NCBI GenBank assembly: GCA_044361745.1
Contig: JBIKIF010000002.1
Location: 23,119-87,118 of the forward strand
Origin: Holosporales bacterium
Lineage (GTDB): Bacteria; Pseudomonadota; Alphaproteobacteria; Holosporales; CAZGKG01
DNA: 64,000 bases
Reading direction: 5' to 3'
This document shows positions 1 through 64,000 of this stretch, one piece after another. A model generated the notes under the pieces. The model did no database searches. It worked only from the letters and a program-made list of their open reading frames with translations, and had not been told where the DNA came from. How positions within the stretch are numbered: position 1 is the stretch's first letter; each line of letters begins with the position of its first letter. The position numbers were made by a program, and so were the translations under genes.

Positions 1-717
1 ATCGTTTTTTTCAGTTTCTTTGCCATACTCATTTTTTTTAAAGAAAGCCTGCCTCCTGCCAAGCGGACCCCTTTTTCCAGCAAAATTATCTTTGAAGGCT
101 TTGGGAGGGCCCTAACAAACAACGCATTTTGGCACCTCACTCTTATGGTCAGTCTTCTGTTTTCTGGCTATCTGATCTTCCTCTCCAATGCAGCGATTTT
201 TTTTGTCACCCGTTTAGGAGTCCCCAAGCCTCAATTCCCCTTTTATCAGCTTCTGATTTTGAGCTCCTATATTTGTGGCAACCTCACTGCACCCAGCGTC
301 TCTAGACGGTTTTCTGTCGGCACTCTTCAAACGATTGGTTTTTGGGCGATTGCCATCGGTGGCTTTGGACTGGTGGCCATCACGGTGTTGCAATCTGAAA
401 ATGCTCTCCTGTTAACCCTTCCTGTGGCAATGTATTCTTTTGGAGCCGCTTGGGTGCAGCTGCCTTATTTAACCGCTTTGATGTCTATCCTTCCGGATAT
501 CAAGGGGATCGCCTCAAGCCTTCTGACCAGTTTTCGCTTGCTCATCACAGCTGGTCTGGTGGGGGTCGTGGGTTATTTTTACAATGATACTATTGTTCCC
601 GCGACTGTTGGTGTGGCCTTTACCACGATTGTCCCATTGCTCCTGGGGTGGCACTATCGCACTCGGGTCTGTTCCAAGAAAATACGCCCCCAGAAAACCC
701 CTCGAAATCTCCTTTAA
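1..717 (+). CDS. MFS-type transporter, C-terminal part (5' end lies upstream of the window)
   Basis: Frame 1 is open from base 1 to the stop at 715-717. The translation is a series of hydrophobic helices (…LLFSGYLIFLSNAAIFFV…, …IGFWAIAIGGFGLVAITVL…) typical of the second half of Bcr/CflA-like major-facilitator pumps. Confidence 0.55.
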   Translation: MVFFSFFAILIFFKESLPPAKRTPFSSKIIFEGFGRALTNNAFWHLTLMVSLLFSGYLIFLSNAAIFFVTRLGVPKPQFPFYQLLILSSYICGNLTAPSVSRRFSVGTLQTIGFWAIAIGGFGLVAITVLQSENALLLTLPVAMYSFGAAWVQLPYLTALMSILPDIKGIASSLLTSFRLLITAGLVGVVGYFYNDTIVPATVGVAFTTIVPLLLGWHYRTRVCSKKIRPQKTPRNLL

Positions 718-876
718 AGGAGAGGGCGGCACCCTAGCGGCGTCTGAGGGATCCTCAACGAAGCTTGGGCCTTCTTTCGTGATGGGGGGATTTTCAGGTG
801 TGAAATTAAATTTTTTTAAAGTAAATTCTCTCAACAGAGCCTAAACAAACTTCTCAAATACAAGGTATCTTCAGTC

Positions 877-2655
877 ATGATTCAGCCTCCCAATCCCTTG
901 CGTACTTTGCTCACATTTCTATGGTCCGCACGCAAAGATGCGCCTTTGCGTATTTGTGTGGGGCTTGTTTTTATGATTTTAAGTAAGCTTGGGGTCTTAA
1001 TGGTCCCCTTTTTTTATAAAGATCTTGTCAATACAGTCACAAAGCCTGGTTTTGAGTGGGCTGTTTTTGTGGGTCTGCTGTTGAGCTATGGGTCGGTTCG
1101 GTTGCTAGGAGTGGTCCTTTCAGAAGCCCGGGATGTGTTGTTTGTGCCTGTGGAACAAAGGGCCATTCGGACCATCGCTCTTCACATTTTTAAACATCTT
1201 CATCTCTTGAGTTTTCATTTTCACCTGAATCGGAAAACGGGAAGCCTTGCGCAAGTCATTGAACGGGGGACCCGAGCGATTGAAATGTTTTTCCGCTTTT
1301 TTGTGTTTGGTTTGTTCCCGACATTGTTGGAACTTCTGTTGGTGGTTGTCATTGTGGCCTATGTGTACCCAGGATTTTTGGGCGTTATTTTGACGATGAC
1401 AATGGCTGCTTACATTTTTGTGACTTTCAAAATTTCAAGTTGGCGTTTGCGGGTCATGCGGAGCATGAATAGCGCCCAAAATGCAGGGGGAGGCAAGGCG
1501 ATCGATAGCCTTCTGAATTTTGCAACAGTCAAGTATTTTGGGAACAGCGAGAAAGAAGGTGAACGGTACGATGAATCTCTTGCCTTGTATGAGCGATACG
1601 CCATTCAGAGCAAGTGGGGGTTGAGTCTTTTAAATGTGTCACAGGCGGTTGTTTTAACCGTGGGCTTGGTTGGGATTATGTTTGTCTGTGGAGAAAAAAT
1701 TGCCCAGGGTCTTCTGACACCAGGGGATTTTGTTCTGATTACAACGTTCTTGTTGCAAGTGTATTTACCTCTCCATGCCCTTGGGTTCACCTACCGAGAA
1801 ACGCGACAATCGGTTGTGGATATGGGGGATTTGTTTCATCTGCTCCATGAGCCGCTGGAAGAGGGGCACACGCAGCTGCCGCCTCTGGTGTTTGAAAAAG
1901 GGCGTATTGTTTTTGAAAACGTGACATTCGGTTACACACCAGAGAGAACGATTCTCAAAGATATCTCCTTTACGGTAGAGCCTCTTCAGAAGGTGGCGAT
2001 TGTGGGGCCATCAGGGTCTGGAAAATCGACCCTCGTATCTTTGCTGCTTCGCTTTTTTGACCCAGTCTCCGGTGAGATCTCCATTGATGGGCAAAATTTG
2101 CGGAATGTGTCTCGGGAAAGCCTCATCCGTTTGATTGGGGTGGTTCCGCAAGATACGGTTTTGTTTAACGACACACTGTTTTACAACATTGCCTATGGAG
2201 ATTTTTCTGCTGAACCATCCGCTGTTTATGAGGCCTCCCGTCATGCTGCGCTTGATTCGTTTGTCAAAAAGCTTCCGGAAGGATATGAGACGCGGGTCGG
2301 AGAGCGCGGGCTTAAGTTATCTGGTGGGGAAAAACAGCGCGTTGCCATCGCCCGTGCTTTTTTGAAAAAGCCTAAAATTTTGATTTTTGATGAGGCAACC
2401 TCTTCTCTCGATTCCCATACAGAAAAAGAAATTCAGGGGAACTTAGAGTCCCTTGCGGAAGGGCGCACAACGCTTGTGGTCGCCCATAGGTTGTCAACGG
2501 TTGTGAATGCAGACCTCATTCTCGTGATGGATCAAGGGACTTTGGTTGAACGGGGTAACCATGGCGAACTGCTTGCTCAGAAAGGTCTGTACGCCCACCT
2601 CTGGAATCGGCAAAATGACGGGCAGGAGATTCTTGAGCAAGTTTCAAAAGAGTAA
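877..2655 (+). CDS. ABC exporter, fused permease/ATPase, Atm1/HMT1-like
   Basis: 592 aa. N-terminal six-helix TMD, then an NBD with Walker A GPSGSGKST, signature LSGGEKQRVAIAR and Walker B ILIFDEATSSLD. The layout and N-terminal region resemble Atm1-type half transporters. Confidence 0.85.
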   Translation: MIQPPNPLRTLLTFLWSARKDAPLRICVGLVFMILSKLGVLMVPFFYKDLVNTVTKPGFEWAVFVGLLLSYGSVRLLGVVLSEARDVLFVPVEQRAIRTIALHIFKHLHLLSFHFHLNRKTGSLAQVIERGTRAIEMFFRFFVFGLFPTLLELLLVVVIVAYVYPGFLGVILTMTMAAYIFVTFKISSWRLRVMRSMNSAQNAGGGKAIDSLLNFATVKYFGNSEKEGERYDESLALYERYAIQSKWGLSLLNVSQAVVLTVGLVGIMFVCGEKIAQGLLTPGDFVLITTFLLQVYLPLHALGFTYRETRQSVVDMGDLFHLLHEPLEEGHTQLPPLVFEKGRIVFENVTFGYTPERTILKDISFTVEPLQKVAIVGPSGSGKSTLVSLLLRFFDPVSGEISIDGQNLRNVSRESLIRLIGVVPQDTVLFNDTLFYNIAYGDFSAEPSAVYEASRHAALDSFVKKLPEGYETRVGERGLKLSGGEKQRVAIARAFLKKPKILIFDEATSSLDSHTEKEIQGNLESLAEGRTTLVVAHRLSTVVNADLILVMDQGTLVERGNHGELLAQKGLYAHLWNRQNDGQEILEQVSKE

Positions 2656-2968
2656 AGAGTGCCTATTCCGTTCTTTGGGGTTCCATAGCCCTTAATTCAT
2701 CAGGACATCAAAAAGCTCATTTCAGTTAAAAATATTTTTTGACTCAGCTTCTCTTTTTTTGACAAAAAAAGAAAATACAACAATAAAACAGCTAGACTCA
2801 ACAAAAAAAATCTTATAAAAACAGTGTATTAAAAAATTTGTCAAACAAGCATTTTTTTGAAAATTAAGTCAAATTTAATCTGTGATATGTTAGTTTTTAG
2901 GTAAAGAACAAGATGGTGTCTTTTTTGGGGCTTTAAAGAGGTGTTGTGAAAAGAGGAAAGTTTGACCC

Positions 2969-3424
2969 ATGAAGGAAGCATATTTTGATCTCGTGATGTT
3001 GCTGGAGCGCCTCCATCGGCTGTTTCTAGAAATTGCTAAATCGGAGCTTGATCGATTTAACATTCGCGATTTGAGTAGTATTCAAGCAATGATTCTTTAC
3101 AATATAGGGAAGTCCCAACTGACAGTTGGTGAAATTAGCAATCGTGGATATTATCTCGGATCGAATGTTTCTTATAACTTAAAGAAAATGATTGAGAACG
3201 GATACCTTCTGCAGGAGCAATCTCTGCATGATCGACGCTCTAGCCAGGTGCGCCTGACAAGCAAAGGAATGAAGGTCCTAGATAAGCTTGATACCACCTT
3301 GCAAAAACAAGTGGAGAGCTTGATATTTAATGGACTCAAAGATTCAGAAATCCAAATGATGCTCAGCAAAGGTCGCATTCTTGAATCCTTTTGGTCCAAC
3401 ATGTTGGTCAATCATTTTCGCTAA
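2969..3424 (+). CDS. MarR-family winged-helix transcriptional regulator
   Basis: 151 aa. The wHTH pattern LTVGEISNRGYYLGSNVSYNLKKMIENGYL…RRSSQVRLTSKG is typical of MarR-like regulators. An A+T-rich 310-nt leader lies upstream. Confidence 0.6.
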   Translation: MKEAYFDLVMLLERLHRLFLEIAKSELDRFNIRDLSSIQAMILYNIGKSQLTVGEISNRGYYLGSNVSYNLKKMIENGYLLQEQSLHDRRSSQVRLTSKGMKVLDKLDTTLQKQVESLIFNGLKDSEIQMMLSKGRILESFWSNMLVNHFR

Positions 3425-3479
3425 TCCTTATAGCTCATCTCATATCATTGCAGTATGAATTTTTGTGCAGGGGACAGAT

Positions 3480-3628
3480 GAACGACGTCATCCCGGGGCT
3501 AGAGTTTCTGAGAGCTTTCTCGCTTTTGAAATCCTCCAGCCGGGATCTATTTGCAGACTATAGACAGCCTGGAAATGGATAACGATTCAAGGGGCACAGA
3601 AGCCATCCGAAGACTGCCTCTGCTGACC
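3480..3628 (+). repeat. Dispersed palindromic repeat, copy A
   Basis: Aligns by eye with the reverse complement of 31806-31983 over about 150 nt (GACGTCATCCCGGGGCTAGAGTTTCTGA…GCTTTTGAAA…CCGGGATCTATTTGCAGA…CCTGGAAATGGATAACG.TTCAAGG). It fills the convergent gap between the marR-like gene and gatB. Confidence 0.75.
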
Positions 3629-3636
3629 TTGCCATC

Positions 3637-5130
3637 TCAAGCTGAGCCTAATAATTCCTTTAAGAGCTTGTTCAGGAGCGCGGGGTTTCCCCGGCCTTGA
3701 CTGGCTTTCATCGCAAGGCCTACAAAGTACCCGAAGAGTTTGTCCTTCCCGGCGCGATACTCAGCCACTTTCCCAGGTTCGCTGTTGAGGATCTCTTGGA
3801 GCATTTTGAGAAGAGCCCCTTCATCGCTGACTTGTTGGAGTCCTCGTTCCGCAACAATAGTTTCAGGAGAGTCCCCGGTTTCCCACATAACGCTAAAAAC
3901 ATCTTTGGCAATTTTTCCGGAGATCACCCCATGGGCAATCATGTCCAGGAGCTTTGCAAGGGCCTCAGCAGAGACGGGGCTTTCGTCAACGGTTTTGCGC
4001 GACTCATTCAAAGCTCCTAAAAAGTCTCCAAGGATCCAATTCGCCAAGATTTTAGGGGAAGCGTGTGTGAGTGCTTGGGTGCCTTTTTCAAAAAATGCTG
4101 CGATTTCAAGTTCAGAAACTAAGACATCCGCGTCGTAGACAGAGAGGCCAAAGTCTTTGATGAGGCGGGCTTTCTTTTGATCTGGGAGCTCTGGAAGTTC
4201 CGCGTAAATCTCATCGACATATGCTTGGGTTAAAACCAAAGGGGGGAGGTCTGGGTCTGGGAAGTAGCGATAGTCTGCTGCATCTTCCTTGCTCCTCATA
4301 GACCGTGTTTCTCCCCTCGCTACGTCAAATAGCCGGGTTTCTTGGATGATCTCGCCCCCGTTTTCAAGAACATGGACTTGACGAGAGACCTCGTAGGAAA
4401 GGGCTTGCTGGAGGAAGCGAATGGAATTGAGGTTCTTGATCTCCACCCGTGTTCCTAAATCTGCGCCGGGTCGTCGGACAGAAACGTTGGCGTCTGCGCG
4501 AAGGCTTCCTTCCTCCATATTCCCATCGCAGGTCTCAAGACATCTGAGGAGGGCGCGCAATTTTTTGAAATAAAGAGCGGCCTCTTCAATGGTGCGCATA
4601 TCCGGTTCTGAGACAATTTCCATCAGGCCAACACCAGCGCGATTTAAGTCAATAGCAGTGGCGGAGGCGTAAAGATCATGGGAGCTTTTGCCCGCGTCCT
4701 GTTCCATATGAACGCGGGTGATGTGAACACGTTTTGAGGTTCCATCAGATCGCTCAATGTCAAGAAATCCTCCCTCCACAATCGGGCGTTCCAGCTGAGA
4801 AATCTGGTAGCCAGAGGGCAAGTCTGGATAAAAATAATTTTTGCGATCAAATGAGGAGACCAGATTAATGCGCCCTGACAAACCGAGGCCTGTTTTCACA
4901 GCTTGCCTGACACAAAATCCATTGAGAACCGGCAGCTGGCCTGGAAAGGCGGCATCTACATAAGAGACCTGGGTGTTCGGGGCGGCTCCGAACGCGGTGG
5001 GGGCGCGGGAAAATAATTTGGACTGGGAGATAATTTGGGCATGAACTTCAAGTCCGATCACAATCTCCCAAAACCCTGTTCCTCCCGGATATTGAGAGTC
5101 TTCATAGCGAAAAATGCGTTCATCGGCCAC
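3637..5130 (-). CDS. gatB: Asp/Glu-tRNA amidotransferase subunit B
   Basis: 497 aa, GatB-like throughout (…[13 protein letters not shown]…, YqeY-like C-terminal tail). It lies 5 nt downstream of gatA on the same strand. Confidence 0.95.
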
Positions 5131-5135
5131 AGGTT

Positions 5136-6620
5136 TTATTCCTTCTGAGTGAATGGCAGCGGAGGAAAAGAAGCGGACTGTTCAAGAATTTCAGCGACTT
5201 GGAGGACGGTTTCCTCGCACCAAGCGCGCCCAATGATTTGGAGCCCCAGGGGGCGCCCGTCCTCTGAAAGAGCAGCAGGGACAGAAATGGCTGGTATACC
5301 TGCGAGGCTTGCAGGGACCGTGAGAACATCGTTGAGATACATGGTCACAGGATCCTGCGGTTCTTCCCCGATTGCAAAGGCACCGGTGGGAGCCGTAGGG
5401 GTCAGCAGAACGTCTACCTCAGAAAACGCGTGGTCAAAGTCTTCTCGAACAAGGCGGCGCACACGCTGAGCCTTTAAAAAATAGGCATCATAATACCCAT
5501 GGGAGAGAGCATAGGTCCCCATCATGATGCGTCGCTTCACTTCTGCACCAAACCCTTCATCTCGGGTCAGGGCGTACATCTGTTCTAAGGTCTCCGCTTG
5601 AGCCCGTTCGCCATAGCGGACACCATCATAGCGGGCCAGGTTGGAGGAGGCTTCCGCAGATGCAACAATGTGATAAATGGGCAGAGCGTATGGCGTATGG
5701 GGAAGAGTGACGGTGACAATTTCAGCCCCCGCTGCCTTGAGCCATGCACACCCTTGCTCCCAAAGGGCGGTCAATTCGCCAGACATACCATCCACCTGGT
5801 ATTCCTTTGGGACGCCAATTTTAAGGCCACGGATGCTTTTTCCAAGGGCCTGGGAAAAAGGGGGGACAGGATGTCTCGAAGACGTTGCTTCGGCAGGGTC
5901 ATGTCCTGCGATCACTTCAAGAAGGGCGGCTGCGTCTGCCACCGTTCGGGTCATGGGGCCTGCTTGATCAAGAGAAGAGGCAAAAGCAACGGTTCCTCTG
6001 CGTGGGCAACGACCGTAGGTTGGCTTCAAACCAACGATGCCGCAGAAAGCTGCGGGCTGGCGGATCGATCCTCCCGTATCTGTCCCTAAAGAGGCAACGG
6101 CAAGGCCTCCGGCAACAACGGCAGCGGAGCCTCCTGAGGATCCGCCTGGGACAAGAGTTTTGTTGTGGTCAGTTGTGGTCCACGGATTCTTGACAGGTCC
6201 AAATGCGCTGGTCAGGTTAGCCGACCCCATTGCGAATTCATCCAAGTTAGTTTTTCCCAGCATGACCGCCCCGCCGTTCCAAAGGCGCTCTGTGATCGCA
6301 GATTCATAAGGGGGCACAAAGTGCGCCAGCATTTTGGAGGCAGCAGTGGTACGTACGCCTTGGGTGCAAAATAAATCTTTAATCCCGAGCGGAAGACCGT
6401 CAAGGGGCAGGCCTTGCCCTTGGGAAAGTCGTTTATCACTGGCATCCGCCTGAGCCAGCGCTTTTTCAGGGGTCAAAGTAATATAAGCGTTCAGATCTTG
6501 CCCCTGGGCGCAGGCGTCTAAATAGGCTTGTGTGAGCTCACGTGCTGAGAAAGAACGTTTTCGAAGGCCATCACGAGCCTGAGTCAACGTCAGTCTTGTC
6601 AAAGAAGCTGTCATCCACAA
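5136..6620 (-). CDS. gatA: Asp/Glu-tRNA amidotransferase subunit A
   Basis: 494 aa with the amidase signature region [14 protein letters not shown]…[12 protein letters not shown]. Adjacent to gatB. Confidence 0.95.
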
Positions 6621-6962
6621 ATACCCTCTTTTAGCTCACAAAATTTCCTCCTCCACACTACGAAAAGGGGAACACTCTCGCAAGTGGTCTTTTTGAGGAG
6701 CGTGTTTTTTGTAAGGAAAAACACAGAAAATTTTGTCTGGAGGCATTTTATAAACTATTTCGCTCTTCCCTGGGTTGATCAGAGGGAAGGGCGACTATTC
6801 CCGAATAAATTCAATTAAAAAATAGATACGATTAAAAAATGAGTGTCTTTTTTGCAATACTTGTTCTAAAAAAAAGTGTAATAGAAAATTTTATGTTGCT
6901 ATTTTTTTTTTTAAAAAACAATATTACACATGTTATTGTTGTTTTTATTTTGGGAATTTTAA

Positions 6963-7745
6963 ATGAAAAATATGTTGTTTTCAATGGTTCTGTGTTCTGT
7001 GGCACTTCCAGTGTTTGCAAATTCAGGTGTTCAAGCCCCTTTAGAGGTTCCCGCAGGAAAGGGTTTCGGCGGGTTTTCTCTTGGAGGTGTCGTGGGGGGA
7101 TCTTGGGGATCTGACAGTATTGAGGGGAAGTTGGCCGACGGCGCCAATCAATTTCTTCAGGGCATTGCAGGGAGGCCTCTTCCAAAGATAAGCCATCATG
7201 GAATGCTGGGAGGGTTGAACCTGGGGTATGGGCACCAGCTGAAAAATCTCTACATGGGCGTGGATTTAAACATTCTTCTCTCCGGCCGCAAGACAGATCT
7301 CAAAGAGTATTTCTTTGCTCTGGCTGAAAATGTTCTCGAGAGGATTGAAGAAGACGCTGCGCTTGAGATCCAGCAAATATTTAACGGCGCTGAGCTGGAA
7401 GATTATATTGTTGAATTTTCCGCTAAGCAAAGAGCATTTTTTGATTTCGGCGTTAAGTTTGGGTATGTCTGGAATAATAAAATTCTTTTCGGTGTAAAGG
7501 TGGGGCCGACGCTTTCTCTTTATCAGACAAAACAGCATCTCAAAAATGAGGAAGCTCATTCCCAAAACGCCTCTGTGTGGGGGTTTACAGGGGGCCTTTT
7601 TGGGGCTTATAAGCTGAGTGAAAAAACCTCTCTCAGCTTGAACCTCGACTACCGCATCACCAAAACACCCATCGCAGATGCGGACTACATCCGCGTTAAA
7701 ATGAAATCCTTCTCTGTGATGGCAGGCTGGCACTATCATTTCTAA
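6963..7745 (+). CDS. Outer-membrane beta-barrel protein (Omp25/31-like porin family)
   Basis: 260 aa. Signal peptide MKNMLFSMVLCSVALPVFA, glycine-rich alternating strands (GFGGFSLGGVVGGSWG), and a C-terminal aromatic residue (…WHYHF) as in OMP beta-barrels. Confidence 0.55.
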   Translation: MKNMLFSMVLCSVALPVFANSGVQAPLEVPAGKGFGGFSLGGVVGGSWGSDSIEGKLADGANQFLQGIAGRPLPKISHHGMLGGLNLGYGHQLKNLYMGVDLNILLSGRKTDLKEYFFALAENVLERIEEDAALEIQQIFNGAELEDYIVEFSAKQRAFFDFGVKFGYVWNNKILFGVKVGPTLSLYQTKQHLKNEEAHSQNASVWGFTGGLFGAYKLSEKTSLSLNLDYRITKTPIADADYIRVKMKSFSVMAGWHYHF

Positions 7746-7795
7746 GAATGTGTTCGTCTGATTTTTAAGTCTTGCGAAATCTGATTGACAAGAAT

Positions 7796-7833
7796 CCACC
7801 TTCCGTTTAAGGAGGGTGGTTTTTCTTTTTTTT
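7796..7833 (+). terminator. Rho-independent terminator after the OMP gene
   Basis: CCACCTTCC-GTTTAA-GGAGGGTGG forms a 9-bp stem with one G-U pair. It is followed by TTTTTCTTTTTTTT. Confidence 0.6.
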
Positions 7834-8119
7834 GACGGGGATTAGTTTTCTGGTAAAAACTGTAAATTATCTCTGTTCTATTCCTTTTTTTCGTGTTAAG
7901 TTTTGAACCTCTTAGGAGGGTGTCTCGGGACCGTGGGGACAACACGTGTGATAAATTTGATTTTTTTAGAGGCGCGAGACAAGTTGTCCGTTGCTTTATC
8001 TTGTCTTGTTTATAGAGCTTGTCTGCGCGTCCAATTTTTTAGCCGTCTCGTCCGGGAGGGGGTCCCCGTCTCTTGGAACTGTCGGCTCTCTATCTTTAAA
8101 AATCTGTCTGTTTTGAGGA

Positions 8120-11100
8120 ATGAAAGGGGTTCGAATGAGCCAATCTAGTGGAGATTATCAACGCTTGCGGCGCAGTTATTCACGTATTTCCGATGTGGCG
8201 CCCGTTCCCAATTTGATTGAGCTCCAAAAGACGTCTTATGATTTGTTCCTTCAGCAGAAGGTGGATCCTGCGAAGCGCGAAGCGACGGGTCTTGAAGGAA
8301 TTTTGCGGGGAATTTTTCCTATTCAGGATACAAGTGGTCGCTCTCAATTAGAGTATGTGCAGTACGTTTTGGAGGAGCCCAAATATGATTTAATAGAAGC
8401 CCGTCAAAAAGGGGGGACTTACGCCTCTGCTTTGCGGGTGACATTCCGTCTTGTGGTTTGGGATGTGGATGAGGAGACGGGGGCCCGTTCGATTCGCCAT
8501 ATCAAAGAGCAGGATGTGTACATGGGGGATATGCCCCTCATGACAGTCAACGGAACCTTTATGATCAACGGGATTGAGCGGGTGATTGTGTCCCAGATGC
8601 ATCGCTCTCCTGGTGTCTTTTTTGACCATGACAAAGGGCGCGTTCATGCGTCTGGTAAGTTTTTATTTGCCGCTCGGGTGATCCCTTACCGGGGGTCTTG
8701 GTTGGACCTTGAGTTTGATGCCAAGGATTTGTTGTTTGTTCGGATTGACAGGAAGCGTAAGTTTCCAGTCTCCACATTATTGATGGCTTTGGACAGTGCA
8801 GAGACGGCCCAAAAGCGAGCAGAAGGCCATCACTTCGGTGTGGGGGAAGCGCGTGGTATGGACCGGGAAGAAATGCTTCACCGGTTTTATGAGACGGTGA
8901 CTTATGTCTCTCGAGGAGATCAGTGGGAGACAGATTTTATTCCGTCTGCCTGGCGGGGTGTCAAGCTGGTGCGTCCTTTGGTGAATGCGGAGACTGGGGC
9001 TGTTGTGGCTGAAGTGGGAACAAAAGTGGTGGCCCGACTTTTGGCTCAGTTTCAGCGGGAGAATCTGAAGCGCATCTTTGTCCCCCAGGAAGAGATCATT
9101 GGCCGTTATTTAGCCCTTGATTGTGTGAATTTGGAGACCGGCGAAATTTACGCTGAGGCGGGGGATGAGATCACCCCTCAGGTGCTCTCCACTCTGTTGG
9201 CCCAAGGAATGGAGACTCTGTCCGTCTTGAATATTGATCACGTGACGGTGGGCAGTTATTTGCGGGATACCCTTCTTGCAGACAAGAATAGCACCCGAGA
9301 CGAAGCTTTGTTGGATATTTTTCGGATTTTACGTCCTGGGGAGCCGCCAACGGTTGATGCGGCAGAATCGCTGTTCTGGGGCTTGTTTTTTGATCCTGAA
9401 AAATACGATCTTTCCACCGTGGGCCGCGTCAAAATGAACGCCCGTTTAGGGGAAGAGACGCCTGATTCCTTGAGGACTTTGCGTAAAGAAGACATTCTGG
9501 GGATCGTCAGGGTTTTGCTGGAGTTGCGGGATGGGCGCAATGCGATTGACGACATCGATAGTTTGTCTAATCGTCGTGTGCGAGCTGTCGGTGAGCTCAT
9601 GGAGAACCAGTATCGCGCCGGTCTGACACGGGTGGAGAGATTGACACGGGAGCGTATGGGGTCAATTGATTTGGACACAGCGTTGCCTCAAGATATTTTA
9701 AACGCCAAGCCCGTGGCTGCGGTTTTGAGGGAGTTCTTTGGGACCTCCCAGTTGTCTCAATTTATGGATCAGACCAATCCTCTGTCAGAAATCACCCATA
9801 AGCGGCGGATTTCTGCCTTGGGTCCGGGGGGGTTGACCCGTGATCGCGCAGGCCTGGAGGTGCGGGATGTGCACCCCACCCATTACGGGAGAATTTGTCC
9901 TGTGGAAACACCGGAAGGTCCCAACATTGGTTTGATCAATTCCTTGGCGACCTATGCCCTTGTGAATCCTTATGGGTTTATCGAAACCCCGTATCGGCGC
10001 GTCGAAAAAGGCCATGTCACGAATGAAGTGGTTTATCTTTCTGCGATGCAAGAAGGGGACTATGCAATTGCACAAGGGAATGCAACCCTTGATGAGAACA
10101 AAAATCTTGTTGGGGATATGATTAGCTGTCGAAAGGCAGGGGATTATGTCTTGGCGGCACCGGAAGAAGTGGATCTGATTGACGTCTCCCCAAAGCAGAT
10201 TTTGTCTGTTGCGGCGGCTCTGATTCCTTTCGTTGAAAACGATGACGCTTCCCGCGCCTTGATGGGTGCGAACATGCAAAGACAAGCAGTTCCGTTGATT
10301 CATCCCCAGGCCCCTTTGATTGGAACAGGAATGGAGCTGTCTGTGGCTCGGGATTCCGGCGCTCTGGTCATTGCCCAGAGGGGCGGGGTGGTGGATCAGG
10401 TGGATGCGACGCGGATTGTGATTCGAACGGATGGAGAGCCTTCGTCCGAAAATTCCGGCGTTGATATTTACAATCTAATGAAGTTCCAGAAATCCAATGC
10501 AAGCACCTGTATTAACCAAAAGCCGCTCGTCCATGTGGGGGACATTGTCACCCAAGGTCAGGTCATTGGAGACGGGCCAGCCACTGAATTGGGGGAGCTT
10601 GCGCTAGGCCGCAATGTGACGGTTGCGTTTTTGGCATGGAATGGCTGTTGTTTCGAAGATTCGATTGTGATCTCAGAGCGGTTGGTTCAACAGGATGCCT
10701 ACACTTCAATCCATATTGAAGAGTTTGAGGTTGAGGCCCGGGATACCAAATTAGGCAGTGAAGAAATCACAGGGGATATTCCTGGTATCAGTGAAGGGGC
10801 GGCCAGCCGTCTGGATGAATCGGGGATCGTTTACATTGGGGCATCCGTCAAGCCTGGGGACGTTTTAGTGGGGAAAGTCACGCCCAAAGGGGATAACCCG
10901 GTGACGCCTGAGGAGAAACTTCTCCGTGCCATTTTTGGTGAAAAAGCGGCGGATATGCGGGATACGTCCTTGCGCCTGCCTCCGGGATTTTCCGGAACGG
11001 TTGTGGACGTTCGGGTGTTTTCCAGGCGTGGTGTTGATAAAGACGAGCGGTCTATTGCCATTGAACGGGCAGAGATTGCCCGTCTCGTGAAGGACCGGGA

Positions 11101-12319
11101 TGCTGAGAAAAATATTCTTGAGCGGAATTACCGGGCCCGTTTGCAGGCTCTTCTTGTGGGGCAAACATTGGCTTCTGGGCATGCGGGTGTCAAGGCAAAG
11201 ACGGTCTTGTCAGCAGATGTCTTGCAGGCGATGCCTGCCCATGAATGGCGCCATGTGACTGTTGTGGATGAGGATGTCTCCTCCAAGTTAGAAGCCCTTC
11301 GGGATCAGCTTCAAAACGCCTTGACGGCGCTCACAAAACGTTTTGAGAACAAGGTTGAGCGGGTTCGTCGTGGGGATGACTTGCAAGCGGGTGTCTTGAA
11401 AAAAGTGAAGGTGTATGTGGCGGTGAAGCGGAAGCTTCAGCCGGGCGATAAGATGGCGGGGCGACATGGGAACAAAGGTGTGGTGTCCCGCATTGTTCCT
11501 GTTGAGGATATGCCCTATCTCGCGGATGGAACGCCTGTAGATATCGTTCTCAATCCTCTGGGGCTTCCCTCTCGGATGAACATGGGTCAGATTCTTGAGA
11601 CCCATCTGGGCTGGGCTGCAAAAAGCCTTGGGCGTCAGGTGTCCCAGATGCTCATGGACGTTGCGGACGGAAAGACAGTCGGGGATCTTCGGGCGTCTTT
11701 TGCGGAGCTTTATGGCCAGAGAGCAGATGCTATTCAGGCGCTGAACAGCCTATCTGACGCGGAGCTGATCTCCATGGCTGCCCATCTTGAGGATGGCCTT
11801 CCCATGGCCACTCCTGTTTTTGAAGGGGCCCGTGAATCTGAGATTGCGGAAGCTCTTGAAAAAGCAGGACAGAATGCCTCTGGTCAGGTGACCCTTTATG
11901 ATGGCCGTTCGGGGGAGCCCTTCGATCGTCAAGTGACCGTGGGTGTGATTTATATGCTCAAATTGCACCATTTGGTGGATGAAAAAATTCACGCGCGTTC
12001 TGTGGGGCCTTACAGTTTGATTACCCAGCAACCTTTGGGGGGTAAGGCACAGTTCGGGGGTCAACGGTTAGGGGAAATGGAGGTCTGGGCTTTGGAGGCT
12101 TACGGAGCTGCCTATACCTTGCAAGAAATGTTGACGGTCAAATCGGATGATATCGTTGGTCGTACGCTCGCTTACGAATCGATTATTCGAGGGGACAACC
12201 ATTTTGAGTGCGGGATTCCTGAATCGTTTAACGTTTTGGTGAAAGAGCTGCGGTCCTTGGGCTTAAACATGGAGTGTGCCCAGGAGATCGTGCCGCCTCT
12301 GCTGGAAGAGCCTTTGTAA
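8120..12319 (+). CDS. rpoB: DNA-directed RNA polymerase beta subunit
   Basis: 1399-aa ORF, RpoB-like along its whole length. The in-frame ATG at 8135 (MSQSSG…) may be the real start. Confidence 0.97.
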
Positions 12320-12351
12320 AAAAGCGAATGCTTTAAAGGAAATTTTAAAAA

Positions 12352-12380
12352 GGCCCCGTGTCTCAGGGACGGGGTCTTTA
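12352..12380 (+). promoter_or_regulatory. Hairpin in the rpoB-rpoC spacer (possible attenuator or processing site)
   Basis: GGCCCCGT-GTCTCAGGG-ACGGGGTC forms an 8-bp stem followed by TTTA. It sits in a 100-nt intercistronic gap. Confidence 0.3.
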
Positions 12381-12419
12381 GGCGAAACATGACGAAGAGA
12401 AATAAAGGGGTCTGTCGAT

Positions 12420-15400
12420 ATGCGTCAACATGAACGAGACAAATTGAGCCAATTGTTCTCACCATCGGGCGCGCAGGCGTTCGATCGCGTTCAAATTTCT
12501 ATTGCCAATCCAGAGCAAATTCGGGCCTGGTCTTTTGGGGAGGTGAAGAAGCCGGAAACCATTAACTACCGGACCTTCAAGCCTGAAAAGGATGGTCTCT
12601 TTTGTGCGCGCATCTTCGGCCCTATCAAAGATTACGAGTGTTTGTGCGGTAAATACAAACGGATGAAATTCCGTGGTGTCGTGTGTGAAAAGTGTGGCGT
12701 AGAGGTCACCTTATCAAAGGTTCGCCGGGAGCGGATGGGGCATATTGAGCTGGCGGCTCCTGTGGCCCACATTTGGTTTACGAAGTCACTCCCCAGCCGT
12801 ATTGGGACCCTCTTAGATTTGACGAACAAAGACCTGGAAAAAGTTCTCTATTTCGAGAGCTACATTGTGACCGAGCCGGGACTGACCCCCTTGCGTCTCC
12901 ATCAGTTGCTGACGGAAGAGGAATACATTGACGCCCAGGATGATTATGGTGAAGATGCCTTCCGGGCTCAAATTGGTGCGAGAGCTCTGAAGGAAATGCT
13001 GATGGCCATTGACTTGCGCCAAGAGGAAGCAAGCCTTCGGGAGGAATTGATTGGCACCACTTCAGAGATGAAGCGCAAGAAAATTATTCGTCGCCTGAAA
13101 CTTCTCAAAGCGTTTGTTCATTCAGATACGCGACCCGAGTGGATGATTCTGGATGTAGTGCCCGTGATTCCCCCAGAGCTTCGCCCTTTGGTGCCTTTGG
13201 ATGGGGGGCGCTTTGCGACAGCTGATTTGAATGATCTTTATCGCCGTCTTATTAATAGAAACAACCGTTTGAAGCGGCTTTATGAACTTCGGGCACCGGG
13301 GATTATCATCCGAAATGAGGAGCGTATGCTCCAAGAAATTGTGGATGCCCTTTTGGACAACAGCCGTCGAGGTCGGCCGATTACGGGGACTAACAAGCGA
13401 CCTCTCAAGTCTCTTTCAGACACTTTGAAGGGGAAGCAGGGGCGTTTCAGACAAAATCTTTTGGGGAAACGGGTCGATTATTCTGGCCGTTCCGTCATTG
13501 TTGTGGGTCCAGAGCTGAAGCTTCATCAGTGTGGTCTTCCGAAGCGGATGGCCCTTGAGCTGTTCCGTCCTTTTGTGTACGCCCGCCTCGAGCGGTATGG
13601 GCTTGCGCCGACGTTGAAGGCGGCCAAGCGGATGGTCGAGAAAGAGCGTCCAGAGGTTTGGGACATTTTGGAGGAGGTGATTTGGGAACACCCGGTTCTC
13701 CTCAACCGTGCCCCCACTTTGCACAGGCTGGGGATCCAAGCGTTTGAGCCGGTCTTAATTGAAGGGAAAGCGATTCAGCTGCATCCCCTGGTCTGTACTG
13801 CCTTTAACGCAGACTTTGACGGAGACCAGATGGCGGTTCACGTGCCTCTTTCTATTGAAGCGCAGCTGGAAGCCCGTGTCTTGATGATGTCCACCAATAA
13901 CATCTTGAGCCCTGCAAACGGCGCCCCCATTATTGTGCCCTCAAAAGACGTCGTTTTGGGGATTTATTACCTGACTTTGATGCGGGATGGGGTGGTTGGT
14001 TCGGGGATGGTGTTTAAGGACCTGAGCGAAATTGAGCAGGCTTTGTTCCATCAAGTTGTCTCCCTCCATGCCCGGATTAAAGCGCGCGTTCTGGAGATGA
14101 CGGAAGAAGGCAATCTGGAGAGTCGCATTGTCGAGACAACCCCCGGCCGTGTCATTCTGGCGTCTTTATTACCTAAGCACCCCAATCTTCCGTTTGCATT
14201 GGTCAATCAGCTCTTAACGTCTGTGGACATTGCGGGCCTTGTGGACGCGGTTTATCTGCACTGTGGCCAAAAAGAAACAGTCATTTTTGCTGACAAAATT
14301 ATGGCCCTGGGCTTTAAGTACGCCACCCTTTCAGGCATTTCTTTTGGAAAAGACGATCTGATTGTTCCTCAGGAGAAGCGGTTTTTGGTTGATGAAACCT
14401 GGGGCCTGGTGAACGAGTATCGTCAGCAATATTTGGACGGTCTGATCACTCAGGGGGAGCGCTATAACAAAGTGACGGACGCTTGGACTAAGTGTACGGA
14501 AAAAGTGGTGTCTGCGATGTTGGACGGGATGGCGAAGGCCAATGCGGAACATCTGAATGCGGTTTATATGATGGCCCATTCTGGTGCTCGTGGTTCGCCT
14601 ACTCAGATGCGTCAGTTGGCGGCGATGCGTGGTTTGATCCAGCGACACTCTGGTGAAATTATTGAGCAGCCTATTATTTCAAACTTTAAAGAGGGCCTTC
14701 AGGTTCTTGAATACTTCAACTCGACCCACGGATCCCGGAAGGGGCTTTCTGACACCGCTTTGAAAACTGCGAACTCGGGTTATCTGACCCGTCGTTTGGT
14801 CGACGTGGCCCAGGACTGCATTGTGAGTATCGAGGATTGCGGAACAGGAAAAGGTCTTTCCATGCGCCCTGTCGTGGAAGGGGGTGAATTGATTGCATCT
14901 CTCGGGGAGCGGATTCTGGGTCGAACGGCTGCGGAAGATGTGGTGGATCTTCTCTCAGGGGATGTGTTAGCGCGCGAAGGTGACCTTCTTGACGAACGGA
15001 TGGTGGATGCCATTCAAAAAACCGGTATCGAGGAAGTGCGGATTCGGTCTGTGTTGACGTGCGAAGCTGTGACCGGCCTGTGTGCCAAGTGCTATGGTCG
15101 AGATTTAGCCCGGGGTATTTTGGTCAACGTTGGGGAAGCGGTGGGTGTGATTGCAGCCCAGTCTATCGGTGAGCCGGGGACTCAGCTAACCATGCGGACG
15201 TTCCACTTAGGGGGGGCGGCCCAGAAGGCGACGGAAGAATCGACGATTGATGCAACCATTGATGGTGTGGTCATTCTGAAGAACCGGAATATTTTGGTCA
15301 ACCGTGACGGCGTGGCCCTTGCGATGGGGCGCCATATGGAGCTCGCCATTCAAGACAGTCAGGGTCGTGAGCGGGCCCGCCACCGCATTCCTTATGGAGC

Positions 15401-16559
15401 GATTGTTCATGTGGATGATGGGGTTCAGGTGACGAAGGGTATGCGTCTTGTGGAGTGGGATCCTTACACCATCCCTGTGATTACGGAATGTGATGGGATT
15501 GCCCATTTCGTTGACTTGACTGAGGGGGTCTCTTTACGGGAGGTGATTGACGAAACCACGGGAATTTCCAAGCGGGTGGTCTCTGATTGGCGTCAGGCGT
15601 CCCGGAACATGGATCTTAAGCCGCGCATTACTCTGAGAGATGGGCAGGGGAAAGCGCTGACGTTTGCTAATGGACTTGAGGCCCGTTATACCTTGTCCGT
15701 TGAAGCAATTTTGGAAATTGAGAATGGGTCCCAAGTTCAGGCGGGGGATATCTTGGCCCGTTTGCCTCGGGAATCCTCTAAAATGCGCGACATCACAGGG
15801 GGTCTCTTGCGGATTGCAGAGCTCTTTGAAGCGCGGAGACCGAAGGATCCAGCCATTGTCTCTGAGCACAATGGGCGCGTTGAGTTTGGAAAGGACTATA
15901 AAGCAAAGCGTTGCCTGATTGTTGTTCCAGAAGATCCGGCCCTCAGCCCAGTAGATTATTTTGTCCCCAAAGGCAAGCATATTGTGGTTCAGGAAGGGGA
16001 TGTGGTTCGCAAGGGTGAGCTTTTGGTGGACGGCAGCTTGGTTCCTCAGGATATTCTGCGGATTTTGGGTGTGGAAGCTTTGGTTTATTATTTGACCAAT
16101 GAAGTCCAGGAAGTCTATCGTCTCCAGGGTGTGAAGATTAACGACAAACACCTTGAGGTGATCATTCGTCAGATGCTTCAGAAAGTTGAGATCACGGATG
16201 CAGGGGATACGCTTCATCTTGTGGGGGATCAGATTAGCCGCAAAGAATTTGAAAGCCAGAATCATCAGCTTCAAAAAGAAGGGCGCCCTGAACTGCGGGC
16301 CTACCCCATTCTTCAGGGGATTACAAAGGCGTCTTTGCAAACGGAATCCTTTATCTCTGCAGCTTCCTTCCAAGAGACAACGCGGGTTCTCACGGAAGCA
16401 GCTGTTTGGGGGAAATCCGATCGCCTGGAAGGCCTGAAGGAGAATGTCATCGTGGGACGGTTGGTTCCGGCTGGAACCGGTTGGGTTGTCAACCGTTTTC
16501 GGGGCATGGCTCTTGCTGAAGAGTTGGCCTTAAAGGATGGGGCTTCCCAGAGTGACTAA
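12420..16559 (+). CDS. rpoC: DNA-directed RNA polymerase beta' subunit
   Basis: 1379 aa with the catalytic [12 protein letters not shown] motif and an N-terminal zinc-binding Cys cluster (CLCGKYKR…CEKCG). Confidence 0.97.
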
Positions 16560-16592
16560 CTGTGAGGGGCGTCTCTTTCTGGATCCTGTCAG

Positions 16593-16619
16593 GTCAACGG
16601 AAGCTCTTATTCCGTTGAC
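16593..16619 (+). terminator. Stem-loop downstream of rpoC (no T-tract)
   Basis: GTCAACGGAA-GCTCTTA-TTCCGTTGAC is a perfect 10-bp stem. No U-run follows, so function as an intrinsic terminator is uncertain. Confidence 0.35.
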
Positions 16620-16661
16620 CCAACTCTACCAGCGCGACGTTAGTCGGGCTGGGATTTCTCT

Positions 16662-18038
16662 ATGACGCCTGGCGCGCGCTATCAGGCGGTTCTTGAGGTC
16701 TTGTCTGAGGTCTGCGATCGGACTTCAGGGGTCCCGCGTCCTTTGGAAGCAGTGTGTGCGGATTTCTTTCGAAAGAGGCGCTATATCGGATCTAAAGACC
16801 GCTCTGCGATTGCCTCTTTTGTCTATGGGGTGGCCCGCAGTTGGGCGCAGATTCTTTTTTATGGCGCGTCTCAGGGGCGGGACCTTTCCCATTTTTGGAA
16901 AGGCCGGGCGCCTGAGGGGTCAGCCCGTTTCGCTTTGTTGACCTATTTGGCCGGGGTCCAAAAAATTCCTCTTCGGGATATTGAGCTTCTTTGGTCGGGG
17001 GATCTCTATCATCCAGAGAGTTTGACAGCTTCCGAGAAAAGGTGGCTGAAGGGGCCATTCCCTGCGGACACATCCCTTCCACGCTGGGTGCAAGCAGGAG
17101 TCTCAGACGCTTGGTTTGCATGCTTTGAGCGTCAATTTGGAGAAGAGGCCTTTGCTGTTTTGACGGGGCTTTCGGAATCAGCGCCCACAGATTTGAGGGT
17201 GAATCTTTTAAAAACAAATCGTCTGCAAGTGATGGAGCGCCTCAAGCTTCGGGGCATTGAAAATGCACAGACTCCCTATTCTCCTTGGGGGATTCGTTTA
17301 ACCGCACGTCACGCTTTGACAGGATTGCCTGAGTTTGTAGAGGGATTGTTTGAGATCCAAGATGAAGGATCCCAGGTGATGGCTTCTCTTCTCTCTGCCC
17401 GCCAGGGGGATCGTGTGCTCGATTTGTGCGCCGGAGCGGGGGGGAAAACCCTTGCTTTGGGGATGATGATGGAGAACCGTGGGCAGATTTGGGCGACAGA
17501 TGTGGCGAAATGGCGGCTTGAGCGTACACGGGTTCGGGCCAAGAGGGCCGGATTGTTTAATGTGCAGTACCGGGCACTCGAGGGCCTTGAGGATTCTTGG
17601 TTAGTCAAGCATGAGGGATATTTTGACCGTGTCCTTCTGGATGTTCCTTGCAGTGGGACTGGGACGTGGCGCAGGCATCCGGAGCAGAAATGGCACTGTG
17701 ATCCGTCCTTTTTGGAACCGTTACTCAAGCAGCAACAGGACATATTAACTTTGGGTGCGCGCATGGTGCGGAAAGGGGGGAGGCTTCTTTATGGAACTTG
17801 TTCTCTTTTGGAGCTGGAAAACCAGAAGCAAGTTCACCTTTTTTTAGAGGCCCATCCGGACTTCAAGATTCGCCCCCATGGGGCCCCCCGAAGTGAAGGA
17901 CCATCTTACATTGCCGACCTCCAGAGCCAGGGACTTCCTGATAAACCCTTGCCTCTGACCCCTGAGGGCTTCCTTGTGATGCGCCCTGACCAGACGGGAA
18001 CGGATGGTTTTTTTGCCGCCTGTCTCGAGAAGATTTGA
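16662..18038 (+). CDS. rsmB: 16S rRNA (cytosine-C5) methyltransferase, RsmB/NOP2/Sun family
   Basis: 458 aa. SAM-binding VLDLCAGAGGKT, catalytic DRVLLDVPCSGTGTWRRHPE and …LLYGTCSL… motifs, after a NusB-like N-terminal region. Confidence 0.8.
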   Translation: MTPGARYQAVLEVLSEVCDRTSGVPRPLEAVCADFFRKRRYIGSKDRSAIASFVYGVARSWAQILFYGASQGRDLSHFWKGRAPEGSARFALLTYLAGVQKIPLRDIELLWSGDLYHPESLTASEKRWLKGPFPADTSLPRWVQAGVSDAWFACFERQFGEEAFAVLTGLSESAPTDLRVNLLKTNRLQVMERLKLRGIENAQTPYSPWGIRLTARHALTGLPEFVEGLFEIQDEGSQVMASLLSARQGDRVLDLCAGAGGKTLALGMMMENRGQIWATDVAKWRLERTRVRAKRAGLFNVQYRALEGLEDSWLVKHEGYFDRVLLDVPCSGTGTWRRHPEQKWHCDPSFLEPLLKQQQDILTLGARMVRKGGRLLYGTCSLLELENQKQVHLFLEAHPDFKIRPHGAPRSEGPSYIADLQSQGLPDKPLPLTPEGFLVMRPDQTGTDGFFAACLEKI

Positions 18039-18468
18039 ACAAGTTTTGGATCCATGTCCAAATATTTTTTATCCAGCCTTCCTCTTCTTCTGGCGTGGTT
18101 TCGCAGTTATGTTCCTCACGGAAAAATAAAACGAATTGTGAGATATCTCGGGCGGTACCGATCGCTTCTTCTCGCAGGCGGTCGTCTGACATGGTACAGT
18201 GGGAATCGCAAGTGTTTAAACAATCTTTGTAGGAGACGCGGAGCATTCCCGGGACCTCCACATGGGGTCTAAAGTCGATCTCCGCGCACTCTTCTTTACA
18301 GAATTCCTTACATTTCGTTTGGTCTTTTGGGCCGCATGAATCTTTGCGGGATTCAGCGTTTTCCATGTTTCGATAGGGGGAGGTCTCTCCTGAGGAGGCT
18401 TCAAAGATGAATCCTAGGGAAAAGATGAATAGGAAAAAATTCAAGGGTCTTCCATTCGTTGTTTTCAT
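17863..18468 (-). CDS. Hypothetical secreted cysteine-rich protein
   Basis: 201-aa ORF. Signal-like N-terminus MKTTNGRPLNFFLFIFSLGFIFEA. Two clusters of CX3C spacing (C-X7-C-X3-C-X3-C and C-X3-C-X3-C). The last 176 nt overlap the 3' end of rsmB. No family recognised. Confidence 0.4.
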   Translation of the reverse strand: MKTTNGRPLNFFLFIFSLGFIFEASSGETSPYRNMENAESRKDSCGPKDQTKCKEFCKEECAEIDFRPHVEVPGMLRVSYKDCLNTCDSHCTMSDDRLREEAIGTARDISQFVLFFREEHNCETTPEEEEGWIKNIWTWIQNLFKSSRDRRQKNHPFPSGQGASQGSPQGSEARVYQEVPGSGGRQCKMVLHFGGPHGGES

Positions 18469-18559
18469 AGAAAAGCTAGGTAAACATTGCCCTGCACTTG
18501 CTTTTTAAGTGTGCAAAGAGTATGCCACTAAGAGACGAAGACGAATGCGGGGACCAGTG

Positions 18560-19243
18560 ATGTCAGTAGAATTCCTGAAAGAGGTTGAAGAAGATATTCA
18601 TCGGGAGGAGTGGATCCAGTTTTGGAAAAATTATGGCCTGGTGATTGGCGGAGTCGTTTTGGCGACATTGCTTGCTGCAGGCGGTTACCTGTGGTGGCGT
18701 TCCAGTGAACAGGCAGCGCTGGAGGCAGACTCTGCCCGCTATGAATCCATTCTGAGTGAAATGCTCCACTCCGGCCCCTCACCGTCTGTTCAAAAATCCT
18801 TTCAAGATCTCGTGTCCAAGGGGAGGGGAGGGTACCCTCTTCTGGCCCAGATTCAGCTTTACCGGATTGCGAGTGGTGGCTCAAACGACCCCCAAATTGA
18901 TTCTGAAGGGGAAGCTCTTTTGGCCAAGGTTCGTGGGAGCCGGGAGTCGGGTTTTGAGGGGGCTATTGTTTTGAATCTTGCGTATAGGGCCATTGATGGT
19001 GGCAGAGAGCTTCCCGCTGTCGTGCGTGACTCTCTCAAACTGTTTGAGATGCCACAAAACCCTTGGAAAGGATTGGCCTTAGAGGTTCAAGCTTTGGAGG
19101 CCGTTCAAAACAAGCAGTTAGACCAAGCACAGAAAATCTATAATACCCTCTTAACGTCAACGGATGTGATCCAGGGTGTGCATACAAGGGCAGGACTTGA
19201 GGTGATTGGCGCCCATCTCTCTCTTCCTCTTTCCTCTCGGTAA
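18560..19243 (+). CDS. YfgM-like membrane-anchored TPR-like protein
   Basis: Single N-terminal TM helix (LVIGGVVLATLLAAGGYLWW) followed by a helical domain. It occupies the yfgM position of the conserved yfgM-bamB-der arrangement. The ORF is open from 18509; the ATG at 18560 is preferred. Confidence 0.55.
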   Translation: MSVEFLKEVEEDIHREEWIQFWKNYGLVIGGVVLATLLAAGGYLWWRSSEQAALEADSARYESILSEMLHSGPSPSVQKSFQDLVSKGRGGYPLLAQIQLYRIASGGSNDPQIDSEGEALLAKVRGSRESGFEGAIVLNLAYRAIDGGRELPAVVRDSLKLFEMPQNPWKGLALEVQALEAVQNKQLDQAQKIYNTLLTSTDVIQGVHTRAGLEVIGAHLSLPLSSR

Positions 19244-19245
19244 CA

Positions 19246-20601
19246 ATGGAGAACATGATCATGGGAAAACGTTTGAATAGGGGGCTGTCTTCTGTCTCTT
19301 TGCTTGGTTTAGTGGCTTTTTTTTTAGCAGGGTGCTCTCTTTTTGAAAAAGAAAAGATTCCTCTGAAGGGGGAGCGCAAGGTCATTTCTGCACTGGATAC
19401 CTCCATTTTGAAAGCGCAGAAAGGAGGAGGGTCAGTTGTGGTTCCGCTGGGGAGTTCTGTGCCTGCGTGGACCCAAACAGATCTTCATCCAAGCCATCAT
19501 AAGGGATCCCTTGCTTTTGCAAACGCCCTGAAACAGCGCTCTGTTGTGTGGTCCCGTTCTCTCAGCTCCTCAGATTGTGACGCGCGCCTTCTCGCGACCC
19601 CGATTCTGACCTCTGACGGAGGGATCATTTTGATGGGTCATAGGGGAGAGGTGATCTGCTCTGACGCCCAAACGGGGGAGACGCGGTGGCAAACACCGAT
19701 TGCGCCTTCAGAGAAACAAAGCTGTCCTGTGTTGAGCGGTGCCTGTGCATTTCAGGGGGATCGGGTATTTGTTGCGAGCCCCTATGGAGAGCTGCTCGCC
19801 TTGTCTCCGAAAACGGGTGAAATTCTCTGGCGGAAAGAGCTTTCCAGCCCTGCGCGGAATGCTTTGACCCTTGCGGACGGTCTTGTGTATGTTGTGACTT
19901 TGCAAAATCAACTCCAGGCTTTTGAACAAGACAAAGGCACACTGGCGTGGACCCATGCGGGCATGCCGGAGGGCCTAGGCATTTTAGGGCTTGCAGCGCC
20001 GGCGGTGGATCAAGGTCTTCTTGCTGTTGCTTATACCTCTGGGGAGATTTATGTGCTTCGGGCCCAAACAGGCCACAGCGTTTGGTCGGAGATTCTTTCA
20101 GGTCCAAGGCGCCTAGGGGAGGCGCAAAACATGGCTCATATTCGGGCGAATCCTGTGATTGTGGAGGGGGTTCTTTATGTTTTGACCTACAACGGCCAGA
20201 TGGTTGCATTTAATTTGCAAAATGGTCGGCGTCTTTGGGAGGCTCCTATTGGGGGGACTCAGACGCCGGTCATTGCGGGAGAGACTGTCTTTGTTCTTTC
20301 GGGAACTCAGGAGCTTGTAGCCCTTGAAAAAGGGACAGGGCAGGTTCTTTGGGTATCTCGACTCTCAGATCTGTCTGGAGGTGCTCAAGGGGGCGGCTCT
20401 TGGTCCGGTCCTCTTCTGGCGGGAGGCGTCCTCTATGTGCTCAGCTCAGAAGGTGTCTTGATGGGGCTCAATCCCAAAGACGGGACTCAGATGCCTGGGC
20501 AAATATTGGGCCTTTCCGATCGCTTTTCCCTCCCTCCTATTGTGGTTCAAGACAGGCTGTACGCTTTGTCTGAGGGCGGTTCCTTCTCTGCGATTCAATA
20601 A
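19246..20601 (+). CDS. bamB: Outer-membrane assembly lipoprotein BamB-like (PQQ-repeat beta-propeller)
   Basis: Lipobox FFLAGC, repeated beta-propeller blades (…LYVLT.NGQ.VAF…), and a position immediately upstream of der. Confidence 0.75.
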   Translation: MENMIMGKRLNRGLSSVSLLGLVAFFLAGCSLFEKEKIPLKGERKVISALDTSILKAQKGGGSVVVPLGSSVPAWTQTDLHPSHHKGSLAFANALKQRSVVWSRSLSSSDCDARLLATPILTSDGGIILMGHRGEVICSDAQTGETRWQTPIAPSEKQSCPVLSGACAFQGDRVFVASPYGELLALSPKTGEILWRKELSSPARNALTLADGLVYVVTLQNQLQAFEQDKGTLAWTHAGMPEGLGILGLAAPAVDQGLLAVAYTSGEIYVLRAQTGHSVWSEILSGPRRLGEAQNMAHIRANPVIVEGVLYVLTYNGQMVAFNLQNGRRLWEAPIGGTQTPVIAGETVFVLSGTQELVALEKGTGQVLWVSRLSDLSGGAQGGGSWSGPLLAGGVLYVLSSEGVLMGLNPKDGTQMPGQILGLSDRFSLPPIVVQDRLYALSEGGSFSAIQ

Positions 20602-20612
20602 GGCTTTTTTGA

Positions 20613-21965
20613 ATGTCTCATCCTTCTACGCCTCTCCCGTGTGTTGCCATTTTAGGGCGTCCCAATGTGGGGAAATCCACGCTTTTTAACAGACTGGCGG
20701 GTCGCCCGTTGGCTTTGGTTCGTGATGAGCCTGGGGTGACGCGGGATTGGCAAGATGCCACAGTGACATTTTTTGGGCTGTCCTTCCGTCTGATGGATAC
20801 GCCGGGTCTTTTGGAAGGCTCTGAGCCTCTTGCGAAATCCATTTGGGAGCATACGTGGACCGCTTTGCAGATGGCGGATTTATTATTGTTTGTGGTGGAT
20901 GCCCGTATGGGCTTTCTGCCGGAGGACAAAGCTCTGGCCCAGTTGGCACGGAAAACAGGGAAACCCATCTTGGTCTTGGCGAACAAATGTGAAGGCAAGA
21001 GTGGCTTTGCAGGGCTTTGGGAGGCTTCTGAATTAGGGTTTGGGGACCCCATGCCCCTGTCTGCAGCCCATGGGGAAGGGTTTGTCGAGTTGGCGGACGC
21101 TCTGGCAGAACGCCTCACGTTTCCCGAGGCGCTTGAGGAGCGGGTCTGGGAGGCGCTTCCCCCCCTTAAAATTGGATTTGTGGGACGTCCCAATGTGGGG
21201 AAATCCACCCTTGTGAATCACTTCATCGGATCCGCCCGCATGCTTGCAGGTCCTGAAGCAGGGTTGACGCGAGATGCGGTGGAGGTTCCTTGGAGGTACG
21301 GGGACCGTTCGTTGGTCTTGGTGGATACAGCGGGACTCCGTAAGGCCCGGAATATTTCGGACGCTCTTGAGAAAATGGCAGCGTCTGACACCATTCGAAC
21401 CATCAATCTTGCCCAAGTGGTGGTGGTGGTTTTGGACGCACTTCAAGCTCTTGAGCGCCAGGATTGTATCATTGCGGCTCGCGCGGTTGAAGAGGGTCGC
21501 ATTGTTGTTTTGGCTTTGAACAAATGGGATCAGGTGGCGGATCCCGTGAAAACCTTACAAGAGATTCAGTACAAGGTGGAGAGGGTGTTGCCTCAGGTGA
21601 AAGGGATTCCTCTGGTTCCCATGTGTGCGCTGACAGGGAAGGGTACAAAAACTCTCATGAAGGCGATTTTCGCGATGGAGGAAAACTGGCGCGCCCGAAC
21701 GTCGACCGCTCAATTGAACCGATTTCTGGAGGCTGCTTTGGCGACACACCAGCCACCCATGGTCAATGGCCGGCGAATTAAGCTGAAATATCTGACCCAG
21801 GTCAAGGCGTGCCCGCCCACTTTTGTGTTGTTTGGGAATCAGACCGATTCTCTGCCTGAAGCTTACCGGACGTATTTGCTGAATGGGCTGAGAGAAAAGC
21901 TTGGGTTTAAGGGGGTGCCCTTGCGTTTATTGCTTCGAACCCCAGAGAATCCTTTCCGAGATTAG
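20613..21965 (+). CDS. der: Ribosome-associated GTPase Der/EngA
   Basis: Two tandem G domains (GRPNVGKST twice, DTPG/DTAG, NKCE/NKWD) plus a KH-like C-terminal domain. Confidence 0.95.
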   Translation: MSHPSTPLPCVAILGRPNVGKSTLFNRLAGRPLALVRDEPGVTRDWQDATVTFFGLSFRLMDTPGLLEGSEPLAKSIWEHTWTALQMADLLLFVVDARMGFLPEDKALAQLARKTGKPILVLANKCEGKSGFAGLWEASELGFGDPMPLSAAHGEGFVELADALAERLTFPEALEERVWEALPPLKIGFVGRPNVGKSTLVNHFIGSARMLAGPEAGLTRDAVEVPWRYGDRSLVLVDTAGLRKARNISDALEKMAASDTIRTINLAQVVVVVLDALQALERQDCIIAARAVEEGRIVVLALNKWDQVADPVKTLQEIQYKVERVLPQVKGIPLVPMCALTGKGTKTLMKAIFAMEENWRARTSTAQLNRFLEAALATHQPPMVNGRRIKLKYLTQVKACPPTFVLFGNQTDSLPEAYRTYLLNGLREKLGFKGVPLRLLLRTPENPFRD

Positions 21966-21975
21966 AGGTTTCTCC

Positions 21976-23193
21976 ATGTCATCCACTCCAGACCTTTTTC
22001 CTTCCCCATCTTCTCTTCGACCAGACCGCCCTTTCTTTTCCTCCGGTCCGTGTGCGAAGCCTCCGGGTTGGTCTTTGGGGGGCTTGGAGGACATTTTTCT
22101 GGCGGGGCGGTCCCATAGATCTGCGCCAGGTCTCAGCCAGATTCGGGAATTATTAGACCTGACGCGGGATATCCTCAGGCTTCCAGATGATTATCAGATA
22201 GCGATGGTTCCCGGATCCGCAACGGGGGCCATGGAAATGGCGTTATGGAATTTTCTGGGATCTCGCGGGGTGGACGCTTGGGGGTATGATGTCTTCAGTG
22301 GCCGTTGGCTGGAGGATATTAGGGATCGGCTCCGTCTTCAGGATGCCCGTTTTTTTGAGGCAGCCCCAGGGGATCTTCCAGATTTTTCTGCCCTTGATCC
22401 AGAGAGAGATCAGGTGCTCACCTGGTGTGGGACCACAGCTGGCGTTTGGCTTGAATCTGTTGGGTTGGAGCCGCCCCTGGAAAGCCGTCAAGGCTTGGTT
22501 TTATGTGATGCCACATCCGCGGTCTTCGCGGCCAATCTGCCGTGGTCCAGTCTTGATGTGACGGCATTTTCTTGGCAAAAGGCCCTCGGGTCTGAGGCGG
22601 GGCACGGCATGATTGTGCTCTCACCACGGGCTCTGGCCTATTTGAAGGCGTATCAACCGCCTTGGCCTGTTCCTCGGTTGTTGGATCTTCAAGATGCTGC
22701 GTTTATTCATGAAAACAAGCAGCCCGGAAGTTTATTCAAAGGGTGTACCCATAATACACCGTCGATGCTTGCCGTTGCCGATTGTCTGTACGCTTTGCAT
22801 TGGGCAAAAAATTTGGGGGGGTTGCCGGCGCTTCAAGCCCGTATGGCTGAAAACAATCGGGTGATGGAAGCTTGGGTGACAGAAACCCCGTGGGTTAAAT
22901 TTCTGGCGCAGAAGCCAGAGATTCGGGCCCCCACATCCGTATGTTTGACAATTGTGGATCCCTTGTTTGTTTCTCTTCCCGGGTCAGAGCAGTGGGTTTT
23001 TATGCAAGAGATTGGTGCTGAACTCGCAAACGAACAGGTTGCATTCGATTGCGTGAATCATACTCTGTCCACGCCAAGTGTTCGATTTTGGTGTGGTCCC
23101 ACTGTTGAGCCAGAAGATTTGCGTCGTGCGCTGCCTTGGGTTGAGTGGGCTTACAAACAAGTTTTTGCAAAAAAATTCTTCCACAGAACCTAG
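21976..23193 (+). CDS. serC: Phosphoserine aminotransferase (alpha-type SerC)
   Basis: Class-V aminotransferase pattern (…GSATGAMEMALWN…, …DATSAVF…, FSWQKALGSEAGHG with the PLP lysine). The ATG at 21976 follows the der stop. Confidence 0.8.
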   Translation: MSSTPDLFPSPSSLRPDRPFFSSGPCAKPPGWSLGGLEDIFLAGRSHRSAPGLSQIRELLDLTRDILRLPDDYQIAMVPGSATGAMEMALWNFLGSRGVDAWGYDVFSGRWLEDIRDRLRLQDARFFEAAPGDLPDFSALDPERDQVLTWCGTTAGVWLESVGLEPPLESRQGLVLCDATSAVFAANLPWSSLDVTAFSWQKALGSEAGHGMIVLSPRALAYLKAYQPPWPVPRLLDLQDAAFIHENKQPGSLFKGCTHNTPSMLAVADCLYALHWAKNLGGLPALQARMAENNRVMEAWVTETPWVKFLAQKPEIRAPTSVCLTIVDPLFVSLPGSEQWVFMQEIGAELANEQVAFDCVNHTLSTPSVRFWCGPTVEPEDLRRALPWVEWAYKQVFAKKFFHRT

Positions 23194-23219
23194 AAAACAC
23201 TTTTTTCTTCATAAAAAAA

Positions 23220-24479
23220 ATGTTTGTCTATGTTACAATGTTCCCTTGGCCAACGTTGTGTGTAGTGAACCAAATCATGCCGATTGCCCTCTGGCTTATT
23301 GTCTTAATGACGGGGTTGCCTCTTTTTTCAGAGACAGCCTACGCTCCTTCTTTGCCAGAAATTAGAAAAGTCTTTCAAATAACGGAATCGGTTGCAGAGT
23401 ATACGCTCACCATTTATTTATTCGGCTTTGCAATGGGGACATTTTTTTGGGGCACCTTGTCTGATCGTTTGGGTCGGAAGCCGTGCGTGATCTTAGGGTT
23501 TATTGTTTATACGTTGGGGTGTTTGGTCTGTGCTTTGTCAGAACAGGTTCTTTTTTTAATGGCGGGTCGATTGATTCAGGCCTTTGGAGGAAGTGCAGGA
23601 AGCGTCTTGACCCAGACGATTTGTCGGGATGTTTTTCATGGCAAAAGCTTGTCTCGTACCTATGCGATGATTGCCAGTGCGGGGGCTTTATTTCCAGCGA
23701 TTGGGCCTGTTTTTGGGGGCATTGTTGTGCAGTACACAGGGTGGAATCGTATTTTCTGGGCCCTTATGGTGTGCGGCGCTTTGGTGGCAACGCTCGTTAT
23801 TTTTTTACTTCCTGAAACCCATGCGCCGGAAAAAAGAGCGCCTGTGTCTGTGAAAAAAGTTCTGTCAGCTTTTCGAAAAGATAAGCGCGTTCTGGGGTTT
23901 ATTGCAGTGATTGCGATTTGCAGCGGAATCCGATTTACCTATTTTGCCGAAAGTCCTTTTTGCCTTATTCAGATTCTTGGTTTAACGCCAACCCAGTATG
24001 GAATGACATTCACAGGAATTTCAGTCTCTATTATGCTTGGGGGGGTCATTGCTGCGCGCCTTCAGCGTTTTTATCAGTCCCATGAGATTCTTGAAATGGG
24101 CCTCTGGATGATGTTGATCAGTCCAGTTCTGTCGTTCCTGTGTCTGTGGCTTGCTCCCTTGTCAGGAGACGCCCAGGCGTTGGTTATTGTGACATCTCAA
24201 CTTTTTGTGATGATGGGGTTTGTGCTGGTGATTACGAACGCACTGAGCTTGTCTCTGATTGAATATCAGTGGTGTCTTGGAACCGCATCGAGTTTGGTGG
24301 GATGTTCCTATTATGCAGGAACAGCTTTAATTACATTTGGAATGGGTAAAATCCATAACGGGAGTTTGTTGGCTATGCCCCTTTATTTTGTTTTTTTGTC
24401 TATGTTAATGATTGTTATTTTTAAGAAATTTCTTCTTCCCATTGACAAGAAGGCCTCCCTTCTTTCACAAAAAAGATAA
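23220..24479 (+). CDS. MFS drug-efflux type transporter (Bcr/CflA-like)
   Basis: About 12 predicted TM helices, with the MFS loop motif GTLSDRLGRKP. The start is ambiguous (ATGs at 23220, 23238 and 23277). Confidence 0.75.
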   Translation: MFVYVTMFPWPTLCVVNQIMPIALWLIVLMTGLPLFSETAYAPSLPEIRKVFQITESVAEYTLTIYLFGFAMGTFFWGTLSDRLGRKPCVILGFIVYTLGCLVCALSEQVLFLMAGRLIQAFGGSAGSVLTQTICRDVFHGKSLSRTYAMIASAGALFPAIGPVFGGIVVQYTGWNRIFWALMVCGALVATLVIFLLPETHAPEKRAPVSVKKVLSAFRKDKRVLGFIAVIAICSGIRFTYFAESPFCLIQILGLTPTQYGMTFTGISVSIMLGGVIAARLQRFYQSHEILEMGLWMMLISPVLSFLCLWLAPLSGDAQALVIVTSQLFVMMGFVLVITNALSLSLIEYQWCLGTASSLVGCSYYAGTALITFGMGKIHNGSLLAMPLYFVFLSMLMIVIFKKFLLPIDKKASLLSQKR

Positions 24480-24592
24480 AAAATTTCTTTTAGATAAATT
24501 TGACATTAAAAGACCATTGACCACATTTAAAATAATGTCAAAATAGAATAAACTTCAGGAAGGTTTGTATCTTTCTTCCTAGGGGGGGGCAC

Positions 24593-25513
24593 ATGGGTGA
24601 ATGGATTCACGGGAGAGATGAAGTGCTGGAAACGCCAAGAATTCTAGAAAGTGCACCAGTGCTTGAGAGGTGGAAGGATCGACTTTTGACCTGGACACGC
24701 GTTTTTACGGATCACCAAAGTCGCCCGCCTGGTTTGGCTGTTATTCGTGTTGGCTCAGACCCTGCCAGCGTTATTTATGTCAGCCGTAAAAAGAAAATGA
24801 CAGAGACCTTAGGTTTTTTTTTCGAGGAGCACGTTTTAAGCGGTCGAATTACACCTCGGGAGCTCTCTCAAAAAATAGCCTCTTTAAATGAGTCCCATTT
24901 GATTGATGGAATTATTCTGCAGCTTCCTTTGCCAGGAGATCATGATCCAAGCCCTTACTTGGCGATGATTGATCCCGTGAAGGATGTGGATGGTTTGCAT
25001 CCTTTAAACCGGGGGCTTTTATACTCGCAAAATGCTTTGGGGTTTGTTCCGTGTACCCCGTGGGGGTGCCTCGAGCTGCTTCGCCATTATGGTTATACTT
25101 TTGAGGGAAAATCTGCGGTGGTTGTAGGGCGTTCGATTTTGGTGGGACGCCCTCTTGCGGCTTTGTTAATTCGAGAAAACGCGACGGTCACCCTGGCGCA
25201 TAGCCACACGAAAGATTTGGCAAGTGTCACGTCTCAGGCAGATTTTCTTTTTGTTGCCGCGGGACAAAAATTGCTCATTGAGCCGCAGCACGTCAAACGG
25301 GGTGCTGTCGTCTTGGATATTGGGATCCATCGTATCAACACTGGCTTAGTGGGGGATGTGGATTATGCGGAGCTGATAGATTCGGATGTTTTACGGGGAG
25401 GAGCCATTTCTCCTGTTCCCGGAGGGGTGGGGCCCTTAACTGTCCTGGGTTTGATGCATAACACTTTGCTTGCGGCCTTTCAGAGATGCGCAATTTCTTT
25501 TCCCGTTTCATAA
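24593..25513 (+). CDS. folD: Bifunctional methylene-THF dehydrogenase/cyclohydrolase
   Basis: PGLAVIRVGSDPASVIYV, IDGIILQLPLP, VDGLHPLN, VVVGRSILVGRPLA and PVPGGVGPLTV motifs. Confidence 0.9.
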   Translation: MGEWIHGRDEVLETPRILESAPVLERWKDRLLTWTRVFTDHQSRPPGLAVIRVGSDPASVIYVSRKKKMTETLGFFFEEHVLSGRITPRELSQKIASLNESHLIDGIILQLPLPGDHDPSPYLAMIDPVKDVDGLHPLNRGLLYSQNALGFVPCTPWGCLELLRHYGYTFEGKSAVVVGRSILVGRPLAALLIRENATVTLAHSHTKDLASVTSQADFLFVAAGQKLLIEPQHVKRGAVVLDIGIHRINTGLVGDVDYAELIDSDVLRGGAISPVPGGVGPLTVLGLMHNTLLAAFQRCAISFPVS

Positions 25514-26238
25514 GAAAAAGTCTTCAGATTCTTCTGCCCTATCAATGCGGGGTGTGTCGCTCCATTCTGATGGAACGGGGGGTGTGTGGAGACTGTTTTT
25601 CTCAGCTGACTTTTCTGGGGGATGGGACCTGTAGATCTTGTGGGCTCCCCCTCCCGGTTCAGTCTTTTGAGGGGGATCTGGAGGACGGGGAGGTGACGCC
25701 CCTTCTGTGTGGTGGGTGCATCGCACAGAAGCCTCCGTTTCAGGTGGCATTGTCTGTGTTTGCTTATGATGATGTCAGTCGCCCGTTGATCACCCGTTTC
25801 AAGCATGGAGGAGACTTGACCCTCGTGCCCCTCTTTTCCCGTTGGTTGGGGGCCAAAGGATCGAAGGTGCGATCGGAGGTGGATGTGGTGGTGCCGGTTC
25901 CCCTTCATTGGACCCGTTTGGTGAAGCGTCGTTTTAATCAATCCGCTCTTCTGGCTCAGGCGTTTGCTCGCAAGGAAGGGCTTTTTTATGATCCACTGGT
26001 CCTGAAGCGTACGCGACGCACACCTTCCCAAGGACACCTCAGAGCGGCCCAGCGCATCCTTAATGTAAAGGGTGCCTTTACCGTGCCTCCTGCAAAGAAG
26101 CCATTGATCGAAGGGGTGGGGGTTTTGCTTGTGGATGATGTGTATACTACCGGGGCCACCTTGACGGCTTGCGCCCAGGCCCTTCTCCAATCAGGGGCGC
26201 GGGAGGTTTCGGTTTTGACCTTGGCCCGGGTTGTCTAG
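25486..26238 (+). CDS. comF: ComF-family phosphoribosyltransferase-like protein
   Basis: N-terminal Cys-rich zinc-finger-like region (CGVC…CGDC…CRSCG…CGGC) and the C-terminal PRTase motif VLLVDDVYTTGAT. Overlaps the end of folD by 28 nt. Confidence 0.8.
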   Translation: MRNFFSRFIRKSLQILLPYQCGVCRSILMERGVCGDCFSQLTFLGDGTCRSCGLPLPVQSFEGDLEDGEVTPLLCGGCIAQKPPFQVALSVFAYDDVSRPLITRFKHGGDLTLVPLFSRWLGAKGSKVRSEVDVVVPVPLHWTRLVKRRFNQSALLAQAFARKEGLFYDPLVLKRTRRTPSQGHLRAAQRILNVKGAFTVPPAKKPLIEGVGVLLVDDVYTTGATLTACAQALLQSGAREVSVLTLARVV

Positions 26239-26335
26239 CGCGAGAGTTTGGGCATCTGAGAGGGCATTTTTTGCACCTCATCAAAAATTTGAGTAGACTC
26301 AATGATAATATTTTCAAGCTCTTAAGCAGCAGAGG

Positions 26336-26956
26336 ATGGGAGTGATGCGTTTCTTTTTGGATGTCCCATGGGTCTGTGCCTTTGGCGCTACCTACCTGGC
26401 GGGGAGTCTTCCCTTCGGTTTTTGGTTTGGAAAATATTTTGGGGCGGGACGGGACGTCCGTCAGGAAGGCTCAGGCAATATTGGGGCGACCAATGTGTTG
26501 CGCACCTGTGGCCGTCTTCCTGCGGTTCTGACTTTGGTGTGTGACGCACTGAAGGGCCTCCTGCCTGTTGTTTTAGGCCAAAAAATATGGCCAGAGTCCC
26601 CAGAGATCTGGGTTTTGCTTGCGTTGGCGGCTGTCTTTGGACATGTGTTTTCCTGTTTTCTGGGGTTTCGTGGGGGCAAAGGGGTGGCGACCAGTCTTGG
26701 GGTTCTCATCCCTTTGTCTCCTTTGGGCAGCCTTATTTTGATGTCTTTCTGGGGAGGGATTTTCTGGCGGACCCGCATGTCATCCCTGGCGTCCCTTGCG
26801 ACTCTCTGTGGAATGCCGTTTGTCTTTTTGCTGCTGGCACCTATGCCGGTGGTCTGGGGGTCCTGGGTTTTAAGTGTTTTGATGCTTTGGACCCATCGAA
26901 GTAATATCAAGCGCCTCATCAAAGGCGATGAGCTGACCTTTAAGAAAAAAGATTAG
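26336..26956 (+). CDS. plsY: Glycerol-3-phosphate acyltransferase PlsY
   Basis: 206 aa polytopic membrane protein with the GSGNIGATN motif. Confidence 0.9.
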   Translation: MGVMRFFLDVPWVCAFGATYLAGSLPFGFWFGKYFGAGRDVRQEGSGNIGATNVLRTCGRLPAVLTLVCDALKGLLPVVLGQKIWPESPEIWVLLALAAVFGHVFSCFLGFRGGKGVATSLGVLIPLSPLGSLILMSFWGGIFWRTRMSSLASLATLCGMPFVFLLLAPMPVVWGSWVLSVLMLWTHRSNIKRLIKGDELTFKKKD

Positions 26957-27125
26957 GATTCCAATCGGTTGATTGAGCCCATGATGGCTTGGGCAGCCTG
27001 TTGCACTTCGCCCTTGAATGCGCCGGGGGAGTCAAGGGCTGAAAGTGATAGAGGAGTGGTTCCTCAAGGGATCGGATCCGACCCCATATTTTGGCCAATA
27101 AAAATATTTTAATGGGTCTGAGCGT

Positions 27126-27437
27126 CTAGACCGCCATGTGCATCACTTCTTGATAGGCTTGTAGGCTGGTGTTTACAAGAACGCTCAGTTGGTGGAGTGC
27201 TTCCTTCGCACGTAACACTTCCAAAGAGACGATTTGGGGATCTGCTTCACCCGCAGCTGCAGCCTTTCCATGGGCTTCCGAAGATTTTAACAAATCTCGT
27301 GTTTTTTTGCCAACGCCTTCAAGAAGGGTAGAAAAGCTTTCTCCATAAAGGGCGGAGGAGGCCTTTTGAGACCCCGGAAGGCTTCCCTGCAGATCAGGGA
27401 GCACTAAGGGGAAAGAGAGGGGGGGGATTGGGGTCAT
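27126..27437 (-). CDS. fliE: Flagellar hook-basal body protein FliE
   Basis: 103 aa. The C-terminus …LQAYQEVMHMAV matches the FliE consensus end (…YQEIMRMQV). Follows flgC with a 4-nt overlap. Confidence 0.8.
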   Translation of the reverse strand: MTPIPPLSFPLVLPDLQGSLPGSQKASSALYGESFSTLLEGVGKKTRDLLKSSEAHGKAAAAGEADPQIVSLEVLRAKEALHQLSVLVNTSLQAYQEVMHMAV

Positions 27438-27871
27438 GAAAGCCTCGCCATCATCAGGTTGTGGATACGTTGTTGCATTCCGCTGAGGACCTCAACGGTC
27501 CGCCCCATCATGAGGGTTGCCACATGGGCATCTTGGGCATCTACCGCCTCCATGTAAGGATTCACGTTTGGTTTTAAAACAATGCCACTGCTATCGGCTG
27601 CGGGATGGCTTGGGTCATACACTTTGATAAAGGGGGTTGGGTCCCGTCCAACGGATCGAACCACTGGCATGCGAATACCGGCCTCTCGCACCAGATGATC
27701 CTCAAACGCAACGGTACGTCTTTGGTAAGGCTTTCCCCCGGGGGTGACAGAGGTGGTCTGGGCGTTCACCATATTCTGGACGGCCACCTTGGACCGAAGG
27801 GCTTCGTTTTCCATGCCTCGTGCAAGAAGTGCTTGGGCCAAGGCAACGGGCCCTTGAACCGATGTCAGCAT
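27434..27871 (-). CDS. flgC: Flagellar basal-body rod protein FlgC
   Basis: 145 aa with …VAVQNMVNAQTT…PYQRRTVAFE…VYDPSHPAADSSG.V..PNVN… as in FlgC. Confidence 0.8.
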   Translation of the reverse strand: MLTSVQGPVALAQALLARGMENEALRSKVAVQNMVNAQTTSVTPGGKPYQRRTVAFEDHLVREAGIRMPVVRSVGRDPTPFIKVYDPSHPAADSSGIVLKPNVNPYMEAVDAQDAHVATLMMGRTVEVLSGMQQRIHNLMMARLS

Positions 27872-27886
27872 TTCCGATTCCTTTCT

Positions 27887-28258
27887 TTATTTTTTGAGCA
27901 CCAATTCAAGCATTTGCACTTGAGATTGGATAATGTTGGTCATTTGAAGGTGGCTGAGATTCGCTTCATTGGCTTCACGCAATTCTTCCCTATAGGAAAC
28001 GGTGTTGCCATTGAGGGTTTTTTCTCCTGTTACTGCCGTTTTGACTGCAAAACCTCCCCATGTTTCCCCCTTGAAAGAGAGGTGCTTTGGATCTGTTCTG
28101 CGCATGTCTTGCGGCTGCAGAGAATCGTCAAAACGCAGAGGCGCCAGACGGACCGCCTGGTATTTGGGCACATTCAGAAAAGCCATGTTTTGAGAGGCAA
28201 CCTTGAGCGCTTGGGAATCAAACGCCATACGATGGGCCGCCATTTGGACAATATTCAT
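27887..28258 (-). CDS. flgB: Flagellar basal-body rod protein FlgB
   Basis: 123 aa. N-terminal rod motif …SQNMAFLNVPKYQA… and …NGNTVSYREE…. First gene of a flgB-flgC-fliE unit. Confidence 0.75.
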   Translation of the reverse strand: MNIVQMAAHRMAFDSQALKVASQNMAFLNVPKYQAVRLAPLRFDDSLQPQDMRRTDPKHLSFKGETWGGFAVKTAVTGEKTLNGNTVSYREELREANEANLSHLQMTNIIQSQVQMLELVLKK

Positions 28259-28371
28259 TTGAGCAAATGCCTATGTGATTTTTTTCTTGACCTTATGGCA
28301 GCGGGATTAAGAAAATGTAAAACTTTTTCAGGGATCTCTAATCCCACTTTTCATGATGAAAGAGTTTTGGA

Positions 28372-28629
28372 ATGACAAAAAGCAATCTTCTCAAAAGCAT
28401 ATTTGAGCATCAAAAAATGGTTTCCCAGGAAATGCGTACTCATTTAGGCGTTCATCTGACAGAAGGTCTGAAAGACCTTTTTGAGGAGAATGAAACCCTT
28501 CTGGAGGAACTTGAAAACCAGGACACTGTCACACCTGACGATCTCTCAAGGCTGCAAAATCTTTGGGAGAGACTGACGCACCATATTGGAAAAACCTACA
28601 CAAATTTAGAAAAATCTACGCAGAGTTAA
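28372..28629 (+). CDS. Hypothetical small acidic helical protein heading the fliO-fliP unit
   Basis: 85-aa ORF lying 12-40 nt upstream of fliO, divergent from flgB. No family recognised. Its composition resembles small export chaperones, but that is speculation. Confidence 0.3.
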   Translation: MTKSNLLKSIFEHQKMVSQEMRTHLGVHLTEGLKDLFEENETLLEELENQDTVTPDDLSRLQNLWERLTHHIGKTYTNLEKSTQS

Positions 28630-28668
28630 AAATCAAGAACATTGGAACAAATTGTAGAAAGGTATGCA

Positions 28669-28956
28669 ATGGATGAAATTTCTGTGCCCCTTCTTTTGAA
28701 GGCGTTTTTAAGTCTTGGCTGTACTCTTATTTTGCTCTGGGTCGGTGGCTTTCTTTTGCGAAAGTTTTCCGTTTTCAGGTCCCGCCAGAAAGTCACATCT
28801 CTGACCCGCATTCTTGAGACCCAAACACTGGATACCCAGCGCAAACTCATGGTTTTTTCATCCCCCTTTGGACAAGGGCTGATTCTTCTCTCCCCAAGGG
28901 GCGATCAAGTTGTGATGTTCGCCCAGACTCCAGTCCTTGAGGATTCTCTCGGATGA
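28669..28956 (+). CDS. fliO: FliO-like flagellar export protein
   Basis: Single TM helix (LLLKAFLSLGCTLILLWVGGFLL), then …RILETQTLDTQRKLMVFSSPFGQGLILLSP… as in FliO. ATGA overlap with fliP. Confidence 0.5.
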   Translation: MDEISVPLLLKAFLSLGCTLILLWVGGFLLRKFSVFRSRQKVTSLTRILETQTLDTQRKLMVFSSPFGQGLILLSPRGDQVVMFAQTPVLEDSLG

Positions 28957-29699
28957 ATTCCTCTCCTCCCTGGCTCAGTCGTTGGACCATTCTCCTTTTG
29001 ATTGTCTGTCTGTTCTTTATCAGCGACCCTTGTCAGGCAGCACAATTTTCTCTTGATCTGGGGGAAGGGTCCCTTTCGGCTAAGCTTTTACAACTGATGG
29101 CCTTGATCAGCGTTCTCAGTTTGGCCCCCTCCATTCTCATGATGGTGACCTCTTTTACGCGGATTGTCGTTGTCATGTCTCTGCTCAGGCATGCTTTGGG
29201 TCTTGGGCAATCGCCCCCCCAATCCATTATCATTAGCTTGTCTCTTTTTCTCACGCTCTTTGTGATGCAACCCACGTTTGAAAAGGCGTATGAGCAAGGG
29301 CTTCATCCGTATTTATCTGAGGACATTTCTGAGGAAGAGGCCCTTCGGAAAACGTCCGAGCCTTTTCAAACCTTTATGCTCCAGCATACACGGCCTAAAG
29401 ATTTGGAAATGCTTCTCACCATCAGCAATACTCCCAAACTCAAAACCCCCGAGGAAACACCCTATCGCGCCCTGATTCCCGCCTTTATGCTCAGTGAACT
29501 TCGTCGTGCGTTTGAAATCGGTTTCCTGATCTTTATCCCCTTTCTGATTATTGATTTGGTAGTGGCCTCTATTTTAATGTCTATGGGGATGATGATGCTT
29601 CCCCCGGTCATGCTGTCTTTACCGTTTAAGATTATTTTCTTTGTGCTGATTGATGGCTGGTCACTCCTTGCAGGAAGCCTTGTCCGCAGTTATAGTTAG
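28953..29699 (+). CDS. fliP: Flagellar type III export apparatus protein FliP
   Basis: 248 aa with FTRIVVVMSLLRHALGLGQSPPQSIIISLSLFLTLFVMQP and a conserved C-terminal half. Confidence 0.9.
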   Translation: MNSSPPWLSRWTILLLIVCLFFISDPCQAAQFSLDLGEGSLSAKLLQLMALISVLSLAPSILMMVTSFTRIVVVMSLLRHALGLGQSPPQSIIISLSLFLTLFVMQPTFEKAYEQGLHPYLSEDISEEEALRKTSEPFQTFMLQHTRPKDLEMLLTISNTPKLKTPEETPYRALIPAFMLSELRRAFEIGFLIFIPFLIIDLVVASILMSMGMMMLPPVMLSLPFKIIFFVLIDGWSLLAGSLVRSYS

Positions 29700-29731
29700 G
29701 ATCGTTTTTGACCCTGAGAAAGACCCGGACC

Positions 29732-30529
29732 ATGGGCCTTGTAGATAGCCACTGTCATCTTGATTATCCTGATTTTGATGCTGACAGGGAGGCGATCATT
29801 GCCCGTGCTCATGCTTCGGGAATTTCCACCCTATTCACTATTGCCACCCGGAAGGAGGGGTGGGATGGGATCAGATCCCTCACAGAAACCCACCGGAATG
29901 TTTGGGGCTCTGTGGGCATTCATCCGACGGATGTCACAGAAGACGTTCTACCCCATTTGGCTCAAGACCTGATGGAGAGAAGTTCCCACCCTAAAATCAT
30001 CGGATTTGGGGAAACGGGCATCGATCTTTATCACGCGCAGGATACCCTGGATATCCAAGAGGCCTCCTTTCAGGCCCACGTAGATGCCTCCCGCATGACC
30101 GGGTTGCCGCTGATTATCCATACGCGGGATTCGGAAGCAGAAACGGAAACCTTTCTTGTCCGCACCCAAAAAGACAATCCAATCCCTGCGGTGATGCATT
30201 GCTTTACCGGCAGTCTGCCTTTTGCAAGACGCCTTCTGGATCTGGGATTTTACATTTCCCTCTCTGGGATTGTGACCTTCAAGAATGCCCACACTGTTCA
30301 TGACCTTGCGCGGGAGATTCCCCTGGACCGCCTGTTGGTGGAAACGGACGCCCCCTTTCTGGCCCCTAACCCCCACCGGGGAAAGCGCAATGAACCCTCT
30401 TTTGTGGCCCACACGGCCCAAGCCATTGCGGACCTGAGAGGCATCCCTCTTGCTGATCTGATCCAGGCCACCAGCCGTAACTTCTTCTCTCTGTTTCAAA
30501 AGGCAACGCCATGCGCATCCGCATCCTAG
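29732..30529 (+). CDS. tatD: TatD-family metal-dependent hydrolase
   Basis: N-terminal DSHCHLD, …GETGIDLY…, …IIHTRD…, …HCFTGS…, …ETDAPFL…. Confidence 0.85.
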   Translation: MGLVDSHCHLDYPDFDADREAIIARAHASGISTLFTIATRKEGWDGIRSLTETHRNVWGSVGIHPTDVTEDVLPHLAQDLMERSSHPKIIGFGETGIDLYHAQDTLDIQEASFQAHVDASRMTGLPLIIHTRDSEAETETFLVRTQKDNPIPAVMHCFTGSLPFARRLLDLGFYISLSGIVTFKNAHTVHDLAREIPLDRLLVETDAPFLAPNPHRGKRNEPSFVAHTAQAIADLRGIPLADLIQATSRNFFSLFQKATPCASAS

Positions 30530-31281
30530 GGTGTGGAGATTCAGGGGGGGTTCCCCGGGTCGGGAACGATTGGGGAGCCTGTGAGCCCTCCAACCCGCGG
30601 AACAACCGCACCCGCACGTCGGTGGCTGTGGAGCACCTGGGGGAAACCTGGCTCATTGATACGTCCCCCGATCTCAGGGCCCAAATGTTGCGCACCGGTT
30701 TGGAGACGGTGGACGGCATTCTGTTTACCCATGCCCATGCGGACCATATTTTGGGGCTGGATGAGACGCGGGTGCTCCATTTTGCCTCCAAAAAGATGAT
30801 TCCTATTTACGGAGATGCCCCCACCCTTGGGGCCCTTCGCCAGTTCTTTGGCTATTTGTTTCAGAACGATCTCTCCCCCAAGCCTCCGGCCCTCTATCCT
30901 CAGTTTCTGGTCTCCCATGAAGTGGCGGGTCCCTTTCCCTGGCTTGATCAAACCATTGTACCGTTTCATCAAGATCATGGGTACAGCCACAGTCTGGGTT
31001 ACCGCTTTAAGGACTGGGCTTATTCCACCGATGTGGTCCATTTGGATGAAGCCGCTTTTGAGGCGCTGCACGGCATTCGCCTTTGGCTTGTGGATTGCAT
31101 TGACTATAAACCGAAGCCGTCCCATAGCCACCTCGAGCAAACTCTCCGCTGGATCGAACGGGTTCAGCCCGAACGGGCCGTCCTGATCCACATGAGCCGG
31201 CTCTTGGACTACGACACCCTCTCACGCCAGCTCCCCCCCGGGGTCGAGGCCGCCTATGACGGCATGGTGATCGATCTGTAA
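30511..31281 (+). CDS. MBL-fold metallo-hydrolase (PhnP/GPMB-like)
   Basis: 256 aa with the HAHADH motif. Overlaps the tatD end by 19 nt, the usual tatD-MBL pairing in alphaproteobacteria. Confidence 0.8.
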   Translation: MRIRILGCGDSGGVPRVGNDWGACEPSNPRNNRTRTSVAVEHLGETWLIDTSPDLRAQMLRTGLETVDGILFTHAHADHILGLDETRVLHFASKKMIPIYGDAPTLGALRQFFGYLFQNDLSPKPPALYPQFLVSHEVAGPFPWLDQTIVPFHQDHGYSHSLGYRFKDWAYSTDVVHLDEAAFEALHGIRLWLVDCIDYKPKPSHSHLEQTLRWIERVQPERAVLIHMSRLLDYDTLSRQLPPGVEAAYDGMVIDL

Positions 31282-31365
31282 ACCTTCCAAAGTTCTCTGT
31301 TGGTCCGTATTTTGCAAAGTTCTTAACGGATACTTTTTGTTAAAAAATACGTGGAGGATTGTCTC

Positions 31366-31632
31366 ATGTCTAATCGTTCTTTGAATTTAAAAATTTTGAA
31401 ATCTTTGTCCCTAGGGGTTGTTTTGCTAGCGGGTGCGGGGGCTGTGTCCACAGATGGATGGGGTGCACCGCCTGCTGGTGGTGGTGGTCGTGGTCTTAAG
31501 GGATTTATAGGAAATAGAATGGGTGGAAAATTTCAAAGCGACACGAGTTTAAAAAGAAAAAAAGATAAAAGTGATTATGAAACGGAGAAAAGAGCTGCGG
31601 TAGAAGCTTTCAAAGCAGGGCGTCCAAAATAA
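31366..31632 (+). CDS. Hypothetical small secreted basic protein
   Basis: 88 aa from the ATG at 31366. Signal peptide (…LSLGVVLLAGAGA), a glycine-rich stretch (PPAGGGGRG), and a lysine-rich tail with LKRKKDK. Confidence 0.35.
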   Translation: MSNRSLNLKILKSLSLGVVLLAGAGAVSTDGWGAPPAGGGGRGLKGFIGNRMGGKFQSDTSLKRKKDKSDYETEKRAAVEAFKAGRPK

Positions 31633-31670
31633 GATAATTAACAAACTTTAAAAATAAGAAGACATTCTAT

Positions 31671-31701
31671 CTGGAGATTGTTCAAATCTCCAGGGTGTTT
31701 T
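31671..31701 (+). terminator. Rho-independent terminator
   Basis: CTGGAGATT-GTTCA-AATCTCCAG is a perfect 9-bp stem, followed by GGTGTTTT. Confidence 0.55.
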
Positions 31702-31805
31702 AAATTTTTCTCAAAGCCCCTCCGTCCAAGCGTCTGTAGGCCCATGGCCTCAGGCGCAGGAGTGTGAGGGGATTTTTTAGGTCTCATACTCAGTTGCGTA
31801 CAGTT

Positions 31806-31983
31806 GGAGTTGTCCTGCCGGCCTAAGATGATGCCCAAGCTTTGCTTGGGGGAGACCCTTGAGCCGCTATCCATTTCCACGCCGTCTATGGTCTGCCGCC
31901 TACGTTCTGCCAATGGATCCTGGATGGAGCGTTTTAAAAGCGCGCAAGCCTTCAGAAACTCTAGGCCTCGGGATGACGTGATC
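31806..31983 (-). repeat. Dispersed palindromic repeat, copy C (longest copy)
   Basis: Its reverse complement aligns with copy A over the 5' two thirds and with copies B and F over the 3' half (…TGGAAATGGATAGCGGCTCAAGG…CCCAAGCAAAGCTTGGGCATCATCTTAGGCCGGCAGGACA). Confidence 0.8.
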
Positions 31984-32107
31984 TTGTCAAAATTTTAGGG
32001 TCATTTGATCAAAGGTTAACTCTAGGTCTCTGTATCCCCTCAAAATTTCGAGGTTGGACCTTTTTTTGCGTCCATTGATTGAAAGACACTCATGAAAGGA
32101 AACGACC

Positions 32108-32401
32108 ATGGTTCACCCTTTTTTTAAAAAAATCATTTTGAAGTCAGCCCTCTTTGTCCTCTTCCTCGGTGGATTAGGGATGAATGAGGTTTCTGCAGTG
32201 GCCTCTCGTATGGGAAAATTAGAGATTGTTAGAAAAGTGGCCTTGGCGCCGTTCAGGGCTGTAAGGGTGGGGAGCAGAAACCTTGCGAAGGGTACTGCGA
32301 ATAAATTGCGGCTTAGAAAAAAGCGCGTCGATCAACAAGCAGCGAACAAAGAAACAGAAAAATTAAAAGGTCAACAGGTTGGATTTCCCCAGAAATCTTA
32401 A
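32108..32401 (+). CDS. Hypothetical small secreted basic protein
   Basis: 97 aa. Signal peptide (…ALFVLFLGGLGMNEVSA) and a K/R-rich mature part containing LRLRKKRV. Confidence 0.35.
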   Translation: MVHPFFKKIILKSALFVLFLGGLGMNEVSAVASRMGKLEIVRKVALAPFRAVRVGSRNLAKGTANKLRLRKKRVDQQAANKETEKLKGQQVGFPQKS

Positions 32402-32510
32402 GACTTCGTACTCATTGTGAAGGAGGGGTTTGAGACCGAGTCCCATTTTTAACCCTGACGGCATCAGTTCGGAGCTCGTGTATTCACATACACGTCGCTT
32501 CTCCTTTCTG

Positions 32511-32661
32511 GTCCTGTTGAATCTGGGGTTTGGTCTGAGAGCGGGTTATGTTCAAGGAAATCATTTAACCCCATGCCTCCGCCCGGCTCTCTTCGTCCCT
32601 CAGCCCCCACAGGGGGCGTCGGGGTCAGCTTTCTTTTAAGAAATTTCCGGATGACCACGTC
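32511..32661 (-). repeat. Probable degenerate copy D of the dispersed repeat
   Basis: Shares the end blocks (GACGTGGTCATCCGG on the reverse strand; CTCTCAGACC…CAGGAC) and weak internal similarity. Much more diverged than copies A, B, C and F. Confidence 0.3.
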
Positions 32662-32776
32662 GGCTTTGGGAACCAACTCATGATGACGGTAGAAGATCTT
32701 CGGCCTACGTTATGGCGCCTGAGGTGGTCTCCGTAGTTGACGTGAGAGTCTTTATCCTACAGAGGAGGGGGGTCTT

Positions 32777-33136
32777 CTAGTCGATATCTTCATCGGACTC
32801 GTCAGAGGAGTCCTCTAACTCATCATCGGACACAATACTCACACCATCCGAAAAATCACTCGGAACAATCAGAGGATCTTCATCAAGCGTGGGTTCCGTC
32901 CATGTTTCATTGACCTGGTTTTTCTGAAGTGTCCGAATGAACGCTTGGCCGAGGCCTTCCAGAGACAGATGACCTACACCAATTTCTCGCAGAGCAATCA
33001 CAGGATTTTTATCCCGCCCCTGTGGGATGGTCAGAGGGGCCCCATTCTCAATTTCCCGGACTCTCTGGGCCGCGTAAAGAACAAGGGAAAAGCGATCCGT
33101 TCTGCGGACGCAATCTTCAACGGTAATACGTGCCAT
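32777..33136 (-). CDS. rpoZ: RNA polymerase omega subunit
   Basis: MARITVEDCV…RFSLVLYAAQRVREI… N-terminus typical of RpoZ, with an acidic C-terminal tail. Confidence 0.85.
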   Translation of the reverse strand: MARITVEDCVRRTDRFSLVLYAAQRVREIENGAPLTIPQGRDKNPVIALREIGVGHLSLEGLGQAFIRTLQKNQVNETWTEPTLDEDPLIVPSDFSDGVSIVSDDELEDSSDESDEDID

Positions 33137-33142
33137 GGCAGA

Positions 33143-33268
33143 TTACCCCTGACGCGCTTTGAACCGAGGATTAATTTTGTTAATGACGTAGAGTCGACCC
33201 CGGCGACGCACAACCACGCAGGCTTTGTGGCGCGATTTTAAGGTCTTAATTGAGTTTGAAACTTTCAT
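33143..33268 (-). CDS. rpmJ: 50S ribosomal protein L36
   Basis: 41 aa, [41 protein letters not shown] (alphaproteobacterial-type L36). It forms the C-terminal part of the longer 75-aa ORF in the track. Confidence 0.9.
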
Positions 33269-33473
33269 AAAAACAATCCTCTCCGTCCAGATCCAGGCTA
33301 TCCCGCTAATATAAATTTTTTTTCGTCCTTTTGCAACTTTTACCGTCAAAAATTTTCCAGATTCTCTCAAATTTTCTTTTGCGGTTATTTTGCAGGCTCC
33401 TGTTTGACTTTTGCAGGGGAGAGATTTATCTTGTAGGAAATTTTAAGATGACAATCGAGGAGAGCTCAACACA

Positions 33474-34073
33474 ATGGCAGTCGTTTTGAAGGCAGAGGGT
33501 CGTACAAGTGGAGGGCCTAAAAGTCATGTAAGAGAGCTTCGGCTCGCGGGTCGTGTGCCGGGTGTTGTCTATGGCGGCCCTACGATCCCTGAATCTATTT
33601 CTTTGGATCTGAAAGATGTTATGAAAGAGCTTCGTAAGCCTGGGTTCTTTAACCACTTGTTTGATCTTGAATGTCACGGCAAGACAGTTCCTGTGTTGGC
33701 GCGAGATGTTCATTTCCACCCCGTATCGGATATGCCCATTCATATTGATTTTATGCGTGTCTCTGCAGATGCCCGGGTCACCGTTTTTGTTCCGGTTAAG
33801 TTTGTGAACTCAGACAAATCTCCAGGTCTCAAGCGGGGAGGGCTTCTCAACGTGGTCATTCACGCTATTGAAATGTCCGTGCCTGCTCAAGCGATTCCTG
33901 AGCAAATTACGATTGATCTGGATGGCCTGAACGTTGGAGATGCGGTGCATTTGAGCGACCTCAATCTGTCTAAAGAACTTCGGGTTCTTCACCCAGAGCG
34001 GGACAATACGTTGGCCACCATCGTCGTTCCTTCTGGTCTTGATGAATCTGAAAAAGACAAAACTGAAGCATAG
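33474..34073 (+). CDS. rplY: 50S ribosomal protein L25/general stress protein Ctc
   Basis: 199 aa with …RLAGRVPGVVYG… and …HPVSDMPIHIDF…. Confidence 0.9.
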   Translation: MAVVLKAEGRTSGGPKSHVRELRLAGRVPGVVYGGPTIPESISLDLKDVMKELRKPGFFNHLFDLECHGKTVPVLARDVHFHPVSDMPIHIDFMRVSADARVTVFVPVKFVNSDKSPGLKRGGLLNVVIHAIEMSVPAQAIPEQITIDLDGLNVGDAVHLSDLNLSKELRVLHPERDNTLATIVVPSGLDESEKDKTEA

Positions 34074-34087
34074 TTTTCTTGTGTTTT

Positions 34088-34259
34088 GATCCTTCAGGGT
34101 CCCAAAGCCTGTTGTTCAAAAGCGCTCTCTTTTAAAAAGAGAGCGCTTTTTTGATGTTCAAAACCCCTCCGGGATATTTGACATTTCAAGCCTGAAAAAG
34201 ATTATTTGAAGATTTCTTGGTGTCCCTTAAGGTTCTCTACTCTCTGCCGCAAAAAAACC
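34088..34259 (+). repeat. Diverged copy G of the dispersed repeat (contains a terminator-like hairpin)
   Basis: ATCCTTCAGGG…TTGTTCAAAAGC…CCTCCGGGATATTTGACA…GCCTGAAAAAGATTA…TTGAAG…CTTGG…CTCTGCCGCAAAAAAACC parallels copies A and F block by block. Confidence 0.5.
34118..34152 (+). terminator. Rho-independent terminator after rplY
   Basis: AAAAGCGCTCTCTTTT/AAAAGAGAGCGCTTTTTT forms a long perfect stem followed by a T-run. The flanking A-run makes it potentially bidirectional. Confidence 0.6.
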
Positions 34260-34343
34260 ATAAGGGGCAAAACAATGTTTTTGATGCATTCAAAAAATTG
34301 ATTCGCCTGCAAACTCTGATCACAGAGCGGGACTGACGACGAC

Positions 34344-34991
34344 CTATTTTTCTGCCTCGTTTCCAGCAGACGCAGTGGGAGGCGGGGGAGGGGCCTGGGG
34401 AGGCTCTTGGGTGCTTCCTGATTGGTTGGCTTGATCTGCGGTTTGTTGGGTCATGCCTGCGGTGGGGGTGTGGGTATTCAGAAGAATGGTTTCAGAGACG
34501 GGATAGACTTGGAGTTGTTCCCCCCCTGCTGTGCTGTCGCTTGTGACTGCCTGCACTTCTTTCTCACCCATAACGATGTTGACTGTGGCTGATTTTCCAA
34601 GACCAATTCTGTGTTCCCCAGGGGCCTGGTAATCCATAAAGATAAAGCTTCCCCAGCCTTTTTCGCTGCGCATCACTGGTGCAAAATTTTGTAACACTTG
34701 TCCGGGAACAACCTCCCAACGCCAAATATCAAAAGCGGACATGTTGTTTCGGCGCAGCTGATCAATGCTGCTAAAGTAAGCATTTGCTGTGAGGGCCTCC
34801 AATTTTTTCATCATCGTATCATCGTAAACCATGACAAGATCGACAGTGATTGGGGCATTCTGATTCAAAGTGTCGAGCCCGGTCAGAGACAGGGTTTGAA
34901 GATTAATGCCAGGGGGTGTGGGGCCACTGCTGCATCCTGTGAGAAGAAGGGCACCGAGCGCCCCTAAGAAAAGAATTTTTTGAGGGTTCAT
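34344..34991 (-). CDS. Hypothetical lipoprotein (weak TssJ/SciN-like pattern)
   Basis: Lipobox LLLTGC. The core …PITVDLVMVYDD…L..ANAYF…WEVVPGQV… loosely recalls the TssJ fold. The C-terminal tail is proline-rich (PPQAPPPPP). 4-nt overlap with the upstream SPOR gene. Confidence 0.45.
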   Translation of the reverse strand: MNPQKILFLGALGALLLTGCSSGPTPPGINLQTLSLTGLDTLNQNAPITVDLVMVYDDTMMKKLEALTANAYFSSIDQLRRNNMSAFDIWRWEVVPGQVLQNFAPVMRSEKGWGSFIFMDYQAPGEHRIGLGKSATVNIVMGEKEVQAVTSDSTAGGEQLQVYPVSETILLNTHTPTAGMTQQTADQANQSGSTQEPPQAPPPPPTASAGNEAEK

Positions 34992-35782
34992 TTTTGCTCT
35001 CCAGAAGGTTGTGCTTGGGCTTCTTCTGGCAAGAGAATCGCGACTGCTGATAGGTGGTTTTGAGACGAAAGGATGCGGGCGGCCACCTCTGCCGCTCTCT
35101 GGCTTGGAAATTCATCCGCGCTTTGAACACTAAAAACTGTGACACCCGCTCTATTTTTTTGCGGTTTCACAACTGTTTGAATTTGGCGCACGTTCAGCTT
35201 ATCCATCAGATCGACGGCATTTTCCTGTGCAAAAAAAACACCTAACTCAACGCCGTATTTCTGATTTTGTGCGTCTTTAGGAGCGTCAGGTGAAGCCTGA
35301 GCCTTCGGATCATTCGAAGCGGGCTGGGGGGAGGAGGGGGCAGAGGCGGCGGGAGTTCCTGGAGGGAGTGACTTTAAGTTTGCCCTTAAGTTGGGGGCAG
35401 GGGGGGCTCCTATTAAGGGCGGGGCAAGAGTAGGATGGGCAGCCATCTGATGCGCTGTCTCTTTCCAGCGATAAAAGGCGATACCTGCGCCAAAGAAAGT
35501 GCCGCTTAAGGTGATGAGCCCTAACGCAAGCCATACAAGAGTCATGGTCTTGAGGGGTTTTGGAGAGGTCGCCTCAGGAGTCTTGGGAGTTGGTTTTGGT
35601 TGGTGATTGGCTGCATTTGGGGGCGGCACATGGGGGGAGACATAGGGAAGGGGGGCTGGCATAGAAAATCCCTTTGAGTAGGCTGACACCAGGGACGGTT
35701 TTCTCAGCTCTTGCGAGACTTTTTGTCCCCAGAAAACCTGTACGGGGATTGTCTCAGCTGTCACAGTCTCAGGTGTCATCAT
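34988..35782 (-). CDS. SPOR-domain membrane protein
   Basis: Pro-rich N-terminal region, one TM helix (LVWLALGLITLSGTFFGAGIAFY), a long P/A-rich linker, and a C-terminal SPOR-like domain (YGVELGVFFAQENAVDLMDKL…GVTVFSVQSADEFPSQRAAEVAARIL). Confidence 0.6.
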   Translation of the reverse strand: MMTPETVTAETIPVQVFWGQKVSQELRKPSLVSAYSKGFSMPAPLPYVSPHVPPPNAANHQPKPTPKTPEATSPKPLKTMTLVWLALGLITLSGTFFGAGIAFYRWKETAHQMAAHPTLAPPLIGAPPAPNLRANLKSLPPGTPAASAPSSPQPASNDPKAQASPDAPKDAQNQKYGVELGVFFAQENAVDLMDKLNVRQIQTVVKPQKNRAGVTVFSVQSADEFPSQRAAEVAARILSSQNHLSAVAILLPEEAQAQPSGEQK

Positions 35783-35862
35783 TCAAAAACCAATTGTTTT
35801 CAGCTGTCTGTTACAAACGTCAGACACTGACCTTTTTGTGACAGAGGATTCCTAAAGAAATC

Positions 35863-37116
35863 TTAAGGAGGTAAAAATGTTTGTAAAATTTTTTTTTGGG
35901 TAACGAAATCTGACTGTTGGTGAATCCATCGGACCTGCTCTTCTGGATGCACAATGGGGAGTGCGGCATACGCCTGAGGGGAGCCACTTGCAGCCCCCCC
36001 CTGAGGGTTCACCCAGCGGGCCTTCTCAGGGTTCGTGCGCTCCAGCAGAAAGCGGCCGTCCCACAGAAGGTGCTTGTGGTCTGCAGGCCATATCTGAGGG
36101 GAGATGCGTTGCCACTCCCGAAAGACCCACAAATCCCAAGAATGTTTGCCCCGGTCTCGGGGTCTGCGTTTTTCCAGGAGACAGCCCCCTAAAGTCAGGC
36201 GACCGCTGGTGGGCCTCGAAAGTACAGAAAGAGCACGGTCGAAAGACTCCCTGCGGGAAGGATGTTTGGAAACACCGCCCACGCGAAACAGAAGTTGTTG
36301 GAGAAGGCCACGCTGAAGCTCATGGGAGGCGGCCTCAAAAGCTTCCCAGTGGAGGAGGGCGTACCCAGGAAACATCAGCACACCACTGCTATCTCTGAAA
36401 AGCTGGGCGACCGCCTGGTCAAAAGAGGCCCTGTGGCGGCCCAGACGTTTTATTTCCTGATCCCAAAACCAGAGAACGTCTTTGGGAAGGTTTGCAAGCT
36501 TCTGGCGAATACGGTTGCGGGCGTAGGCAGAAGATTGATTGCTGGGGTCTGAGATCCAGGGAATCTGAGCCGCCTGGAGGGTCGCTTCCAGTCGGTCTTT
36601 GGGCACCGATAGAAGGGGGCGAACGACCTGTAGGCCCCATATTTCCTGACGCATCTGCATCCCTGCTAACCCCAGAGCGCCACTATTTTCTCCCAGTCGC
36701 AAACAAAAAGTTTCCCTCTGGTCATCCAGATGATGCGCGACAAGCAATGCCGGAACGCTCTCCCCGTGACACCACGTTGCCAAGGCTTCATAGCGCCCGA
36801 GGCGGGCCGCTTCTTGAAAGCCGGTCTTAGGAAGTGAGGAAGCAAGGGGCAAACAGATGGAGTCCAGTCCCCAGGTCTGCGTCAACGAAGCACTGAACAC
36901 GGCTTCTTCCGGGAAACAGGCAAGCTCGTGATGGACCGTCAGAGCACAAATCTTCCGCCCTGTTTTCTTCCCCCACCGATGAAGCAACCATGCCAGACAT
37001 AGACTATCTGCCCCGCCTGAGACGCCAACAGCCAATCGCGATGGACACCCTTCCCAAGGGATCCGGTTCATCAAACCATCAAACTCTTCATCGCTCACAG
37101 GAAGGGTCGGAATCAC
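35863..37116 (-). CDS. tilS: tRNA(Ile)-lysidine synthase
   Basis: PP-loop motif VGVSGGADSLCL near the N-terminus. 417 aa. Confidence 0.85.
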   Translation of the reverse strand: MIPTLPVSDEEFDGLMNRIPWEGCPSRLAVGVSGGADSLCLAWLLHRWGKKTGRKICALTVHHELACFPEEAVFSASLTQTWGLDSICLPLASSLPKTGFQEAARLGRYEALATWCHGESVPALLVAHHLDDQRETFCLRLGENSGALGLAGMQMRQEIWGLQVVRPLLSVPKDRLEATLQAAQIPWISDPSNQSSAYARNRIRQKLANLPKDVLWFWDQEIKRLGRHRASFDQAVAQLFRDSSGVLMFPGYALLHWEAFEAASHELQRGLLQQLLFRVGGVSKHPSRRESFDRALSVLSRPTSGRLTLGGCLLEKRRPRDRGKHSWDLWVFREWQRISPQIWPADHKHLLWDGRFLLERTNPEKARWVNPQGGAASGSPQAYAALPIVHPEEQVRWIHQQSDFVTQKKILQTFLPP

Positions 37117-37273
37117 AAAAGACGGAACCTTGTATGAGGACAGAGAGGGCCATCATAGGACCTTTCTGTGGGCGCCTCAAGACACCCTTTCTGGAGGCTC
37201 TCGTCAGTTCGTTTTATGTCAAGAATACAGTGTTTTGTTGACTTGTATTTTACAAAAATGTTTGGGCGCCGAC

Positions 37274-38323
37274 TTAGGGATGAAAGCTGCTTGTGAGATC
37301 CAGAGGCCACGTTTGCATCTCTGCAAGACGGGATAGGGTTCGGGCAAAAGCTGGGCTGTCTCCTCTGGCTTCTCCCATGGCCTCTAAGGAGAGATCTGAT
37401 GCGAAAAGGAGAGGCCGCCGCCGATCGTACAGTTGGTCTATGAAGATGATCAAACGACGGATTCCGTCTCGCTCAGCCAAGTTTTCTCGAGAAAATCCCG
37501 ATAAAATGATGTTGGGGAAGGTCGCCAGAATCTTTTGGTAATCTGCAATTCCGAGAGGTTGCCTGCACGCTTCATCAAAGGTCAGCCAGACTACCTTGGG
37601 ATGGGTTCGTTTCAAAGAGAGTTTGCGAGACCCGATCCTTAGGACATCAGGGCAGAACGGAGCGCCCCCCGTGAGTTGGTTCCAAATGTCTGTGAGCGCC
37701 TGAGGTGTGATCTCCCCTGAGAAACTGAAGGGATGATCTCGAGAGCTGGAGATTTTGTGGCGATGGTCAAACCCACCAGAAAAAGGGATCACCGTCAGAT
37801 GAGACCGCAATTTTTCCCACAAAGGCCCCAGAAGTTCACGGTTCAGGCCCTTCCGGTAGAGACCCTCTGGAGGTGTATTCGACGTTGCAAGGAGAATGAT
37901 CCCCGCGTGAAAGAGGGCATCCAAAGCGTTTTGAAACAGAATGCCATCAGCGATGTGGGTGATTTCTATTTCATCTAAAAAAAGAAGCGGTGTGGCGCGC
38001 ACAAATTGCTTGGCCCACGCCCGTCTTTCCGAGGGAAGCCCTCCCTCAGATAGATTTTTTATCCAATGGTGTGTATGGGTTCTGTGGATTTTCAGGGTCG
38101 ACGAGAGCTCGTCACACACCAAATTCATCAAAAATGTTTTCCCTCTCCCCACATCTCCCCAAAGATAAATCCCCTGCGGGGGTTTCGGCTTAAACCAAAA
38201 ACGTTTCTTGTGGTGATGGAGAGAGACTATTTGACAAAATTCTTCTAAGGGCTCCAGGAGTCCCTCTTGTGCCGGATCTTTCTCGATGTCTGGGATGGCC
38301 TCGTAACGCTTCCTCAAGCCCAT
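37274..38323 (-). CDS. zapE: AFG1/ZapE-family ATPase
   Basis: GIYLWGDVGRGKTFLM (Walker A), LLFLDEIEITHIADG (Walker B), …ATSNTPPEGLY…. Confidence 0.85.
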   Translation of the reverse strand: MGLRKRYEAIPDIEKDPAQEGLLEPLEEFCQIVSLHHHKKRFWFKPKPPQGIYLWGDVGRGKTFLMNLVCDELSSTLKIHRTHTHHWIKNLSEGGLPSERRAWAKQFVRATPLLFLDEIEITHIADGILFQNALDALFHAGIILLATSNTPPEGLYRKGLNRELLGPLWEKLRSHLTVIPFSGGFDHRHKISSSRDHPFSFSGEITPQALTDIWNQLTGGAPFCPDVLRIGSRKLSLKRTHPKVVWLTFDEACRQPLGIADYQKILATFPNIILSGFSRENLAERDGIRRLIIFIDQLYDRRRPLLFASDLSLEAMGEARGDSPAFARTLSRLAEMQTWPLDLTSSFHP

Positions 38324-38479
38324 TTGAGGGCTCCCTTTTTAAAGCTTTTGTATAGACCCTTGAAACACTGAGGCGCAGTTGCGCACAAAAGCCTCACGAA
38401 ACTTTGGACGTTTTGGCATTTCTTTTGCTCTCTTTTGAGGGACATGACGTCGAAGTGATCTTCCATCAAAGGAGCAGAC

Positions 38480-40222
38480 ATGCTGAGAGCCCATTCTTTT
38501 TTCATCAAACCTCCCCTGACGCCGGTCGCTCCTAAGGTCAGCCTTTTGACAAAAAAAGATTTCGTCGTTTCTCAAAAAGCGCAAGAAGAGATGGGAGTTG
38601 ACCCTGAAACCTATTGTGCGCATGTCAACCAGGGATGGCAAGGGCGTATTGATCCTTTAGTCACCAAAATAGATCTGGCAAAGACGCAGGATCAACTGCT
38701 GTATGATTTTCAAAACATAATCCATGAAACGCGGCAAACCTTAGAGCGCTTGAGGATCGAAACAGGACGAATCCATACCCAAGTGATCTGTGAAGACACG
38801 GGAAACTCTGGCGAAAAATATGTGCGAATCGAGCCTCATGGAGGCATTTTATTCCCACCGTTTACTTTGGAGATTCTCACGCTTGCTCCAGAACAGACGA
38901 TGGGCAATCCTTCAGCTGCGCCCATTGAAGCTCTCAGTCTGGAGGCCCCTCTTGGCTTCACCGATGGACAAACCCTTTATGTGAATGAAAAACCTCTCCC
39001 TTTAGGCCAAGGGATGACCTTGAGGAGACTCACGTTTCTTTTAGGGCAGCATTTAAGGGGGGTCGCTCACGTTCACTGCCTCACCCTCCAAGAGCCCATG
39101 GCCGAAGAGAGCCCAGCGAGCGCCTCTGCCTCAGGAAGACCTGGTCTATACAAGCTCAGTGTGAAGCCCATGAATCCAAGCAAGCCCATTGTTTTCCGTG
39201 ACGAGAGTGCTGGAGAGGTTCTTCGATGTCTCGGGCTCTCTGACGAAAGAGTTCCACTGGCCTCCGGAGATGCTGTTTTTAAAGTTGATGGAATGCAGAT
39301 GACCCGGTCCTTGAACAAAATCGAAAACATTTTTCCTGGCTTATCCTTGAAGCTTTTGAGCCCAACGGGCGGGGCCGTTCTGAAAATTTCAAGTGCGCCC
39401 GCTGTAGAAAACATTAAACAACTGATGTCCGACCTCTTGGAATCGTTTCGCGTCATTCAACGAATGGTGGCTCAGTCTCTCCCGATAGATGGAGAAAGCT
39501 CTATTAAGCACTGTCGTTTTCTTCTTGATTTATCGAGAGAGCTTGGTCTTTCCAGTGATCGTTCTTTTGGAGCAAGCATTCCAGCAAGAACAATGGGTAT
39601 TGACCGGCAGGGGGGCGTCCTTTTGTTTCAGCACCATCTATTTGATCAAGCAGTTCAGGACAACCCTGCCCAAGTCAAAAATTTTTTTAGACGCACAGAA
39701 GAGGTTGACCTGCCAGATATGTTATTGATAAAGGCACCCAAGGCATTTGTCGGGGAGATTCAGGTACAATTAAGCAAAACAGCTGGACACATCAAAGGGT
39801 TTCTTTCCTGTGGGAAAGAGGGTCTCTCGCCCATTGAAGGGCGGATGGAGGGCACGATTTTATATGGCCCTAGGGGGCATCCCCTTGAAAAACTTGAAAT
39901 TGTAGTGGGTCCCAGCGTTCGTGATTCTCTCAAAGAGGGAGACCCAATCGTTGCGATTGTCACTCTAGGAGAGGGTTTTCTTGATTTTTTTGATCGTTTT
40001 CTGGACGCTCATTTTCAAAAAATGAACAAAGAGAGGGAATGCACTGATGTCGGCCTGAAAAAAACTCTTGCAGGCCTTGAGTTGATTCAAAAAGAATCGG
40101 ATAAAAAAAAGAAAGAGCTCAAGGAGCAATCTGCCAATTTGCAAGCGCAGTATGGGCAGCTCCTTGTGACACGAAAAATTGAGGAGAATATGATGAAGAC
40201 GATTTTGGGGCTTAAGGACTAG
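38480..40222 (+). CDS. Hypothetical protein, possible divergent flagellar filament cap FliD
   Basis: 580 aa. The central block AVFKVDGMQMTRSLNKIENIFPGLSLKLLSPTGGAVLKISS…VENIKQLMSDLLESF follows the FliD pattern (x-NG-x-I-x-x-SN-x-I-x-x-x-x-G-V-T-L-x-L, then a fv..yN-like helix). Coiled-coil C-terminus. Similarity was judged by eye only. Confidence 0.4.
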   Translation: MLRAHSFFIKPPLTPVAPKVSLLTKKDFVVSQKAQEEMGVDPETYCAHVNQGWQGRIDPLVTKIDLAKTQDQLLYDFQNIIHETRQTLERLRIETGRIHTQVICEDTGNSGEKYVRIEPHGGILFPPFTLEILTLAPEQTMGNPSAAPIEALSLEAPLGFTDGQTLYVNEKPLPLGQGMTLRRLTFLLGQHLRGVAHVHCLTLQEPMAEESPASASASGRPGLYKLSVKPMNPSKPIVFRDESAGEVLRCLGLSDERVPLASGDAVFKVDGMQMTRSLNKIENIFPGLSLKLLSPTGGAVLKISSAPAVENIKQLMSDLLESFRVIQRMVAQSLPIDGESSIKHCRFLLDLSRELGLSSDRSFGASIPARTMGIDRQGGVLLFQHHLFDQAVQDNPAQVKNFFRRTEEVDLPDMLLIKAPKAFVGEIQVQLSKTAGHIKGFLSCGKEGLSPIEGRMEGTILYGPRGHPLEKLEIVVGPSVRDSLKEGDPIVAIVTLGEGFLDFFDRFLDAHFQKMNKERECTDVGLKKTLAGLELIQKESDKKKKELKEQSANLQAQYGQLLVTRKIEENMMKTILGLKD

Positions 40223-48358: not shown

Positions 48359-49327
48359 ATGCCAGAGAATCAGGTTCACCCAGCACTCCTGAAGCTCTCT
48401 AACGCTGTGGGTTTTGAACCTCCCCAGGGGGCCGATCCATACACCACTCTGAAGGCCTTCAATGATTTCTCCCAAACCCATTTCATTTTAGATCAACCAG
48501 GAACACAGAAGCTCCAAGAAGATTTTGCTCTTGGGGGTCGTTTTGCGGATAGAGAATCTGAGATCACAGCCGTCCTCAAACAGCTGGGGCTGGTAGGTTC
48601 TTTGAGTCCGACAGAGAAATCTTACGATCAGACGCTCGTTTTAGGGGCCACTTTTGAGGTCATGAACGCATCTCGGTTTGCATTTCTTGAAAAGAAGGTG
48701 TGGGATCAGGAGATTGAAATGGGGGATGTTTATCCCCTGACCAGCGAACGACCTCTCTACACGGACCCCACAAGTCGGCACACCCGCACCCATGAACGCC
48801 AAGATGTGGATCTATTTTGCCAGAAGCTTAAGATCGATCCCCAAACTATCCAAACGGAAGAGGATGCAGCTCAGTTATCCATTTGGGGCCTCCCCAAAGC
48901 ATTGCAGAACCGCATCAAAAGTCCTTCTGAGTTGGTGGTGGGGAAGCGTTCAGATGGGTCGAGGGCCAACACCCAAGACACCATTGAACGCTGGATCAGT
49001 CATGAGGGGGTTCCAATCCTTCGGGGGAAAAAAATCCTTGTGATTACAGACAATCCATTCATCTCTCGTCAGAGAGAGGATTTTTGGAATGTGCTCAAAA
49101 AGCATGGCCTCTCAGAGACAGAGATCACCATCGAGTGTGTGGGCTATGATCTGGGAGATGTTTTACGGCCTTCTGGGAAGAACGGGGTCCCGGACGCCAC
49201 CTTCAAACAGGTTGCGCTGTTCCGACGACTCGATAACCTCGCCCGCTGGATCTATACTTGGCTCCAAGGCCATCCACCTGCTCAGCAAAATCTCTCAAGC
49301 CTCTCAAGCGATCGCAGCGGCGATTGA
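48359..49327 (+). CDS. Hypothetical protein, possibly DUF218/YdcF-like
   Basis: Blocks YDQTLVLGA…, SRANTQDTIERWI and KILVITDNPFISRQREDF loosely follow the DUF218 pattern (VLG…, S.NT.EN…, ilVTs.fHm.Ra). The ORF is open from GTG 48326. Its 3' end abuts repeat copy B (starts 49324, at the stop codon); the upstream tail shows only weak repeat similarity. Confidence 0.35.
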   Translation: MPENQVHPALLKLSNAVGFEPPQGADPYTTLKAFNDFSQTHFILDQPGTQKLQEDFALGGRFADRESEITAVLKQLGLVGSLSPTEKSYDQTLVLGATFEVMNASRFAFLEKKVWDQEIEMGDVYPLTSERPLYTDPTSRHTRTHERQDVDLFCQKLKIDPQTIQTEEDAAQLSIWGLPKALQNRIKSPSELVVGKRSDGSRANTQDTIERWISHEGVPILRGKKILVITDNPFISRQREDFWNVLKKHGLSETEITIECVGYDLGDVLRPSGKNGVPDATFKQVALFRRLDNLARWIYTWLQGHPPAQQNLSSLSSDRSGD

Positions 49328-49455
49328 AGCTCCCATCCGGGATCTATTTGCACATCATAATCCGCCTTGAAATGGATAGCGAGGCCTGGAAATGGATAGT
49401 GGCTCAAGGTTCGCCTCCAAGAAAAGCTTGGGCATCCTCTCAGGCCGTCATGACA
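49324..49455 (+). repeat. Dispersed palindromic repeat, copy B (5' third missing or buried in the CDS; internal 20-nt duplication)
   Basis: CCATCCGGGATCTATTTGCA…CCTTGAAATGGATAGCGAGGCCTGGAAATGGATAGTGGCTCAAGG…CCAAGAAAAGCTTGGGCATCCTCTCAGGCCGTCATGACA aligns with copies A, C and F. Confidence 0.75.
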
Positions 49456-49482
49456 TCGATAAGGGGCTGGTAGGGCAGCTCT

Positions 49483-50853
49483 TTAAGGTGTCACCGCCCT
49501 CAGGACTCCATCGGCAAAATGGAGTTGGAGTGGGGTTTGGGGTGGGACATTTTGGGAAGACGTGAGCAGACCGCCCTCATCCAGGCGGACGGCACAAAAC
49601 CCCCGGTCTAGGGTGCGTTTGTAGGAGAGGCTTTCAAGCAGTTGACTGGCGGTTTGAAAGCGCCGTTTCTCCGCTATGAAAAAAGCCTGAAGGCTTTGGG
49701 TGAGCCGGTGGGTGAGGGTGTCCAGCCGCAAGCGGGCCCGTTCGCAAGCCCATTCAGGGGTTTGAAGGCGACTGAACAGAAGGTCTGCTCTTTGTTGGAA
49801 ACGGCGCCAGAGAGGGTCTGAGGCCCTGAGGAGGCGTGCACTGAGGTCATCCAGCTGTTGGTCTCGAAGCCCAAGCAAGGCGTCCGCAGATCCAAAAGTT
49901 CGGGCGAACAGCTGTAGGCGCAAAGACAGGCGCTCTAGCGTGCGGTAAAGGGTGTTTTGAGCGCGCCCTTCAAGGGCGCTTAAGGTTTCCAAAAGCCTCT
50001 CCCGAACCGGCACAACCATTTCTGCGGCCGCTGTGGGCGTTGGTGCACGCACGTCGGCCACATAATCGACCAGGGTGGTGTCTGTTTCATGGCCGATAGC
50101 AGAGACCACCGGAATCTGACTGGCGAATACGGCACGGACAATCTGTTCGCTGTTAAAGACCATGAGGTCTTCGCTGCTGCCTCCCCCACGGGCGAGAATG
50201 ATTACATCAGGCCTGGGACCCAAGGCCTCAGACCAGCGGTTCATCCCGTCGAGGGCCAGGCAGATTTCAGAGATGGCCGAGTCACCTTGTACATTCACAG
50301 GCCATAAGATCACCCGGGAAGGGAGGCGCTCTCGCAGGCGGTGGAGGATATCTTGAATGACGGCACCAGTGGCAGACGTGATCACCCCAATGCGGAGGGG
50401 CAGAAGGGGCAGCGTCTTTTTATGGGCGAGTTCAAACAGACCTTCCGCCCGGAGTTTTGCTTTTAGCTGTTCCAGAAGCTTGAGGAGAGCCCCTTCCCCG
50501 GTCAGAGACACATGATCTACCACCAGCTGGTACTTAGAGCGTAAAGGGTAAGTGGTGATCCTCCCTCTGCACACAACTTCTGCCCCCTCTTGAAGGCAGT
50601 GTTCTGCCCGCCCCGCGTTCCCACGCCAGCACACCGCATCCAGAACCGCAGTGTCATCTTTGAGGGCAAAATAGAGGTGACCGGAGGTGTGCTTTTTTGG
50701 GGCCACCACCTCTCCCCGGACACAAATGTCCCGAAATCCTTCTTCCACAGAGCGCTTCAAAATCCTCGACAAATCTCCCACAGAAAATTCTGGTCGACTG
50801 GGGAAATCCTGGAGGTCCGGTGCGTCTTCCGCGCTTCCAAAATATTTATCCAT
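49483..50853 (-). CDS. xseA: Exodeoxyribonuclease VII large subunit
   Basis: 456 aa. N-terminal OB-fold region (…VRGEV…GHLYFALKD…), a catalytic core (…GVITS..GA…D…RGGGS.EDL..FN), and a coiled-coil tail. Confidence 0.9.
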   Translation of the reverse strand: MDKYFGSAEDAPDLQDFPSRPEFSVGDLSRILKRSVEEGFRDICVRGEVVAPKKHTSGHLYFALKDDTAVLDAVCWRGNAGRAEHCLQEGAEVVCRGRITTYPLRSKYQLVVDHVSLTGEGALLKLLEQLKAKLRAEGLFELAHKKTLPLLPLRIGVITSATGAVIQDILHRLRERLPSRVILWPVNVQGDSAISEICLALDGMNRWSEALGPRPDVIILARGGGSSEDLMVFNSEQIVRAVFASQIPVVSAIGHETDTTLVDYVADVRAPTPTAAAEMVVPVRERLLETLSALEGRAQNTLYRTLERLSLRLQLFARTFGSADALLGLRDQQLDDLSARLLRASDPLWRRFQQRADLLFSRLQTPEWACERARLRLDTLTHRLTQSLQAFFIAEKRRFQTASQLLESLSYKRTLDRGFCAVRLDEGGLLTSSQNVPPQTPLQLHFADGVLRAVTP

Positions 50854-51245
50854 GAGAGCGACCTCCTGAACCTGCTATCGGCCGTTCCAGCGTGGCGGGT
50901 TTGGGGGTGGTTTGAGGGGGGGAGTGGTATAGTTTTGACAGGGTTTTATGTCCTTGTAAGAATTGATGTCTAAGGGTTTCAGGATGTTTAGTGGCGTTTT
51001 CTGGGGGGGAGAAAAAAATCCTCACAAAAGAGCTCTTTTTGGGAATGTCAGGGATGATTTTACTTTACCAAACAACGAAGGCCAAATGCAAATTTAAAGG
51101 GGCGTTTCGCTATAAAAACCCTCTATCAAATGATCCCAGGCCTCATGTCCACTCCACCGCCGGCCACCATCCCCATATTCAGTTGGGTACACGTTAGTAC
51201 CCCATTCAATCAATAGGTGCCATCGTTGACCTGGGCACACTGAGT

Positions 51246-52868
<1,623 letters not shown>

Positions 52869-53138
52869 TTAGATAAATAAATCTGCATGGGTGCCTGTTC
52901 TTTCACAAATGATACAACCCTCTATGGGTTTGTAAATGAGCAGCCAATCCGGTTCAACATGGCATTCGCGGCGCCCTCCATAGGATCCGGAAAGCCCATG
53001 GTCTTTGTGTTTCACCGGAAGCGGTTGCGCGCTCAGAATCCGCTCCATCACCTTTTGAATTTTTGTTAAATCTTTGCCGTGTTTCTGAGCGAGTTTCATA
53101 TCCCTTTTAAATTGTCCAGTGTAAACAAAATCAAACAT
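52869..53138 (-). CDS. yafQ: Type II toxin, YafQ/RelE-family mRNA interferase
   Basis: 89 aa. …YTGQFKRDMKLAQKHGKDL…LPVKHKDHGLSGSYGGRRECHVEPDWLLIYK…ERTGTHADLF parallels E. coli YafQ almost block for block. Confidence 0.85.
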   Translation of the reverse strand: MFDFVYTGQFKRDMKLAQKHGKDLTKIQKVMERILSAQPLPVKHKDHGLSGSYGGRRECHVEPDWLLIYKPIEGCIICERTGTHADLFI

Positions 53139-53140
53139 TG

Positions 53141-53395
53141 TTAAAGAGTCTTCAAAAAATCTTGGACTGTTTCACCGCGAGAGAGATCCTTCTCTTGATC
53201 CGTGGTTTCAAAGGTTTTTCGGGTCAGAGAATTCGGAATTTTAACATCAAAGGGAAGACCATGATGGAGCCGGACTTGGTGAAGAAAAAGCTGTATAGCG
53301 TCTGACATGGAAAGCCCCAACGTTCCGAGTAAAGTCTCCACCTCCGTCTTGAGATGGGGATCAATACGTGCACGTACAGTTTCTGTCTTGCTCAT
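53141..53395 (-). CDS. dinJ: Type II antitoxin, DinJ/RelB family
   Basis: 84 aa. …VRARIDPHLKTEVETLLGTLGLSMSDAIQLFLHQV…GLPFDVKIPN… parallels DinJ. Its stop lies 2 nt before the yafQ start. Confidence 0.85.
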   Translation of the reverse strand: MSKTETVRARIDPHLKTEVETLLGTLGLSMSDAIQLFLHQVRLHHGLPFDVKIPNSLTRKTFETTDQEKDLSRGETVQDFLKTL

Positions 53396-53423
53396 TGTCC
53401 AGTTCTCCTCAATTCTTGGGAAA

Positions 53424-53449
53424 ATTGTAGCATTTTTGGGCTACAATTA
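53424..53449 (-). promoter_or_regulatory. Candidate DinJ-YafQ operator (perfect inverted repeat)
   Basis: AATTGTAGC-N8-GCTACAATT is a perfect 9-bp inverted repeat. It sits 30-55 nt upstream of the dinJ start, in the 71-nt ctaC-dinJ gap, with a GAGGAG RBS downstream. Confidence 0.4.
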
Positions 53450-53466
53450 CAAGGGGTATTCGCTCT

Positions 53467-54258
53467 TCAGGACCCGCCTTTCCCCTTTTCTGCCGCTAAC
53501 CAACGGGCAAACTCTGGTTTGGGAACCACTTTCACGGCAATGGGCATGAGCCCATGATTGATCCCACAGAGTTCAGAACATTGTCCATAGTAAGTGCCTG
53601 TGCGGGTGGCGCGGAACCAGGTTTCCGTCAGGCGCCCTGGAATCGTATCGGTTTTGATGCCAAAGGCGGGGACAGCCCAACTGTGGATGACATCTGAGGA
53701 GGTCAGGATCACCCGGATTGTTGTCTTTTCTGGCACTACAAGGGGGTGATCCACGGCGAGGAGGCGCAGCTCCCGGGGGCCAGGTTTCGTTTCAAGAAGG
53801 CTGTCAAACCCAACATCATGGTCTGGATATTCGTAGGTCCAGTACCACTGGTGTCCTGTGACTTTGACCGTCAGATCCGCGTCCACTGATCGGTCCATAT
53901 AAAAGAGCAGTTTTAAGGAAGGGACTGCCAAACACACCAGGATCAGGACAGGGACCAGGGTCCAGGCGACTTCAAGCCATGGGTTTTCCCGGAACTCTTG
54001 GGGCTCTTTTTGGCGAGACGCACGAAAGCGCCAAAGAATGTAGGCCAATGCGATAAAAACAACACAAACAATTCCAAATCCAACGCTGGTGACGAGGGTG
54101 TGAAATGCGGTGATTTTTTCCATGACAGGTGTGGCGGCCGGTTGCATCCCCATTTGCCAGGGGACCGGTTGGTTTGCCCATAGTTGACTGGAGGCCCCCA
54201 ACAACCCAAGGGCCAGATATCCTTGAAAGGCAATAGCTTGAGAGCAAAAACCACGCAT
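53467..54258 (-). CDS. ctaC: Cytochrome c oxidase subunit II
   Basis: 263 aa. Two TM helices and the CuA site …DVIHSWAVPAFG…CSELCGINHGLMP…. Confidence 0.9.
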   Translation of the reverse strand: MRGFCSQAIAFQGYLALGLLGASSQLWANQPVPWQMGMQPAATPVMEKITAFHTLVTSVGFGIVCVVFIALAYILWRFRASRQKEPQEFRENPWLEVAWTLVPVLILVCLAVPSLKLLFYMDRSVDADLTVKVTGHQWYWTYEYPDHDVGFDSLLETKPGPRELRLLAVDHPLVVPEKTTIRVILTSSDVIHSWAVPAFGIKTDTIPGRLTETWFRATRTGTYYGQCSELCGINHGLMPIAVKVVPKPEFARWLAAEKGKGGS

Positions 54259-54364
54259 GAGGGCAGGGTAGCATAGACTGCCTTGAGGTCAAGGGCTTCC
54301 ATTTTCCAATTAAAACAAAGTGTTAAGATATGATCCATATTTTTTATCTATAATAGTCATAGCT

Positions 54365-54424
54365 ATAGTGAAAGGAATCTCTCTATGGATAAGAATAGTG
54401 AAAGGAATGTTTCTATGAATAAGA
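54365..54424 (+). repeat. Tandem 30-nt duplication covering the RBS and start codon
   Basis: ATAGTGAAAGGAATCTCTCTATGGATAAGA / ATAGTGAAAGGAATGTTTCTATGAATAAGA are 27/30 identical by manual count. This gives in-frame ATGs at 54385 and 54415. Confidence 0.8.
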
Positions 54425-55143
54425 TATTTTGGTTTTTAGGGTTGTGTTTGTCCACCGTTGGTGTGACGGGCGCTCTTCAAGCAGGTCAGAACCCCTCAAA
54501 ACAGGCCCCCTCAAAACAGGCTGAGGATTCAGAGTGGTCTTCTTCAGAGGAGGATTTTTCAGATTCGTCTTCTTCAGAAGAGGATGTTCCTGATGAACCC
54601 GTGGATCCATCTGAAGGGGCCGCTGCTGCTGCTCCAGCAAGGCTGAGTGTACGGGATCGAGTGCGAATGTTTGAACAAGGACCTGCAACCTCTGAGGAAA
54701 AACCCATGCGATCTGCGGCGGAATTGTCACGGGATCAAGTGCGAATGTTTGAACAAGGATCTGCAACCTCTGAGAGAAAACCCATTCGATCTGCGTCGGA
54801 ATTGTCTCCAGACCAGATTAATGTCATCGCTAGAGGTTTTCAGGAAGGTATTTTGGCAGGAGCGGACCTGATCAACCAACGGCGCGCGTTGCAAAAACAA
54901 TTGCAAGCTAAGCGGGCGGCCTTTCAAGCTGAGGATGCAGTCAAACAAGCTGAAATGGCCTCTGTTCAGGGGGGGTGGGGTTTCGCAAGCGCTTTAGATA
55001 GTATTTGGGGAGGCAAAAAAGCCGCTTTTCAGAAGTGGCGTGCTAGGGAGATGGCCCTCATCGAGAGTTTAGAACAACAGATTTCTGATATTGAGAGGGA
55101 TATAGAAACGCTTCAAAGAAAAACGCGTCAAAGAGGGGGATAA
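54415..55143 (+). CDS. Hypothetical secreted repeat protein (acidic Ser/Glu tract, 26-aa tandem repeat, coiled-coil tail)
   Basis: From the second ATG the N-terminus is a clean signal peptide (MNKIFWFLGLCLSTVGVTGALQA). It is followed by SSSEEDFSDSSSSEEDVPDEP, 2x (R)D.VRMFEQG.ATSE.KP.RSA.ELS, and a heptad-like C-terminus. The ORF is also open from 54385. Confidence 0.45.
   Translation: MNKIFWFLGLCLSTVGVTGALQAGQNPSKQAPSKQAEDSEWSSSEEDFSDSSSSEEDVPDEPVDPSEGAAAAAPARLSVRDRVRMFEQGPATSEEKPMRSAAELSRDQVRMFEQGSATSERKPIRSASELSPDQINVIARGFQEGILAGADLINQRRALQKQLQAKRAAFQAEDAVKQAEMASVQGGWGFASALDSIWGGKKAAFQKWRAREMALIESLEQQISDIERDIETLQRKTRQRGG
54652..54807 (+). repeat. 78-nt tandem repeat x2 inside the secreted-protein gene
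   Basis: Units 54652-54729 and 54730-54807 differ at about 7 positions by manual count. They are in frame and encode the VRMFEQG…ELS repeat. Confidence 0.85.
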
Positions 55144-55208
55144 TCAGCTTGTTTTTCTGGGCAGCTGAGGGTGTGGACTTTCAAACCGGCTTTGGAACGT
55201 CGGTTTGA

Positions 55209-56306
55209 TTATACACACCCTAAGATGCATTCAGAAATTTTTTCACTGGCATCAGGGGTTCTCAGGTGGTTCATGTGCGCTGCGGCTTGAGTCAGGATAT
55301 TTGGATCTTCTAAAATACCTGTCAGAAGATCCACGACAGAGCTAGGGTCAGAGGTAAGTGCGGATTCAGAAGCGCACCACCCTCCACCCTTGGTCACAAC
55401 CGTTTGGCAGTTGGCCATTTGATGGTTTTGTTTCGCATGGGGATAGGGAATAAAGAGGGCGGGGCGCCCCACTTCCATCAGCTCTCCCAGGGTTGAAGCG
55501 CCTGAACGTGCCACAACCAAATGGGCTTGGGCTAGGGCTGCTCCTATGTCCTCAATGAATGGCTCTCCCTTGAAACGAATGCCTGTGTTTTTGTAGGCTT
55601 CGTGCGTTGCTCCGAGAAGATCAGGGCGACATTGCTGATGGAGAAAGAGGCGTGTTTGCAGCTCCTTGGGGAGCCCTTTCAAAACAGTGGGGAGGGCTGT
55701 TGAAAAAATCCGGGCGCCTTGACTTCCACCAATGACTAAAAGACGAATGTCTCCCTTCGGTGTAGGAGGGGTGTAGGGAACCGGGACAATGCCTTCTCGC
55801 ACAGGAATACCGACCCATTTCACTTTTTCAGAAGGAAACAGCCCCCAAGTTTTTCGAACGCTGGTGTTGATGATCTTTGCAAAGCGGAGCAAAAAACGAT
55901 TGGCCTGTCCCAAGATTGCATCTGCCTGATATAAACCGATGGGAATGCGGGCTATGCGTGCGACTAAGAGAGGAAGCAAAGTCATCTTGCCCCCAAACCC
56001 CCAAAGCACTTTGGGTTGGATGCGTTTGAGAATTCGCAGGATTTTAAGGGCAGACATCCCTTGCTCTTGGAGTGTTTTTCCTGTGCGCCAAAGGTTGATG
56101 CTTAAATGGGCTGTCGGCAGGACAAAAACTGATTCGAATAAATCTTGCGGGACGTAGGTAGTCCCCCGCACATCTGTCATTAGATGAACAGCGCATCCCT
56201 TGGCTTTCAATTTTTGGGCAACAGAAACCGCTGGAAAAAGGTGGCCTCCTGTTCCTCCCGCACAGAGAATGATACAGGGAGTGGCAAGGGAATGCTCTGA
56301 ACTCAT
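55209..56306 (-). CDS. murG: UDP-GlcNAc:lipid I N-acetylglucosaminyltransferase MurG
   Basis: 365 aa with N-terminal …CAGGTGGHLFPA… and a C-terminal …ARSGASTLGEL… motif. Confidence 0.9.
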   Translation of the reverse strand: MSSEHSLATPCIILCAGGTGGHLFPAVSVAQKLKAKGCAVHLMTDVRGTTYVPQDLFESVFVLPTAHLSINLWRTGKTLQEQGMSALKILRILKRIQPKVLWGFGGKMTLLPLLVARIARIPIGLYQADAILGQANRFLLRFAKIINTSVRKTWGLFPSEKVKWVGIPVREGIVPVPYTPPTPKGDIRLLVIGGSQGARIFSTALPTVLKGLPKELQTRLFLHQQCRPDLLGATHEAYKNTGIRFKGEPFIEDIGAALAQAHLVVARSGASTLGELMEVGRPALFIPYPHAKQNHQMANCQTVVTKGGGWCASESALTSDPSSVVDLLTGILEDPNILTQAAAHMNHLRTPDASEKISECILGCV

Positions 56307-56423
56307 GATTCAATCCTCAGTCTCATCTATTTTCAAATAAAAAATAAATTCTGGGGCGTCTCTTGATTGACAGGTCACCAGAAGCGTTTCATTCTTAAAG
56401 GCGTCTTCATAAGGTATCCAACC

Positions 56424-57272
56424 ATGACACCATTTGTGATTGTTACGGGTCTTTCAGGTGCTGGCAAGTCTCTTCTTTTAAGATCTCTCGAAGATTTAGG
56501 TTATGAGGTCATTGATAACCTTCCTCTCTCCTTGTTGCTCACCGCTGCGCGGGAGGAGAGGGTTCAGGGCCGTCCCATCGCTTTTGGGATCGATGTTCGG
56601 TCTCGTCATTTTTCTGGGGAGGAGCTGAGGCGTATTTTGTCAGATCTCAGAACTTCTGGGATTGCGGTCACTTTGCTCTTTCTGGAGAGCGATGATGCGA
56701 TTTTAGAGCGCAGGTACCGAGAAACCCGCCGGCACCATCCGCTTGTGGGGGACTCCACTTTGGCAAAAGGGATCCAAGAGGAACGGTTGCTTCTGGAGAG
56801 TCTCAGAGAGTGCGCAGATCAGATTTGGGATACGTCCCTTCTCACGCCACCGGAAGTGAAGGCGCGGGTCCGTGAGCAATTTACTTTTGAATTTCAGAAA
56901 ACACTCGTGATTCATGTGCTCTCCTTTGCATTTCGGGAAGGGATTCCAAGGGAGGCGGATATGCTTTTTGACCTGCGTTTCTTAAAAAATCCCCACTATG
57001 ATCCAGCCCTTAAAACCCTCACAGGGGAAGTGGAGCAAGTGCGGGCCTATATCGCCCAAGATCCAGTTTTTCAAAATTTTTGGGAACATCTGATGGGAAT
57101 GTTACGGCTGATGCTCCCTCGGATTGAAGACGAGGGTCGGAATTATTTCACGATTGCTTTTGGCTGCACTGGCGGCCAGCATCGCTCTGTTGCCATGGCT
57201 GAATGGACCAGCCGTTGGCTGAAGGCGGCGGGCTACACGGTTCAAACCCTTCACCGCGAGCTTGCCCGATGA
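56424..57272 (+). CDS. rapZ: RNase adapter / nucleotide-binding protein RapZ (YhbJ)
   Basis: …VIVTGLSGAGKS (Walker A) …LRSLEDLGYEVIDNLP… and C-terminal …GCTGGQHRSV…. Confidence 0.85.
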   Translation: MTPFVIVTGLSGAGKSLLLRSLEDLGYEVIDNLPLSLLLTAAREERVQGRPIAFGIDVRSRHFSGEELRRILSDLRTSGIAVTLLFLESDDAILERRYRETRRHHPLVGDSTLAKGIQEERLLLESLRECADQIWDTSLLTPPEVKARVREQFTFEFQKTLVIHVLSFAFREGIPREADMLFDLRFLKNPHYDPALKTLTGEVEQVRAYIAQDPVFQNFWEHLMGMLRLMLPRIEDEGRNYFTIAFGCTGGQHRSVAMAEWTSRWLKAAGYTVQTLHRELAR

Positions 57273-57496
57273 TGGGGAGGCTGGGGTCTTTGCTGTCCTT
57301 TTGTGGGCGGTGGCTAGGGGTATTTGCAATCGGGTTTTATCAAATCGTTCTGAGGGGACACTTGACCGGGGGCTGTCGCTTCACCCCCAGCTGTTCTATC
57401 TATACTAGGGAGCAAATCCTTCGCCATGGTCTGATGAAGGGAATCGTGTGCGGTTTGAGGCAGCTGTCTCAGTGCCATCCTTGGGGACGTGGTTAG
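57269..57496 (+). CDS. yidD: Membrane protein insertion efficiency factor YidD
   Basis: …FYQIVLRGHLTGGCRFTPSCSIYTREQILRHG…CHPW… The ATG overlaps the rapZ stop (ATGATG). Confidence 0.8.
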   Translation: MMGRLGSLLSFCGRWLGVFAIGFYQIVLRGHLTGGCRFTPSCSIYTREQILRHGLMKGIVCGLRQLSQCHPWGRG

Positions 57497-57517
57497 TCAT
57501 TCATCCGTTTATTCAAT

Positions 57518-57638
57518 GGTTTTTGTGCCGGCCGGGAGATGATGCCCAAGCTTTTCTTGGCCACGAGCCTTGAGCGGTATCCATGTCCAGGCCATGGATG
57601 TTTTGCTCAATGCATCTCTAGCCCTGAGATGGGTAATG
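57518..57638 (-). repeat. Dispersed palindromic repeat, copy F (short form, internal deletion)
   Basis: The plus strand reads …TGCCGGCCGGGAGATGATGCCCAAGCTTTTCTTGGCCACGAGCCTTGAGCGGTATCCATGTCCAGGCC…ATCTCTAGCCCTGAGATGGGTAATG, nearly collinear with copy C. It covers the stop codon and last codons of the deacetylase gene. Confidence 0.75.
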
Positions 57639-58346
57639 TTCCAGGGTGCGAAAAATATATCCTTTGTTTTTGAGGGTCCTGATGAGAAGGCGGAGCTCCG
57701 CACCATCCGGAGCCGTTCTGAACATCTGATCGTGGGCTAAAATAACCACATGGCCTGGCGTAAAAGATTTTTTCACTTCACCGTCAATCTGTTGCACTAA
57801 GCGCGTCACGGATTCATTGGAATCCCTCGTTTTTGAATGATGGCTCCATTCAATATCCCAACCAAAAACAGTGTAACCGTTCTCCTTCAAAAGCTGGGAA
57901 GAAGTTTTTCCACTTGGAATGTCGTACTTTGACCGAGAGCCCACTTCCCACATATTCCGTCCAGGAAGGCGGGCAATTTTTGAGGAAATCCCTAAAATTT
58001 TTTGATTCTTATTAAAATCTTTTAAAACATTCTGTGGGTCTTGATAATAACGAATATAGTGGTTATTGGCATGGGAAAAGCTATGATTTCCAATCAAAAC
58101 AAGCGGATTTTTTTCTCCTCGTTCCACAGACTGCCGCTGATCTTTTCCGTACAAATGACTGCCCACAAGAAACAGAGTGACTTCGACGCTTTCGGAATCC
58201 ACAGCTTCCAAAATCTCTGACATCCCCCCCAGCGGGCCATCATCAATGGTCAGATAAATATAGACAGGCGGCAAAAACTCATCAGCGACGGCTGAGCGGA
58301 TGATGCTGACTAAAAAAAACGAAAAAATTAAATTTAAAAATTTCAC
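57618..58346 (-). CDS. Polysaccharide deacetylase (NodB-homology domain), secreted
   Basis: Signal peptide MKFLNLIFSFFLVSIIRSAVA. NodB motifs TIDDGP and GNHSFSH. Confidence 0.75.
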   Translation of the reverse strand: MKFLNLIFSFFLVSIIRSAVADEFLPPVYIYLTIDDGPLGGMSEILEAVDSESVEVTLFLVGSHLYGKDQRQSVERGEKNPLVLIGNHSFSHANNHYIRYYQDPQNVLKDFNKNQKILGISSKIARLPGRNMWEVGSRSKYDIPSGKTSSQLLKENGYTVFGWDIEWSHHSKTRDSNESVTRLVQQIDGEVKKSFTPGHVVILAHDQMFRTAPDGAELRLLIRTLKNKGYIFRTLEHYPSQG

Positions 58347-58694
58347 AGGTTTCTCCAGAGATCAAAAACATAGGAAATATTATGGAATATAACTATCTAT
58401 AAAAAAATAATATTTTAGATTTAATTTTTATTAAAACTCTTGATTTTTTGAAAAATAGAGAAAAAAGAACTGAGTCGTATTGTTTTTTTAATGGACGCTG
58501 AGGTCGAATTGAGGGTTAATTGGGCCTGGCTTTCGTGACAATAAAAAATCATGATTTTTTCATAGTCTATGTGAAATTTTACAGAAAAAATCGAATAAAT
58601 ACAATATTTTTAAAAAACTTGTAAAATCCATGAAGACTATTTTAACAAAAGAAAGAGATGATAATCCTGACGTATTCAAGACAGTGAGGCATTC

Positions 58695-59450
58695 ATGAAA
58701 CGCTCTGACGTGACAAAACTTCCATCCATGCCCCTGTCGAGCCCGAGTTACGGTCTCCCCCCGTTTCAATTTGTGAACCGGGAATACCTGATTATCTCCT
58801 ACGTTTCTGATCCGGAGCTGATTAGGGCTGCAGTTCCGGAGCCTCTCGAGCCCGATGGAAGCAACACCATCCTCTATGAATTTATCAAAATGCCCGATAG
58901 CGACAAAGGCTTTGGAGACTATACGGAAACCGGTGTGGTGATCCCCTGCCTTTACGAGGGCGAGCCTGTAAACTATACCGCCCAGATGTATCTGGACTGT
59001 GATCCACCTATTGTTGGCGGACGGGAAATCTGGGGCTTTCCGAAGAAACTGGGGTGCCCGCACCTCTCGGTTATTCAAGACACCCTGACGGGCACTCTGG
59101 AATATGCGGGCCAGAGTATTGTTCTTGGAACCATGGCGTACAAGCAAGAATGCTTGTCAGACACCGAAGACAAACGAAAGGCCCTGACCCAAAAAATGAG
59201 CAAGACCCAGGTCAACCTTAAGATGATTCCCGGGGTTTCTGGAGGCTACGACGTTTTACAGTTGGTTGCCTACAACCTCCAGAATATCCAACTCAAGGGG
59301 GGGTGGCGTGGCGTGGCACGCTTACACCTGGTCCCCCACGTCAACGCTCCCGTTGCGGATCTTCCTGTCCGTTATGTAGTCGATGGCTTGCATCTCATTG
59401 CAGACCTTGAGCTCCCAAGCGGTCGCATCCTGTTTGATTATTTGAAGTGA
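58695..59450 (+). CDS. adc: Acetoacetate decarboxylase family protein
   Basis: 251 aa with …YEFIKMPDS..GFGDYTE…AQMYLDCDPPIVGGREIWGFPKKLG… as in ADC-family enzymes. Confidence 0.8.
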   Translation: MKRSDVTKLPSMPLSSPSYGLPPFQFVNREYLIISYVSDPELIRAAVPEPLEPDGSNTILYEFIKMPDSDKGFGDYTETGVVIPCLYEGEPVNYTAQMYLDCDPPIVGGREIWGFPKKLGCPHLSVIQDTLTGTLEYAGQSIVLGTMAYKQECLSDTEDKRKALTQKMSKTQVNLKMIPGVSGGYDVLQLVAYNLQNIQLKGGWRGVARLHLVPHVNAPVADLPVRYVVDGLHLIADLELPSGRILFDYLK

Positions 59451-59619
59451 GGGAATCCTTGTGTTTTCCTGACTCCCAGGATGGTATATCACTCCATCTT
59501 ATCGAAATTTTTTCCCTCAGTTTAAGCAATACGGAGCCATTGCAAACAAAACTTCGGCAAATTTTCTCGGCATTCTCTACGGCGCCCCATCGATCTTTTG
59601 CCTCAATGGATGACAAGCC

Positions 59620-60777
59620 CTAGGGGTCTTTACGATAGGTTCGCACCCATTCAAGGCACGCCTCAAGGTCTGGGGAAGGGGTTTGGGACATCCACCAACG
59701 GCGAGCTTCTGACAGCAGATCTCCCAGTTCGGGGCCAGGGGAGAGGCCGAGGTCCAAAAGATGGGATCCTGACAGAGGAAAGCGCCCTTCTTTGTCTAAG
59801 GTTTGGGCTTCCGCCGCCAGTTGATCTGCTCCGTCTTGGGGGCTCAGGGCGTCCTCTGCAATCAGGGCGCCCAAGGTCACAAACAGAGGGGGCGTCCTGG
59901 CAAAGCGGACCCAAGCTTTTGCTTGCGCTCGCGTCAAGCGCAGACGGGCAAGGGTGGGGCACACAGGAAAGAGGGCCCTGAGGCGCTCCAAAGGGGGGGC
60001 TGCCTGACCCCAGGCACTCTCGAGGACTCTGTAAGCGGGATAGCGTTGGGACGGGGCGGGATCTTCTCCAATGAATCCTAGGATACCTGCGTTCTCCATC
60101 CGACTCAGGGTGGGCCAGGGATCCGGCGCATCGAGAAGACGGAAAAGCTCGTGGGTGATCCGCTCAGCTGGGAGCCCCCTCAGGCCCTGCTTGTGCAGAC
60201 GGCAGGCCTCCAGGCCTTGAGGATCGAGGGGGCCGCGACCATAATGAGCGCTAAATCTGAAGAACCTGAGGATCCGGAGATAATCCTCTTGGATACGGGC
60301 TTCTGGATCCCCAATAAACCGCACGTGACCGTTCAGAAGGTCAGAGAGTCCTCCCTGGGGATCATAGAGCTGCCCCTCTCTGTCCAGATAAAGCGCATTG
60401 ATTGTGAGATCCCGTCTCTGGGCATCATGATCCCAGTTCTCTGTGTAGCGGACAATGGCGTGCCGTCCGTCTGTCTCGATGTCCTCTCGCAACGTTGTGA
60501 CTTCATAAACACGCTTGCCTCGGAAGGCGGTGAATGTTCCAAAGGCCACGCCTGTAGGCTTGACAGTGTATCCGTTGTGCTCAAGCAAAGCCATTCCTTC
60601 GGCAGGGAACAAAGGAGTTGCCACATCCAAATCATGCACCGGCCTTCCCAGAAGACTGTCCCTGGGGGCGCTTCCGACAAAACGGGCCTCTGAGCCCGCC
60701 TGCGCAAACAGGTTCAAAAAACTTTGGATATCCGGATGCAAGATCCAGTCAAAAGCCGAAAAACGGGGGACTGTCAT
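59620..60777 (-). CDS. cca: tRNA nucleotidyltransferase (CCA-adding enzyme / poly(A) polymerase family)
   Basis: …RFVGSAPRDSLLGRPVHDLDVAT…EVTTLREDIETDGRHA…RRDLTINALY…RFIGDPEARIQEDYLRILRFFRF…. Confidence 0.8.
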   Translation of the reverse strand: MTVPRFSAFDWILHPDIQSFLNLFAQAGSEARFVGSAPRDSLLGRPVHDLDVATPLFPAEGMALLEHNGYTVKPTGVAFGTFTAFRGKRVYEVTTLREDIETDGRHAIVRYTENWDHDAQRRDLTINALYLDREGQLYDPQGGLSDLLNGHVRFIGDPEARIQEDYLRILRFFRFSAHYGRGPLDPQGLEACRLHKQGLRGLPAERITHELFRLLDAPDPWPTLSRMENAGILGFIGEDPAPSQRYPAYRVLESAWGQAAPPLERLRALFPVCPTLARLRLTRAQAKAWVRFARTPPLFVTLGALIAEDALSPQDGADQLAAEAQTLDKEGRFPLSGSHLLDLGLSPGPELGDLLSEARRWWMSQTPSPDLEACLEWVRTYRKDP

Positions 60778-61175
60778 CTATGGGCACACCTTTTCACGAA
60801 TGTCTGCCCCCCATTGAGGGAAGCCCTGTTGCCAGGGTCCCACACTCTTCCTCCGTTCGTCAAAGTGATTTTTGCCTACGCAGCCTTCATCACCATCGCC
60901 GCCGGACTCTTGTGGATCCAATAGAAATATTCCCGGCGCATTTAAAGGTGAAGTGCAAAAAGGTGATCATTTAAATTTTGATTAAAAGCCTGGACATTGG
61001 AACCCCATTGGGTGGGGGATTGGTCAGCATCAGGTTTTGCACACTGGGTTGTTTACATCGAACTGAGGTTAGGATTAGGGTATGATTAGGGAGGTTATGT
61101 TGAGGAGTGGCTAAAACTGAGCCGGCCTTGCATTTTCCTTGCGGATAAACCTGCGAAAGAGAGCGGTGTTGTTTC

Positions 61176-63911
61176 ATGTCTCCTGCTGATGTCTCCCATC
61201 TTTTGGGCCTCTCCACCCTAAACAAAGATTTTATTGATGGGCTCCTGAAGCGATTTCAGGAAAACCCGAGCGCTGTCCCCGCGGACTGGCATGGGCTTTT
61301 GAGAGATCTGGGGAGTGCGCCTGAGCCGGCCCCGCGTTGGGCTCCGAAAGGGGAGGGGGCACCTCCGGAATCCGCCCCCCGTCAGGCCTCCCCCAAATCG
61401 TCTATACCTTTTCCAGGCGACGTGGCGTTGTCATCCCGGGCTCAGGATCTTTTGACGCTGTACCGAACCTGGGGGCACCGAAAAGCCCGTCTTGATCCCT
61501 TGGGGCTTGTGGAGAGAGAGACGCCTCCAGGGTTATCTTGGCCTGTCCTCACTGCGGAAGAGGCAGGGGCACCCGCCATAGGGGTGTCGGGGTTTGAAGG
61601 GCGTTCTGTGGGGGATTTGCTGGCTCATTTAGAGCGCTGCTATTGCGGCTCTCTGACTTTGGAGTCCGCTGCGATGGAGCCCGGAGAAGCCCAGGATTGG
61701 CTTCGTCACACCTTTGAGGCGTGGCCAGATGGGATCCTTTCTGCAGATGACCGGAAGGAATTGCTCTCAGGGGTTTTGGAGGCGGAGGCGTTTGAGGCCT
61801 TCTTGGGCCTCAAGTTTGTGGGGGCTAAACGTTTTGGGCTGGACGGGGGGGAGGGATTGATTCCCGTTCTGAGGCGCGCCTTTCAAAAAGCCCAAAAGGA
61901 TGGTGTGAAGACTATTATTCTGGGGATGGCCCACCGGGGGCGCCTCAATGTGATGGCCACTGTGATGGGGCTGCCGCTACCTTGGATTTTCCGCCAGTTT
62001 CAGGGCCTCTCCCCCTTTCCAGAGGGAACGCCTGGGTCTGGGGACGTGAAGTATCACCTGGGGGGGCGCAGCAACGGCATCACCCTGCTTCCTAATCCTT
62101 CCCATTTAGAGGTGGTGAATCCCTTGGTGATGGGATACGTCAAGGCCCGTCAAGATGCAGACTTGATTCACGATCCCCGCACCATTTTGGGGGTCTTGAT
62201 TCACGGGGATGCGGCGTTTGTAGGGCAGGGGATTGTGGCGGAATGCCTGACGTTTCAGGATTTGTCTGGGTATACAACCCATGGCACCCTTCACATTATC
62301 ATCAACAACCAGGTGGGTTTTACGGCAAATCCTGAGGACGCGCGCTCCACCGTCTATCCCTCAGACAGTGTCAAAGGGGCAGGGATCCCGGTCTTGCATG
62401 TGAATGGGGATGATTTGGAGGCGGCGGATCAGGCGTTCCAGATCGCTTTGGCGTTTCATGAACGTTTCGGCCGAGATATTGTGATTGATTTCTGGTGTTA
62501 TCGTCGCAACGGCCACAATGAAACGGATGAGCCTACTTTTACCCAGCCTCAGATGTACCGGGCGATCCACGCCCACCCATCCCCGGGCACTCTGTACCAA
62601 GCTTCTTTGGAGCGGCGGGAGCAGTTCCCTAAGGGGGAGATCGCCTCTCTCACAGAGGCCATTCACCGGCGTCTGTCAGACGCCTTTGACCAAACCCCTG
62701 CCTTCACGCCTCCACCTCTGCCCCCCATTCCTTCTTCTAAGGGTCCAGAGACCGGTGTCTCTCTGGAGCGTCTTCAGGAGATTGGAGCCACTTTGACCAC
62801 GTTGCCTCCGGGGTTCCACCTCCATCCGAAGCTGGTTCGCTTTTTAGATGGCCGGCGCGGGATGACCCGTGGCGAGAAGCCTGTGGACTGGAGTTTCGCC
62901 GAAGCCCTGGCTTTTGGGGCGCTTCTAAAGGATGGGAGACCAGTGCGCCTCAGTGGTCAGGATTCCATTCGGGGGACATTCACCAGCCGCCATGGCTTTT
63001 TTTATGATCAAGAAACGGGGGTGCCCTACAATCCGTTTGAGGCCTTGGGGCAGACCCGTGCGGCCCTGCTGAACAGCCCTCTCTCAGAAGTGGCGGTGCT
63101 GGGGTTTGAGTTTGGCTATACCTGGGGAGATCCGGAGACCTTGACTCTTTGGGAAGCCCAGTTTGGGGATTTCGCCAACGGCGCCCAGGTGATGATCGAC
63201 CAATATTTGTCTTCTGCTGAAACCAAATGGGGGGAAACGTCTGGCCTGGTCCTTCTGCTGCCCCACGGTCAGGAAGGGCAGGGGCCTGAGCACTCTTCCG
63301 CTCGCCTAGAGCGGTTCCTGCAATTGTGTGCGGAAGACAATATGCGGGTTGTGAATTGCACGACGCCGGCCAATTATTTTCATATCCTGCGGGCTCAGGC
63401 AAAAACCCCTCTCAAAAAACCTTTGATTGTGATGTCTCCGAAATCGTTGCTGCGTCATCCCAAAGTCGTCAGCCCTCTGGCGGATTTTGTTCCTGGGTCC
63501 TCTTTCCAGCCGGTGATGGGGGAGGCTTCTCCTGTGCCCCCAAAGCCTGGCCGGGTTGTCCTCTGTAGTGGGAAAGTGTTCTACGATCTTCTGGCCCAGC
63601 GGGACGCCCTCAAAGCCCCGGTCCCGATCCTGCGCTTGGAGAGGCTTTACCCCTTTCCAGAGCAGGAACTTCGGTCTTGTTTGGCCCCTTATGGGGGGGC
63701 TCAGGCCTCTCTTGTGTGGGCTCAGGAAGAGGCTTACAATTATGGGGCTTGGTCTTTTGTGCGGGAGCGCTTGGAGGATCTGGTCCCTGAGCTGGGGTTT
63801 CAGGAATTGGTCTATGCAGGGCGCCCGGCAGCGGCAGCGCCTGCCACCGGTTATGGGGCGCGCCATGGGCAAGAGCAGGCTCAATTGATTGCAGACGCTT
63901 TAGGAGTGTAA
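61176..63911 (+). CDS. sucA: 2-oxoglutarate dehydrogenase E1 component
   Basis: 911 aa with …RTWGHRKARLDPLG…, …GMAHRGRLNV…, …HGDAAFVGQG…, …LLLPHGQEGQGPEHSSARLERFLQL…. Confidence 0.95.
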   Translation: MSPADVSHLLGLSTLNKDFIDGLLKRFQENPSAVPADWHGLLRDLGSAPEPAPRWAPKGEGAPPESAPRQASPKSSIPFPGDVALSSRAQDLLTLYRTWGHRKARLDPLGLVERETPPGLSWPVLTAEEAGAPAIGVSGFEGRSVGDLLAHLERCYCGSLTLESAAMEPGEAQDWLRHTFEAWPDGILSADDRKELLSGVLEAEAFEAFLGLKFVGAKRFGLDGGEGLIPVLRRAFQKAQKDGVKTIILGMAHRGRLNVMATVMGLPLPWIFRQFQGLSPFPEGTPGSGDVKYHLGGRSNGITLLPNPSHLEVVNPLVMGYVKARQDADLIHDPRTILGVLIHGDAAFVGQGIVAECLTFQDLSGYTTHGTLHIIINNQVGFTANPEDARSTVYPSDSVKGAGIPVLHVNGDDLEAADQAFQIALAFHERFGRDIVIDFWCYRRNGHNETDEPTFTQPQMYRAIHAHPSPGTLYQASLERREQFPKGEIASLTEAIHRRLSDAFDQTPAFTPPPLPPIPSSKGPETGVSLERLQEIGATLTTLPPGFHLHPKLVRFLDGRRGMTRGEKPVDWSFAEALAFGALLKDGRPVRLSGQDSIRGTFTSRHGFFYDQETGVPYNPFEALGQTRAALLNSPLSEVAVLGFEFGYTWGDPETLTLWEAQFGDFANGAQVMIDQYLSSAETKWGETSGLVLLLPHGQEGQGPEHSSARLERFLQLCAEDNMRVVNCTTPANYFHILRAQAKTPLKKPLIVMSPKSLLRHPKVVSPLADFVPGSSFQPVMGEASPVPPKPGRVVLCSGKVFYDLLAQRDALKAPVPILRLERLYPFPEQELRSCLAPYGGAQASLVWAQEEAYNYGAWSFVRERLEDLVPELGFQELVYAGRPAAAAPATGYGARHGQEQAQLIADALGV

Positions 63912-63917
63912 GAATTC

Positions 63918-64000
63918 ATGACAGGGAACGAGACACACATTCTAGTGCCACCCATGGGCGAGTCTATCACAGAGGCTACCTTGGCCCGTTGGCTAAAGCC
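63918..64000 (+). CDS. sucB: Dihydrolipoamide succinyltransferase E2 (5' fragment; continues beyond the window)
   Basis: MTGNETHILVPPMGESITEATLARWLK is the start of a lipoyl domain. It begins 6 nt after the sucA stop. Confidence 0.8.
   Translation, partial: MTGNETHILVPPMGESITEATLARWLK

Follow-up and report, generated by a model that had tools for sequence, protein, structure and literature searches.

A small, apparently old family of dispersed non-coding repeats in a Holosporales-like alphaproteobacterium

The stretch of DNA analysed here, a 64-kb window of one contig, contained four copies of a short repeat, called A, C, B and F. A fifth full-length copy, L013, was found on the same contig, ~12 kb upstream of the window. 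The five copies apparently form a real, undescribed and rather ordinary family, which is low in copy number, old, non-coding, immobile and neutral. This small, old family of dispersed non-coding repeats probably represents the decayed remains of a non-autonomous selfish element, similar to a MITE or to ERIC. No role as a terminator, a structured RNA or a protein-coding gene could be detected for the element itself.

The host is predicted to be an isolated, uncultured Holosporales-like alphaproteobacterium, as indicated by its XseA protein. The closest XseA relative was 57% identical and labelled Holosporales bacterium, and more distant matches were labelled Rhodospirillales. Exact protein matches put the window on a metagenomic contig of 179-181 kb from freshwater samples.

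Copies of the repeat and their architecture

Copies were located by nhmmer profile searches. A profile built from the four copies considered clear in the preliminary description of this DNA matched exactly at A, B, C and F, with E values from 1e-17 to 1e-43, and matched nothing else in the 64 kb at E≤10. A second, improved profile was built from nine sequences and gave a best E value of 1e-47. Copy A spanned positions 3485-3637 on the plus strand (model positions 2-168, E 2.9e-35). Copy C, at 31808-31978 on the minus strand (E 1.7e-47), had the full length of ~170 nt and was the best representative of the family. Copy B was matched in two pieces at 49295-49459 on the plus strand (E 1.5e-16 and 2.3e-23), and copy F, internally shortened, at 57517-57659 on the minus strand (E 2.4e-31). 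The five independent copies (four in the window, and L013) measured 143-171 nt.

Pairwise Smith-Waterman comparison with shuffled sequences gave z-scores of 5.7-41 among A, B, C and F, and of 5.7-73 when L013 was added. A window-wide repeat search paired 3536-3585 with 49333-49382 and 31826-31864 with 57537-57575, and four inverted pairs connected the sites at 3.5, 31.9, 49.4 and 57.5 kb. These similarities, well beyond chance, argue for homology of the four window copies and L013. The shared sequence blocks listed in the preliminary description were confirmed in A, B, C and F. Its total of six copies, however, was reduced to four. The best scores of the other two, G (34088-34259) and D (32511-32661), against the true copies were 15-25, inside the shuffle range (maxima 22-27). 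Neither gave an nhmmer match at E≤10 with the four-copy profile or at E≤0.1 with the nine-sequence profile.

A possible solo terminus at 39000-39018 on the minus strand, with 16 of 19 positions matching the 5′ terminus, was rejected as a chance match; it lies antisense in a FliD-like gene and shows no further similarity. Flagellar genes for FliE, FliP and the FliD-like cap protein are located at 27126-29699 and 38480-40222.

Wider scans of species-representative genomes, JGI metagenomes and viral contigs were performed with the 20-nt hairpin block. The species-representative genomes (GTDB), a set that does not include the source genome, yielded five chance matches only, and the viral contigs no match. 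The JGI metagenomes yielded an orthologue of copy B (L011, from a ~96% identical strain), the new copy L013 and one chance match. L013 was placed through its neighbouring dps gene, and a thiolase gene follows on the same strand, in the order dps, element, thiolase. In the fragmentary assembly of the sample containing L011 and L013, two of the four known pattern-bearing copies turned up in the scan, and no unknown ones. Given this assembly and the ~100 kb of genome examined, the small number of recovered copies suggests a low-copy family. The family had no match in plasmid or phage collections, and nothing relevant was found in the literature on repeats in Holosporales or on MITEs in Alphaproteobacteria.

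The 5′ boundary of the element is GTCATCCCG, with unrelated DNA upstream of it in C, L013 and A, and the 3′ boundary is ...GGCCGnCAGGACA. Among the paralogues, the best-conserved blocks are CCATCCGGGATC and GCCTGGAAATGGATAnCGGCTCAAGG, here called the core. These blocks are invariant across all paralogues, and the termini decay. C and L013 have two GCAGAnCnTAGAC units, the other copies one. A CCAAG-NAAA-GCTTGG hairpin is found in B, C and F. Copy A is well conserved in its 5′ two-thirds, and its 3′ third has decayed, with the hairpin and the terminus lost. Copy B has a diverged 5′ end. In addition, alignment of orthologous copies revealed in B a tandem duplication of a 20-nt module (GCCTTGAAATGGATAGCGAG / GCCTGGAAATGGATAGTGGC; 49364-49403, plus strand). 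The window strain and L011 share this duplication of the TGGAAATGGATAG module, which L019/L020 lack. The 3′ module of copy C is wholly different between strains with 97% identical flanks. The element is a mosaic of modules.

Coding potential, folding and gene context

Two observations indicate that the element is non-coding: orthologous copies differ by indels of 1, 1, 2 and 20 nt, and no protein matched any of the frames. For the latter, a six-frame concatenated translation of three copies was compared with 5.8 billion proteins. It returned nothing at E≤10, a weak negative, as short peptides cannot reach significance against so many proteins. Frames starting at internal ATG codons, on either strand, were shifted between ~96% identical strains, when B was compared with B in L019 and F with F in L019. 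This agrees with the preliminary description, which reported that no reading frame is conserved and that copy A has an in-frame TAA in GGATAACG.

The repeat had been called palindromic, with ends forming imperfect inverted repeats, a view that found no clear support. An ungapped inverted-repeat search detected no terminal repeat in any copy. When the two ends were aligned with gaps, the score was reached by 456 of 2000 shuffles, and the self-complementarity of the whole element equalled the shuffle mean. A weak hint of a terminal inverted repeat was seen in a fixed end-to-end register only (11/15 in L013). The 3′ end of copy B matched the 5′ consensus, with a score reached by 37 of 2000 shuffles.

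Folding energies of the two full-length copies, both strands, gave z-scores of +0.57, −0.50, −2.24 and −1.91 relative to shuffles, and their minimum-energy folds differed. The RNAalifold consensus of nine sequences was −3.3 kcal/mol, with a covariation term of +0.32. For the terminal stem and internal hairpin, 65.6% of the cells were paired, a value reached by 479 of 500 shuffles. Within the named helices, one pair had a double change, which was not above shuffles; pairs break instead of covarying. An alternative 5′ stem had no variation at all. The internal hairpin had been described as kept in B, C and F. These window copies do have it, but sister strains do not always retain it: GCTTGG is changed to GCGCGG without compensation in the L019 copy F, and in copy C of L025 a different sequence stands in its place. 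No Rfam family was detected at its gathering score across the window, nor at E≤10 over copy C or L013.

The conserved part of the copies has no G+C-rich stem followed by a T-run, and no terminator-like site was detected in A, B and C. Copy F has a weak hairpin at 57578-57600, which is specific to F. The suggested role as a bidirectional terminator or RNA-stabilising structure found no support, considering the lack of terminator sites, the shuffle-like fold energies, the lack of covariation and the uncompensated loss of the hairpin. A contrast between element-bearing junctions without terminators and element-free junctions with them was also considered and rejected. There was no clean pattern, as element-free convergent junctions had strong, weak or no terminators.

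A different structure is found between the L25 gene and a convergent ORF. There, 34118-34150 forms a perfect hairpin with a 15-bp stem and A-runs/T-runs on either side (AAAAGCGCTCTCTTTTAAAAAGAGAGCGCTTTTTT). It is a predicted bidirectional intrinsic terminator of textbook form, and this is what the discarded "copy G" contains.

Copy A is located between a marR-like gene (stop at 3424) and the convergent gatB, and its end coincides with the gatB stop codon (3637-3639, minus strand). Copy B overlaps the 3′ end of an unknown ORF (48326-49327), whose TGA stop (49325-49327) lies within the element block GATTGAAG, and faces xseA as the convergent partner (stop at 49483). At copy F, the block GGGCTAGAG provides the TAG stop of a polysaccharide-deacetylase gene (57618-57620, minus strand), and the convergent partner is yidD (stop at 57496). 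Because B and F hold the stop codon of the upstream gene, they are necessarily co-transcribed with its 3′ end. Copy C occupies a co-directional junction, between the plus-strand ORFs 31351-31632 and 32108-32401, the former with its own terminator at 31670-31694, ahead of copy C. Beside copy C, the region 31480-31719 is hypervariable. Between strains with 97% identical flanks, no alignment was possible for the C-terminal half of ORF 31351-31632, a lysine-rich tail, or for the DNA that follows.

For the five copies, the junctions are convergent in three cases (A, B and F), co-directional in two (C and L013) and divergent in none. It had been stated that five of six copies lie in convergent junctions. 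The fraction is three of four in the window, with C between two plus-strand ORFs, and three of five with L013. On a rough gene map of the window, ~9 of ~59 junctions are genuinely convergent, and the convergent enrichment is modest (p ~0.01-0.03). Such a location bias is the expected outcome of purifying selection against insertions near promoters.

Strain comparison and insertion sequences

Both strain lineages (93-97% identical) carry the element at sites A, B, C and F, and no presence/absence polymorphism between these strains was found at the four sites. Divergence between the strains was ~3-7% plus indels for the elements, and 3-7% for the mostly coding flanks. Copy A differed by ~6.5% from its orthologue in L028, with flanks at 2.7%. 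The 3′ part of copy C was unalignable between strains, with flanks at 2.8%. Nothing in these comparisons points to recent mobility of the copies or to purifying selection on them. The 57% XseA relative had no synteny at xseA and no element copies in 21 kb, and no empty-site comparison was found there. Direct repeats that could represent a target-site duplication were absent from the element boundaries in the flanks of C, L013, A and B.

No cognate insertion sequence (IS) with matching ends was found. One IS could be reconstructed for comparison, an IS4/IS5-family element (DUF4096 and DDE_Tnp_1) that adjoins copy C in sister strains. Its end is GCCTCGTGTAG and it inserts at CTAG, as shown by an empty site in the window at ~40215 compared with L019. 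Its size, estimated from the overlap of two fragments, is ~840 bp. The IS was present at no fewer than three sites in the GROS21 strains, that is, at least at L025 11454-12077, L019 19689-20322 and L033 14396-14721. It was absent from the window strain, and GROS21 assembly contigs end inside it. One of the three observed insertions is in the CTAG of the 5′ terminus of copy C (L025/L027). CTAG is ~five-fold depleted in the window, with 48 sites observed and 247 expected from base composition. Repeat copies A, C and F account for 3 of these 48 sites. With that share, the chance of one hit in three insertions is ~18%, and no special targeting of C has to be assumed.

Smith-Waterman comparison with the right end of the IS revealed a similar stretch of 31 nt, abutting the 5′ end of copy C (GATCAAATGACCCTAAAATTTTGACAAGATC; 31980-32010, minus strand). 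Its score was 25, with a shuffle maximum of 22 (0 of 300 shuffles), and is marginal as one of 12 tests. This stretch may be the scar of an IS end, and would not be general to the family. The flanks of A, B and F, all 3′ flanks and the rest of the window showed no IS similarity or remnant at the DNA and protein level. A sigma-70-like promoter match (TTAACC-16-TAAAAT; 32019-31992, minus strand) lies inside the IS-end-like flank and is directed into the 5′ end of copy C; it occurs at C only. Transposase fragments of IS1595 and IS630 type (PF13358, DDE_3) were seen nearby, without their ends.

The strains differ at several other loci. A RelB/YafQ toxin-antitoxin pair is located between COX2 and COX1 in the window strain (52869-53395, minus strand), and the GROS21 strains lack it, with COX2 directly followed by COX1 (L019 7088-9615). 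A gene for a microbial PARG-like protein (poly-ADP-ribose glycohydrolase; 46568-47641, plus strand) is another feature of the window strain that the GROS21 strains lack; here, the L019 alignment skips ~1 kb (window 46537-47530). ORF 54385-55143 (plus strand), without a family match, has tandem repeats at 54365-54806, consisting of two 78-nt units and two pairs of 30-nt units. The encoded protein is 252 aa long in the window strain but only 205 aa in GROS21 strains, and the repeat number thus appears to vary between strains. Upstream of the window start, the window strain has a head module of GTA or prophage type at L007 2913-6283 (S78 protease, major capsid and head-tail connector). At the position of this module, a GROS21 strain has an IS1595-type transposase fragment instead (L028 15663-17240).

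Origin of the family and its meaning

As a decayed selfish element, the family would have arisen from a unit of ~170 nt that spread to a handful of sites, through a transposase acting in trans or another copying mechanism. Copies beside promoters would have been lost, leaving survivors at gene 3′ ends, mostly convergent ones. Since their spread, the copies would have been immobile and drifting neutrally. They would have lost or duplicated internal modules, exchanged 3′ modules and accumulated substitutions and indels of 1-2 nt. Two of them would have replaced the last codons of the upstream gene. The preliminary description had offered, as one option, a mobile miniature element that persists solely where its insertion does no damage. 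This idea fits, as the repeat is non-coding, diverges at least as much as its flanks and is not found in a divergent (promoter) junction.

Two points count against a decayed MITE. One is the greater conservation of the core (GCCTGGAAATGGATAnCGGCTCAAGG and CCATCCGGGATC) between paralogues, which could reflect constraint. The other is that transposition hallmarks are absent. The likeness to MITE or REP-type elements noted earlier is no more than a resemblance: there is no target-site duplication and no matching IS or transposase was found, the terminal inverted repeat is weak, and all four sites are occupied, leaving no empty ones.

We consider it rather unlikely that the family is a host-maintained repeat of the REP, BIME or ERIC type. 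Such a repeat would be spread or kept by a domesticated enzyme (e.g. RAYT) or by recombination, and its core would be bound, as DNA or RNA, by a host factor at gene ends. An invariant core in all paralogues with decaying termini agrees with this, as do the modular structure with duplicated units, known from BIME and ERIC variants, the fixation at orthologous sites and the position at gene 3′ ends, transcribed in B and F. However, a short REP-like palindrome is missing, the ends are not significantly complementary, and the divergence between strains is not below that of the flanks. The copy number also seems very low, with known copies only in the metagenome scan, and neither RAYT nor another candidate enzyme was seen in the ~100 kb examined. 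More doubtful still is a functional RNA element of 3′ UTRs, with a role in signalling transcript ends, stabilisation or processing, or in shielding convergent genes from RNA polymerase collisions. The enrichment in convergent junctions would suit this function, junctions A and B have no other terminator-like site, and B and F are co-transcribed with the gene whose stop codon they contain. Against it, no copy has a stem and T-run in its conserved part, fold z-scores range from +0.6 to −2.2 with different folds for the full-length copies, and the weak consensus fold has pairs that break rather than covary. Copy F of L019 has lost the hairpin, and copy C of L025 has other sequence in its place. 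Furthermore, two of the five copies are outside convergent junctions, and element-free convergent junctions often have no terminators either. A long shot is that the invariant core (CCATCCGGGATC ... GCCTGGAAATGGATAnCGGCTCAAGG) is a putative module recognised by a host factor that binds DNA or RNA. The repeat would then have been recruited at gene ends to insulate converging transcription units, in a reduced, endosymbiont-like genome poor in canonical terminators, and the termini would decay since only the core matters.

Debris of the IS5 family, with the copies as scars of IS ends or as a preferred IS target, is a very improbable origin. The IS terminus GCCTCGTG beside the CTAG target resembles the CTAG followed by GCCTCGGG at the 5′ end of the element, an IS copy sits exactly in the CTAG of copy C (L025/L027), and the flank of copy C resembles the right end of the IS. 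Yet the shared octamer is in the orientation of flanking DNA, which is wrong for a MITE terminus, and the similarity goes no further. A size of ~840 bp leaves no room for the element body. The IS-free flanks of A, B and F and all 3′ flanks, the lack of other IS remnants in the window and the chance level of the hit in copy C also speak against it. An IS-derived origin was rejected once the IS ends and the empty site had been reconstructed, on the basis of octamer orientation, size and flanks. Hardly credible is a set of related small protein genes running along the reverse strand, with a peptide MMPKLxLxxxLEPxSIS... Reverse-strand translation of the aligned copies did reveal a frame that begins with ATG, has a similar N-terminus and is open in C, L013, B and the L019 copy F. 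Already unlikely for its shift in the window copy F and the L019 copy B, that is, between ~96% identical strains, this frame encodes peptides that stop after 19-50 residues at unrelated positions. The ribosome-binding spacing is unusable, and no database protein matches any frame.

In how it behaves, the family comes nearest to ERIC-like or decayed MITE-like repeats, although, checked feature by feature, it does not fit the definition of a MITE, a REP or a terminator. With ERIC (IRU) it shares a unit length of 100-200 nt, the lack of coding capacity, a place in transcribed intergenic DNA at gene ends, and size variants produced by loss or gain of defined internal modules. Other common features are the fixation at orthologous sites, the lack of a known transposase and an uncertain function. 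The host class is a different one, there is no sequence relationship, and the apparent copy number is much lower here. ERIC is also a clear imperfect palindrome, whereas the repeat of this Holosporales-like host is not significantly self-complementary. Like MITEs, for example Correia/NEMIS of Neisseria, the copies are small, non-coding and dispersed, may have weakly inverted termini, are enriched where insertion is harmless and can fuse with and terminate neighbouring ORFs. Unlike MITEs, they lack a target-site duplication, a significant terminal inverted repeat and a cognate IS whose ends match, and their presence does not vary between the strains.

The RPE of Rickettsia, compared by description, resembles the repeat in its related intracellular alphaproteobacterial host, its length of ~100-150 nt, its age and immobility and its ability to overlap coding sequence. 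RPEs are typically found in frame inside genes, adding peptide segments. The repeat here overlaps only the last codons and stop of two genes (B and F), and no in-frame internal insertion was seen. REP, BIME and REPIN repeats with RAYT are likewise intergenic, at gene 3′ ends, mosaic or modular and often between convergent genes. In contrast to them, the repeat has no REP palindrome of 20-40 nt and no inverted doublet or long hairpin, and the ~100 kb examined contained no RAYT gene.

The repeat is undescribed and belongs to a poorly sampled Holosporales-related lineage, and it matters little beyond annotation. Knowing it prevents spurious calls of small ORFs over its copies; one such call is a 57-aa gene at copy B. 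It also explains two genes that end inside repeat sequence, and marks places of assembly breaks or strain differences in this lineage. Should the core be a functional gene-end signal, the family would be a modest addition to what is known of transcript-end organisation in endosymbiont-like alphaproteobacteria.
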